From Basidiobolus meristosporus CBS 931.73 (taxonomy: Eukaryota; Fungi; Basidiobolomycota), in the NCBI GenBank assembly GCA_002104905.1, contig MCFE01000434.1, positions 11,714 through 75,713 on the forward strand: 64,000 bases of DNA, given 5' to 3'. Made by a program: the position numbers and the translations under genes. The notes beneath the pieces are model-generated. The model was not told the DNA's origin. It was given only the letters and a program-made list of their open reading frames with translations, and ran no database searches. This document shows, in pieces, positions 1-64,000 of the stretch; the stretch's first letter is position 1; each line of letters begins with the position of its first letter.

Positions 1-1
1 T

Positions 2-250
2 CGTGCCTACCACAATGCAGCCCAGAATGCTGGTGTTGATAACAAGCGGGCTGCCTTGAAGTGGTTCGGACTAGACTTATTGAAGGGGGAAATCCGAGAC
101 AATCGTAGAGCTGGAGTCTTGGAGCCTGGAATGTCCAAAATCAAATCCCTCAAGGCAGCCACTGAGGCAGCCATTGCGATCTTGCGTATTGATGACATGA
201 TTAAAGTGATTCCTGAGCAAAGAGAGCAACAAGACCCACACGCACATTAA
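2..250 (+). CDS. CCT1: T-complex protein 1 alpha (CCT chaperonin), 3' end only
   Basis: Frame from nt 2 reads RAYHNAAQ..LKWFGLDL..DNRRAGVLEPGMSKIKSLKAATEAAIAILRIDDMIK, the conserved TCP1-alpha C-terminus. Stop TAA at 248-250. Confidence 0.93.
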   Translation, partial: RAYHNAAQNAGVDNKRAALKWFGLDLLKGEIRDNRRAGVLEPGMSKIKSLKAATEAAIAILRIDDMIKVIPEQREQQDPHAH

Positions 251-454
251 ACAACCCGATCTACTCAGCACTCACTTCATCACCCCCACATAATAAAGAG
301 ATTTTGTCCCTGGATTGTCGTGGCTTTTAATTAGATATAAGTCCGGAGTATTCACAAAGGTTGGTGATCGGAGAATGAAGCAAAAATGGTGGGAGGTCAG
401 CTGGAGAATAGTAGCTAACATTTGATGGTGCATAGCTACACTCAAGATCATTTA

Positions 455-1345
455 TTATGCCTCTTGCTTGGGAGGTTGCTCAGCGGCTAGATTCAACCCT
501 TTGGCGGGGACCAGTCCAACCCCCAGGCCTTGTGGCTTAATCACTGCCCGAGGCCACCACTTGTAACGAAAGATTTTTTGACTGGGTGCGGGATTGATGT
601 GCTCGATGACATGTCTACGAATCAACCCCGTTTGGTCAAAGTTGTAGATGAATACTCCCTCGTATATGGTTCGGGACTGGGTTCCTGAGGGGGAAAGGAA
701 CGTAACCTTAGGGGTACCCTCGAGGGACCAGCGCAATACAAGCTCGACTTCGGAACTTGGCTTTTCAGTGTCAATTTCTTCAACGGACTCTATTGAGCCG
801 GCACGGTGCTGGGTCAATTTGTGTATATCGAAACGCAAGTCCGAGTAATACCAGCGTAAAGACCAGCGTATAGTAGCTGCCAACATCAGATAACTCCATT
901 TCCCTCGGATTTGTAGCCCGGTGTAACGCGGCTCCCACAGCAATATATTCGACGAGTAAATGCTGGTATTATTCAAGCCGAAAATGAAAAAGTTGGGTAG
1001 CTCCTGGCGAAGAGTATCAATAGCTATAGTGAAAAAACCTCCGTTAAGTCTGATAGTTCAAGAATAGTCGACACTTCGGGCTTTCACTAAATAAAGCCAA
1101 ACCCTGTTACAAATACCTTCACCAACATTCATTTCATAGTCACTAGCCCCCTTTGGGCTCTCGGGGGAATCGTTGTTGGAATCATCGGAAGGGCGGTCAC
1201 TTTCTGACTTCTGCGTCGGCATTTGCTGTGTAGCTCTTGAGTAAGAACTGAAGAAGCTTACCGGCAAATATGTCCTTTTAAATACAAAGGAAAGTCGAGA
1301 TAGTTTGGCAGAAGAGGGTAAATTTCTTAATAACAATGAGGGCAT
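455..1345 (-). CDS. DUF2358/C6orf136-like protein, probably mitochondrial; 2 exons (1345-1117, 1023-455)
   Basis: A GT..AG intron at 1116-1024 joins two ORFs into 265 aa: YEMNVGEAIDTLRQELPNFF..IYSSNI..LRWSLEG..YEGVFIYNFD..IRRHVIEHINPAP. The N-terminus is R/S/L-rich and acid-poor, like a presequence. Family assigned from remembered motif similarity. Confidence 0.65.
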
Positions 1346-2652
1346 TGTTGGTAGGTCAACCAACCAGATTAGCTATAGTTGCGGCACAATATATCCCTCG
1401 TAATTCCTTTCGAGTATCTATCTTTTCAACACACAATAATTCGGTTATTGAAAGGTGTGTTTCGAAATATTGATAACACTAAAAGCTTTCTAGGAATCCT
1501 CTTGAACAACGTATGTTGAATATTTTAGATTATATACGAGTCAAATATTTGGCATAATACACCTTGTTACTTTACTACGGAAATAGATCAATCACTCATG
1601 ACGTTTTGATGATCGTTAAACTATTCGTCACATGAAAGGTAGAAGCACGCTAATCAATGGCAGTCCTCAAAATCAGAGGGCTCGGCTCTAGCCTCCAGGA
1701 ATACTGTCCTGGGCCGCCCCAAAAAAACCAACCCTACTTATCCAATGTTGGGTAAATGAGGCTTCCGCATTAAGCACTCTGACTAAGGTTAAGAGGACAA
1801 TATCAATATATCCTGGATCCACTTAATCTATAGCAATCCATATGCATATATACACTGACGTTGATGCCGCAGTGAGCAAACTATTGAGTCTCTTAGCAGC
1901 ATCACACCATTCTTATCAATAAATTCCAGGGAAAACTCAAGCTTGAAGGTATCTGTCGCAACAAACAGACATTCTCAAATATCGACCTCTTGGCAATATT
2001 AACGCATAGTAACCTTATTATTGGACCCGCCATCTTGTGTAATTACCATGTTAATCTATAAACTGTCATCATTAAAATATGCCAATTCCAACGCGAGATA
2101 AATAACTAATCAAGTCGAGTTGCCAAGCTCAGTACAGAAAATATATAGATCTAATCACCGGCCTCATTTTAAAGATTCATTGATGTTGAATCTATAAACA
2201 TTCAACGTTACCGCGCGTATAGGTGTATTCTATTTGGACCAATCATCACCTATTAAGAGCTCCGCTCACCTGGCAAAATTGGGGAGACGGCGAGTTTGCA
2301 CTTGGTTGCTCAGTTGACTTCTTTTCCAACCTGGTCCCTACCGATTGACAGTCTTCTTATTTGCTAAAGCAACAGTCAACATCTATATATTATTCGGTTT
2401 TGTTGAAGATACTATTCTTTAGCCATATTCATCCGGCATTTACCTGGAGAACGCCAACGACAAATATATAATACAAACCTTGGTTTTTCTTACGAACCAC
2501 TAAATATCCTTATCGAGCTCTGTGGACAGTTTGTTTGACATTGTCACCTCCTTTTTCACATACCTTTCAGGTAGCTATTGAACATTCTGTTTGTGCGACG
2601 AAACACACCAACTAATCAAACCTCCATTCCGTTTGCCTACAGTAAACACTCC

Positions 2653-3419
<767 letters not shown>

Positions 3420-4915
3420 TAGTCAGAAATATCCGCCCTCTCGTTATCACAATTTCTAGCTTAAATGGACCTTCATCCATTGAACCCTCCCTTTTTCGTA
3501 TACGACCTCTTCTAAGCCATCCCACTTTGTTTGCTGAACTGCAGTCCTTGACGCTATTTTGACAGTTTTCTCTATACGCACGCACGGCTCCGCTTATTAT
3601 CCTAAACTCTTACTTCACTTCGTTTTGCTTATTTGCCACATCCTCAACTGCCCAAATTATTTAAGAGGCAGATTCTTCACCCTCATTCAATGGTTACTTC
3701 AGTTGCTAGATAAGACATGTTAAGTAAATGGAAATTTTGTGGTTCATCCATGCTAATTTCGGAATACTATGGACTGGAATAATGCGTGCCGAAGTGATTG
3801 GCTCTGAAACTCATTACGAAAACAAAGATCGGAGTATACAACCAGCTGGACGAATCATGAATTGCGAAGAAAAAGGCCTCTAAAGATATCTCCGTACATC
3901 ACAACAAATGTCATGCCCGTGCTTCAAATGGCCATGAGGCTACCTATTCTGTAATTGCAAACATCAGCCTCGCCACATCTACACCAGTTGTTGGCTTACA
4001 ACCATTGCATACATATTCTCATCAAATCGTCATCTCGATAGTTTCGAGGTAATTCCTGTTAAATCCGGTGTTTTCTCAAGTCAAGAGCCGTCCCCAATGG
4101 AAACTAGAGGAATGTTCCAATCCATGTAGCCAGGTAGACTTACATACTTTGTGCATCAAATGGGATAAAGTTAACCATGTTAGCCTTAGGCTGGTCTGAA
4201 ACACTATAGTACATGTTATATGCAGCACAAAAGGGGACCGCTTCAATGCTTCCCTCAACAACAATGTCCAATTTGGTCATTGACATCAACATATCGTATT
4301 TCTACATTTTTAAACGTTGATTCCATACAATCATTCCGGATTATCGGTTGGTCCAAATTTCTCCTTTTTTTTGGTTGGAAATTATCCTGATTCGACGGGA
4401 TTCCTTAGTAATCACTGAGTTTCCGGGTATTTTGTGGGATCTTCTCGCTGAGCCATAGGATAGCCTTATCGCATCCTTTTTTAGTCAATTTTTGCTTTTT
4501 AATTCTATATTTCTTCTCCCTCTCAATTTGTTGTCTTTAGCGAATAGATAATTGCCTCTGTTGGAACGTATCTTCCTCTTTTGCTCAACAAGCTGCCTGA
4601 TTCTCGATTGTATTTATCGTTTTTACCAGAAGCCTCCTCTTCTGAGTCCATCGAACACAGACCAGTATCTCCAAAGTCTCTGTGCAAACTCGGTACGTAA
4701 CCTGTGAAGTTTTTTATAGTGGTCTGGTCCTTCCATCGGTGTACAACATACTGATGCACTTCTCTCTTATCTTCAGATAATATCAGTTTCAGCTCTTGTT
4801 TTGATTGAAGTTGCCACTTCCTCTCAACCAGCCCGCTAATACATAACTTCTACGCACTCAAAAGATAATAGTAATCTTTGCTCTCCCCTTTTTGTCCAAT
4901 TTACCATTCAGCTAG

Positions 4916-7087
4916 ATGGAGACATATATACCTCGACCTCACGACGACGACGACGACGATGACGATAGCCCCAAGGTGGTAGACCGAGATCCCACCGGCC
5001 GCTTTGAGAGATATGAAGAATCTTTGGGTATCGGCGGGTACAAAGAAGTGTACAAAGGGTTTGACCAGGAAGAAGGGGTGGAGGTTGCATGGAATCAACT
5101 GAGAATAGATCACTTGGGTAAAAAAGATGCGCAAAAGATCGTATACGAGGTGGAGATCTTGAAGACCCTTCGCCACGAAAACATCATCAACCTGTTTCAT
5201 ACATGGACCGCCAAAGGTCCAGACAACAGGAACAGAGTGTATTTCATCACGGAGTTGATGACTTCCGGAACCTTGAAGCAGTACATCAGACGAACAAAGT
5301 GCCAGCTCAAGCCCCGTGTGCTTAAGAGTTGGTGCCGGCAAATCCTTCGCGGATTGAATTATCTGCATACCAAGGATCCTCCCATCATCCATCGTGATCT
5401 GAAGTGTGACAATATTTTCATCAACGGAAACAACGGTCAGGCGAAGATAGGTGACCTGGGACTAGCCACATTCATGCGCAAGCAGCATGTGTCCTCAGTG
5501 CTCGGTACTCCAGAATTCATGGCTCCCGAGCTCTACGACGAACATTACGATGAGAGAGCGGACATCTATGCTTTTGGCATGTGCGTCTTGGAGATGCTGA
5601 CGCGTGAATATCCGTATAGTGAGTGTCAAAACCCTGCGCAGATCTATCGGAAAGTCACCCAGGGCATCAGGCCAGCATCACTCCAGCGTATCACCGACCC
5701 AGATATACTTCAGTTTATAGAGCTATGTATCCAATATGATCCAAATCGTCGCCCATCGGCTGCCCAGCTGTTGTGCCATCCGTTCCTCGCGTTGGATAGT
5801 GGTACTGGCCCCGAAAGTGTCTATTCATCCTCCTTCGGCTCTAGCGTCTCATTGCCTGCTGAGTCCATTCCCCAATCTACAACCAGCTCTCAACGCTCAA
5901 CTGATACATGGATCAGTGATAAGGAATCCGCTACATACCCAGCATTAGCACATTTACGACTGTCTAATGGGTCCAACTATCTAGGCGAATCAAAGGAGCC
6001 TTTGGTCCCTGCTTACCCAACCGAGGAGCCCCCTCACCCTCCCAATTTCGCCTCCCCAAGTCGCCCTACTGCCAGTGAGAATCAGGACGCATTTCGCGTA
6101 ACGCAGACATCTCCCAAGCCGTCGTCGGTCAACCATTGTGATGTAGAAATCATACAAAACAGTGGGGATGGCGAGGTGATATTGCGCATGACCTGTGCCG
6201 TGCCAGGCTCTGATCCTCAAACAGTGAAGTTCCCACTCAACCTGAAGGAAGACACGCCAGAGTCGGTGGTCAGCGAGATGGTCAGGGAGGAGCTATTGAG
6301 CGAAGAGTATAAAATATTGGCGGAAAAAAACATCGGGAAAGCCATTAGATTGGCTTGTCAGAAGAAAACTGCCAACACCGAGCTCAACATGCTAGAGCAC
6401 CCAGCGGTGGTCCGGCCCGTGGGTACCCTCCATTCAAGCATGCAGGAGTATTTCCAGAACCATCGACGGGACGGCTCATCACTCAGCTTTAGCTCCTACA
6501 CCAGCTCGGAATCCTCATACTTGGACCATAACCCAGATATGTCCGAACGAGTCGATGTGGTGGAGAGAATTGGTAGGCCCAACTCCATGGGTTCACGCAG
6601 AGCTGGCATTCAACCGATCTTTGATCCAGCTGACCCATTCGTTTCCACTGCTGATTATGAGCCGCTGAGAAGAGCCAAGTCGGCTGGACCCCGTACCACC
6701 TCGCGTGAGTCGCCACAGAAGCTGCCCCCTTCGATCTTTGGATTGTACGATTCCATTGATGCACGATCCACGGTCCGCCCAAAATCCAACAGGGAGCTTC
6801 ATCTGGCAGCCCCCAGGGCAGTCCTGCCTTCGGACTCGGAGCACTCACAACATCGCGGGAGTCGCCATCGTCGAAGCTTGTCCAACCCACCTCGTGTGAT
6901 CCCACCCAATGTTTCAACACAGCCTACACAGCAACAGCGTACTGAAGCTGGGGCTTCATCGATGCCCTCCGGGGAAATGTATTATAACCAGTATGAAACA
7001 TCTAATGATGGCGACGAAGCATTCCAGCAACGACACTACTTGAGGGCTGGCACCTCTCTGCCACCTTACCCAATCGGCAGAACGTAA
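4916..7087 (+). CDS. WNK: WNK (with-no-lysine) family Ser/Thr kinase, 723 aa, intronless
   Basis: GIGGYKEVYKG (Lys in subdomain I), VAWNQL (no subdomain II Lys), IIHRDLKCDNIFING, KIGDLGLA, SVLGTPEFMAPELY, YPYSEC. A CCT/OSR1-C-like module follows (VILRM..VKFPLNLKEDTPESVVSEM). Confidence 0.93.
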   Translation: METYIPRPHDDDDDDDDSPKVVDRDPTGRFERYEESLGIGGYKEVYKGFDQEEGVEVAWNQLRIDHLGKKDAQKIVYEVEILKTLRHENIINLFHTWTAKGPDNRNRVYFITELMTSGTLKQYIRRTKCQLKPRVLKSWCRQILRGLNYLHTKDPPIIHRDLKCDNIFINGNNGQAKIGDLGLATFMRKQHVSSVLGTPEFMAPELYDEHYDERADIYAFGMCVLEMLTREYPYSECQNPAQIYRKVTQGIRPASLQRITDPDILQFIELCIQYDPNRRPSAAQLLCHPFLALDSGTGPESVYSSSFGSSVSLPAESIPQSTTSSQRSTDTWISDKESATYPALAHLRLSNGSNYLGESKEPLVPAYPTEEPPHPPNFASPSRPTASENQDAFRVTQTSPKPSSVNHCDVEIIQNSGDGEVILRMTCAVPGSDPQTVKFPLNLKEDTPESVVSEMVREELLSEEYKILAEKNIGKAIRLACQKKTANTELNMLEHPAVVRPVGTLHSSMQEYFQNHRRDGSSLSFSSYTSSESSYLDHNPDMSERVDVVERIGRPNSMGSRRAGIQPIFDPADPFVSTADYEPLRRAKSAGPRTTSRESPQKLPPSIFGLYDSIDARSTVRPKSNRELHLAAPRAVLPSDSEHSQHRGSRHRRSLSNPPRVIPPNVSTQPTQQQRTEAGASSMPSGEMYYNQYETSNDGDEAFQQRHYLRAGTSLPPYPIGRT

Positions 7088-7400
7088 TATTTCTCCCCAT
7101 CGCCACTCACACCAACACCATCATAATCACTGCCTACCCCCCTCACTTCCCACCTCACTCGCCTTTCCACATCGCTATGGCTTACCTTTCAAACGTCGCC
7201 CCACCGCTTTATCTAGACTGCACCGAAAGAGAGTCCTCTCCCATTAGTATATGTTTACCTTCCATTATCCCATTCGATAAAATCCACTATGTAATTTAAC
7301 CAAGTGTGAACGGACCTCACTTGCTTACAAGGTATTGGTTTATTAAAATTACATTGGGGGTAGTTGGTTGTGTGTGGATGCTCGCCATGGCTGGAGTTGC

Positions 7401-7536
7401 TCAGGTCTTGAGCAGCCCAAGGATCTCGTTCATCAGTGGCCCGAGTAGCTTCGGGATGTACTGCAGCTTGGGGTATGGCACCGATGGCTCCGTCACCTGG
7501 GCGTGGCGGTGTTTGTAGTTGGGGTTTTGCTTGGTT

Positions 7537-7577
<41 letters not shown>

Positions 7578-10500
7578 CTCGTCTTCTGACAACTGAACCT
7601 CCATCAAATCTCCCAGCGAGATGTCCACTCCCGAGAAGCTGTTCATCTGAACATCGGGCTGGATCTCCAGGTGACTCAATTCCCCAAGGGCCTCCGCATC
7701 CTGCAGGTAGCGCAGATCTTCCGGGAGTTCATTCAGCCCGGACACCTTCATCAGCCGCTGCAAGATATCCGGTGGGACGGTCGTCAAGACCTGCTCCATC
7801 TCCTCGCCTCCCAGTTCGAGCCCTAGATTTGAGATCATCTTCTTGCGGAGTCGTCGGAAGTGTCTTAGGTTCTCTCGGAAGGTGAACTCCTTCAGCTTGT
7901 CCAGATCTTCGGCGAGCCCCTCACGGAATTCCTCGGTTCTGGAGAACTCCTCCCGGAGGAGGACTTTCTCCATATCCAGCGGTTCCCGGAGCACCCCCTC
8001 TCGCAAACAGCTCATCATCGATTCGAACCAACCGATCAGTTTCTGGAACAGGCCGTCGTGGCTGTTGGCGTAGAGCAGATGTACGAACCGATAGAAAACG
8101 ACTTCATACTCCTTCACCAGGTCCGTGAACGACTTGAGGGAGTCAAGCGGGGTAATGCCTGGACGATTTGGGACGACGGGTTAGTTTCCGCTGGACACGG
8201 TGAAGTAAAGCAAACTGATTGGGTTACCTTGGTCAATATCGTTGGCTTCGATCACTTGGATCAGTTTGTCAATAAAGTCTCGGGTATCGATCACGAAGTC
8301 GCTGATGTTCGCATCCTAATAATAGGTGAAGATTAGCCAAGCGCGCGATGTGTGTGTGTGTGTGTAGTTGTTCGCAAACCTTGTAGATCTGTGCCAAGGG
8401 TTGATAGAAGATCGAGAGGATGTCTTTCAGCAGTTCACCAGTGATTCCCTGGGTCCAACATAGCCAAGTTAGACTTCGGGAGCAGACGAGCGCGCCACAA
8501 CACACATACCTCAAATATCAGGTCCATCGTGAGCTCAGTGTTTCGGACTTGGGTGCTCAAGAACAGGAACTTGTGTAGATTCTTGAGCATGATCTCGGAG
8601 TCGTTGAATCCTTGAACCGGCTCGGTGGCTTCTAGAAGTTCTCTGGAGCGGTTGTTGGTCTCCAGGCGCTCCTTGGCGCTCCATAGTTTCATCAAAAGAA
8701 GCGGGTTCACCTCGGCCGGTTCGATTGTATCGTCCCGAACGATACGGAAGAGCTTATCCAAATCTGACATGTCTGAAGAGAATGGTTAGTCTGGTTGAAG
8801 GATCGGTGAAGTGTCAAGTGAGAGGTACCGGTCTCATCGTCATACGGCTGCTTCTTTGAAGAGTATACGTAGTTGTGTATTCTATCACACAGGCTATTTT
8901 CTTTGATGTGCGCCCTAAGATCTTCGATGACTTTCTTTTTTTTCTTCAATGAATCGCTCAGATTCGAGCTGACGACACTAGAGGCACATCCGGGGATTAG
9001 TAACCATTCGATATTCTAGGGAAAGTTATAGGCTCGGCTACCGTTGAAGGATACTCGGATGGCCAAATGGCTGGGCTAGGAAGAGGTCCAGCACCGCTTT
9101 CATCATAGCGGTCGGGTTTGAAATCATCAGAATCCCTTTGAGCGCTCGATAGGGAATCATGGCATGGGCCTGACGTAGTTGTTGGAAGTGGATTACGGCA
9201 GACTCCTCCGCACAGAAGATACGGAAGAAAGTCGAGGCAAGGCTGGGGAGGAAGACCGAGTCAATAATGCGTCCCTGGTGGACCTGGGAGAGCTCAGTTC
9301 ACTTACTTGATTCTGGCCAATTCAATCATTTTTCGATAGTTGGCCGGGAGCTGCTCGATATCCGAGATCTCTTCCAGCGCATTCGCCAACTTGTTCAGCC
9401 CGCCTGCATAACCAGAAGCAGTTAGAAACTCGGTCACTTATCAGGGCCAAGTGGGCTTCTCTACCTGGTTCGGAGATCTCTTGGAAAAACGAGTCGGTGA
9501 TTTCTCTTAATTCCTCCGCTTGCTGTTCAGCAACCTTGAGGAATTTCGAATGCTCCTCTGCCCTGGCCCTGACTGTATCCGCTCTCAGCTCAGCGTTTTG
9601 GATCTCCTCAGGGGTCATCTCGATCGGGGATTCGGTAAGGAAGTCTCTGGTGTGCGAGCTGGAGGCGACCGCTTCGTTGCGCAGTAGCTTTCTCAGATAC
9701 GCCTGCAAGGCTAGCCGATCTTTTTCGCAATAGAGGGCGGCGCCTGGCTGTGCCTTAAAACGGTGGGGCGGTCCAGCAAAGTCTTGCCCTGGCAGTTCCC
9801 TACTGATCTAACGAACGAAGTAAGCATTGGGACAGCCCGCGCAAGACATGGCCGTTGGTCTACCTTCTCGTAGAGCCGCTTGATCTGTGAGTAACGTCGA
9901 CTGACGAGGAACACCTCATCAGATTTCATGAAGTGGGCTCTTATGACGAATTCCTGGGAGGACTGGTGAATAATGCGATACCAAACAAACGGTTGTGTGG
10001 ATGTAGATGGCAATTACCGAGCGTTCCTTGTCCCGCAGATACCCTTGCTCCACGATCTTTCTTACAGTCAGGATCTGAAGGTGGATATGGTGGGATTGGG
10101 CGTCTTTGATGCGCTGCGCTTTTCTCGGCCGGATCTTCACATCTTGGCGGTCCTCGCCCTCCTTGGCATCCTCCAACCTACCATGGGTGGTGACTCCGGT
10201 GTTGAACAAAATGGTCAGCAGCTTCTCCACCCGAATGGAGATTCGCTCCCGCTTGCTTAGCTCCTCCTCGCTGACTGCGTAAGCGCCGAATCTTAACCGA
10301 CTGAACGCGTTCAAGAACTCTTGGATCTTGTGCCAAATGCTTTGGTCGGCCTTCTCCAGAAAGGGAAAGTTCAGCACAAAGTGGTTGAAGGCGTATTGCA
10401 GCAGGGGGGTTTCGAAGGCCAGCTCGGTGTGGTCACTGGTGGTCGAGGCGTTCTCCTCTGCGGAAGGCTCGGGGGTCGGTGGGTTGGAGCGAAACAGCGA

Positions 10501-10831
10501 GGCCAGGTTGAAAAAGCCGCTCTCCGCCGGCTTCACCGGTGGCCGTAATACATTCTGGTCGTAGAACAAGGGTGCTATGGACAGGTGCTCTCTCAGGTCC
10601 AGCATTTCCTTGTGAATCTGCCGGTGGAGCAGATCCTTCTTTATCAGCTCCAGCTCGGTGGTTGTCAACGGGAATTCGGGGGATATCGCAATTCTCGGGG
10701 TGTCAACCGGGCTCGGAGCGGTTGCTGTGGTCGTGTCGGGGTTCTCGGGGGATTTTTCCGGAGTGTCTACATCCAGGGGAAATCAGTGACTCGTTGGGCA
10801 AGAGCATTGACCGAAGGTTCATACCTGACAT
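7401..10831 (-). CDS. PX-domain protein with PX-associated and DUF3818 domains (YPR097W/Lec1-like), about nine exons
   Basis: The exons read KKDLLHRQI, FVLNFPFL, SEEELSKRERISIRVEKLLTILFNTG, the PX core VSRRYSQIKRLY..RLALQAYLRKLL, and the DUF3818 motif VLDLFLAQPFGHPSILQR. The inferred start is a 7-nt first exon (10831-10825) plus a 58-bp intron. Stop TGA at 7403-7401. Confidence 0.8.
7533..7580 (-). repeat. (GAGACC)n coding hexamer microsatellite encoding a Glu-Thr dipeptide run
   Basis: Six perfect GGTCTC units (7539-7574) plus two imperfect flanking units on +. They translate as AETETETETETETET in the PX gene. Confidence 0.95.
8349..8365. repeat. (TG)8 microsatellite in an intron of the PX gene
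   Basis: tgtgtgtgtgtgtgtgt read directly. Confidence 0.9.
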
Positions 10832-11175
10832 GTTTTGGAACGGCCTACTGGGATGGTTGAGAGAAACAAAACTGAACGAAACTGAAATGAACGGCTGCCT
10901 TGTACAGATATAGATTAGAACGGTCAGGCGGGAATACCATCAATGACGAATAAAGGAAATCAGCGGGACTCTCTATGGGTTTGGCAACGAATGGAATTTG
11001 GCAGCTCTATAGTGTGTTTCCTTTCCTGATCACTGAATACAATCATTCACGTCATGGGGAATGAGGTAATCCAAGAAAATTAGTCACCTCGTGTCTAACA
11101 ATGGATTTATTGATGGCTCGTTGGATCTATTTCACTTGTCTACTTCACTATACAGAAAGGTACATTGCATCAAGG

Positions 11176-11972
11176 TCAACTGAGGGTGAGCCGATTTATC
11201 ACGCAATCATGATAAGACGCAGGCCTTGTGTGTGCTGGCTTAACGTAGTATTTCTGGTGATCCAGGGTGCCGGAACATATTGAAACCCTGTTCGAATCAG
11301 TTCGCCGCGAGATAAGCGCCCTCAATCTATCTTTGGCCAGGTTGAGTGGTGTTGGATCAGGGCAGAACGTTTCTCTGGACAAGATAGTTCGGTGAACTTG
11401 TAACACTAGTTTATTCAACTCCGAGGTTGCATTCAGGTGGGATGTGTGATGCTTGCGCTGGAACAAGCTCATCAGCCGATGAGTGTAGGTATGGAATTCC
11501 CGGGATTGGATGTTCAACTCGAAATCAAGCATAAATAGCAATTCGAGCTCCAGGCTATTCAACTCGCGCACGGGGAGTCCGCCTACCTAAATGGAGCTGT
11601 AGTCAATTGAAGAGGCTAGGAGGCTAGGAGGGCTCGTACCTTAGCATAGAGCGAGTTTGGGGAGGACTCGTCGTTGAGGAACTTGTTGGCTACAGTGATC
11701 GAGGTGAGCAGCAATCGATGGATGGTGTAGGAATTGATGTGAAGATGGCTTGTAGATTGTGCAATACGATCCAAGTAAATCAGGGTGATCAGGAGACAGT
11801 TGTTTGTGAAGTGAATTGAGCTTTGGATACGGCGGATATACGATTCGATGGAAATGGCAGGGACAGTGCTCGAGTGAAATGGTGTCACACAACTATCTTC
11901 GCTTCTTGTCAGTTTCGCTCTGAGGTATCCAGCAGCTAACCGGATCATATCTTCGACTGTGATGCTATTCAT
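11176..11972 (-). CDS. PHO80/PCL-family cyclin (Pho85 partner), 247 aa; 2 exons (11972-11640, 11586-11176)
   Basis: PAISIESYIRRI..LLITLIYLDRI..TIHRLLLTSITVANKFLND..YAK|VGGLPVRELNSLELELLFMLDF, with a 53-bp GT-AG intron. Pho80 versus Pcl6/7 orthology cannot be resolved by eye. Confidence 0.88.
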
Positions 11973-12252
11973 ATTTGCACCGATGAGGTGGGTACAGGCC
12001 CATCTTATAAGGAGGCGATGTCGGTAGGCTCAAGCAGGGTCAAAATATACGGAAATTAACCGTTAGAGAAATGCATACAACGCTCATTGTTATATCCGAC
12101 AAATCCAAGTTATTTTCCGTGTTGTGTCTAAACATTTATTCTCTATTAAGAGTGGCTATTGGGGGTAAATTAGAACTTGGCGTTGCTGTGGAGCTACCTA
12201 TCTGAAAATGACTAATATACATTTCTACTGGAGAGTCGAGTGGGACTTGGGC

Positions 12253-13284
12253 TTAGAATACGGCTCCACCATCTACAATAAGGGTTTCATTAGATAGTTC
12301 AGGAACAATCAAGTGACACGAAGAGAATATACCATCATCATCGTCGTATTCATCCCCTTCACCATTATCGAAGTAAGAGTCCACATAGTCGGTTTCTTCC
12401 TCGAAGTCCTCCTCTTCATCGTAGGCCTCCTCGTTATCCTCTCCTTCTGCGCCCTCCTCTTCGTCAGCGTTCTGTTTACCGGCCAAACATGAGTACGAGT
12501 GAATCGCTTCGTTACTAAAGTGTAGCATGGGCCTTACCTTTCCGTCGTCCTGTTCTTCCTTCTCTAAGCTATTAAGAGCCTCCAAATCCACATTAAAGTT
12601 AACCTTCTTGGGTTCTACAGAGGAAAAATTAGACTTGTTACACTCAAGTGGATCTTTGAGTTAAATAAGGGGCCCTCACTCTTGACGGTTTTGGTTTTGT
12701 CGACTGCGGAATGCAATTCTTCAGGGAAGAAGCTGAGATCTACATGCAATATATTTCAGGGAATGGCTTGTATTGTGGTAGGGTTACTGTACTCATTACC
12801 AGCAATTACACTAGACAAATGCTCTTTGGAGGTACTACGATGCTGATAACGGTCGGAATATCTTTCAATATCTGGGTGACGTATGAGCAATAGGATCTAT
12901 CGTTACGAGGCAAACCGGAGTTTACCTTTGGGCGGGGGTGGAAGCTCTAAGTAGAAGGGACTTTCTTTTAGAGATTTTTTGTACTCTCTGAGGAGCTTCA
13001 AAGCCTCCCGTTCCTCGTAGGTGATTGATTTTGGTATGGGGAGATCGATTTCCTGTACACAAACAAAGAGACTTTAGCAAGAAGGTCGCGAAGACGAACC
13101 CCGTTTGGGCTGCCAAGGGGTCTCTTGGGTAACAAAATATTGGTTGGATTCGTACGGGGAAAATCTCCAACGGCTCGGCCGGGAAAAAAACCATCCCTTG
13201 CACTTCGCTCTGTAATCCACTCATCGGAGGTCCGGCCCTTCCGGGGCCTCCACCTCTACCTCTACCACGACCGCCGCGAGACAT
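12253..13284 (-). CDS. RPC31: RNA polymerase III subunit C31 (RPC7/POLR3G), multi-exon
   Basis: The start is RGG-rich (MSRGGRGRGRGG), followed by SPFYL, DIERYSDRY and FFPEELH, with a highly acidic tail ending GGAVF. First intron 13155-13053. Confidence 0.88.
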
Positions 13285-13589
13285 GTTTTTGTAGTGTTGT
13301 GGAGCTCGAGTGAACCTAGCCAAGTCACGGTTTTGACACACTACCTGATGTTTGGAAATTTTTCATTTTTTTTTTGGGCTAACCAGCAAATTAGGAATTT
13401 CGTATAAACCCCCAGTTAAATTACCAACGTTACATGGAATCCGGTTTTACCAAGGATTCAGTGAGATACCCAATAGCTTCCACTCTTCCCTCCACATGCT
13501 GACTTGATGATAGAATATCGATTCTGATCTTGCAGTTGTTGAAGCTTAATGTGTTTTAGCGCTATAGTTTGTACAATGAAGAACAGGCT

Positions 13590-13600
13590 TCGAGGATTAC
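13590..13600 (+). promoter_or_regulatory. Degenerate copy of the PHO89 upstream motif (TCGAGGATTAC)
   Basis: Resembles TCGTGGTTAC with one substitution and one insertion, and ends 355 bp before the copy 1 ATG, the same spacing as in the other copies. Confidence 0.3.
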
Positions 13601-13954
13601 ACTGGATATTGCCTATTTCGAGCACAGTATCAAAACTGATGATGAGCAACTGTCATTTTAAATCATTCAACGATCAAAGTTGTGGATACCTTATTCAATG
13701 AATTCAGCAATAATGCCCAATAGAGCTACTGAGAGACACTGCGTGATCGGATGCGAAGCCCTGAGCTATGTGGCGAACTGAGAATGATTACACGAATTTG
13801 GTATACAGGTCGAGAGTTACATGGCAAAACCTGAAGCACGAGTGGAGAAAAAGAGCAAAACAGAGGGATATATAATGGGTGCAGTGAGGCAATCGACTCC
13901 CCAGGAAGATAATATCCTACATCACTAACTACATTACATTTCTAACCTCTAACG

Positions 13955-15475
13955 ATGCTAGTACACGATTTCACTTGGATATTCGTGGTGTGTATCATCT
14001 TCGCCTTCCTCGATGCCTACGGTATCGGTGCGAACGATGTCGCCAACTCATTCTCCACTTCCGTCTCCTCCAAATCTCTCACCCTTGGCCAGGCCTGTGC
14101 CATCGCCGTGTTCACCGAGTTCTTGGGTGCCTTCCTGATGGGCTCAGGAACAGCCGAGACAATCAAAGGAAAGATCATCTCCATCAAGAACTTCGAGAAC
14201 CAGCCCGAGCTACTCATGCTTGCCATGACATGCGCCCTAGTGGGTTCATCCACCTGGGTGCTGTTTGCCACAAGAAATGGATGGCCAGTGTCGACCACTC
14301 ATGCGATTGTCGGGGCAATCATCGGAGTAGGGATCGCAGCATTTGGTCCAAGCTCGGTTGACTGGAGTTACAACGGAGTGGCCAAGATCATCACCTCCTG
14401 GTTCATCTCCCCCGTGTGCGCAGGAATAGTGGCCAGCATCATCTACTTGGTCACCAAATATGGCGTGCTCAAACATGAGAACTCCTTCGAGCGTGGCCTC
14501 ATTGCCATCCCCTTGTACTTTGGATTCACCGCATTCATCAACGCCTTCTACATCATCTACAAAGGATCTCCAGGCCTTAACCTTGCCTCCGCCTCGCCAG
14601 GAGCTATTTGGGGATCCACCATTGGTATCACAGTTGCCGTGATGCTCTTCTGCTGGTTCTTCATTCGTCCTTGGTTGGTTCGCAAGCTCCAGAAGAAGGA
14701 GGATCTCCGCTGGTATCATGTCTTTGTCGTGCCTTTCCTCGGCCCCCGTCCTTCTGTGACCATTCACGGTGAGGAGGAGGGTAAGACTGAGAAAATGGAC
14801 CATGAGCTTACTCAGCAGGAGGAAACACCCCGCAATGGCATTTTCGAGCGTATCAAGGCTGTCGTGTTGCATGGCATCCGCAAGGATGTTGTCAACTGCA
14901 AGGGTGAAAGAATGCAGAAGATTCACGATGCCGCCATCAGATATGACGATGACACCGAGTACATGTACAGCTTCCTCCAGGTCATCACCGCCTCCATGGC
15001 CTCATTTGCCCATGGCTCGAACGATGTTGCCAATGCTGTTGGCCCACTCTCCACCGTGTACCATGTGTGGAGCACAGCCACTGTCGACATCAGTGGCAAG
15101 ACTCCAGTCCCGTTGTGGGTGTTGGCCATGGGAGGTGTAGCCATTGATCTTGGACTGATCACCTACGGCTACAACATCATGCGCACCCTCGGCAACAAGA
15201 TCACCTACCACTCACCCACTCGTGGATTCAGCATGGAGCTCGGCAGCTCGTTGACTGTGCTGACCGCCTCGAAGATCGGACTGCCAGTGTCCACCACGCA
15301 CTGCATCACCGGGGCCACCGCAGCAGTCGGACTGTGCAACGGAACAGCGAGCTCACTCAACTGGAGAATCATCGCATGGTGCTTCTTGTCCTGGATCTTG
15401 ACTCTTCCGTTTGCTGGAGTTGTTGCTGGACTTTTGTTCTCATTTGCCGCGTATGCTCCAAAACTTACCCTCTAA
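13955..15475 (+). CDS. PHO89: PiT-family Na+/phosphate symporter (Pho89/Pho-4), copy 1, 506 aa
   Basis: Both PiT signatures are present (GANDVAN, HGSNDVAN), plus PVSTTH twice and many hydrophobic helices. TATATAA at 13869. Confidence 0.96.
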   Translation: MLVHDFTWIFVVCIIFAFLDAYGIGANDVANSFSTSVSSKSLTLGQACAIAVFTEFLGAFLMGSGTAETIKGKIISIKNFENQPELLMLAMTCALVGSSTWVLFATRNGWPVSTTHAIVGAIIGVGIAAFGPSSVDWSYNGVAKIITSWFISPVCAGIVASIIYLVTKYGVLKHENSFERGLIAIPLYFGFTAFINAFYIIYKGSPGLNLASASPGAIWGSTIGITVAVMLFCWFFIRPWLVRKLQKKEDLRWYHVFVVPFLGPRPSVTIHGEEEGKTEKMDHELTQQEETPRNGIFERIKAVVLHGIRKDVVNCKGERMQKIHDAAIRYDDDTEYMYSFLQVITASMASFAHGSNDVANAVGPLSTVYHVWSTATVDISGKTPVPLWVLAMGGVAIDLGLITYGYNIMRTLGNKITYHSPTRGFSMELGSSLTVLTASKIGLPVSTTHCITGATAAVGLCNGTASSLNWRIIAWCFLSWILTLPFAGVVAGLLFSFAAYAPKLTL

Positions 15476-15860
15476 ATATCCAGTCCATTAATATTGACTA
15501 TTACACATATACATAACATACGACATAACATAAGAAGCTGTACAGGAATAAAATGTTTATACTTGATATGTGAAGGTAGTAATCGAACTAATGAAAAATC
15601 TCGCAAACTGAAGTTGGTGCCCAATCCAGACGACAAATGATTAGTTGGGATGATTCCGCTTTCACCAGTTTAGTATGTGTATCCTGCGTACTATTGGAAA
15701 TGATATCCAATGTCAGTATTTTTGATGAATTTGCTCGGGGGAGTTCTTGCACAACCTTTGACTCATCGAATAGTTCATCTAAATAAGGTTTGTGAAACCA
15801 GCGCTTATCTCATATAAAGTTTGGTAAGAATTTTTACCAATTACCTGCCCGTAGGGAGAC

Positions 15861-15870
15861 TCGTGGTTAC
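15861..15870 (+). promoter_or_regulatory. Conserved upstream motif TCGTGGTTAC (PHO89 copy 2)
   Basis: Exact match, ending 356 bp before ATG 16226. Confidence 0.65.
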
Positions 15871-16225
15871 AATCGGGTTCTTGCTTACAGCATCTATAAG
15901 GATACAACTCGGGAAACATTTACTGCGAAATTTCATGTGAATCTTATATTGCATACACGTAAACTGCGTAACCCCAGCACGACCAATGAAGCTTCTGGAT
16001 TGCTTGATGTGCCCTTAAACGAAGGCTTATTTCAGCGAAAGGAGTCACAGCGCCTGAATTGGACTAGCAAGTTAAAAAACTGGGTTAGCTCCAACTTCTT
16101 ATCCAAATAAGTAAAATGCCTCAACAAAGTGTTTCCACTGAGATGCGTACTGGATTCATATAAAGTTTACCCAGCTGTTCATTCACCATCACTTGTTCAA
16201 GTGGCTCTCTCCTAAATATTTTGAC

Positions 16226-17747
16226 ATGCTTGTACATGACTTCACTTGGATATTCGTGGTGTGCATCATCTTCGCCTTCCTCGATGCCTACGGTATCGGT
16301 GCGAACGATGTTGCCAACTCGTTCTCCACCTCCGTCTCCTCCAAATCTCTCACCCTTGGCCAGGCCTGTGCCATTGCCGTGTTCACCGAGTTCTTGGGCG
16401 CCTTCCTGATGGGCTCAGGAACAGCCGAGACAATCAAAGGAAAGATCATCTCCATCAAGAACTTCGAGAACCAGCCCGAGCTACTAATGCTTGCCATGAC
16501 ATGCGCCCTAGTGGGTTCATCCACCTGGGTGCTGTTTGCCACAAGAAATGGATGGCCAGTGTCGACCACTCACGCGATTGTCGGGGCAATCATCGGAGTA
16601 GGGATCGCAGCATTCGGGCCAAACTCGGTTGACTGGAGCTACAACGGAGTGGCCAAGATCATCACCTCCTGGTTCATCTCCCCCGTGTGCGCAGGAATAG
16701 TGGCCAGCATCATCTACTTGGTCACAAAATATGGCGTGCTCAAACATGAGAACTCTTTCGAGCGTGGCCTCATTGCCATCCCCTTGTACTTTGGATTCAC
16801 CGCATTTCATCAACGCCTTCTACATCATCTACAAAGGATCTCCAGGCCTTAACCTTGCCTCCGCCTCACCAGGAGCCATTTGGGGATCCACCATTGGTAT
16901 CACAGTTGCCGTGATGCTCTTCTGCTGGTTCTTCATTCGTCCTTGGTTGGTTCGCAAGCTCCAGAAGAAGGAGGATCTCCGCTGGTATCATGTCTTTGTC
17001 GTGCCTTTCCTCGGCCCCCGTCCTTCTGTGACCATTCACAGTGAGGAGGAGGGTAAGACTGAGAAAATGGACCACGAGCTTACTCAGCAGGAGGAAACAC
17101 CCCGCAATGGCATTTTCGAGCGTATCAAGGCTGTCGTGTTGCATGGCATCCGCAAGGATGTTGTCAACTGCAAGGGTGAAAGAATGCAGAAGATTCACGA
17201 TGCCGCCATCAGATATGACGATGACACCGAGTACATGTACAGCTTCCTCCAGGTCATCACCGCCTCCATGGCCTCATTTGCCCATGGCTCGAACGATGTT
17301 GCCAATGCTGTTGGCCCACTCTCCACCGTGTACCATGTGTGGAGCACAGCCACTGTCGACATCAGTGGCAAGACCCCAGTCCCGTTGTGGGTGTTGGCCA
17401 TGGGAGGTGTAGCCATTGATCTTGGGCTGATCACCTACGGCTACAACATCATGCGCACCCTCGGCAACAAGATCACCTACCACTCACCCACCCGTGGATT
17501 CAGCATGGAGCTCGGCAGCTCGTTGACTGTGCTGACCGCCTCAAAGATTGGACTGCCAGTGTCCACCACGCACTGCATCACCGGGGCCACCGCAGCAGTC
17601 GGACTGTGCAACGGAACAGCGAGCTCACTCAACTGGAGAATCATCGCATGGTGCTTCTTGTCCTGGATCTTGACTCTTCCATTTGCTGGAGTTGTTGCTG
17701 GACTGTTGTTCTCATTTGCCGCGTATGCCCCCAAATTTACCCTTTAA
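16226..17747 (+). pseudogene. PHO89: PHO89 copy 2 with one +1 frameshift (pseudogene or sequencing error)
   Basis: Spans 1522 bp against 1521 in intact copies. There is an extra T at 16805-16807 (GCATTTCATC vs GCATTCATC); otherwise the copy is intact. TATAAA at 16159. Confidence 0.85.
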
Positions 17748-18336
17748 ATTTAAATTCACGACCTAGCTTGAAAGATTTGTACAGTAATAAAATTGTGTTT
17801 ACCGAAGAAATTGCAACATACATCATTCATATATCCTGAATGCGTGGTTGAGATTTACAATTCAGTTGGTTGTAGGATCGGTTGCATTGTGACTCAATGG
17901 TCCATTAGGGTGGAAGACAATGGGAATATTTAATAACTTTGCGGTACAAATGGTGATTGTAGTGTTCTTGAATTTTCCGGTAAATATAGGATAAATATTT
18001 TGCTGTATACGGATTCGAGCAGGTGTGTAGAATTGCCAATTTGCATGCTCACTATATGCTTTCCATGATGCTTTCGTAAAGCGTACTCCATTGGGTATTT
18101 CAATGTCTACGGGATGCCGGCTAAATAGCCACGATTCTGACACAATGGAAAATCAGGAGGCAGTTTCATGATGGTCTTCTTTGGCAACTCAAGATCAATT
18201 TCCAGCAGTTGAATCGGTTGGTGAGTAGTCAGTGGTTAGTAGGGAAATCCAAGTCAGATTTCACTGCCTCTGATTTACGCTTGTGTGAGATAGACTTTTG
18301 ACGATGCAACCACCAATCAGCTATCACCAAGGCATC

Positions 18337-18346
18337 TCGTGGTTAC
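18337..18346 (+). promoter_or_regulatory. Conserved upstream motif TCGTGGTTAC (PHO89 copy 3)
   Basis: Exact match, ending 370 bp before ATG 18716. Confidence 0.65.
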
Positions 18347-18715
18347 ATTCACGATCAATAAAAAGCACGCTGATTCAGAAATCTAGTAGACATGAGATAT
18401 ACCGATTACTTGAGTAATTTTTTAAGATGACTGGATCTACAACTGAAGACCACTCCCCCGATATTTCGTCTGGAGTAACCTCACAGTGGCCAATCGATTC
18501 TTTGATGCCAGTTGCATGCGTCTAAGCGAATTTTTATTCCAGAAACTAACGTTGCACCATTCGGCCAGACATGGCAACTAGAGCATCAACGACTGTAAGA
18601 AGTAAATTGTCCATGAACAATAGGAATGTTCCATTCAGATTTCATCTCATAGCACTGAATATAAAAGAAATTTGTTGGATTCTCTGTTGGTCAACTAAAA
18701 ATCTACTTTAACTCA

Positions 18716-20236
18716 ATGCTAGTACACGATTTCACTTGGATATTCGTGGTGTGTATCATCTTTGCCTTCCTCGATGCCTACGGTATCGGTGCGAACGATG
18801 TCGCCAACTCATTCTCCACCTCCGTCTCCTCAAAATCTCTGACCCTTGGCCAGGCCTGTGTCATTGCCGTGTTCACCGAGTTCTTGGGTGCCTTCCTGAT
18901 GGGCTCAGGAACAGCCGAGACAATCAAAGGAAAGATCATCTCCATCAAGAACTTCGAGAACCAGCCCGAGCTACTCATGCTTGCCATGACATGCGCTCTA
19001 GTGGGTTCATCCACCTGGGTGCTGTTTGCCACAAGAAATGGATGGCCAGTGTCGACCACTCACGCGATTGTCGGGGCAATCATCGGAGTAGGGATCGCAG
19101 CATTCGGGCCAAACTCGGTTGACTGGAGCTACAACGGAGTGGCCAAGATCATCACCTCCTGGTTCATCTCCCCCGTGTGCGCAGGAATAGTGGCCAGTAT
19201 CATTTACCTGGTCACCAAACATGGTGTGCTGAAGCACAAGAACTCCTTTGAGCGTGGCCTCATTGCCATCCCCTTGTACTTTGGATTCACCGCATTCATC
19301 AACGCCTTCTACATCATCTACAAAGGATCTCCGGGCCTCAACCTTGCCTCCGCCTCGCCAGGAGCCATTTGGGGATCCACCGTTGGCATCACAGTTGCCG
19401 TGATGTTCTTCTGCTGGTTCTTCATTCGTCCTTGGTTGGTTCGCAAGCTCCAGAAGAAGGAGGATCTCCGCTGGTATCATGTCTTTGTCGTGCCTTTCCT
19501 CGGCCCCCGTCCTTCTGTGACCATTCACAGTGAAGAGGAAGGCAAGGCTGAGAAGGGTGAGCACCAGATTGCTGAAGAAGGTGACGCTGCCCCCGCTGGT
19601 GTCTTCGAGCGCATCAAGGCTGTCGTGTTACACGGTGTCCGCAAGGATGTTGTCAACTGCAAAGGCGAGAGAATGCAGAAGATCCACGATGCCGCCATCA
19701 GATATGACGATGACACCGAGTACATGTACAGCTTCCTCCAGGTCATCACTGCCTCCATGGCCTCATTTGCCCATGGCTCGAACGATGTTGCCAATGCTGT
19801 TGGCCCACTCTCCACCGTGTACCATGTGTGGAGCACAGCCACTGTCGACATCAGTGGCAAGACTCCAGTCCCGTTGTGGGTGTTGGCCATGGGAGGTGTA
19901 GCCATTGATCTTGGACTGATCACCTACGGCTACAACATCATGCGCACCCTCGGCAACAAGATCACCTACCACTCACCCACTCGTGGATTCAGCATGGAGC
20001 TCGGCAGTTCGTTGACTGTGCTGACCGCCTCGAAGATCGGACTGCCAGTGTCCACCACGCACTGCATCACCGGGGCCACCGCAGCAGTCGGACTGTGCAA
20101 CGGAACAGCGAGCTCACTCAACTGGAGAATCATCGCATGGTGCTTCTTGTCCTGGATCTTGACTCTTCCATTTGCTGGAGTTGTTGCTGGACTTCTGTTC
20201 TCATTTGCCGCGTATGCCCCTAAATTGACTCTCTAA
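18716..20236 (+). CDS. PHO89: PiT-family Na+/phosphate symporter, copy 3, 506 aa
   Basis: Intact ORF with PiT signatures. TATAAA at 18660. Confidence 0.96.
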   Translation: MLVHDFTWIFVVCIIFAFLDAYGIGANDVANSFSTSVSSKSLTLGQACVIAVFTEFLGAFLMGSGTAETIKGKIISIKNFENQPELLMLAMTCALVGSSTWVLFATRNGWPVSTTHAIVGAIIGVGIAAFGPNSVDWSYNGVAKIITSWFISPVCAGIVASIIYLVTKHGVLKHKNSFERGLIAIPLYFGFTAFINAFYIIYKGSPGLNLASASPGAIWGSTVGITVAVMFFCWFFIRPWLVRKLQKKEDLRWYHVFVVPFLGPRPSVTIHSEEEGKAEKGEHQIAEEGDAAPAGVFERIKAVVLHGVRKDVVNCKGERMQKIHDAAIRYDDDTEYMYSFLQVITASMASFAHGSNDVANAVGPLSTVYHVWSTATVDISGKTPVPLWVLAMGGVAIDLGLITYGYNIMRTLGNKITYHSPTRGFSMELGSSLTVLTASKIGLPVSTTHCITGATAAVGLCNGTASSLNWRIIAWCFLSWILTLPFAGVVAGLLFSFAAYAPKLTL

Positions 20237-20642
20237 AATTAATACTATCACTATAATTTAAATCGCATTTCACTACAATATACATATATCTTGCTGTATA
20301 GAAATAAATTGGCCTAACTTTCAAAACCAATGTACAAATGAAAGAATTTAAATACGTCTTCTGTTTCATCACTCCATCTGTCAACAAACTGCAAAGCCAT
20401 ATTGGTATGTTGGCGTTACTAGGCCACCATATTTCTTGGTCAGTGACTGCAAAATCTTTGCTTGGAAGTAACACAAAGTATATGCTGCGCACTGTTCCAC
20501 TAGCAGTCTATTTGGGAAATATGTTCGGTGTGAGTAATGTACCACATATTCCAGATAAACGATTTTCTTGAAATCAGTGTAACCAGAGCTTAGTGCCCAT
20601 TAGCAACTGCACATGTAACCAATAAATGATCAACAATGTTGC

Positions 20643-20652
20643 TCGTGGTTAC
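20643..20652 (+). promoter_or_regulatory. Conserved upstream motif TCGTGGTTAC (PHO89 copy 4)
   Basis: Exact match, ending 356 bp before ATG 21008. Confidence 0.65.
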
Positions 20653-21007
20653 CATCTTGTTTTCATACGGAATAGATGAGAATACCTACTTGTATGCATC
20701 TGGTAAATAGCTTGTGAGCCCTTTTGTCCATCTATTCCGATGGAGGTAACTATAACGTGCCCAATGGATTTCAGGAAGAGCATTTCATGGTGTACACTTT
20801 TGGCTTATTCCCGAGGTCTGGAGACACAATCTTTACATAGGCCCAAATGGTGAGAACCTTGGCATGGGACAGGTTATCCATTGAAATAGTAAAATATGTG
20901 GTAGAGGGCAGATACCATCACCAGAACGACCATATTTGTATAAAAATCAGCAGGAGCACCCACTACTCATCGCTTTGAAAAGTGAAACCCTCTAAATCTC
21001 ATTCATT

Positions 21008-22528
21008 ATGCTGGTCCACGATTTCACTTGGATATTCGTGGTGTGTATCATCTTCGCCTTCCTCGATGCCTACGGTATCGGTGCGAACGATGTCGCCAAC
21101 TCATTCTCCACCTCCGTCTCCTCAAAATCTCTGACCCTTGGCCAGGCCTGTGTCATCGCCGTGTTCACCGAGTTCTTGGGTGCCTTCCTGATGGGCTCAG
21201 GAACAGCCGAGACAATCAAAGGAAAGATCATCTCCATCAAGAACTTCGAGAACCAGCCCGAGCTACTCATGCTTGCCATGACATGCGCCCTAGTGGGTTC
21301 ATCCACCTGGGTGCTGTTTGCCACAAAGAATGGATGGCCAGTGTCGACCACTCACGCGATTGTCGGGGCAATCATCGGAGTAGGGATCGCAGCATTCGGG
21401 CCTAACTCGGTTGACTGGAGCTACAACGGAGTGGCCAAGATCATCACCTCTTGGTTCATCTCCCCCGTGTGCGCAGGAATAGTGGCCAGTATCATTTACC
21501 TGGTCACCAAACATGGTGTGCTGAAGCACAAGAACTCCTTTGAGCGTGGCCTCATTGCCATCCCCTTGTACTTTGGATTCACCGCATTCATCAACGCCTT
21601 CTACATCATCTACAAAGGATCTCCAGGCCTTAACCTTGCCTCCGCCTCACCAGGAGCCATTTGGGGATCCACCGTTGGCATCACAGTTGCCGTGATGCTC
21701 TTCTGCTGGTTCTTCATTCGTCCTTGGTTGGTTCGCAAGCTCCAGAAGAAGGAGGATCTCCGCTGGTATCATGTCTTTGTCATTCCTTTCCTCGGCCCCC
21801 GTCCTTCTGTGACCATTCACAGTGAAGAGGAAGGCAAGGCTGAGAAGGGTGCGCATGAGATTGCTGAAGAAGGTGACGCTGCCCCCACTGGTGTCTTCGA
21901 GCGCATCAAGGCTGTCGTGTTGCACGGTGTCCGCAAGGATGTTGTCAACTGCAAAGGCGAGAGAATGCAGAAGATCCACGATGCCGCCATCAGATATGAC
22001 GATGACACCGAGTACATGTACAGCTTCCTCCAGGTCATCACTGCCTCCATGGCCTCATTTGCCCATGGCTCGAACGATGTTGCCAATGCTGTTGGCCCAC
22101 TCTCCACCGTGTACCATGTGTGGAGCACAGCCACTGTCGACATCAGTGGCAAGACTCCAGTCCCGTTGTGGGTGCTGGCCATGGGAGGTGTAGCCATTGA
22201 TCTTGGACTGATCACCTATGGCTACAACATCATGCGCACCCTCGGCAACAAGATCACCTACCACTCACCCACCCGTGGATTTAGCATGGAGCTCGGCAGC
22301 TCGTTGACTGTGCTGACCGCCTCGAAGATCGGACTGCCAGTGTCCACCACGCACTGCATCACCGGGGCCACCGCAGCAGTCGGGCTGTGCAACGGAACAG
22401 CGAGCTCACTCAACTGGAGAATCATCGCATGGTGCTTCTTGTCCTGGATCCTGACCCTTCCGTTTGCTGGGCTCGTTGCTGGACTTTTGTTCTCATTTGC
22501 TGCATATGCTCCCAAACTCACTCTTTAA
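21008..22528 (+). CDS. PHO89: PiT-family Na+/phosphate symporter, copy 4, 506 aa
   Basis: Intact ORF with PiT signatures. TATAAA at 20939. Confidence 0.96.
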   Translation: MLVHDFTWIFVVCIIFAFLDAYGIGANDVANSFSTSVSSKSLTLGQACVIAVFTEFLGAFLMGSGTAETIKGKIISIKNFENQPELLMLAMTCALVGSSTWVLFATKNGWPVSTTHAIVGAIIGVGIAAFGPNSVDWSYNGVAKIITSWFISPVCAGIVASIIYLVTKHGVLKHKNSFERGLIAIPLYFGFTAFINAFYIIYKGSPGLNLASASPGAIWGSTVGITVAVMLFCWFFIRPWLVRKLQKKEDLRWYHVFVIPFLGPRPSVTIHSEEEGKAEKGAHEIAEEGDAAPTGVFERIKAVVLHGVRKDVVNCKGERMQKIHDAAIRYDDDTEYMYSFLQVITASMASFAHGSNDVANAVGPLSTVYHVWSTATVDISGKTPVPLWVLAMGGVAIDLGLITYGYNIMRTLGNKITYHSPTRGFSMELGSSLTVLTASKIGLPVSTTHCITGATAAVGLCNGTASSLNWRIIAWCFLSWILTLPFAGLVAGLLFSFAAYAPKLTL

Positions 22529-22925
22529 TATCGTTGCTCCCCCTCGTTAAATCTCAAACTCACCGTAACATGCGTCTCTCTACCTCCATAGAAATAAAAA
22601 TTACAAAATTTTGATATCATAATAATTTGCTTTCGGGCCCATTGTACGTCTAGACAATTTATGGAGCTATGATGTTATTCACTTGCTCGCATTATGCTAA
22701 AGTATGATTAATGCCTCTACGGTCATCTTGTCAAATCCCGAAATTGAGTAGTACCTGGAATCGTTGTTCGCACATTGTGCTGCTCATCTTCCATTCAGAA
22801 AATACCTTTAGTGCGGATTGGATTTCACCAACCCCGAAACTACAATTTTCTTAAAATCAGTGTAACCAAAGCTTAGTGCCCATTAGCTACTGCACATGTA
22901 ACCAATAAATGATCAACAATGTTGC

Positions 22926-22935
22926 TCGTGGTTAC
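22926..22935 (+). promoter_or_regulatory. Conserved upstream motif TCGTGGTTAC (PHO89 copy 5)
   Basis: Exact match, ending 351 bp before ATG 23286. Not independent of copy 4, because the surrounding spacer is duplicated. Confidence 0.6.
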
Positions 22936-23285
22936 CATCTTGTTTTCATACGGAATAGATGAGAATGTCCATGTAATTGGTAAACAATGTATAGCCCTCC
23001 TGCCCATCTATTTCAATGAAGGTAACCATCACGCGCCCAATGGGTTCCATGAGGAGCATTTCATGGTGTAAGCACTTTGGCCTATTCCTGAGGTTTGGAG
23101 ACACAACCTCCGAACTCGCCCAACTGGTGAAAACCTTAGCTCATAACAGGTTCAATGGCAGAAATAGTAAGTTATAAAGTATAGAGAAAATGCCATAATC
23201 AGAACGACCACATCCGTATAAAAGTCAGCAGGAACACCCACTACTCATCGCTTTGAAAAGTGAAACCCTCTAAATCCCATTCATT

Positions 23286-24806
23286 ATGCTGGTCCACGAT
23301 TTCACTTGGATATTCGTGGTGTGTATCATCTTCGCCTTTCTTGATGCCTACGGTATCGGTGCGAACGATGTTGCCAACTCATTCTCCACTTCCGTCTCCT
23401 CCAAATCTCTGACCCTTGGCCAGGCCTGTGTCATCGCCGTGTTCACCGAGTTCTTGGGTGCCTTCCTGATGGGCTCAGGAACAGCCGAGACAATCAAAGG
23501 AAAGATCATCTCCATCAAGAACTTCGAGAACCAGCCCGAGCTACTCATGCTTGCCATGACATGCGCCCTAGTGGGTTCATCCACCTGGGTGCTGTTTGCC
23601 ACAAGAAATGGATGGCCAGTGTCGACCACTCACGCGATTGTCGGGGCAATCATCGGAGTAGGGATCGCAGCATTCGGGCCTAACTCGGTTGACTGGAGCT
23701 ACAACGGAGTGGCCAAGATCATCACCTCCTGGTTCATCTCCCCCGTGTGCGCAGGAATAGTGGCCAGTATCATTTACCTGGTCACCAAACATGGTGTGCT
23801 GAAGCACAAGAACTCCTTTGAGCGTGGCCTCATTGCCATCCCCTTGTACTTTGGATTCACCGCATTCATCAACGCCTTCTACATCATCTACAAAGGATCT
23901 CCAGGCCTCAACCTTGCCTCCGCCTCACCAGGAGCCATTTGGGGATCCACCGTTGGCATCACAGTTGCCGTGATGCTCTTCTGCTGGTTCTTCATTCGTC
24001 CTTGGTTGGTTCGCAAGCTCCAGAAGAAGGAGGATCTCCGCTGGTATCATGTCTTTGTCATTCCTTTCCTCGGCCCCCGTCCTTCTGTGACCATTCACAG
24101 TGAAGAGGAAGGCAAGGCTGAGAAGGGTGAGCATGAGATTGCTGAAGAAGGTGACGCTGCCCCCACTGGTGTCTTCGAGCGCATCAAGGCTGTCGTGTTA
24201 CACGGTGTCCGCAAGGATGTTGTCAACTGCAAAGGCGAGAGAATGCAGAAGATCCACGATGCCGCCATCAGATATGACGATGACACCGAGTACATGTACA
24301 GCTTCCTCCAGGTCATCACTGCCTCCATGGCCTCATTTGCCCATGGCTCGAACGATGTTGCCAATGCTGTTGGCCCACTCTCCACCGTGTACCATGTGTG
24401 GAGCACAGCCACTGTCGACATCAGTGGCAAGACTCCAGTCCCGTTGTGGGTGTTGGCCATGGGAGGTGTTGCCATTGATCTTGGACTGATCACCTATGGC
24501 TACAACATCATGCGCACCCTCGGCAACAAGATCACCTACCACTCACCCACTCGTGGATTCAGCATGGAGCTCGGCAGCTCGTTGACTGTGCTGACCGCCT
24601 CGAAGATCGGACTGCCAGTGTCCACCACGCACTGCATCACCGGGGCCACCGCAGCAGTCGGACTGTGCAACGGAACAGCGAGCTCACTCAACTGGAGAAT
24701 CATCGCATGGTGCTTCTTGTCCTGGATCTTGACTCTTCCGTTTGCTGGAGTTGTTGCTGGACTTTTGTTCTCATTTGCAGCATATGCCCCTAAATTCACC
24801 CTTTAG
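23286..24806 (+). CDS. PHO89: PiT-family Na+/phosphate symporter, copy 5, 506 aa
   Basis: Intact ORF with PiT signatures. TATAAA at 23217. Confidence 0.96.
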   Translation: MLVHDFTWIFVVCIIFAFLDAYGIGANDVANSFSTSVSSKSLTLGQACVIAVFTEFLGAFLMGSGTAETIKGKIISIKNFENQPELLMLAMTCALVGSSTWVLFATRNGWPVSTTHAIVGAIIGVGIAAFGPNSVDWSYNGVAKIITSWFISPVCAGIVASIIYLVTKHGVLKHKNSFERGLIAIPLYFGFTAFINAFYIIYKGSPGLNLASASPGAIWGSTVGITVAVMLFCWFFIRPWLVRKLQKKEDLRWYHVFVIPFLGPRPSVTIHSEEEGKAEKGEHEIAEEGDAAPTGVFERIKAVVLHGVRKDVVNCKGERMQKIHDAAIRYDDDTEYMYSFLQVITASMASFAHGSNDVANAVGPLSTVYHVWSTATVDISGKTPVPLWVLAMGGVAIDLGLITYGYNIMRTLGNKITYHSPTRGFSMELGSSLTVLTASKIGLPVSTTHCITGATAAVGLCNGTASSLNWRIIAWCFLSWILTLPFAGVVAGLLFSFAAYAPKFTL

Positions 24807-25152
24807 TAGTCCAACTCCTTAGCTAGCTCAATATAATACAGCAGTATACGTACCTGCACTCTAGCCCAACCTAATGAAAGACTTGCCACAGCATCTAGGT
24901 TCGAAGAACTTAAAAGATTTTAATAAAGCAGATTCGTCAATAATAATGATCATTTCGATATTCCAGCCAAATGTTGATCGCGAGTATGGAATTAGACCTA
25001 CGACCAGTAAAAATCAAGAAACTTTGCGAGTTTCACTTACAAACCATATTAAGGATAGGATTGATGGGTAATAGCAGCAATGGCAAGTGCAACAAAAACT
25101 TCGCTTAGATTAACTCCAAAAAATGCAACCAATTATTAGGCATCAACCACAC

Positions 25153-25162
25153 CCGTGGTTAC
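25153..25162 (+). promoter_or_regulatory. Conserved upstream motif CCGTGGTTAC (PHO89 copy 6)
   Basis: The 9-mer core is exact and ends 373 bp before ATG 25535. Confidence 0.62.
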
Positions 25163-25534
25163 AATTTCATCAGACTCGTGAATATTCATAAAGCGACCGG
25201 GATTTATTCATGTTGATCGGAAAGATATAGATCCTAGAATGCAGTCAGCTTCTGGGAGGAATTCCAATGGAGTAACTAGCAAATAACCAATGGATTTCGT
25301 GAGGCGCCTTTCGTGATGCTAAGCCTGAGCTTGCTCCAAAGATATGGGATTCCAATTTCGATTTTGGACTAGTCAGTTGGATATCTCATGTTCGACACAA
25401 ACTTTATATCCAAAACAGGTTCTCGCATAGCACAAAATAAACCTTAAGCAGGATGGCTCTTTTCATATAAATACCAGTCGGGATAGCCACTACCTATCAC
25501 TTAGAAAAGTGAATCAATCTAGAGCTTCCTCATT

Positions 25535-27055
25535 ATGCTAGTCCACGACTTCACTTGGATATTCGTGGTGTGTATCATCTTCGCCTTTCTTGATGCCTAC
25601 GGTATCGGTGCGAACGATGTTGCCAACTCGTTCTCCACCTCCGTCTCCTCAAAATCTCTCACCCTTGGCCAGGCCTGCGCCATCGCCGTGTTCACCGAGT
25701 TCTTGGGCGCCTTCCTGATGGGCTCAGGAACAGCCGAGACAATCAAAGGAAAGATCATCTCCATTAAGAACTTCGAGAACCAGCCCGAGCTACTCATGCT
25801 TGCCATGACATGCGCCCTAGTGGGTTCATCCACCTGGGTGCTGTTTGCCACAAAGAATGGATGGCCAGTGTCGACCACTCACGCGATTGTCGGGGCAATC
25901 ATCGGAGTAGGGATCGCAGCATTCGGGCCAAGCTCGGTTGACTGGAGCTACAACGGAGTGGCCAAGATCATCACCTCCTGGTTCATCTCCCCCGTGTGTG
26001 CTGGTATAGTGGCCAGTACAATCTACTTGGTAACCAAGCATGGCGTGCTGAAGCACAAGAACTCCTTTGAGCGTGGCCTCATTGCCATCCCCTTGTACTT
26101 TGGATTCACCGCATTCATCAACGCCTTCTACATCATCTACAAAGGATCTCCAGGCCTTAACCTTGCCTCCGCCTCACCAGGAGCCATTTGGGGATCCACC
26201 GTTGGCATCACAGTTGCCGTGATGCTCTTCTGCTGGTTCTTCATTCGTCCTTGGTTGGTTCGCAAGCTCCAGAAGAAGGAGGATCTCCGCTGGTATCATG
26301 TCTTTGTCGTGCCTTTCCTCGGCCCCCGTCCAAGCATGACCATTCACAGTGAAGAGGAAGGGAAGGCTGAGAAGGGTGAGCATCAGATTGCTGAAGAAGG
26401 TGACGCTGCCCCCACTGGTGTCTTCGAGCGCATCAAGGCTGTCGTGTTACACGGTGTCCGCAAGGATGTTGTCAACTGCAAAGGCGAGAGAATGCAGAAG
26501 ATCCACGATGCCGCCATCAGATATGACGATGACACCGAGTACATGTACAGCTTCCTCCAGGTCATCACTGCCTCCATGGCCTCATTTGCCCATGGCTCGA
26601 ACGATGTTGCCAATGCTGTTGGCCCACTCTCCACCGTGTATCATGTGTGGAGCACTGGCACCGTCGACGTTAGTGGAAAGACACCAATTCCGTTGTGGGT
26701 GTTGGCCATGGGAGGTGTAGCCATTGATCTTGGACTGATCACCTATGGCTATCACATCATGCGCACCCTCGGCAACAAGATCACCTACCACTCACCCACT
26801 CGTGGATTCAGCATGGAGCTCGGCAGCTCGTTGACTGTGCTGACCGCCTCGAAGATCGGACTGCCAGTGTCCACCACGCACTGCATCACCGGGGCCACCG
26901 CAGCAGTCGGACTGTGCAACGGAACAGCGAGCTCACTCAACTGGAGAATCATCGCATGGTGCTTCTTGTCCTGGATCCTGACCCTTCCGTTTGCAGGAGT
27001 TGTTGCTGGGCTTTTATTCTCATTTGCTGCATATGCTCCTAAATTTGCCCTCTAA
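25535..27055 (+). CDS. PHO89: PiT-family Na+/phosphate symporter, copy 6, 506 aa
   Basis: Intact ORF with private substitutions (STGTVDVSGKTPIP, GYHIM). TATAAA at 25466. Confidence 0.96.
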   Translation: MLVHDFTWIFVVCIIFAFLDAYGIGANDVANSFSTSVSSKSLTLGQACAIAVFTEFLGAFLMGSGTAETIKGKIISIKNFENQPELLMLAMTCALVGSSTWVLFATKNGWPVSTTHAIVGAIIGVGIAAFGPSSVDWSYNGVAKIITSWFISPVCAGIVASTIYLVTKHGVLKHKNSFERGLIAIPLYFGFTAFINAFYIIYKGSPGLNLASASPGAIWGSTVGITVAVMLFCWFFIRPWLVRKLQKKEDLRWYHVFVVPFLGPRPSMTIHSEEEGKAEKGEHQIAEEGDAAPTGVFERIKAVVLHGVRKDVVNCKGERMQKIHDAAIRYDDDTEYMYSFLQVITASMASFAHGSNDVANAVGPLSTVYHVWSTGTVDVSGKTPIPLWVLAMGGVAIDLGLITYGYHIMRTLGNKITYHSPTRGFSMELGSSLTVLTASKIGLPVSTTHCITGATAAVGLCNGTASSLNWRIIAWCFLSWILTLPFAGVVAGLLFSFAAYAPKFAL

Positions 27056-27407
27056 GTTTCAAGATATAGCATTGCCTGATATAGTACGCATGGTTTCATA
27101 CCCGTTGAGCTGTGTAGGAGTGGTATGATTATGAATAATTTTATTTTAGTGAGAAACTCACCATCCTGGTAGAGTTTTGACACCTGATTTCTAGAAAATA
27201 AAATCATGTATAACATCCAACTAGAAATCACACTAAACATCAAGCTATATTTCACATTACTAGAGCAGCCAACATAAAGGTTTTTATAGAGTGTTTCCCT
27301 GGAATTCTAGAAAGTATGATGATAACTTATGGTACACGATACATTTTATGATGGGATTAGTAGTGATATATGTGAGGGACACCCTAACTAGTTTCTGCGA
27401 AAGTTGA

Positions 27408-29139
27408 CTATGACTGCACGGATGAAACATGCATATTCTCCATCATCTTCCGGATACCATCCACCCGTTTGTTCTGCCGATTATATGGGTGACTGGAGTT
27501 TTGCTTATGGTTACGCTTTTTTGTAGCACCTCCTCCAGCGGTACGAGGACCCCCACGAGGCAACTTTGTTTGATGTGCAGTGCGGGAAGGATTTGGGCTT
27601 GGCAGTGGTTCGAATTCTTTCACTACTGACCAATAGATCCGTTCTTCTGCTTCTGTGAGTGCCTTCAGTTGAACCATTTCGGTGCCAATGGTAAATCCAA
27701 CTTGCTGAAGCCTTTCAACGGTTTGTCGAGCGAGCGGCTTCTTCAATCGAATGTGCCCGGTTGTTTCATCTCTACGATAGTCTACGAATGCGACTTCCAC
27801 GAACTTCGAAAATGATTTCTACATCATCGAAAAGGGTTACTGAGACGCTCCATACGCAGTGAATCACGCATGAGATATAATAACCTTTATAATGGCGTGA
27901 TTGCTGGAAGGATCCACCCCAGAGAAATATATTACTCGGTTGAGATCCGATTTTCCCTTGCTCTTCTTTTTTGCTTTGCTTTGCTTGGCGGGTTGAATTC
28001 TAGTCACTCATGGTTACCAATCTGACAGGGTGAAGCCTAAATAACCTTAAAATACCTCTTTAAACTGACGCTAATCTGCCTGCCATCATAGATATGCTGA
28101 GCATTAAGAACTCGGGCGGTCTCCTCGATTGACGTGAATTCAACAAAGATTGCTCCCTAAAGAGTGGATGGTGCTTAGTAAGCCTCACTTGGGGTTGGTG
28201 GTACCGAGCACATACCTTGTATTTGGGGTCATCAGTTGGTCGGATCAACACGACAGATTGGACAGTGCCAAATTGTGCAAAGTAATTTTTCATTTCTTCG
28301 ATGGTGGTAGTTTTACTGAACCCGTGCTAGATACGAAATATGTCACGAGAGAAAGATCAGTCGCCTGCGTGGTATTCGAGCGTTTCGTCGTGTACAATTC
28401 ATTACCGCATAGAGGGTGTTCTCATCTTTGTCGGCCTTGATGAAGCCCTCGAAGGGGATCCGACGTCGAACTCTGAGCTGGTCTTGACTAACTTCAAGTA
28501 TGGTGGATTCGTTTAAGGCAGCGAGGATCAGTCCCATGTCGCTGGAGATGTTTTTGATTCGCTTGAAGGAGGCCAGCATTGCAATAGGAACCCCTACATG
28601 ATATGAACGAGTCGAATGTAAGGAGAAGTTATGCAAAGCAGAATGTGAGCTGGTTTGGTCAAAGGGTTGAAAAGGAAGCATTGCAAGCGTGGCAGCCGAC
28701 AATCGGCTCCTGGTAGGATAAAAAAGATACCAGGAAACTGCAGATATATAGCACAGATGTTTCCCGTGGCACTGTCATGTTTTCGTTAACCGTAGCTGTG
28801 AACTTCAACCAACATGGACAGGGAAAACGAGCCCCACGTGGAAGGTGGGAAAAGGAAGGGCTTAAGGTGAAAGCTTTACTTACAACCATCTTCGAAAGAA
28901 GAGCTTTTCACTTGGGCTAAGGTTGCCTTGATCTGCTCGTCACTAAAATACCCTTCAAAACAATCTCTGAGTTTGATCTTCAAAATGGAAATCAGGCCTG
29001 GACTTGGCGTTGGCATCTGTGGCGGGGTATCGTCTGTCGACATGGATTCTACATCGTTGCTAGGCGAGTGGAATTTCTCTGGGTTGGTAGGAACGAAGTT
29101 GCTACTTGCTAAACCGAGGTGAACCTGTCCAGCATTCAT
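27408..29139 (-). CDS. La-related protein of LARP7 type (La motif + RRM1 + C-terminal xRRM-like domain), multi-exon
   Basis: La motif FEGYFSDE..EDG|WVPIAMLASFKRIK..LEVSQDQLRVRR across intron 28883-28594. RRM1 reads TLYAHGF..YFAQFGTV..K|GAIFVEF. The second RRM reads VAFVDYRRDETTGHIRLK and is followed by a basic tail. Confidence 0.8.
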
Positions 29140-29365
29140 GATATTTTCCGCCCAGGAGAGCCTGTCTCATCGTAGGCCATTTATAGGACCAAGAAAATTC
29201 CAGCCATGAGATTTATTACATCCCGGCGATTTCTGGAGAAAATGAACCATCTGAATTGGGATTTTTCTGCTTTATTTATATTTCGCTGTGGAATACGTAG
29301 TAAATAGGCTTGATGCGTATATTTTGTTGCTTGTGAATTCAATCTATGTTGTGCTGGGGAATAGG

Positions 29366-31820
29366 TCACGGCGATCGCGGCTGACCTTTCTCTCTATTCT
29401 TCTCGGAAAGCCCTTCTTTGCGGACCTCGGCCATAAACTTACCAACCATCTGTAAATCCACCTCCTGATCACTCTCCACTGCTTTGATCAAAGATCCAAG
29501 CAGTGTGTCTACCTCAAGGACTGGCACGCCGCAGCAAGCGGCGATCAGCTTTTTGCACTGCTGCTCCTTCTCCGTTGACCGGTGGCGCATCTCATCCACT
29601 TCACGTCTTAGCTCCGCATCATTCCTGGCATACGCGGCCAGCCGGGAACGCAGATGGCCGATCTCTCGTTCTAGCTGGTGTTCGTAGCGGAGCTCCGCAG
29701 CTCCAGGGCTATTCCGCTCGCGGACGTGATTTGGGGTCTCAGGTGTGGGCGGGAAGTTGAATTGGGTCGAGATCGGCTCCATCTTAGGCTTGAGCTCGTC
29801 CAGATGGATCAGTTGCTTCTTCAGCGGCTGTATTTTCTCGTTCTCTTTCTGAAGGACGTTCTGGAGGTTGGCTACCTTGGTCTGGGTCTCCTCGAACTGG
29901 TGTACTTTCGATTGCATCGTCTGGATTTGTCTTCTGGCCTCCGCCAGCTCCTGGGTGGCCGTCTGAAGCTCCAGTTTGGCTGCGATCAGCTCGTGCTTTT
30001 TGCTATTGATTTCCGCGGTGAAGGCCGTCTCTAGTTCGGTAACCATGCTTTGCACCACTACAAGAGAGAACGTGCTTTGGTCAGTAAAGGTGGATCTTCG
30101 ATTGGATCAGGATGTAGCCACCAACCATTGACCAACTCGGCGCCATACTTGGAGGGCGTGAATGTTCCGATGGTGCCTTCATTGGAGGTGCGTTGCAGGT
30201 CTGCGCCAGGATGATCGACCTAACAGAAGTGCCCAGTGAACCAAGACATCGTGTAAACAGGTGTAGAAGCAGAGACATTGAACAAATGATACTGAATCGG
30301 GAATTACCTTGGTTTTAGAAGTACCGGGCAACCCGAAATCCCGCGGCCTGACTCCAGCTCGATTCGGAAGATCCACGTTCGCCTCAACATCCATCAGCTG
30401 CCGCACCAGGCTTCGGACGCCTAGTCTTGCTGCAATGTTGAGCGGAGTATCTCCTTTTCGGTCCTGCAGGTCTATCACATCCATGAACTTCATGTCGTTC
30501 CTGGCCATCCACTCAAGCAAGACCTCCATGTAGTAGCTCGCGGCCTCTAACCGTCCCTTGATAGAGGCGGTCAAGACAATGTGATGGAACACCGTGCGGT
30601 GCTTGTGGTCAGACACAGCGATTGCGTCTTGGAAGAATCGTAGAAGGGTGGGAAAGGTCTGGCTGTCGAAATTGTTGGTGACCAGAACCGCTCTGATGAG
30701 CCCAGTCTCCCCAGCAGCATTTTTGCGTAGCGGATTGGCCCCCAGATGAAGTAGACGCTCAAGGATCGAGATTCGGCCGAGCGCCGCTGCCCAATGAAGA
30801 GCCGAATGGCCATGTTCATCGATGATCATGTCCACGTCGAAGTCAGAGGGTGGATTCGGAGCAGTTAATATGGATGGTAGAGTAGATGTATCTTCCCCCA
30901 CAAAGAGCCCCATCAGCATTTTACGATAACGCGCTACGTTCGGCGCCTCATGATTGTCAGCATTGGCTCCACGAACTGGCGTAGTTGGTGAGAGATTCGA
31001 TGCTGGGGAATGGACCAGGGGTGGGCCAACATTCGAAACAAACTTGTGCCGTTTCTTTGGGAGATCAAGGTTTCTGATGCTGGAGGGGGTAGATTGCGGA
31101 GATTCCTCCCGAGTGGGTGTGGCAAGCAGCGGCGAGGGAGTGGGAGAAACACGGCTTTGCGAACGGGAGTCCGATTGACCTCGGGAGCGCTTCACCAGTG
31201 GGCTTGGGGTGGGCGGGACTGGGGAATTTCGTCTCTTCTTCTGGTAGCTGTTAACACTTCCATTGGATGCCTTACTCACGGCTAGGGCCTGCTCACGAGC
31301 CTGCTCCTTGGTGGGCGTTCTATCTTTGGAACCATTGGCGGTGGGGTTATAGTACAGCAACGGGTGTAGTAGAGCTTCGACCTCATATTGTTCAGCCAAC
31401 TCTAACCCACGCTCAAAAGGGATCCTGGGAAAGCAACGGTTAGCCCTTGCAGAAGAAGGAACCACCAAAGGCCGACGTAACACAACAATTCGTTCCGGCT
31501 GAAAAAGAGTATAACGTCTGGCCAGAAGCATCCGCAGGGATACTTTCAGGTGTAGTTCAAGAGATTGTAGGGTGAGGTGCTTACCAAGTTCCTTGATATT
31601 TACCATATCCGCCTTGGACTTTTTCATGCTCTCCGTTCAATACCTCTCGTTCCAGAATCTTGGTTCGCTTCCCCTTGTCTATTCCTGCTACCTTAAGGAT
31701 TTGGGTAGCATTCAAATAGGAATCGCTGCGTCGTCGCATCACTGCTATTCCACGACAGATCATTTCATAGACCGACACTCCGGAATAAACAGCGGAGTAA
31801 ATGTTGGAAATGGTGGACAT
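29366..31820 (-). CDS. Mbp1/Res1/Res2/Swi4-family G1/S transcription factor (APSES/KilA-N + ankyrin repeats + coiled coil), 4 exons
   Basis: [38 protein letters not shown]|IPFERG, ankyrin repeats [13 protein letters not shown] and [12 protein letters not shown], and the C-terminal [15 protein letters not shown]. First intron 31584-31425. Confidence 0.93.
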
Positions 31821-32523
31821 TTTCCGCGAAATATATATATATTGGTGGGAGGTGAGGTTTGTGGCGAATGCTCAGTCTGAAGCCGGGGCCAGTGTGTTCA
31901 ATATATTTATTCAAGTTGGTGGCAGCAAACCGTGGCTTGCTGATGGCTCCACAAATAGAGAAGGAAGGATACACTAGAGGGAAGGGGTTGCGGAAGGGGG
32001 CGGAAAAGGACAACCAAAGGCCACAATAAATATTGGTTCAGAAGAAGAAAGACCCCAAGTGTGGTAGGAAAGCAAAGAACCCACTTGGCGTCACATAAAG
32101 CAGGGACTGTGCGCGTTACCTGGGGAACTGATAGGTGATAATCATTCACCTACAAATTCTTCAAATAAATCCTGGTTTATCCAAGCTCAATACATAAAAA
32201 GGAATGTTGCTCAACTAGAATGGCCATTTGGTATTAATCGTTTAGGGTTGCTAGCAATGATTGCGCGTTGGCCGTCTTCTGATTTTCTATTCTGTACTCA
32301 TTGTAGTTGAATATTCGCCCCAATCTTTGACCAATAGACAGAGAGAGCATGGAAAGTCGTTTGGAATCCCGTTATTCGATGCTGAAAAGACCAATTGAAG
32401 ACCCTCCTAGTGACTGCTCCTCATCCCTATGTTTAAAGTAATCAACAAACCTAATCATGAATGATCGAGTTTCATAAGATGGCTCCATAAATTTCTCCTT
32501 CCTTTAACTCTTGTTACCCAACA

Positions 32524-33576
32524 ATGGATTTTCTGTCGGCCAGCTTGAAAGAAGAAATCGAGAAGAAGCGCAAGTTGCTCGATAAAGCCCAAGGAAATGA
32601 CACGAAGAGTAAAAAGTTTGTGAGACGTGCGGATCTAGAGAAGATCCGGGAGCAGGAGTACATGGAGGAGCAAGCCAAATTGGAGCAAAAGCGCCAGGAG
32701 AAATTGCAGGAGCGGCTAGGCCAGATCCAGGATGCCAAGGAGGAATCGGAAAAAAATGCCAGCAACAAGGAGGATCCGGTGGTGGAGATATTGAATACCC
32801 CCTCCGACGAAGTGATTCGCCGTCTACGTGCCAAGGGCGAGCCGATTCGGTTGTTCGGTGAAACAGATAAGCAGCGCAACATCCGTCTGCGAACCCTCGA
32901 GTTAATGGAAGAGAGATCTGAGGGTCAGCGAAACGATTTCATGAAAACTCTGGAAGCCATGGAGGCTGGCTTAGATCTGGAGAATCTCAAGAAACAAGCA
33001 GGGGAGGTTGACAACCATGAAAAGAAAAAGCGCAAGGACGATAGCGCACGTGCTGTTGACACCACTCAGATCTCGCTGGAGATGTTGAGTAGTGAGCCAG
33101 AAAAGGTGTACGGAATCATATACACCTACTTTAAGCGTCTTTTGCGTGAATGGGAGTACGATCTTAACGATCGTCCCGAGCATGTGAAGAGAAGTACCCA
33201 AGGAAAGCACGCATCAGCTACTCAAAAACAGACTGCCGAATACCTGTCACCGTTCTTCAAACTGCTGAAGCGTAAGGAGCTGGAGAAGGACGTTCTGGCT
33301 AGAATCACCGAAATAGTACAACGTATGCAGCAAAGGGAATATCTCCAGGCAAACGATTCCTATCTTCGACTCTCGATCGGTAACTCACCCTGGCCTATTG
33401 GTGTGACGATGGTGGGTATTCACGAACGTTCAGCACGCGAGAAGATTTTCTCCAACCAAGTGGCACATGTGCTCAACGACGAAACGCAACGAAAATGGAT
33501 CCAGTCTATTAAACGCCTGATGACATTTTGCCAAAGCAAATACCCGCCTGATGATTTAAGCAAGATGATCGGGTAA
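32524..33576 (+). CDS. PRP18: Pre-mRNA splicing factor Prp18, 350 aa
   Basis: Splicing-factor motif EVIRRLRAKGEPIRLFGET and Prp18 domain YLRLSIGNSPWPIGVTMVGIHERSAREKI..VLNDETQRKWIQSIKRL. Confidence 0.96.
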   Translation: MDFLSASLKEEIEKKRKLLDKAQGNDTKSKKFVRRADLEKIREQEYMEEQAKLEQKRQEKLQERLGQIQDAKEESEKNASNKEDPVVEILNTPSDEVIRRLRAKGEPIRLFGETDKQRNIRLRTLELMEERSEGQRNDFMKTLEAMEAGLDLENLKKQAGEVDNHEKKKRKDDSARAVDTTQISLEMLSSEPEKVYGIIYTYFKRLLREWEYDLNDRPEHVKRSTQGKHASATQKQTAEYLSPFFKLLKRKELEKDVLARITEIVQRMQQREYLQANDSYLRLSIGNSPWPIGVTMVGIHERSAREKIFSNQVAHVLNDETQRKWIQSIKRLMTFCQSKYPPDDLSKMIG

Positions 33577-34332
33577 TCATGTATAGTCGTGGGTGATTTT
33601 TGTATCTTTCCTTTTATCAATGGATCGCTTTGGGCGCTTTGGGCAAACCCTTTGTATTTTAAACCTTCCCATTAATGATTTACTCTCATACTATCGTTCA
33701 AGCCGAGCGGCATTAAATTCGATTTCAGAATGCTCCAAGTGGCAGTAGGTGTGGGAAATGCCTCACATGCTGACCACAGTCCCTAGCACAAAGCACCTGT
33801 GTTTTATATCGGTTAAATTGTAGGCTTCTGTTCGGGTGTCCACGGGCGCGTCGGGCTGGACCGGAGAGTCTGATGCTGTAAAAATGGAAATTTCAATCTG
33901 AACCAAAGATTATATCATCAAATTATAACAGAGAACCCTTCAATTACCAGATACACGGGTCCGATCTATCAGTGTGAAGGTGAAGGATATGGATATTATG
34001 TGATAATCAAGATTCTTGACTGCTGAATATGTACAGTAACTGAGAAAAGGCGCTGGATGCTTGAAAACTATTGAGGGATAATCGGAAACCCCAGGAATCA
34101 AGGGATGTGAACCTTATGCGATATGGAAACCAAACTCTTGATGTAAATCAAAAGTACACTGAACTGGCCGGGGCAGCGTTGAGGTGTCACTAGAGGATCT
34201 AGAGATTGATCGAGTGCATGATAATTGATGTTGAAGATTGATAGGCAAAAGATTTTTCGTGGAGGGAAGTTATAAAAAGAACCCTGAAGAACGACGCAAC
34301 GGCATCTGAAAAACACTCAGAATACATAGGAA

Positions 34333-35857
34333 ATGACCACTAAATTCCACGGAAACGAGAACGTCGCATGCGAAGCTCACGAGCCTGATTTTCTTCAATG
34401 TGTTGAGGGCTTTTTCGATCAAGCTGCTGCAGTGTGCGGCGTGAAGAAATCCACCTTAAGTGCCATTCGCGGCATCGACGCTGTATTGTCAGTAACTTTC
34501 CCAATTGAGGTAGCTTTCACATCCATACGTATGATTACGATTACCAGCACCCATTAACAACGTTTATTAGCGCGAGAATGGTGAAACCGAAATTGTTCGC
34601 GGCTACCGTGCCCAACATTCCCGCCATAAGCTTCCAGTCAAGGGAGGCATTCGTTATGCCAAAGATGTTGATATGCATGAGGTCGAGGCCCTTGCCTCCC
34701 TCATGACCTACAAGTGTGCCGTTGTGGATGTTCCATTCGGTGGAGCCAAGGGCGGAGTGGCCATCAACCCACGTGAGTACACGGTCGGCGAGTTGGAGCG
34801 CATCACTCGTCGTTTCGCTTTGGAGCTGTGCCAGAAGAACTTCCTTGGCCCTGGTGTGGATGTCCCAGCGCCTGATGTGAACACTGGTGGACGCGAGATG
34901 ACCTGGATCATGGACACCTACCGCCAGCTCAACCCCACCGACATCAACGCCCCTGGCTGCATCACTGGCAAGCCAATCAACCAAGGCGGTGTTCGCGGCC
35001 GTACTGAGGCTACTGGCCTCGGAGTGTACTACAGCACTCGCGAGTTCCTGAAGTTCGAGCAGGTCCAGAAGGTCACTGGACTCACTGGGGACATTGAAGG
35101 CAAGACTGTGTCACTCCAGGGCTTCGGCAACGTGTCCTTCTATGCTGCCAAGTTCTTCATTGCCAACGGAGCCAAGGTTGTGGCTGTGTCCGACAGCAAG
35201 TTCTGCGCCTACAACAAGGACGGCCTGGATATCGAGAAGCTTGGAAAGTACAAGGCTGAGCATGGTTCGCTGAAGGGTTACCCTGATGCTGAGATCACCG
35301 AGGGATCCACCAAGGCCTTGGAGGTCGAGTGTGATATCCTTGTCCCATCTGCTCTTGAGCGTCAAATCGGCCTGAAGAATGTCCACAACATCAAGGCCAA
35401 GATCATCAACGAGGGAGCCAACGGGCCCATCACCCCTGCTGCCCACGAGATCCTTGTACAAAAGGGAGTCGTGATTGTTCCCGATCTTCTTGCCAATGCT
35501 GGAGGAGTGTGTGTGTCCTACTTCGAGTGGCTGAAGAATGTGTCCCACGTCCGCTTCGGTCGTATGAATAGAAAATGGGAAGAGCAAGGCAAGGAGCGTC
35601 TTCTCGCACTTGTTGAGGAGCAAGCTGGTCGCAAACTGTCCGAGTCAGAGCGCCAACAAGTGATCCACGGAGCTGAAGAGCACGAGCTTGTGTACTCTGG
35701 CTTGGAGGATACCATGATCAAGGCTTGTGAGGAGACCAGAATCACAGCTGAAGAATTCGGGGATATTGACTACCGCAAGGCAGCCATTGCCAATGCCATT
35801 CGCAAGATTGCTTCGTGCTTAGAGGGCACTGGTGTTATGTTTGCCAGCCGTGGTTAA
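34333..35857 (+). CDS. GDH: Glutamate dehydrogenase (GLUD/Dictyostelium-type with antenna), copy 1, 487 aa; 2 exons (34333-34509, 34571-35857)
   Basis: [55 protein letters not shown] 61-bp GT-AG intron restores the frame (TFPIE|RENGE). Confidence 0.95.
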
Positions 35858-36175
35858 CTTACCAAATCTATTCAACTAATTCTCATTAGACGTTTCAATC
35901 CACTTATTTGTACAAATTCATTGCAATAAACGTTTACTTCCTGATAGGATCAAACAAACACAAATTTTCGATTATCTGAGATTTCAGATGTGTAAACCAG
36001 TTTTTCCAATCATGAGGTCATGCTTTGCATCAGAAGGTTTCAGTAACTCTAGAGATCGATTATCAAACCATAGATTTTAGATAAACGAGCAAAAATAAGG
36101 TAAATGATACTAAAGACCAAATTTATTTAAATTAAATATACAACGGGATGATAGCTGAGTACTGATGCTTCCCGT

Positions 36176-37642
36176 CTAGCCGCGACTAGTAAACATGACA
36201 CCAGTGCCCTCTAAGCAAGAAGCAATCTTGCGAATGGCATTGGCAATGGCGGCGGTACGGTAGTCGATGTTGCCGAACTCTTCGGCTGTGATTCTGGTCT
36301 CCTCACAAGCCTTGATCATGGTATCCTCCAAGCCAGAGTACACAAGCTCGTGCTCTTCAGCTCCGTGGATCACTTGTTGGCGCTCTGACTCGGACAGTTT
36401 GCGGCCAGCTTGCTCTTCAACAAGTGCGAGAAGACGCTCCTTGCCTTGCTCCTCCCACTTCTTGTTCATGCGACCGAAGCGGACATGGGACACATTCTTC
36501 AGCCACTCGAAGTAGGACACACACACTCCTCCAGCATTGGCAAGAAGATCGGGAACAATCACGACTCCCTTTTGTACAAGGATCTCGTGGGCAGCAGGGG
36601 TGATGGGCCCGTTGGCTCCCTCGTTGATGATCTTGGCCTTGATGTTGTGGACATTCTTGAGGCCGATTTGACGCTCAAGAGCAGATGGGACAAGGATATC
36701 ACACTCGACCTCCAAGGCCTTGGTGGATCCCTCGGTGATCTCAGCATCAGGGTAGCCCTTCAGCGAACCATGCTCAGCCTTGTACTCTCCAAGCTTCTCG
36801 ATATCCAGGCCGTCCTTGTTGTAGGCGCAGAACTTGCTGTCGGACACAGCCACAACCTTGGCTCCGTTGGCAATGAAGAACTTGGCAGCATAGAAGGACA
36901 CGTTGCCGAAGCCTTGGAGTGACACAGTCTTGCCTTCAATGTCCCCAGTGAGTCCAGTGACCTTCTGGACCTGCTCGAACTTCAGGAACTCGCGAGTGCT
37001 GTAGTACACTCCGAGGCCAGTAGCCTCAGTACGGCCGCGGACACCGCCTTGGTTGATTGGCTTGCCAGTGATGCAGCCAGGGGCGTTGATGTCGGTGGGG
37101 TTGAGCTGGCGGTAGGTGTCCATGATCCAGGTCATCTCGCGTCCACCAGTGTTCACATCAGGCGCTGGGACATCCACACCAGGGCCAAGGAAGTTCTTCT
37201 GGCAAAGCTCCAAAGCGAAGCGACGAGTGATGCGCTCCAGCTCGCCAACCGTGTACTCACGTGGGTTGATAGCCACTCCGCCCTTGGCTCCACCGAATGG
37301 AACATCCACAACGGCACACTTGTAGGTCATGAGGGAGGCAAGGGCCTCGACCTCTTGCATATCGACATCGTCGGCATAACGAATACCTCCCTTGACTGGA
37401 AGCTTGTGGCGAGAGTGCTCAGCACGGTAGGCACGAACCACCTCCGTCTCACCACTCTCACGCTCGATGGGGAAGGTGACGCTCAAGACAGCGTCGACAC
37501 CTCTGATGGTGTTCAGCAACGACTTCTTCACACCGCTAGCCTTAGCTGCGATATCGAAGAACTCCTCAACGCATTGTAAGAAGTTGGGTTCGTGAGCCTC
37601 ACAAGCGACGTTCTCGTTTCCTTGGTATTTAGTGGCAGCCAT
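36176..37642 (-). CDS. GDH: Glutamate dehydrogenase copy 2, 488 aa, intronless
   Basis: Intact ORF with all GDH motifs. TATA-like sequence at about 37683-37691. Confidence 0.96.
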   Translation of the reverse strand: MAATKYQGNENVACEAHEPNFLQCVEEFFDIAAKASGVKKSLLNTIRGVDAVLSVTFPIERESGETEVVRAYRAEHSRHKLPVKGGIRYADDVDMQEVEALASLMTYKCAVVDVPFGGAKGGVAINPREYTVGELERITRRFALELCQKNFLGPGVDVPAPDVNTGGREMTWIMDTYRQLNPTDINAPGCITGKPINQGGVRGRTEATGLGVYYSTREFLKFEQVQKVTGLTGDIEGKTVSLQGFGNVSFYAAKFFIANGAKVVAVSDSKFCAYNKDGLDIEKLGEYKAEHGSLKGYPDAEITEGSTKALEVECDILVPSALERQIGLKNVHNIKAKIINEGANGPITPAAHEILVQKGVVIVPDLLANAGGVCVSYFEWLKNVSHVRFGRMNKKWEEQGKERLLALVEEQAGRKLSESERQQVIHGAEEHELVYSGLEDTMIKACEETRITAEEFGNIDYRTAAIANAIRKIASCLEGTGVMFTSRG

Positions 37643-37651
37643 GGTTGTAAG

Positions 37652-37865
37652 GTTATCTTGATGCTTCCTGACCCTTTCACTCCTATATATACTAATCGCA
37701 TTATCTCCATATCACTTGTTATATATGGTGATTGGTGAATGATTAGCAGCACATGATAGCTTTCACATACCACAACTCTGTAGCGGATAATGTCTTCAGA
37801 TAATGATCATTATAGGAATTAAAATATTTGATGAATACTTATCAGCCTTCGGTTAAATGCTATCG
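37652..37865. promoter_or_regulatory. Cluster of seven GATA(A/G) sites upstream of GDH copy 2
   Basis: Sites near 37653, 37701, 37755, 37786, 37799, 37839 and 37860, on both strands. This is the motif bound by AreA/Gln3-type factors. Confidence 0.4.
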
Positions 37866-38349
37866 CATTCTCATGTGAACCGGTATTTCGCAGTAATATG
37901 GCGATTGTTTTTGGTTAGATCTCATATGACAAACCATCCCAGTGACAAATACGAGCATTTCAGGCTCGACCTTTTAAAGGAAATGCTCCTGAAGTAATGC
38001 CTAACGACCAGATGCCTAATCAGTTAGAGTTTGTATACAAAAATAGAAACAAGCAAAGTTATCTATGTACGATCAGTAATGGAAGGGATATAGTAAATCA
38101 GGTGATAGGGGATGCATCGTAGACCTCAACGATTCTTGGATAGATTAGTATTGCTAAATAAATTCAAAGTATCGTACTTCCACATGAAATTAATTTAATA
38201 GCATGATGTATCAATGCCTAGAGCCTTGCCAGACAGCAGGAAAATTTTCGACTCCAAGCATGGAGTGAGCAGGTTATACCTTAAGCACAGCTTTATTATA
38301 CTAAACTTTAAATTTACAATTCGCTGCAAGCAACTAACAACAACAAAGC

Positions 38350-39810
38350 TTAACCGCGGCTAGAGAACATGACGCCAGTACCATCTAAGCAAGAAGCAAT
38401 CTTGCGAATGGCATTGGCAATGGCGGCGGTACGGTAGTCGATGTTGCCGAACTCTTCGGCTGTGATTCTGGTCTCCTCACAAGCCTTGATCATGGTATCC
38501 TCCAAGCCAGAGTACACAAGCTCGTGCTCTTCAGCTCCGTGGATCACTTGTTGGCGCTCTGACTCGGACAGTTTGCGACCAGCTTGCTCCTCAACAAGCG
38601 CGAGAAGACGCTCCTTGCCTTGCTCCTCCCACTTCTTGTTCATGCGACCAAAACGGACGTGGGACACATTCTTCAGCCACTCGAAGTAGGACACACACAC
38701 TCCTCCAGCATTGGCAAGAAGATCGGGAACAATCACGACTCCCTTTTGTACAAGGATCTCGTGGGCAGCAGGGGTGATGGGCCCGTTGGCTCCCTCGTTG
38801 ATGATCTTGGCCTTGATGTTGTGGACATTCTTGAGGCCGATTTGACGCTCAAGAGCAGATGGGACAAGGATATCACACTCGACCTCCAAGGCCTTGGTGG
38901 ATCCCTCGGTGATCTCAGCATCAGGGTAGCCCTTCAGCGAACCATGCTCAGCCTTGTACTCTCCAAGCTTCTCGATATCCAGGCCGTCCTTGTTGTAGGC
39001 GCAGAACTTGCTGTCGGACACAGCCACAACCTTGGCTCCGTTGGCAATGAAGAACTTGGCAGCATAGAAGGACACGTTGCCGAAGCCTTGAAGTGACACA
39101 GTCTTGCCTTCAATGTCCCCAGTGAGTCCAGTGACCTTCTGGACCTGCTCGAACTTCAGGAACTCGCGAGTGCTGTAGTACACTCCGAGGCCAGTAGCCT
39201 CAGTACGGCCGCGAACACCGCCTTGGTTGATTGGCTTGCCAGTGATGCAGCCAGGGGCGTTGATGTCGGTGGGGTTGAGCTGGCGGTAGGTGTCCATGAT
39301 CCAGGTCATCTCGCGTCCACCAGTGTTCACATCAGGCGCTGGGACATCCACACCAGGGCCAAGGAAGTTCTTCTGGCAGAGCTCCAAAGCGAAGCGACGA
39401 GTGATGCGCTCCAGCTCGCCAACCGTGTACTCACGTGGGTTGATGGCCACTCCGCCCTTGGCTCCACCGAATGGAACATCCACAACGGCACACTTGTAGG
39501 TCATGAGGGAGGCAAGGGCCTCGACCTCTTGCATATCGACATCGTCGGCATAACGAATGCCTCCCTTGACTGGGAGCTTGTGGCGAGAGTGCTCAGCACG
39601 GTAGGCACGAATCACCTCCGTCTCACCACTCTCACGCTCGATGGGGAAGGTGACGCTCAAGACAGCGTCGACACCTCTGATGGTGTTCAGCAGCGACTTC
39701 TTGACTCCGCTGGCCTTAGCGGCGATATCGAAGAACTCCTCAACGCATTGTAAAAAGTTGGGCTCGTGAGCCTCGCAAGCGACGTTTTCGTTTCCTTGAT
39801 ATTTAGCCAT
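38350..39810 (-). CDS. GDH: Glutamate dehydrogenase copy 3, 486 aa, intronless
   Basis: Intact ORF, near-identical to copy 2. Confidence 0.96.
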   Translation of the reverse strand: MAKYQGNENVACEAHEPNFLQCVEEFFDIAAKASGVKKSLLNTIRGVDAVLSVTFPIERESGETEVIRAYRAEHSRHKLPVKGGIRYADDVDMQEVEALASLMTYKCAVVDVPFGGAKGGVAINPREYTVGELERITRRFALELCQKNFLGPGVDVPAPDVNTGGREMTWIMDTYRQLNPTDINAPGCITGKPINQGGVRGRTEATGLGVYYSTREFLKFEQVQKVTGLTGDIEGKTVSLQGFGNVSFYAAKFFIANGAKVVAVSDSKFCAYNKDGLDIEKLGEYKAEHGSLKGYPDAEITEGSTKALEVECDILVPSALERQIGLKNVHNIKAKIINEGANGPITPAAHEILVQKGVVIVPDLLANAGGVCVSYFEWLKNVSHVRFGRMNKKWEEQGKERLLALVEEQAGRKLSESERQQVIHGAEEHELVYSGLEDTMIKACEETRITAEEFGNIDYRTAAIANAIRKIASCLDGTGVMFSSRG

Positions 39811-40950
39811 GTCTGAAGTCTTCTGTTGATGTTGGTTGACTCTCTTGACTCCCTTTATAGATAGGAATTTTTCTGAACTCTTGAGTTTTACCGAATTCTT
39901 CGGGAATCATTTCTGATTGTAGCTACGGTTTTCCCCGACGTAGGTAGTTATCTTAACTCCGGATTGGAAGGGAGTCCGATATATCAATGGCAGCCCAGCC
40001 AAAAATCATCCTAAAGTGTGATCACAGTGGTACAATAGCAAAATTCTTTCACCCTTTGAACTGTTCGCTACCGATACTACGTGGTTTAATACTGGCTTGG
40101 GTCAGCAACTCGGCAATCAAGTCACTCCAGTATAAATGGTAATCATTATCCTATATCGAATCCCTCCCCGGACAGTCCCAAGCGGTTAATCCACCAAATG
40201 CAATGCGAATCATTTATCGGATATCCATATTACGGTTCAGTGGTACAAAGATACCTGCATGGACCGTTTAGTGCATGCGTTGGCGACTCTTATCAGGTTC
40301 GTACTTCAGGGATTTTAAAAACTTGCTTCTCGGTAAAGTGATGGCCAGCGCAAAAATCGATTCGCAAGCGATTACTTTACAAGTGGTGAAACGGAGAAGG
40401 CTGGCTAGATTCAATGAACCCTAAGTCAGACCAGAACAGGGTTACCACAGTTGTATCACTTGGTCTCTTATCTATGACTTCTGGATGGGAAAATGGTCTG
40501 CAGACCATCGGCTGGGATCGGAAGCCTGAGCAGGAAAGAAAAGCATTGCCGATTGCTACAAAACATCATGAGAACACGGTTACGTTGTACAGGTGAAGAG
40601 GCCACATGAGAGTAAATCGATAACCGTTTAGCCAAAATGGATCGAACTAGTTACGGAAGGTGGATGTAAATCCCCAGCATAGCGTTTAATGATCAGCTGT
40701 CTGATAGCACCGTTTTTTCCTAGATATAGGTATATGGTGTTCGAGATTGAGAAACGCTCGTATACTCCTTGTCGGATTAGCTTTCGATAGACAAGTGAAT
40801 TCAATCGATTCCTATTCTGTATGCCCTCCAACATTAGATTGGTAACGAGCGTATTACCACTTATGGTGTAGCTTACCTACCATTAAACACTATAAATATG
40901 ACCTGAATATCCGTATTGTAGCATCAATCCATTTACAGAAACCCAAAACG

Positions 40951-42408
40951 ATGAAATACCAAGGAAACGAGAACGTCGCTTGCGAGGCTCACGAGCCCAA
41001 CTTTTTACAATGCGTTGAGGAGTTCTTCGATATCGCCGCTAAGGCCAGCGGAGTCAAGAAGTCGCTGCTGAACACCATCAGAGGTGTCGATGCTGTCTTG
41101 AGCGTCACCTTCCCCATCGAGCGTGAGAGTGGTGAGACGGAGGTGGTTCGTGCCTACCGTGCTGAGCACTCTCGCCACAAGCTCCCAGTCAAGGGAGGTA
41201 TTCGTTATGCCGACGATGTCGATATGCAAGAGGTCGAGGCCCTTGCCTCCCTCATGACCTACAAGTGTGCCGTTGTGGATGTTCCATTCGGTGGAGCCAA
41301 GGGCGGAGTGGCCATCAACCCACGTGAGTACACGGTCGGCGAGTTGGAGCGCATCACTCGTCGCTTCGCTTTGGAGCTCTGCCAGAAGAACTTCCTTGGC
41401 CCTGGTGTGGATGTCCCAGCGCCTGATGTGAACACTGGTGGACGCGAGATGACCTGGATCATGGACACCTACCGCCAGCTCAACCCCACCGACATCAACG
41501 CCCCTGGCTGCATCACTGGCAAGCCAATCAACCAAGGCGGTGTTCGCGGCCGTACTGAGGCTACTGGCCTCGGAGTGTACTACAGCACTCGCGAGTTCCT
41601 GAAGTTCGAGCAGGTCCAGAAGGTCACTGGACTCACTGGGGACATTGAAGGCAAGACTGTGTCACTTCAAGGCTTCGGCAACGTGTCCTTCTATGCTGCC
41701 AAGTTCTTCATTGCCAACGGAGCCAAGGTTGTGGCTGTGTCCGACAGCAAGTTCTGCGCCTACAACAAGGACGGCCTGGATATCGAGAAGCTTGGAGAGT
41801 ACAAGGCTGAGCATGGTACCTTGCAGGGATTCACTGCTGCTGAGATCACCGAGGGATCCACCAAGGCCTTGGAGGTCGAGTGTGATATCCTTGTCCCATC
41901 TGCTCTTGAGCGTCAAATCGGCCTCAAGAATGTCCACAACATCAAGGCCAAGGTCATCAACGAGGGAGCCAACGGGCCCATCACCCCTGCTGCCCACGAG
42001 ATCCTTGTACAAAAGGGAGTCGTGATTGTTCCCGATCTTCTTGCCAATGCTGGAGGAGTGTGTGTGTCCTACTTCGAGTGGCTGAAGAATGTGTCCCATG
42101 TCCGCTTCGGTCGCATGAACAAGAAGTGGGAGGAGCAAGGCAAGGAGCGTCTTCTCGCACTTGTTGAGGAGCAAGCTGGCCGCAAACTGTCCGAGTCAGA
42201 GCGCCAACAAGTGATCCACGGAGCTGAAGAGCACGAGCTTGTGTACTCTGGCTTGGAGGATACCATGATCAAGGCTTGTGAGGAGACCAGAATCACAGCC
42301 GAAGAGTTCGGCAACATCGACTACCGTACCGCCGCCATTGCCAATGCCATTCGCAAGATTGCCTCTTGCTTAGATGGTACTGGTGTTATGTTTACTAATC
42401 GCGGCTAA
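40951..42408 (+). CDS. GDH: Glutamate dehydrogenase copy 4, 485 aa, intronless
   Basis: Intact ORF, divergently paired with copy 3. Carries a private patch GTLQGFTAAE. Confidence 0.96.
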   Translation: MKYQGNENVACEAHEPNFLQCVEEFFDIAAKASGVKKSLLNTIRGVDAVLSVTFPIERESGETEVVRAYRAEHSRHKLPVKGGIRYADDVDMQEVEALASLMTYKCAVVDVPFGGAKGGVAINPREYTVGELERITRRFALELCQKNFLGPGVDVPAPDVNTGGREMTWIMDTYRQLNPTDINAPGCITGKPINQGGVRGRTEATGLGVYYSTREFLKFEQVQKVTGLTGDIEGKTVSLQGFGNVSFYAAKFFIANGAKVVAVSDSKFCAYNKDGLDIEKLGEYKAEHGTLQGFTAAEITEGSTKALEVECDILVPSALERQIGLKNVHNIKAKVINEGANGPITPAAHEILVQKGVVIVPDLLANAGGVCVSYFEWLKNVSHVRFGRMNKKWEEQGKERLLALVEEQAGRKLSESERQQVIHGAEEHELVYSGLEDTMIKACEETRITAEEFGNIDYRTAAIANAIRKIASCLDGTGVMFTNRG

Positions 42409-43596
42409 AGCAATATTGATAATTGTACTGTACATTTTAAAATTTATTGATTGTCGAAATGAGATTACTATACGAAGTGCTTTTCTTACGACCCATCATT
42501 GAAACCAGCTATTAAACTAACTCATTGCACCCGGATAATTGGGCAATTGCTATGGAATGCTATTTTCAATGTACTGAGCTACTTCACGAACATAACTTGA
42601 ATCTTTGCAACATAAAGCGTACCACCTTACTTGGTGAATACCTATATCTCCGGAGCAATCGTATATCCAGATATCTGGAACTATCTACCGCTACTTATAC
42701 AATAAATTCACCAACACTTTTGGCAATTGTCGCGAATTATGTAAACTATGTATATTGCAAGGGTATTTCTATACTGGCCTATTGTATCACCTGAAGCCTC
42801 CATTTAATCGGATGCCTTCGGAGGTCTTGCCTTAACTTTGCCAGATATTCTCACATGTAGCAGCAGGCAAACCATGAAACTGGTAACCCCAGTGATTATT
42901 TCTATTACCAAACCGGTGCCCATGCTGCTCCCGACTTCAAGATTATCAAGGTTTCGATGAGAATCTTGGCTGAGAACTCTGCAAACTCTGGAGAATCAGC
43001 CGTTACGTAGCTCTACGATTCCCTTCACAACACTTGCCAACAATGGGAATCCACGTGAAGAGGCTCGTTACAGACATATCATCCCTCCCGTCATATGATA
43101 TCTTGAAGGCACCCTCCGATTATCCCCGATATTTATCCATGATTTGATTTACTGATAAGATCGTGCACTGGTGCATGGAGCTTTTGGAGGGAAGCAGTCA
43201 TGTGGCACATCTCTTGAGGCTAGGAGTACAAGAAAAGGCATTGCTCCATTGATAACCCAATTTTCTTTCCGTTCCTGTGGCACGCCGGAAGAATCCCTAC
43301 TTCAAACCTAATACTTGGATAATTGGTCAACCAAAATCATTTTAAGGGTAGTGATCAATGTCAAGTAAGGAAAATGTCCAGATCTTTATATCTGCTCATC
43401 TCACGAGACCTATAATTCGTATCTCCTAATTAGGAAGCGGGCGAGCTAGTCAGGAGTTCATTTTGGCTCAGATAAATGAAATCTTCAGTGGATGACGGCA
43501 ATTGAGATGCGGAGATAATGAGCATGGCGTTGGCTAATATAAAAGAACAATACGGTACGACTAAATAAGATTATTACCACTTCTAGACACTTAGCA

Positions 43597-45054
43597 ATGA
43601 AATACCAAGGAAACGAAAACGTCGCTTGTGAGGCCCACGAGCCCAACTTTTTACAATGCGTTGAGGAGTTCTTCGATATCGCCGCTAAGGCCAGCGGAGT
43701 CAAGAAGTCGCTGCTGAACACCATCAGAGGTGTCGATGCTGTCTTGAGCGTCACCTTTCCCATCGAGCGTGAGAGTGGTGAGACGGAGGTGGTTCGTGCC
43801 TACCGTGCTGAGCACTCTCGCCACAAGCTCCCAGTCAAGGGAGGTATTCGTTATGCCGACGATGTCGATATGCAAGAGGTCGAGGCCCTTGCCTCCCTCA
43901 TGACCTACAAGTGTGCCGTTGTGGATGTTCCATTCGGTGGAGCCAAGGGCGGAGTGGCCATCAACCCACGTGAGTACACGGTCGGCGAGTTGGAGCGCAT
44001 CACTCGTCGCTTCGCTTTGGAGCTCTGCCAGAAGAACTTCCTTGGCCCTGGTGTGGATGTCCCAGCGCCTGATGTGAACACTGGTGGACGCGAGATGACC
44101 TGGATCATGGACACCTACCGCCAGCTCAACCCCACCGACATCAACGCCCCTGGCTGCATCACTGGCAAGCCAATCAACCAAGGCGGTGTTCGCGGCCGTA
44201 CTGAGGCTACTGGCCTCGGAGTGTACTACAGCACTCGCGAGTTCCTGAAGTTCGAGCAGGTCCAGAAGGTCACTGGACTCACTGGGGACATTGAAGGCAA
44301 GACTGTGTCACTCCAAGGCTTCGGCAACGTGTCCTTCTATGCTGCCAAGTTCTTCATTGCCAACGGAGCCAAGGTTGTGGCCGTGTCTGACAGTAAGTTC
44401 TGCGCCTACAACAAGGACGGCCTGGATATCGAGAAGCTTGGAGAGTACAAGGCTGAGCATGGTTCGCTGAAGGGTTACCCTGATGCTGAGATCACCGAGG
44501 GATCCACCAAGGCCTTGGAGGTCGAGTGTGATATCCTTGTCCCATCTGCTCTTGAGCGTCAAATCGGCCTCAAGAATGTCCACAACATCAAGGCTAAGAT
44601 CATCAACGAGGGAGCCAACGGGCCCATCACCCCTGCTGCCCACGAGATCCTTGTACAAAAGGGAGTCGTGATTGTTCCCGATCTTCTTGCCAATGCTGGA
44701 GGAGTGTGTGTGTCCTACTTCGAGTGGCTGAAGAATGTGTCCCATGTCCGCTTCGGTCGCATGAACAAGAAGTGGGAGGAGCAAGGCAAGGAGCGTCTTC
44801 TCGCACTTGTTGAGGAGCAAGCTGGCCGCAAACTGTCCGAGTCAGAGCGCCAACAAGTGATCCACGGAGCTGAAGAGCACGAGCTTGTGTACTCTGGGTT
44901 GGAGGATACCATGATCAAGGCTTGTGAGGAGACCAGAATCACAGCCGAAGAGTTCGGCAACATCGACTACCGTACCGCCGCCATTGCCAATGCCATTCGC
45001 AAGATTGCTTCTTGCTTAGAAGGAACTGGTGTCATGTTCTCAAGCCGCGGTTAA
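43597..45054 (+). CDS. GDH: Glutamate dehydrogenase copy 5, 485 aa, intronless
   Basis: Intact ORF. TATAAAA about 60 bp upstream. Confidence 0.96.
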   Translation: MKYQGNENVACEAHEPNFLQCVEEFFDIAAKASGVKKSLLNTIRGVDAVLSVTFPIERESGETEVVRAYRAEHSRHKLPVKGGIRYADDVDMQEVEALASLMTYKCAVVDVPFGGAKGGVAINPREYTVGELERITRRFALELCQKNFLGPGVDVPAPDVNTGGREMTWIMDTYRQLNPTDINAPGCITGKPINQGGVRGRTEATGLGVYYSTREFLKFEQVQKVTGLTGDIEGKTVSLQGFGNVSFYAAKFFIANGAKVVAVSDSKFCAYNKDGLDIEKLGEYKAEHGSLKGYPDAEITEGSTKALEVECDILVPSALERQIGLKNVHNIKAKIINEGANGPITPAAHEILVQKGVVIVPDLLANAGGVCVSYFEWLKNVSHVRFGRMNKKWEEQGKERLLALVEEQAGRKLSESERQQVIHGAEEHELVYSGLEDTMIKACEETRITAEEFGNIDYRTAAIANAIRKIASCLEGTGVMFSSRG

Positions 45055-45931
45055 ATTTCTCTGTACTATTATATCGGACATCATATTTTGTAATAAAGTT
45101 CATTTGTATTCAAAGTTCATCATTTGAAGGTTCACTGCATTTGGCTTTACCGAGAGTGGGCAAAATAATTCATTTGATTACCTTAAGCTGTAGTTCACGT
45201 ATTATTGCGTACGGCAATGCCAAGTAGGTGGTCCACCCAAAGAGCCGGCATGCCCGGAACCTTCCGACATAGGATAATGGATAAATTACGAGAATACTCG
45301 GAGAGGCGCGAGTACTATTTAGGTACGCAGATCGTATATTGGCTGAGGTAATTAATCGGGGTATCGGGTAACTCCGTGTCGGCTGGGAATTTATAAAGAA
45401 ATATGATGTGCAACCCTGTAGCCCTGGCCAACCCGTTAATTCTCACTGAAAAAAGAGATTTAGATTGCCACACTGATTCGGCCAAAATTTCCATTTTCAG
45501 CGAGGGGACGTGTATATGGGCAAACCCAGTGTTTGCATGATCTCATCATGGCATACCATTTGGGATGTTTTCTCTTGCTTAATTCCATGATTTGGCGATC
45601 GGTGGATTTTTGCCAAATGTTCAGTAGAACTCGCATGACCGTAAACCATCAATCATGTGCCTGGTGTAAAAAAATCCAGTTAGTCCCTTAAGCTGCTTCT
45701 GACGGCAGCAACAAATCAAATTTTGGATCAATAAAGATAAATTACATTAGTCTTTCTCCATACTGTTCCCGATAAAGAATCAAGATAATGATCATTTGTA
45801 CATTGCCGTAATTTCTTTCTTTTTCCACATGAAATGTGAGCCTTGGTATAATCCTGTTCTCGATATGCGATAAGAAATTGATATAAATATGCACGCCAGG
45901 GCATCCAAACGGTATAGCTCCTCAAGTAAAC

Positions 45932-47402
<1,471 letters not shown>

Positions 47403-47617
47403 ATTTTTGAACAGATTACTTGAAGCTCAAGATATATTCCACATGTAATTATATAAATTAGCAATAAATTAAACAGCATCAAATTGTAATCCCAATTGGT
47501 CATATAAATTCCCGGAAATTGATTTATTAGCGGTTGATTATCGTTTACCCAATGTGTGAAGTTTAGATCAAGTTCTTTTCTCCGAGGCCGGATAGATACT
47601 TTTGTGTCTGTATTAAA

Positions 47618-48127
47618 TCATACTAAACAAAGTTCAACAGTTGGAATCTTCCGAAGGAGGGTACAGAAACTTTTACCTTCCAAGAAATCCGCCGCCATCA
47701 GAAGTTCCAACGCGATCTCAGGTTCGATCTTGGAACCGAAATCCGGCATCTCTGAGGTCGAGTTGGTGTATTTCAGCTTGTAATAAAGGTATTGGCACAC
47801 CCTCTCCAGGATCACCGCCCTGGTGAAGAAATTCGTCTATTTTAGCCCAGTTCGATGTGCGCTACCGGATTGTCAACGAGTTACCTAATCTCGCGGAAGT
47901 GGATCTCATTCTCCAAGGACTCGGTAAACGGGCCTGGTTGGTTTGTATTCGTTAGTTTGGGGGTTTCCTTCTTTTTTTTGGCTTGGTGTCTCGTAGAGCG
48001 TACCATTCGAGCTTAACATGTTCCGAATCGTCCCTGATCCTAGGGCCGCTTGTTTGCTAATGTGAAATTCGAACCCGTCGGAGCTTGTTAGAGTTACGAA
48101 GGTGGTATCTTGGCTTTCTTCAGTCAT
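47618..48127 (-). CDS. ELC1: Elongin C; 4 exons (48127-48004, 47933-47885, 47819-47677, 47622-47618)
   Basis: [63 protein letters not shown]. The final V-stop exon is inferred from TTTAG|TATGA. Confidence 0.93.
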
Positions 48128-48294
48128 GTGGAAGCTTGCAAAGGTGAGGTCACGATGACTGTCTTGTGGTGATAATCCATTTTGTATCATGTGATTTGGG
48201 AGGGCATGCCCGATCAAATAGCATGCAATGGCTGGTATCCGATAATTGAGTTCATTCCCTCCATACATGCCGCAGATCTAATCATTATATTTTT

Positions 48295-48760
48295 ATATTT
48301 GACTCTGGCTAGTGGTTTTGTGAGGTATCTGTAATCACTTCATCTGTAGGACAGTAAACTAAGTTGTTCCCTATAGCTTTCCATATGAAATGATATCTAA
48401 CATCTAAGTGCGCAGTTCCTGCATAAAAAGCTGGATTTCTCACTAATTGTATATATTCTTGATTATCTTGAAATATAGTAGTTGGGTGTATTTGATATAA
48501 TCATAAATCTTTGAGGAGCTTCCACAGCCACATTGTCTCTTTTGTGGCCTCCCAAGCTGCTATATAATCTGCCTCTGTGGCCCAAAATGCTGTGGTAGAC
48601 TGCTTTCTTGAATTCCATGATATTTCTCCTTTGTAGTGAAGAAAGCTGTATCCTGTGGTGGTTCCTCTGTGTACTGATTCTTTCCCAAATCTGTATCAAA
48701 GTAACCCATCAGGCTGGCCCATATAAGCATTTTCATGAAGTCCCTCATTTGAGAATGCAG
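48295..48760 (-). mobile_element. Degraded Ty1/copia RNase H fragment (A)
   Basis: Frameshifted remnants GYFDTDLG..TTGYSF..ISWNSRKQST..TDEVITD..KPLA, homologous to 49480-49900. No LTR attached. Confidence 0.8.
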
Positions 48761-49061
48761 CTCTGATATTCATTTGATGAGTTGAACACTTACATCGGGA
48801 TGCAACAGCCTATATTTACTTGTGGAGTTGGACTTGATTACCGGTGCCCAGGCTTCTGTGTAGTCTAAATATTGATTTAGGGTTAGTTACTGCCTGGAGC
48901 TCATTTACATGGAATGAGTAGCATTGGCTAGGTTTGGACCCTAGTTTATATTGTTGTTTAGGCTACTTCAATTCAGTTTGAACTTTTTTTTGTATTTAAC
49001 TCTCAAATTCAACCTATTTCTGATCATTATGCTCAAGTACTCAGAGCTAATGTGTCCATAT

Positions 49062-49408
49062 TGCTGTAAGAGTCTTGGAGATATTGGAAGTAATGTGCAA
49101 ACAAGTAGATTGTGTGGTTTCTCTTAGTGATTTATTGAATGTAAAAGTAGTGTTTGTACTATTGCATGCTACTGGCATACCAAGCACATATAATATGCTT
49201 AGGAAGGCTCCAAGAGCATGTGTGCAAAGTTTGGAGCTGTTTGGATAACTTTAAGAATTATCAAGTTCTGGGTACCTGATATTTTAGTAAAAATATTTTA
49301 AGTAAATCACAACAAGGAATTTGGTCATTATTCTCTAGGATATGTAGGTAATGATCCAAGTGACTAGGTTGGGTGAGTATTTAGGCGGAATTACAAGTGT
49401 TGCTAACA
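49062..49408 (-). repeat. Copia LTR (347 bp)
   Basis: Has TG..CA ends, is adjacent to the PPT, and aligns with the LTRs at 50178, 50554 and 52122. Confidence 0.85.
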
Positions 49409-50177
49409 CTTTCACTCAACTAAATGCTCATACTGACCAGTCCTTATTGTGACCTAAGATATTGAAATTTGTCTCTAGCTAATGGAATGGTAAATATGTC
49501 CGCAATCATCGCATCTGTAGAAGAGTAAAATAACTGAACTAAGTTCTTCTCTATAGCTTCATGAATGAAATAATGTCTGATCTCTATGTGCTTGTATCTA
49601 GCATGAAAAGCAGGATTTTTACTTATTCATATACATCCTTGATTTTCTTAAAATGATCTAATAATTAACTTTTGACATAAGTCAAAGTACTTGAAAGGAG
49701 TTCTTACCCACTTTACTTCTTCTGTAGCCTCACAGGCTGCCATATTTTCTGCTTCTGTTATGGAAAGTGCTACAGTTGGTTGCTTTCTTGAATTCCATGA
49801 TATTGCTGCTTTGCAGTAGAGAAAGGTATAACCTGTTGTGAATCTTCTGTCTTTGGACATTTGTCCCCAACCAGCACCAGAGTATTTCACAAGATCCTGT
49901 TTTGTATTTTTATACTTGTACCTCAAGCAGACATCAGCAGCCTCTTTTTACGCGGCTAAAAGTCTGCTTAACTACTGCAATATGATCAGATCTATAGTTC
50001 TGATTATGCTGGCTGACAACCCTCACCAAATGAGATATCTTGACATGTTCCAAGCATGATATACATCAGACTGCCAGCCATAGGTTGGTAGGGGTATCCT
50101 GGGCTTTAAGGTGGCACCAAGCTCTTTTGATTTGTTTGAGTTTGGACTAAGCTGAGGTTTGTCTCCATTGTGGTAGC

Positions 50178-50526
50178 TGTTGTAAGAGTCTTGGAGATAT
50201 TGGAAGTGATTGGGAGAACAAGTAGATAATGTGGTTTTCACTTAATGATTTATTGAATGTAAAAGTAGTATTTATACTTTTACCAGGTCTTGGCATTACA
50301 AACACATAGAATAGGTTAAGGAAGGTCCCAAGAGCATGTGTGCAAAGTTTGGGGCTGTTTGGACAATTTTGAGAATTTTCATGTTCTGGATACCTGGTAT
50401 TTTGGTGAAAATATTCTAAGTAAATCCCAACAAGGAATTTGGTCAGTATTCTCTAGGATTTGAAGGTAATGATCTAAGTGACTAAGTTAGGTGAATATTT
50501 AGGTGGAAATACAAATTTTTACAACA
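50178..50526 (-). mobile_element. Copia solo LTR with perfect 5-bp target-site duplication GTAGC
   Basis: Ends are TGTTGTAA..TTACAACA. GTAGC lies at 50173-50177 and 50527-50531. Removing the LTR restores the RT peptide KDCKLVATTMETNL. Confidence 0.92.
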
Positions 50527-50553
50527 GTAGCTACCAGTTTACAGTCTTTGAAA

Positions 50554-52470
50554 TGTAGTAAAAAGTTGTAATTGCATCCAAATACTCACCAAGCATGGTC
50601 ACTTAGATCATTACCTACATATCCTAGATAACACTGACCAAATTTTTTGTTAAGATTTACTTAAAATATTTCTACCATGATATCAGGTACAGAGAACATG
50701 AAAATTCTCAATGTAGTCCAAGCAGCCCCATACTTTGCACACATGTTCTTCTAACCTTCCTAAGCCTATTATATGTGCTTGGTATGTCAAGATCATGTAA
50801 TAGTATAAACAATACACTTACACTCAATAAACAATTGAGTGATAACCACAAAATCTACAAGCTCTATAATCACCAGATGGGTGTTGAAGTGCATTTTTTA
50901 ATGGAGAACTTGATGAAGACATTACATGGACCAGCCTGATGGGTTTGCTGACCAAGATTAACCTCAAATGGTTTGCAAGCTTAAAAATCTTTATATGACT
51001 TCAATCAACCATCAAGAGACCGGAATTAAGATATAGATCCTTATTTGGAATCTTTGAGTTTCCTAAGAAGTGCTGCTGACTATAGTATCTAATCTAGGCT
51101 AGACAAAGCAAATGCACTTCTATTGGCACTATATGTTGGTGACCCTGTTATAGCCACCAATAACCAATATACACTGGAAGTTACTGAATCTAGCCTATCT
51201 AAGGAGTCCAAGACATCCAGTCTTGGAAAACTCAGTTACTACTTGGGAATAAAGCTCTCCATAGACAGAAGTACCCAGACTATAACCCCAAGCCAGTCCA
51301 AGTATACTCAAGACTTACACAACAAGTACCAAATGGAAGACTTTATCTGGCAGCAACCTCAATAGAGACAACTCTTGAGTTGTTCAAAACTCAACCAAAT
51401 CAAGAGCACTTAGTGCCATCTGAAAGCTCATAATTCCCTTACCAGTCTATAGTTGGCAGTTTGCTGCATATCATGCTTGGAACTGGTTCAGATATTTTCA
51501 TATTCAGTGGGAGTTGTCAGCTAGCATAGTCAGAACTATTGGCCTGATTATATTGCAGAAATTAAGCAGATTTTTAGATACCTAAAAGAAATTGAGATAT
51601 ATGCTTAAGATTCACCTATAAGGATGCAGAACACAATTTTATGGGATACTCTGCTGCTGATTGGGGACAAAGCTCCAAAGATAGAAGATCCATCACAACA
51701 TACACCTTTGATTACTGTAAAGAAGCAATTTCATGGGAGCCAAGAAAGCAACCAACCATATCACTTTCCACCACAGAGGCAAAGTATATGGCAGCCTATG
51801 TAGCTACAAAAGAAGCAATGTGGCTAAGAAAGCTTGCAAAGACTTAGGCTTATGTCAAATAACACCTATAAATCTATTTCAAGATAATCAAGGATGCATA
51901 CAATCAGGTAGATATCCTACTTTTTGTGCTGGAAGTAAGCACATAGATATTTGGCATCATTTCATATGAGAAGCTATAGAGAATAACTTGGTTGACTTAG
52001 CTTACTGTCTTACTGATGAAATGATTGCAGACATAGTTACCAAACCATTAGCTAGAGACAAATTGGAATATCTTAGGTCATAACTAGCACTAGTCAGTAT
52101 GAGCATTTAGTTGAGTGGGGGTGTTATAAAAGCTTGTCATTACACGTAAATATACACCCAGCTTAGTCACATAGATCTTTACCTACAAATCTAAGAGAAT
52201 ACTGACCAAATTCCTAATAAGGATCTACTATGAGTATTTTCACCAAAATATCAAGTATCTACTTCATAATAATTTTCAAAGTTATCCAAACAGCCCCAGA
52301 CTTTGCACATATGCTCTTGGGACCTTTCTAAGTCTACTCTACATTCTTGTTCAACCAAGAACATGTAAAAGTATAAATACTACTTTTACATTCAACAAAT
52401 CACTAAGTGAAAACCTCATAATCTACTTGTTTTCCCATTCACTGGCAATATCTCCAAGATTCTTACAATG
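50554..52470 (+). mobile_element. Internally deleted copia element C (truncated LTR, RT-RH remnant, PPT, LTR) nested in opposite orientation
   Basis: The LTR from 50554 runs directly into AFLNGELDEDIYMDQPDG. RH reads SKDRRSITTY..STTEAKYMA. PPT TTGAGTGGGGG is followed by LTR 52122-52470. No TSD is recognisable. Confidence 0.8.
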
Positions 52471-53514
52471 CTATCTGTTATCTTTTAAATATATCTTAAG
52501 TAAGCTTGGACTTACTTATGGTGATAGTCAGGGTACTTCTGTCTACAGAGAATTTTATCCTTAAGTAAAAACTGAGCTCTCTGAGATTGGACATCTTGTA
52601 CTCCTTAGATTGACTGGACTTAGTCTCTTGAAATGTTTCTTCAATATTGGTGGCCAAAATGATAGCATCCACATATAGCACTAATAGAACTGGACTTGCT
52701 CTATTGGGCTTACTGTAGATATCACAGCTACCAGAACTACTTTGGAAGCCCAATGATTCAAGTCTTGCTTTGAATCTTTCAGTTATACCATCAGCATTGT
52801 ATTTTATCTTGAAGACCCATCTGTATCCAATTAACTTTTGGTTAATTGGTAATTTAACTAAGTCATGAGTTAGATTATTTATCAGGGTCTAATACTCCTC
52901 AGTCATTGTAGATCTCCCAAGCTTTGTCTTAGGGCTATTTAGGGCCACTTCTACAATTTGGCACTCATCTATAGGGACTGGATTGGCATAGGCCAGGTTG
53001 GTACAATCAGTGGTATGGAAATTTTAGCTATTTCTAATCTGGTTGGATTTCCTGTCCTATGATGTTGGAGTGATCACTTCTGAGATATTCCAGGACACTA
53101 CTTCAGGCTGAGCCACATTAACAAAGTCCTCTGGAGTGAAAAATATTTCATTGTTTTGCTTTGGTTCAATCCTTTATATTTGTGGTTATGTGAATAGATT
53201 TCTGTCATCAATGGATGTCATTTTTTGCAAAAGAATTGAGTTTTCATCAAATAATATATCCTTGGACTTGATCATCTTCATTACTTGGGAATTGTAGAGC
53301 TGGTATGCCTTAACCTCATCACAATAACTCAAAAATATGCATTCAACACTTTTTGGCTTAAATCTTTACTCATTTCTAGGTAGTTTCTTGGCTTATGCTG
53401 CACAACAAAGTATTCTTGGGTGCTCTGCATTTGGCCTGTATCTATGCCATGCTTCAGATGGAGTAGAATCACAAAGCATCTTGCCATAACTTCTATTTTG
53501 AGATATGCAGCTGC

Positions 53515-54017
53515 TGTTAAGAATAGACACAAGGCAGGAGGAAAAGCTAGGCATGGCAGGAAAGGACTTAGGTGTGGACCATCAAGGCAAGGCTGTTTAT
53601 TCAAGACCTGTGTTTATCAGACTGAGGAATACTTCAGGGGGGATAGGACTATATATACTTTTTGGTTATACTGATGCCAAGAGATATTGGCTAATACTAA
53701 TGGGGTTGTGGGGTAAGGCACAGCAATGTGCTGGGGATAATAATATAGAAGGCAAGGCACTGAGACAGGATGGGGAAATGGATTGGGTCACCTGATCATG
53801 TGACTAAGTCATGTGACCTGGTATTTCCATATATGGTACTGGACTATGAAAAACATGATGGGAAGCTTCCATGGAATGCTCCATTTTGTAACAAGGGTTT
53901 GGAATGGTCAGGAACTTTCTGGAAGGTGGTAGAAGGTTCCAGAAGAAATCTCTTAGAAATTGAGCTAGGAAGCTGAAACTTGGCATGGGTGTTCATGGTT
54001 GTCATGTGATCATGACA
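53515..54017. mobile_element. Solo LTR-like insertion of a different family (503 bp) inside the copia integrase
   Basis: Has TGTTA..TGACA ends flanked by GCTGC/GCGGC (4 of 5 match). Removing it restores FWMESVAAAAYLK. Confidence 0.75.
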
Positions 54018-57000
54018 GCGGCAGCAACTGATTCCATCCAAAATGAAAGCAAAATCTTGATCACTAGTCATGTATCTTGCAATGTCAGTTATTGATCAGT
54101 TTACCCATTCTGCAACTTCATTTTGCTGAGGGGAGTATGGTACTGCAGTCTCTTGCTGTATTCCATGAATTTGCAGCATTGGATGAAGTGCTCTGGGTAC
54201 ATTCTCCACCATTGTTGTAGCATTTTTATTTGACTTTTCACCAGTTTCTCTCTTCACCATGGTTTTAAGCTCCCAGAGCTTAGCTGGTGCTTCTCTCTTT
54301 CTTTCTATGAAGTAGAGCCAAGCATAACCTGTCCAGTATCAATCAATGTGACCAGATACTTCATGCAACCAAAGGATAAATCTCACTTAGTCCACATAAG
54401 TTTAAGTGAATTAGATCTAATTTTATCTTAGTATTGAGTAATCTCAAGCTCTTGAATGGTTATTTGGCTTATTTCCCATATTTGCAGGCTTCACAGGGCT
54501 CCAAATTAGCAGGGGGATCAACTTTTACTCTGGAAATTTGCTGATCTTTGATCATGTTGGGCAAATATATAAAATGAGGCATCCAAATTTGCTGTGCCAA
54601 GTCATTGGTGTTTCTTCACTTAAGCTACTTATATTGACCTCCAGATATGGTGGGATATAAGTTAACTTGTTGAGATCCTGATCTCTGATACCCAAGGCAA
54701 TACGGGCACTGTTTTGATTGGTGACCCTGCATCCTGAATTGTCAAAACTAAAACTAAGTCCTTCTGCTGTTGCCTTGTTTACCACTGGTAGATTCTTGGC
54801 TATTTCTGGTACATAAAGTGTTTTTTGGAAGGTAAGTGTGTGGTATCCTCCACTGCTTCTTAGGTTTACTTGAATAGTTCCTGCTCCAACTGCATCAAGT
54901 GTTCCCTATGCTAAATATTTGTGATAATCCTGTCAAAAGGTCATCCCAAAATCAAAATCCTGTGATTAAGTGGTATTAATCCCATTCAGAAACTGTCAAA
55001 ATCATAAAAAAAATTGCACCTGAGATTTCAAAAAAAAACTTGGTCAGAATTTTTCATTACAACAATAAATAAAGGGCTTTTAATTGGTTTGCTGCCAACT
55101 CTCTCATTTCCTGTTCCTGGAGACTCAATCACCTCCAACATTTGTATTCATTGATTGGTTATTGTCTCTTTTTCACACTCCTCACTTCATTGCTGGTCAA
55201 TGATCTTACTTATTATGCATTCAAATTGGTTTATTGCCATTGAAACCTCAGTTGTAACTCCATTGCAAATTGTACTGATCTATACAAGTCCCTATACTCA
55301 GCACTTACATTAAGCTAACCCCCACACTCAAAAAGTAACTACATTGAAACCCACCACTTGGTAAATATTCCTGCTTCAGTGCCTATTTTCCACAACTTTA
55401 GTGGTAACACTATGAAATTATGACATTGTTCATTCACTGGTTCCCATATGTCCTGGTCTTCAGCTAGCACTGCAAGGTCTAGCACTTCATCTGCCAGCCC
55501 TTGCAATTAATCCTTGCAATATTCAAGTGTGTTTTCTTGAACCCTGCTATTGTAGAAGTGCAGCAACCTCATGGTGTGCCTATTAATGTTCTAAAATTCC
55601 ACTGTAGTGTTTGTGATAATTTTCTGAGTTCTTGACTTTGTTACTCTGTCTGCCAATAGGATCTCTCTATATCTACAATGGAGGATGTGGTGGTGGTGGT
55701 AGACAAACTGCCTTTCTCTGCAAGCTCATCTACCTCACTGGAGTGTAGCTTAACAGGCTATGCTTCCAGCTCTAGTAAAAGCAGTGGTTGTTTTGCTGGT
55801 AATTCTTCTTGGCTATTTTAGGTTTCAGCCTGCCATGGGCTGACATCACTGATTGGTGAGAGCTGTAACTTTTTTCTTGTGCTTCCCTGTCTCTGGCTTA
55901 GGTAAGCTTTTCTTTCTTTACCTTAACATTCATCACTGCAAAGTCTTTCATTGATACATTGACTGAGTGCTTCTTATATTACACTACATCTTCTACTTGC
56001 TATATGCTGCACTGGTGCATTTGTTTCTGTCTGCTTGTCCCTCACTGACACTCTTCTGGCTACCTGACATTTCTTTGCTAGCTATTTGAGCTTTCAGCCC
56101 TGCATGTAACAGGCACTTGAGGAAATGGCTGATTTTTAGCCATGGTACCCATGTACTTCTGCCTTTGCTAGTTTATACTATTCTTGAGATACTTTCTTAG
56201 CATACCACTGCTAGTCTAAATCTGCTTGCTTGCTTTGATCCAGGATAAAGCTGATGAGGCAGATCAAGTGCATTCTTCTTGGCCTTCAGTCCCTGATAGT
56301 CATATGGCATGCTGGCCTTAAGGTGATGCAATGCTAGATTTCTTACAACCTCTTGTATATTAGCTCACTCATGATTAATGCATGCTGGAGCATCACAGAT
56401 CTTCAGTATCTTTTGATTTTAAGGCTTTGTTATAAAGATCACAGTGTCTCTCTCCCATGCTGTGATAGGTTCTCTTATGGACTTTGAAACACAGCAACCA
56501 TGCTCAAAGATAAAGACTGCACAGTGCTCCTCTGCTGATACATTAGGAAGTGGCTCAATTTGGGTGTGTGGCATTAAGCTACTTGAGTTGCCTCCATGCA
56601 GACTGAATCCTGCTTGCTCTACCTAGGATATTGATTACTCTCATGCATTGCCTGCTCAACCTGTCTCTGGTCTATTTCCTAATTTCTCCAGGCCATTGCA
56701 TCTATCCTATTTGCCACTGCATCTAATTGCATCATTAATGCTTTAGTATGAACTGACAACATACTTGCTAATACTGGTGGTGGTGATGTTATGATGGCCA
56801 TTTGCTGGTCCTCCAGTGGAGGTACTGCATTTGCTGCATTCTTGTATGCCTGAGTATAATGATCAGCTTGCAGCTCTGCAGAGATTCCCATTTACCTTCT
56901 TGACAGTTAGCCTGTGGAGTCTGCATCATAACCTTTAGTGCACATACTGTTGAAATGGCCTTATTTGGATATAGCTGCACTTGTTGCACTGAATATAAAA

Positions 57001-57999
57001 GCAAGCTGTTGTCCAACTGTTTTTCAGCTGTTGTTTGCAGGGGTGCTTAGTTGGAAACCAAATGACATTGCTTTACTTTTTGGCAGCATATATACAGAAG
57101 AGGGTCAAACTAAAGGGGAAACAGTGCAACAGGTACATGTGTATGTGATGCCACAAATATATTTATGATGCATACCATGATGGGTCACTATTGAATCTTA
57201 CACTCATATACATGTAGTGTCTCAAATGCAAGATTGTTGTAAACTCATATGAGCATTGTCAAAAAAGTGATATAAAGCTTTCCATTGTTGAGTGTCAAGA
57301 TGCTTGCCCCATCAATTAGACTACTCTAATTCAATGCAATATCAGAAGGGAAACAAAGTCCATGCAGCTTTTGTACCCAGCCTCTCAACCATGAAGCATG
57401 CAGACAGCATAGGAAGTGTTACAAGGATCTTGGCCTGTGTTTTACCACTCAAGTTATATTTGATCATTTATCAATCACTACCCTACCAGCAATGTCCTGT
57501 TGATACTTGATACATTTATAACAACATGCAGCCATACTACTATCCTGCACAAACTGAGTCAGGTATGTTTGTGACACCCTTAGCTCACCTCAGCCTTCTG
57601 ATGATGGCCTTCAGAGCTATAGTTCTGAATAAATTGGCACACTTATGGACTGTGGGTCAACTTCCCCACACAACAATACTATGCATGAGACCAGCAAAAT
57701 CCTAATATGCATCAGCCAACAACTGAGAAAAAAATGCCAGGGCTACTTGCTATAGCCAAGGGAGCCCAGTGTTTCATTTATTGGCAAATGATGCATTGTT
57801 GTGGCTAGAGAAGCAGCATGGTTCCACCAAAACTAGTGATTAGGGCTTTAGAACTTACTGCTCCTTATTGCCTAAATCATACCAGTATGCAATTAAGCAT
57901 GTATATAATATAATGGACAGTCATCATGCAGCTGGCAGCATGTGACCTAGAGACTGTCCTGATACTCCCATGCGTTAACAGTTGCATGGCATTCACAGC

Positions 58000-59188
58000 A
58001 AAAATGCCACCATTTCAAGGTGTCCAACAGAGCAAGAATTTACCACCATAGAAGGAAAACATTGCTAACAATCCAGATGTAATCCAGTGATACCCAATTA
58101 AAGAAGCTCATGCAGTCTGACAAATATTGTGAAGCTATAAATATAGTATTCTATATCAATCAAGCAGGAGCATTTCCAATATGCTTGATAGCAAACATCA
58201 CAAACAGCTAAGGAGCAAGGGCCAACTTGAGGGTATGTATTACCATGCCTTAGCAATGGCACATAATAGATTTCATTAAACAACTACTCTACCAGCAAAT
58301 CCTGCTGGCCACAGATTCTCATTAACCTGAATCTGCTACCCATCTTACAGCACCAGAGACAAAATCTGATGGTAGTCTCACTGGTATCTGGGCCTAAATC
58401 ACCACCCAACCTTGATAGCTACTTTGTCTGTCCACTTACTCTGATCAACCTGAATCTGATTGTAATCATATGGTATCAAAGCAAAAATATGATGGTAGTC
58501 TTGTTGATATCTGGGCATAGATCACTGACCAGCTTGGATAGCTACCTGTCTCCATTGCTGGATAGGTATTGTGTGCTATCCAGCAAGATACTAGTAAATG
58601 GCATACATGTAAAAGTACATATTATTACATATATAAAAGATACCTGAGCTATGAGCAAGATAGCAGGCATTTTGGGGCACAATGGATGGTACTTTTGTTG
58701 AATGTATGAGATCCAGAGGATTTACTCCATATTGAGTACACAAAATTAATAGCCCAACACCAACACCAAGAACATCATCATCACACAGAGAAAATGTATA
58801 GAAGTCAGCATGCAATTGCAGCAATGCTGCAGAGCTATCAGCCATTTGCCAGAACATGGAGTTAATCAAAACTGCAGATCCTTAAAATAGCAGCAATCAG
58901 TTAGAGCAAAAGATTTCCACTGGGAGCAATGCATTGTGCCTCAACAATATCCCAATATGGAAGACCAAACTGTACATAGTGCAGCTCAAACTAAATGTGC
59001 TCTTAGAGATACTGGAGAGATTGAAAGAACTGGCAAGATATTATAGAGTAACTGCTACCAGAGGTATATCTCACAGGCTCCAATCAATTTTCATTTCCAA
59101 ATATAATAATACTAATGCGAGAACTGGATCAGCCTAATGTGTATTTATTCAAGTGGCATTCTGAAGAGAATATTGTGTGAGTACTCAA
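58000..59188 (+). mobile_element. Degraded CACTA/En-Spm (Transposase_21-like) transposase remnant
   Basis: Remnants KSCWPQILINLNLLP, LMVVSLVSGPKSPPNLDSY and VHIITYIKDT*AMSKIAGILGHNGWYFC resemble the family motifs WPxxLxNxNLPP, IPGPKxPxDLDSFL and GDxPAxAKxxGxxGHNxxxxC. Confidence 0.65.
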
Positions 59189-59563
59189 TGTAGTACCCAC
59201 TCTTTGCCCAAGAGTTCTCCCAAGAGTTCCCTCCAGAGTCCTACCCAAAGTCCTCCAGTACCCTCCCTATGATTCCCCCACGCGTCCTCCCCTCCTATCC
59301 CTGCCCTTATCTAGTTAGAACACTTACCATAACAGGAATGTGTTCACACCCCTATTTTATAACACATTGTCTATTGTCTAAGCCCCCCCCAAGTGATATA
59401 TATATCTACCCAATTGAACCAGGAAGAACAATGAGATTTGGACGAAATAAACAGAAGTCTTTATTACCTTGCTACCTTCTATCGGAAGCTATTCTGAACC
59501 AAGTGGTACTGACTTGACCTACAAGCTCTCCCACTCACCAAGTACAGTCAGTAATAACCCACA
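59189..59563 (+). repeat. 5' LTR of the Ty3/gypsy element (5' edge approximate)
   Basis: TGTAGT..CCCACA containing TATATA and AATAAA, followed after 4 nt by a PBS. An alternative start at 59174 is possible. Confidence 0.7.
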
Positions 59564-59567
59564 TATT

Positions 59568-59579
59568 TGGTGCCGTCTC
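59568..59579 (+). other. Primer-binding site TGGTGCCGTCTC, tRNA-His-like
   Basis: Begins with TGG (complement of CCA) just after the LTR. TGGTGCC matches the 3' end of eukaryotic tRNA-His; the primer identity is inferred. Confidence 0.6.
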
Positions 59580-62500
59580 TGCGGAAATAAGCACAAGGGA
59601 GGTAATGACTACTACAATCAAACTAAAAACATACAAGGGAAAGAGAGAGAAAGCCCTTGAGTGGTTTGATAAGTTTGAGAGAGTTGCGGTTGATGCAGGA
59701 TGGGACGACAATAAGAAAGTAAGAGAGTTTGCAAGACATATGGAAGGGTCAGCATGGCGATGGCATTATGGGTTGGAAGACGCAGTCAAAGACAACTGGG
59801 ATGCACTAGAAGAAGCCTACAAGACACGCTTTCTATATGCCAAAGGATACCACTACAAAGCCCTTCTACTGTCCTCGCGGAAGAAAAGCAGTGAAAGCTA
59901 TGAAGCCTACACTGAACTATTTCTCCAACAAGTTTGATGTCTCCCAAAGGACAAAATCGCCAAACGACAGCTCATGAGGTATTACATCATGGGCTTAGAC
60001 GACAAAATAAGACGTAGGGTGTCCGAAGAACAACAGGGATGTAAAACATTGCAAGAGTTGGTCAAATGAGTACAAGGGGTCATCTTGCTATGGGGGCTAC
60101 CCTATAGTGATACGAATGATCAAAGGACAGGGATCCCCCGTAAGAAAGGAAAAATCGCCTCCCCAAAAGACTGTGAGTTAGAGGAATTACGGCGAAAGGT
60201 CCAAGAACTCTCGATCAACAATGTCCAAGAAGTCCCCAAAGAAGGTGATAAACTCTGGGAAGCTGTCGTAGATCTAAAGGCCCAGGTTCAAGTCCTGACC
60301 CAACAGATGGAACAACCGCAACAACAGTATCCGTGTTATGTGTGTGGAGAAGTAGGTCACCAGGCCCATGAATGTGAAAAACGGTACGGAAGAGAAGCCG
60401 TACCGGACACAAAAGAGAAGAAGGCGTCAAAAGACAGAGTCCCTTGCCAGGAGGCCAACGGGACTCAGTCAATCTAAGCCCTCCGGTCAGGACAATTGAA
60501 GTGCGGAAGAAGAAGCGTCGACATGATGCTTCTAGAGAGGAGGCAAAGGAACCTGTAGTAGAGGTTCCGTCAAAAGGAAAGAGCGCGGAATTAGGTGAAG
60601 AAGTACGGAATGAACCTTGGGAAGAAGTGTTAAAACGAACAAAGAACACTAGCACGTCTTCCCATGGCCTATTCCCCATAATGAAGGTACTAGAGCAAAC
60701 CAAGGCAACCCTCCCAATAACCAATTTACTGGGACTGGCCCCGGCTCTAGTCAAGGAACTGATAGAGGGATTGAAGGAGATAACGACCCTCCATGTCAAC
60801 CAGACGGTCCTGCAAAAACCAAATAAAGGTACATACGTAAAGGTATGTATAGAGAATAAGGAGATTCTTGCCCTTATCGACACAGGATCCTCTACGTTGA
60901 TCATGTCAGAGTCATTAGCAAAACGTCTAAAACTAAATATAGTCCCCAACAACACCATTCGAGTATGGCTAGCAAATGACCAACTGGATACAACGGTAGG
61001 TGTGGTGCCTAATTGCCCCATTTGGCTAGGCAACTTGATAATACGCCAAGATGTTGTGGTCCTACCCGTCGCAGCCAACGACTTACTCATTGGCAAGAGT
61101 TGGTTTATCCAACATAAGATGGATATACTTTACAGTGCATCTGAACTCAGGTGGAATACCAAGAGTATCCCACTGATTCATATCACCGATGAGAGCAAGG
61201 CGCGTAGCAACAGTGTGACAATCAAAGAGGTGAAACCGTCGCAGTCTCCGATCATCACACAAAAGGTGATAAAAATACCACCCGCCAGTGAGACGGTGAT
61301 CTCATTAGAAACACCAATAGCTTATTCAACAAGCGGAAGAATGATAACCGCAGCAAAAGCATCCAAGCAACTGGAAGGAATCTTGATCCCTAAAGTATGG
61401 ATACCACCGAAATTTGAAACGCAAAGCCTGAAATGCTTAGTGGTTAACAACGGGCGACACACGGTGACATTGCCTAGAGGAGTGCCATTGTTAAACTTAG
61501 AGGAAGTCAACGGAAATGACCAAGGACCACCTCCAAATGAAGAACCAGAAGAAGAACTCCCCAAACTAGATGTGGATCCCGGTCTACCGCCTACGTTACA
61601 AGACAAATTCCTAGAAGGAATACATCCGCTTGCCCAAGTATTCTCTAAGAACCAAGTAATTGGTCATATACCTGGGGTATATCACCAAATCCACCTCGCC
61701 AACAAATACCCCATCAAGCAAAAAGCCTATAGGAATTTGAAAATTGACACAGACTATATCAAAGAGACGATTGAAACTTTATTAAAAGACGACATCATTA
61801 CAGAGAGCCAGTCTCCGTGGGCCTCCCCCGTAGTGATAGTCCTGAAGAAAGATGGAAAGCAACGTTTTTGCATCAACTACCGGAAATTGAACGCCGTCAC
61901 CCGGAAGGACGTGTATCCGCTACCGCAAATAGACAACCTCTTGGACAGATTAATTGGAGCTAAATATTTTAGCTCTCTTGACTTAATCTCCAGGTATTGG
62001 CAAGTAGAAGTAGCCCCGGAAGATTGACCCAAAACCGCTTTTATAACATCGTTTGGATTATACAAATGGAACCGACTACCCTTTGGCTTGTGCAATGCCC
62101 CCGCTACGTTCCAAAGGATGATCGACAAGGTGCTAGGAAATCTACGATGGGAATGCGCCCTCGTGTATCTGGACGACATCACAATATATTCCCCCGATGT
62201 AGAAGAACATATACACGACGTGCAACGTATCCTGACATCCCTCCTTGAGAACCAACTCAAACTACATCCCAAGAAGTGCCATTTCCTGTATACAAAATTG
62301 TTGTTCCTGGGCCACGAGATCTCGGCAGATGGAATATACCCATCTACGTCACTCCTGAAAGCCGTTCAAAATGCACCTGCACCAAAGGACATTAATGCAG
62401 TGTTGGGATTCCTAGGATTAGCCGGCTACTATTGCCGCTTTGTCAAAAACTTTGCGACGATAGCAGCCCCCCTATACAAATTGATGCGAAAGGGCCAGTG

Positions 62501-64000
62501 TTTTGTATGGTCGGAGCCTCAAAAGAGAGCATTTGATCAGCTGAAACATTCCCTGACGTCACCGCCAGTGTTACAATTTCCCAATTGGGATGCGAGATTT
62601 TTTATTAACTGTGATGGAAGCCTCACCGGTATAGGCACTGTACTGGGACAATACCACCAACCCGGCAAATTCCACCCAATCAGTTACGTGAGCCGTTCAC
62701 TAAACAAACACGAACGCCACTACCCCATTATCAAGATAGAATGTCTGGCTGTTGTTTATTCAATTAAACAATTCCATACATACATACATGGTCGCCGATT
62801 CACAATAGTAACAGACCACAGCGCACTGGTCTGGCTGATGAAAACTAAAGACTTTACCGGCCGACTAGCACGTTGGGCCCTACAACTACAGCAATACGAC
62901 TTTGAAATAATTCACTGCGCTGGCAAGAAACACCAGGACGCAGACTTCCTCAGTCGCTATCCCGTTTGCCAAATACGTGTCAGTGATGAGTACAAGGACG
63001 TAATCTGCTTTAAAAAGAAAGGGAGGTATCCCAAACACGTCGTTACAAACAAACAGAAGAGAGAATTTCGAAGGAAATGGTGTCAGTACAAAGTACAAGA
63101 AAATCGACTATGGTTCCTCCAAGGACAGTCCAGAGCCGAGGTACCCCCACTAGCAGCCCGTGAAGAAATCATACGAGATAGACATATGTCATTAGGACAC
63201 GCTAACCCCCTAACAGCATATAAGATGTTAAGAAAAACGTTTTATTGGCGAAAAATGATGACCAACGTTACAAATACATTACAAAGATGCACCACTTGCG
63301 AAAGATTCAACTAGAGTCAGAAGATAGGGACAACCACACCAATACCGGTTGACCTGCCCTTCCACCGAGTAGGGATTGACTTTGTTGGCCCCTTTATGAA
63401 AACAAAGAAAGGAGAACAATACATAATAATCGCTACCGATTATTTCTCAAAGTGGGTAGAAGCCCAAGCCGTCCGCAATAAAGATCAGAAGACAACCACC
63501 CGATTCATTCTAGAACACCTCATCTGCCGACACGGATATCCTCAGATACTCCTGTCCGACAATGGTGGTTCCTTCCTGAACGACACCATGGCCCACCTGT
63601 GCAAAATGATGGGCGTGAAACAAGTCTTCACGGCGCGTATCACCCCCAGACTAACGGATTAACCAAGAGGATGAACCAGACGTGTTGCCGCATACTGGAG
63701 AAGCTTCACTGGGAACTTCCCCCAATCATGGGCCAAGCTGCTCCCACTGACACTCCTAGCAATGCGCACCACACCAAATAAAACGACGGGTTTCTCCCCA
63801 TATGAAATCCTATATGGACGAAGACCCAAGTGGCGGTGAGGAAGCTGGATTAACGATGGAAGGTGTCCCCCTGACGACACATAACAACTATATAGAAAGG
63901 TTGATACACCGTATCGCCACCTATACATAAAAGTATTTGAAAATGTTGACAAGCACCTTCCCCCTCCACCCAAAAATGAGAAACTAACAAGACAAAAGTG

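Follow-up and report, generated by a model that had tools for sequence, protein, structure and literature searches.

What keeps a 9-letter word in place between tandem genes whose spacers have drifted apart? The locus that raises this question lies in Basidiobolus meristosporus, where six PiT/PHO89-type phosphate transporter genes, recognized from their open reading frames (ORFs), stand in tandem on the forward strand at positions 13955 to 27055 of the window (the whole 64-kb stretch of DNA that was analyzed). Their proteins match the Pfam family PHO4 (PF01384) with an E value of about 1e-125, and the ORFs share 99% identity with proteins of B. meristosporus CBS 931.73. Coding sequences were assigned by ORF and Pfam match for copy 1 (13955 to 15475), copy 3 (18716 to 20236), copy 4 (21008 to 22528), copy 5 (23286 to 24806), and copy 6 (25535 to 27055), all on the forward strand; copy 2 (16226 to 17747, same strand) is frameshifted by one extra T near 16805. 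The array amounts to a natural experiment: conversion has kept the coding sequences near-identical, change in the spacers has reached saturation, and a sister species of deep divergence allows comparison, which together give base-level resolution of promoters from sequence. To our knowledge, almost nothing is known of cis-regulation in Zoopagomycota.

Within the array, coding sequences are 93 to 98% identical at the nucleotide level and 87 to 94% identical at four-fold sites; gene conversion is clearly active and keeps them near-identical. The spacers, all of which derive from a single ancestral unit, are essentially random to each other, with a mean column identity of about 48% when aligned. 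The spacers of copies 4 and 5 are 93 to 100% identical from about −445 to −325, and the identity profile of this pair runs at 93 to 100% over module A, 80 to 87% over module B (both defined below), and 97 to 100% over the leader, with troughs of 60 to 70% between. Conversion probably spans the entire promoter of this pair, and because of the 93 to 100% identity, module A of copy 5 does not count as independent of that of copy 4.

No word longer than the 9-mer CGTGGTTAC is shared by spacers 2, 3, 4, and 6, the four that are independent, and a shared 9-mer among them appeared in 1 of 2,000 dinucleotide-preserving shuffles. CGTGGTTAC has five exact matches in the 64-kb window (0.17 expected), all on the forward strand and all in array spacers, and none of 100 shuffles of the window reached five copies. 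An earlier note on this DNA had seen the word nowhere else in the window, and a scan of both strands indeed gave no further site. The five same-orientation 9-mers that it placed before copies 2 to 6 were likewise borne out, with exactly its spacings of 356, 370, 356, 351, and 373 (ATG position minus 9-mer end); the sites are correct, but their start coordinates had been set one base early because the preceding Y was included. Distances from the 9-mer to the upstream stop codon range from 348 to 591 bp, and those to the ATG are 350 to 372 bp (391 bp in Basidiobolus ranarum), which ties the element to the downstream gene. A degenerate version proposed for copy 1, CGAGGATTA at 13591 to 13599, does lie near the expected place, but little meaning attaches to it: it mismatches at 3 of 9 positions, has no CCAAT 20 bp upstream, and by our estimate has a roughly 1-in-4 chance of being equaled within about 15 bp of the expected place.

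The 9-mer belongs to a composite, here called module A, in which a ACCAATNA-type CCAAT box is followed by N20 and then by C-Y-CGTGGTT-M-C. Before copy 2, the module occupies 15837 to 15870 on the forward strand (9-mer, 15862 to 15870) and reads ACCAATTA, N20, CTCGTGGTTAC. On the same strand, CCAAT-N20-CGTGGTTAC stands at 18313 to 18346 for copy 3 (9-mer, 18338 to 18346), 20619 to 20652 for copy 4 (9-mer, 20644 to 20652), 22902 to 22935 for copy 5 (9-mer, 22927 to 22935), and 25129 to 25162 for copy 6 (9-mer, 25154 to 25162), where CC precedes the 9-mer instead of CT. The gap between CCAAT and 9-mer is 20 bp in all six spacers compared (copies 2 to 6 and B. ranarum), and across these six, positions 2 (A), 8 (C), 12 (A), and 19 (C) of N20 are invariant. 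Constant N20 spacing is only suggestive of constraint; from the indel load between modules A and B, the chance that a 20-bp stretch would stay indel-free in five lineages without constraint was estimated at 10 to 40%. In a five-way alignment, CCAAT and CGTGGTT are the only invariant runs longer than three columns (rough run-length chances of 4e-4 and 1e-6, respectively), and outside module A only 5.9% of columns do not vary. The CCAAT pentamer is unchanged in all six spacers, preceded by A in every B. meristosporus copy and by T in B. ranarum. Fungal Hap2/3/5 (NF-Y) CCAAT boxes have flanks of the ACCAAYNA type, and on sequence alone the box in module A qualifies as one for this complex. The earlier description of the spacers as otherwise unalignable at this distance is weakened by other conservation in them: the CCAAT box 20 bp upstream, the four N20 bases, the TATA/leader region, and a module of the form GTAAC-N10-CCAAT.

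The locus is syntenic in B. ranarum, where genes for a kinase, a PX protein, a Pho80-like cyclin, and RPC31 are followed by PHO89; both species have the cyclin gene 2 kb away from the array. In B. ranarum, the copy-1/copy-2 spacer contains CCAAT-N20-CTCGTGGTTCC, GTAAC-N9-CCAATGG, and TATAAAA, the rest being unalignable. Between the two species, coding sequences are 79 to 81% identical at the nucleotide level and four-fold sites about 39% identical; that module A was kept despite the latter argues for selection on it. Position 8 of the 9-mer is changed from A to C in B. ranarum, so the invariant core is CGTGGTT and not the full 9-mer. Module A is absent from the copy-1 promoters of both species and from the promoters of seven other PiT paralogues; the element therefore does not label phosphate-transporter genes in general, and the PiT paralogues give no support for a phosphate role. 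The comparison shows that the amplified copies use a different promoter from the founding copy.

Module B, GTAAC-N10-CCAAT(GG), follows 87 to 129 bp downstream of module A. On the forward strand, it lies at 15968 to 15987 (copy 2) and 18475 to 18494 (copy 3) as GTAAC-N10-CCAAT and at 20746 to 20765 (copy 4), 23022 to 23041 (copy 5), and 25272 to 25291 (copy 6) as GTAAC-N10-CCAAT(GG). The most enriched hexamer present in all five independent spacers is GGTTAC/GTAACC, with 10 occurrences observed versus 1.95 expected. A TATAAA-type box is located at 16159 to 16165 on the forward strand for copy 2, with equivalents at 18660, 20939, 23217, and 25466 for copies 3 to 6, such that the TATA boxes of these five copies stand 56 to 69 bp before the ATG. 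Distances from 9-mer to TATA run from 282 to 314 bp in B. meristosporus and reach 332 bp in B. ranarum, and module B shifts from about −260 to −170, at odds with the spacing constraint relative to TATA that had been proposed; it is the CCAAT box, rather than the TATA box or the ATG, to which the 9-mer keeps a rigid spacing. The copy-1 promoter (13286 to 13954, forward strand), which is intergenic with a divergent RPC31-like gene, contains neither module A nor module B; its TATATAA lies at −86, and that of its B. ranarum orthologue at −85. Several spacers also carry a weak A/T-rich block about 20 bp 5′ of the CCAAT box. Module A was rejected as a small ORF because the reading frames that cross the 9-mer are short and not the same from copy to copy, and as a non-coding RNA because the spacers gave no Rfam match at E values up to 1 and no tRNA, and the consensus RNA fold reached −0.58 kcal/mol with no covarying pair.

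We consider it probable that module A regulates the array-internal PHO89-type genes as a composite upstream element maintained by purifying selection. The sequence comparisons support reading it as a selected, orientation-fixed cis element rather than as chance or duplication residue; kept by five of the six genes and by the distant sister species, it is almost certainly a genuine site of gene control. The CCAAT boxes would, we infer, be bound by the CCAAT-binding complex (Hap2/3/5, the fungal NF-Y), and a second sequence-specific protein, probably monomeric, would read the non-palindromic 9- to 11-bp word. The first base of that word falls 20 bp, or about two helical turns, past CCAAT. Since the CCAAT-binding complex covers about 13 nt 3′ of CCAAT (PMC7144946), a site starting at +21 would lie just outside it, and the two proteins may bind or act jointly. 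Module B, about 100 bp nearer the gene, would reuse the two building blocks, a CCAAT box and a GTAAC/GTTAC core, with the TATA box next. The claim is a modest one, of one further conserved promoter motif; CCAAT-N20-CGTGGTT is a short, testable composite and a possible route to a new partner of the CCAAT-binding complex.

A narrower proposal, which is a sub-case of this composite regulatory element and not an alternative to selection, holds that module A is a phosphate-starvation or alkaline-pH element read by a novel PHO-pathway factor and replacing Pho4 E-box logic in the lineage. We regard it as a tentative possibility. The element does stand upstream of PHO89-type genes, with the Pho80-like cyclin gene close by in both species, and non-Pho4 logic is plausible because CACGTG occurs in none of roughly 13 PiT promoters examined; its absence from copy 1 of both species and from the seven paralogue promoters, however, speaks against such a role. 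In yeasts, both low phosphate and high pH induce PHO89-type genes, calcineurin/Crz1 being a major input, and Crz1 acts strongly on PHO89 of S. cerevisiae when the pH is high (PMC4992276). That module A might answer phosphate limitation or alkaline pH is no more than a guess, made by analogy with PHO89 homologues in other fungi.

The known fungal phosphate-starvation cis elements are the Pho7 site and the Pho4/NUC-1 E-box. Within 800 bp upstream of the six copies there is no E-box (CACGTG or CACGTT), and CACGTG is absent from the other PiT promoters examined; with neither hexamer in any spacer, module A was rejected as a Pho4/NUC-1 site, as the first reading of the DNA had it. That reading also saw only a loose match to Pho7, and rightly so: against the S. 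pombe consensus TCG(G/C)(A/T)xxTTxAA (PMC5559640), the fit by eye is 6 of 9 specified positions for copy 2, 5 of 9 for copies 3, 4/5, and 6, and 4 of 9 for B. ranarum. While the TCG triplet is found in five of six spacers, consensus positions 4, 5, and 9 fail in all spacers compared, and the conserved bases of module A land on positions that Pho7 leaves unspecified; a Pho7 site was rejected on this 4- to 6-position fit. For the Crz1 CDRE, GNGGC(G/T)CA with the in vivo core (A/C)GCCNC, the GTGGT of module A resembles GNGGC, and a 9-bp non-palindromic word would suit a three-finger C2H2 protein. However, the site reads GTGGTT, and all six spacers have T where the (A/C)GCC core requires an invariant C; it is therefore not a canonical CDRE. 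PacC/Rim101 GCCARG has two scattered matches, one at −636 before copy 1 and one, on the opposite strand, at −150 before copy 4; neither is conserved, and this candidate was rejected as well.

It is doubtful, though worth stating, that module A could serve a nutrient or stress pathway new to fungi as its response element. On this view, CGTGGTT would be recognized, at a fixed spacing of two turns, by a new partner of the CCAAT-binding complex, and the amplified PHO89 copies would obey a separate signal that does not reach ancestral copy 1. If true, module A would take the place of the Pho4 E-box logic of Dikarya. The partner under such a scheme might be a multi-finger or trihelix/Myb-like protein that early-diverging fungi have kept.

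Module A might also be functional without activating the downstream gene, by driving or controlling an interfering upstream non-coding transcript or by serving as a boundary or terminator-linked element between tandem copies. Its presence solely in inter-copy spacers, never before copy 1, fits such a role, as does the A/T-rich block in several spacers, and phosphate genes of fission yeast offer a precedent, being reportedly subject to tandem transcriptional interference by long non-coding RNAs acting on the PHO promoters. We nonetheless think this unlikely, as the position of the element follows the downstream ATG and not the upstream stop codon, and CCAAT boxes followed by a TATA box form an ordinary promoter layout. 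Very improbable, and strongly disfavored, is that the conserved blocks are non-functional residue of duplicated-spacer homology or of very short conversion tracts from the coding sequence: the spacers do share one ancestral unit, conversion does operate in the array, and the copy-4/copy-5 promoter was probably converted throughout, but the blocks are 5- to 11-bp islands in saturated sequence, far below conversion-tract length and 350 bp from the converted coding sequence, they recur with the same order and N20 spacing in B. ranarum despite saturation at neutral sites, their run-length chance is about 1e-6, and contamination or recent transfer as the source of the B. ranarum contig is contradicted by the 79 to 81% coding identity.

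Among known composite elements, the ERSE (CCAAT-N9-CCACG, bound by NF-Y plus ATF6; PMC7037772) shares with module A a bipartite build of CCAAT box and short second word at rigid spacing, and CGTGG is the reverse complement of CCACG. In module A, by contrast, the spacing is N20, the second word is inverted and extended to CGTGGTT(A/C)C without a bZIP-like ACGT core, and the gene served is a phosphate transporter rather than a chaperone; an ERSE was rejected on the spacing and the opposite orientation of CGTGG. The fungal CBC:HapX site, CSAAT-N12-RWT with a T(T/G)AN half-site 11 to 23 nt downstream and promoter-specific conservation (PMC7144946), similarly has the CCAAT-binding complex act with a second site that begins slightly beyond its footprint of roughly 13 nt. 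Positions 13 to 15 of N20, however, read GGG, AGG, ATG, ACC, and AAT and fit RWT in B. ranarum only (one of five independent spacers), the TTAC of the 9-mer starts 25 nt downstream, and the conserved word is 9 to 11 bp against a 4-bp half-site; with the RWT rule and the half-site range both violated, this candidate was also rejected. Plant GT elements, bound by trihelix factors, include Box II (GTGTGGTTAATATG) and the GT-3 box GTTAC (PMC4267404; PMC10873892). Module A is identical to Box II over the seven bases GTGGTTA, and the GTTAC/GTAAC core recurs in modules A and B, with GTTAC in all five B. meristosporus sites; the GGTTCC of B. ranarum breaks both GT cores, GGTTAA for GT-1 and GTTAC for GT-3, but keeps CGTGGTT. 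Given the many known motifs, such a match is unremarkable, and we know of no GT-factor site in fungi. Nor do we know of Runt-domain proteins in fungi, although CGTGGTT fits the RUNX consensus, YGYGGTY, in all six spacers.

Five of the six tandem PiT/PHO89-type transporter genes in the window are preceded by a promoter element that, from comparison of the spacers, is almost certainly real and selected, and that is conserved across species. This element, module A, consists of a CCAAT box, a gap of 20 bp (N20), and a 9-mer with the core CGTGGTT, and the CCAAT box is the strict partner of the 9-mer. The genes (Pfam PHO4, E about 1e-125) span positions 13955 to 27055, with the ATGs of copies 1 to 6 at 13955, 16226, 18716, 21008, 23286, and 25535. 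Database entries of Basidiobolus meristosporus CBS 931.73 match their proteins with 99% identity. Two public models, P0001 and P0003, are chimeric, the front of one copy having been spliced onto the back of a later one: P0001 consists of the first 335 residues of copy 5 followed by the last 218 of copy 6, and P0003 begins as copy 2 and ends as copy 4. The array is therefore hidden in the annotation, where the six genes show (16226 to 27052) as two odd proteins of 576 to 585 amino acids. In copy 2, the frame is broken by one additional T near 16805, where a short T run reads TTT versus TT in copy 3; this reflects either very recent pseudogenization or a mistake in the assembly. The promoter modules before this copy remain intact.

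Within the array, coding sequences are 93 to 98% identical (87 to 94% at four-fold degenerate sites), whereas the spacers, i.e., the intergenic DNA before each copy, align with a mean column identity of only about 48%. Four-fold sites are about 39% identical to those of the B. ranarum orthologue and are thus saturated. This pattern is one of concerted evolution: conversion keeps the coding sequences alike while the spacers are old and saturated. Because of this combination, footprinting among paralogues is legitimate. The copy-4/copy-5 spacer pair departs from the low spacer identity, being either young or the product of recent conversion. An earlier note had called four of the spacers (copies 2, 3, 4/5, and 6) otherwise unalignable at the distance of the 9-mer, but the CCAAT box, a second module, and the TATA box are conserved as well. 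The limits of homogenization lie near the ATG and near the stop codon (13955 to 27055).

The 9-mer, CGTGGTTAC, occurs exactly five times in the 64 kb, starting at 15862, 18338, 20644, 22927, and 25154, always on the plus strand (0.17 expected; no shuffle reaches 5). The earlier note was thus correct in reporting five occurrences in one orientation and none elsewhere in the window, and its distances to the ATG were reproduced at all five copies. The degenerate version that it placed ahead of copy 1 differs at three positions and lacks a partner CCAAT box, and we regard it as chance. With one mismatch allowed, the window contains 11 matches, six of them beyond the five exact sites, versus about 7 expected in total; no excess of such matches was found in the window outside the array. 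The 9-mer is the longest word common to the independent spacers 2, 3, 4, and 6 (1/2000 shuffles). Exactly 20 bp before it, 5/5 spacers have a CCAAT box, whose sequence is ACCAATNA in every B. meristosporus copy, and four positions within the N20 are invariant. In the window, the CCAAT-N20-9-mer composite is confined to these five spacers. A one-mismatch site at 28009, on the 3' side of copy 6, was rejected as module A, as it lies in unrelated sequence without a CCAAT-N20 partner. A literature search for the word returned only primers and aptamers. Of two metagenome pattern scans, the first had 0 matches and the second had 9, with no PiT gene close to any of them; these matches are due to chance.

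The array region has a syntenic counterpart in B. ranarum, contig JASJQH010007239.1 (L001), which carries a kinase gene, a PX-domain gene, a Pho80-like cyclin gene, an RPC31-like gene, and PHO89, in this order. A second tandem PHO89 copy begins on this contig but is cut off by the contig end after 129 bp (L001:12473-12601), so that the array has probably been collapsed or broken in the B. ranarum assembly. A fragment protein search for more B. ranarum array copies gave only fragments from the other clade and one degraded paralogue from B. meristosporus (L006). The spacer between copies 1 and 2 of B. ranarum can be aligned to the B. meristosporus spacers only by a 32-bp BLAST match over module A, and it contains CCAAT-N20-CTCGTGGTTCC, GTAAC-N9-CCAATGG, and TATAAAA. 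Outside module A, the five-way alignment has only 5.9% invariant columns. There is strong evidence that module A is under purifying selection, because CCAAT and CGTGGTT are the only invariant runs of at least 5 columns in this alignment (rough chance, 4e-4 and 1e-6, respectively). CGTGGTT forms the invariant core of the 9-mer, which has A or C at position 8.

Downstream of module A, the B. meristosporus spacers contain module B, GTAAC-N10-CCAAT (mostly CCAATGG), 87 to 129 bp from the 9-mer, followed by a TATAAA-type box 56 to 69 bp before each ATG. In the window, GTAAC-N9/10-CCAAT is confined to the five spacers, apart from one additional minus-strand match, with N9, in the 5' part of spacer 4 (20401 to 20419; about 0.24 expected in the whole window). 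Of the hexamers present in every independent spacer, GGTTAC/GTAACC has the highest enrichment (10 observed versus 1.95 expected). What is rigid is the spacing inside each module, which is N20 in module A and N10 (N9 in B. ranarum) in module B. The spacing constraint relative to TATA that had been proposed for the 9-mer was not supported, this distance being 282 to 314 bp in B. meristosporus versus 332 bp in B. ranarum. Between the 9-mer and module B, B. ranarum has 222 bp, and its module B lies at -170 relative to the ATG (-241 to -264 in B. meristosporus). The 9-mer follows the downstream ATG (350 to 372 bp in B. meristosporus and 391 bp in B. ranarum), not the upstream stop codon (348 to 591 bp). 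By our own estimate from the indel load between modules, 20 bp would stay free of indels in five lineages without constraint with a chance of 10 to 40%; the fixed N20 is therefore suggestive of constraint, not proof. Identity between the copy-4 and copy-5 spacers peaks at module A (93 to 100%), module B (80 to 87%), and the leader (97 to 100%), with 60 to 70% between, a profile typical of a promoter footprint.

We propose that module A is a composite upstream element of two adjoining protein sites. A CCAAT-binding complex would occupy the CCAAT box, and the non-palindromic word C-Y-CGTGGTT-M-C would be bound by another putative factor, probably a monomer. This word starts 20 bp downstream of CCAAT, which would place it just past the reach of the complex; the fungal CCAAT-binding complex covers roughly 13 nt (PMC7144946). 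A nearly invariant CA-N-CAA block at N20 positions 8 to 13 (15842 to 15861 and equivalents) lies at the expected end of this footprint and may represent a third contact or a DNA-shape requirement. As for the phosphate response first proposed for the 9-mer, a phosphate or pH role is a guess.

Among known systems, plant GT elements, bound by trihelix factors, match GTGGTTA and GTTAC of module A, and CGTGGTT fits the RUNX consensus; both are leads only. For each of the Pho4, Pho7, Crz1, PacC, HapX, and ERSE patterns, a defining feature was lacking. ERSE has the same two words as module A, but at N9 and in the opposite orientation. Module A fits only 4 to 6 of the 9 specified positions of the Pho7 site, and Pho4 E-boxes are absent from the array spacers, which agrees with the earlier view that the 9-mer is not a Pho4 site and only loosely matches Pho7. 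Crz1 sites require C where module A has T, and module A fails the rules of the CBC:HapX system. A coding exon or uORF was considered, since the AC[A/C] and [A/T]T[C/T] variation seems synonymous in one frame, but stops differ between copies, and no reading frame is conserved over the 9-mer site among them. A noncoding RNA or tRNA-derived element was dismissed, with 0 Rfam/tRNA matches, a negligible consensus fold, and no covariation.

Copy 1 lacks modules A and B in both species and has instead TATATAA, at -86 in B. meristosporus and -85 in B. ranarum; two types of promoter thus already existed in the array before the two species diverged. The element is also absent from the promoters of the seven other PiT paralogues examined, at loci L002 (two genes), L003, L006, and L007 of B. 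meristosporus and L004 and L005 of B. ranarum. Judging from these promoters, it is not a general tag of phosphate-transporter genes. No motif was found in common between the promoters of the array and those of the second PiT clade. In B. meristosporus, an 11-mer, TTGACTAAATC, is common to the promoters of this clade (L002:3300-4000, L002:5707-6407, and L003:3300-4000) and does not occur in the array. The degraded paralogue at L006:5241-6493 (contig MCFE01000499.1; about 70% nucleotide identity), which is without module A, is split into two short gene models and adjoins DM9 and KilA-N/ankyrin genes. The array is preceded, at a distance of about 2 kb, by the Pho80-like cyclin gene (PF08613; 11185 to 11984, minus strand; L001:6505-7441 in B. 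ranarum), with synteny kept in both species.
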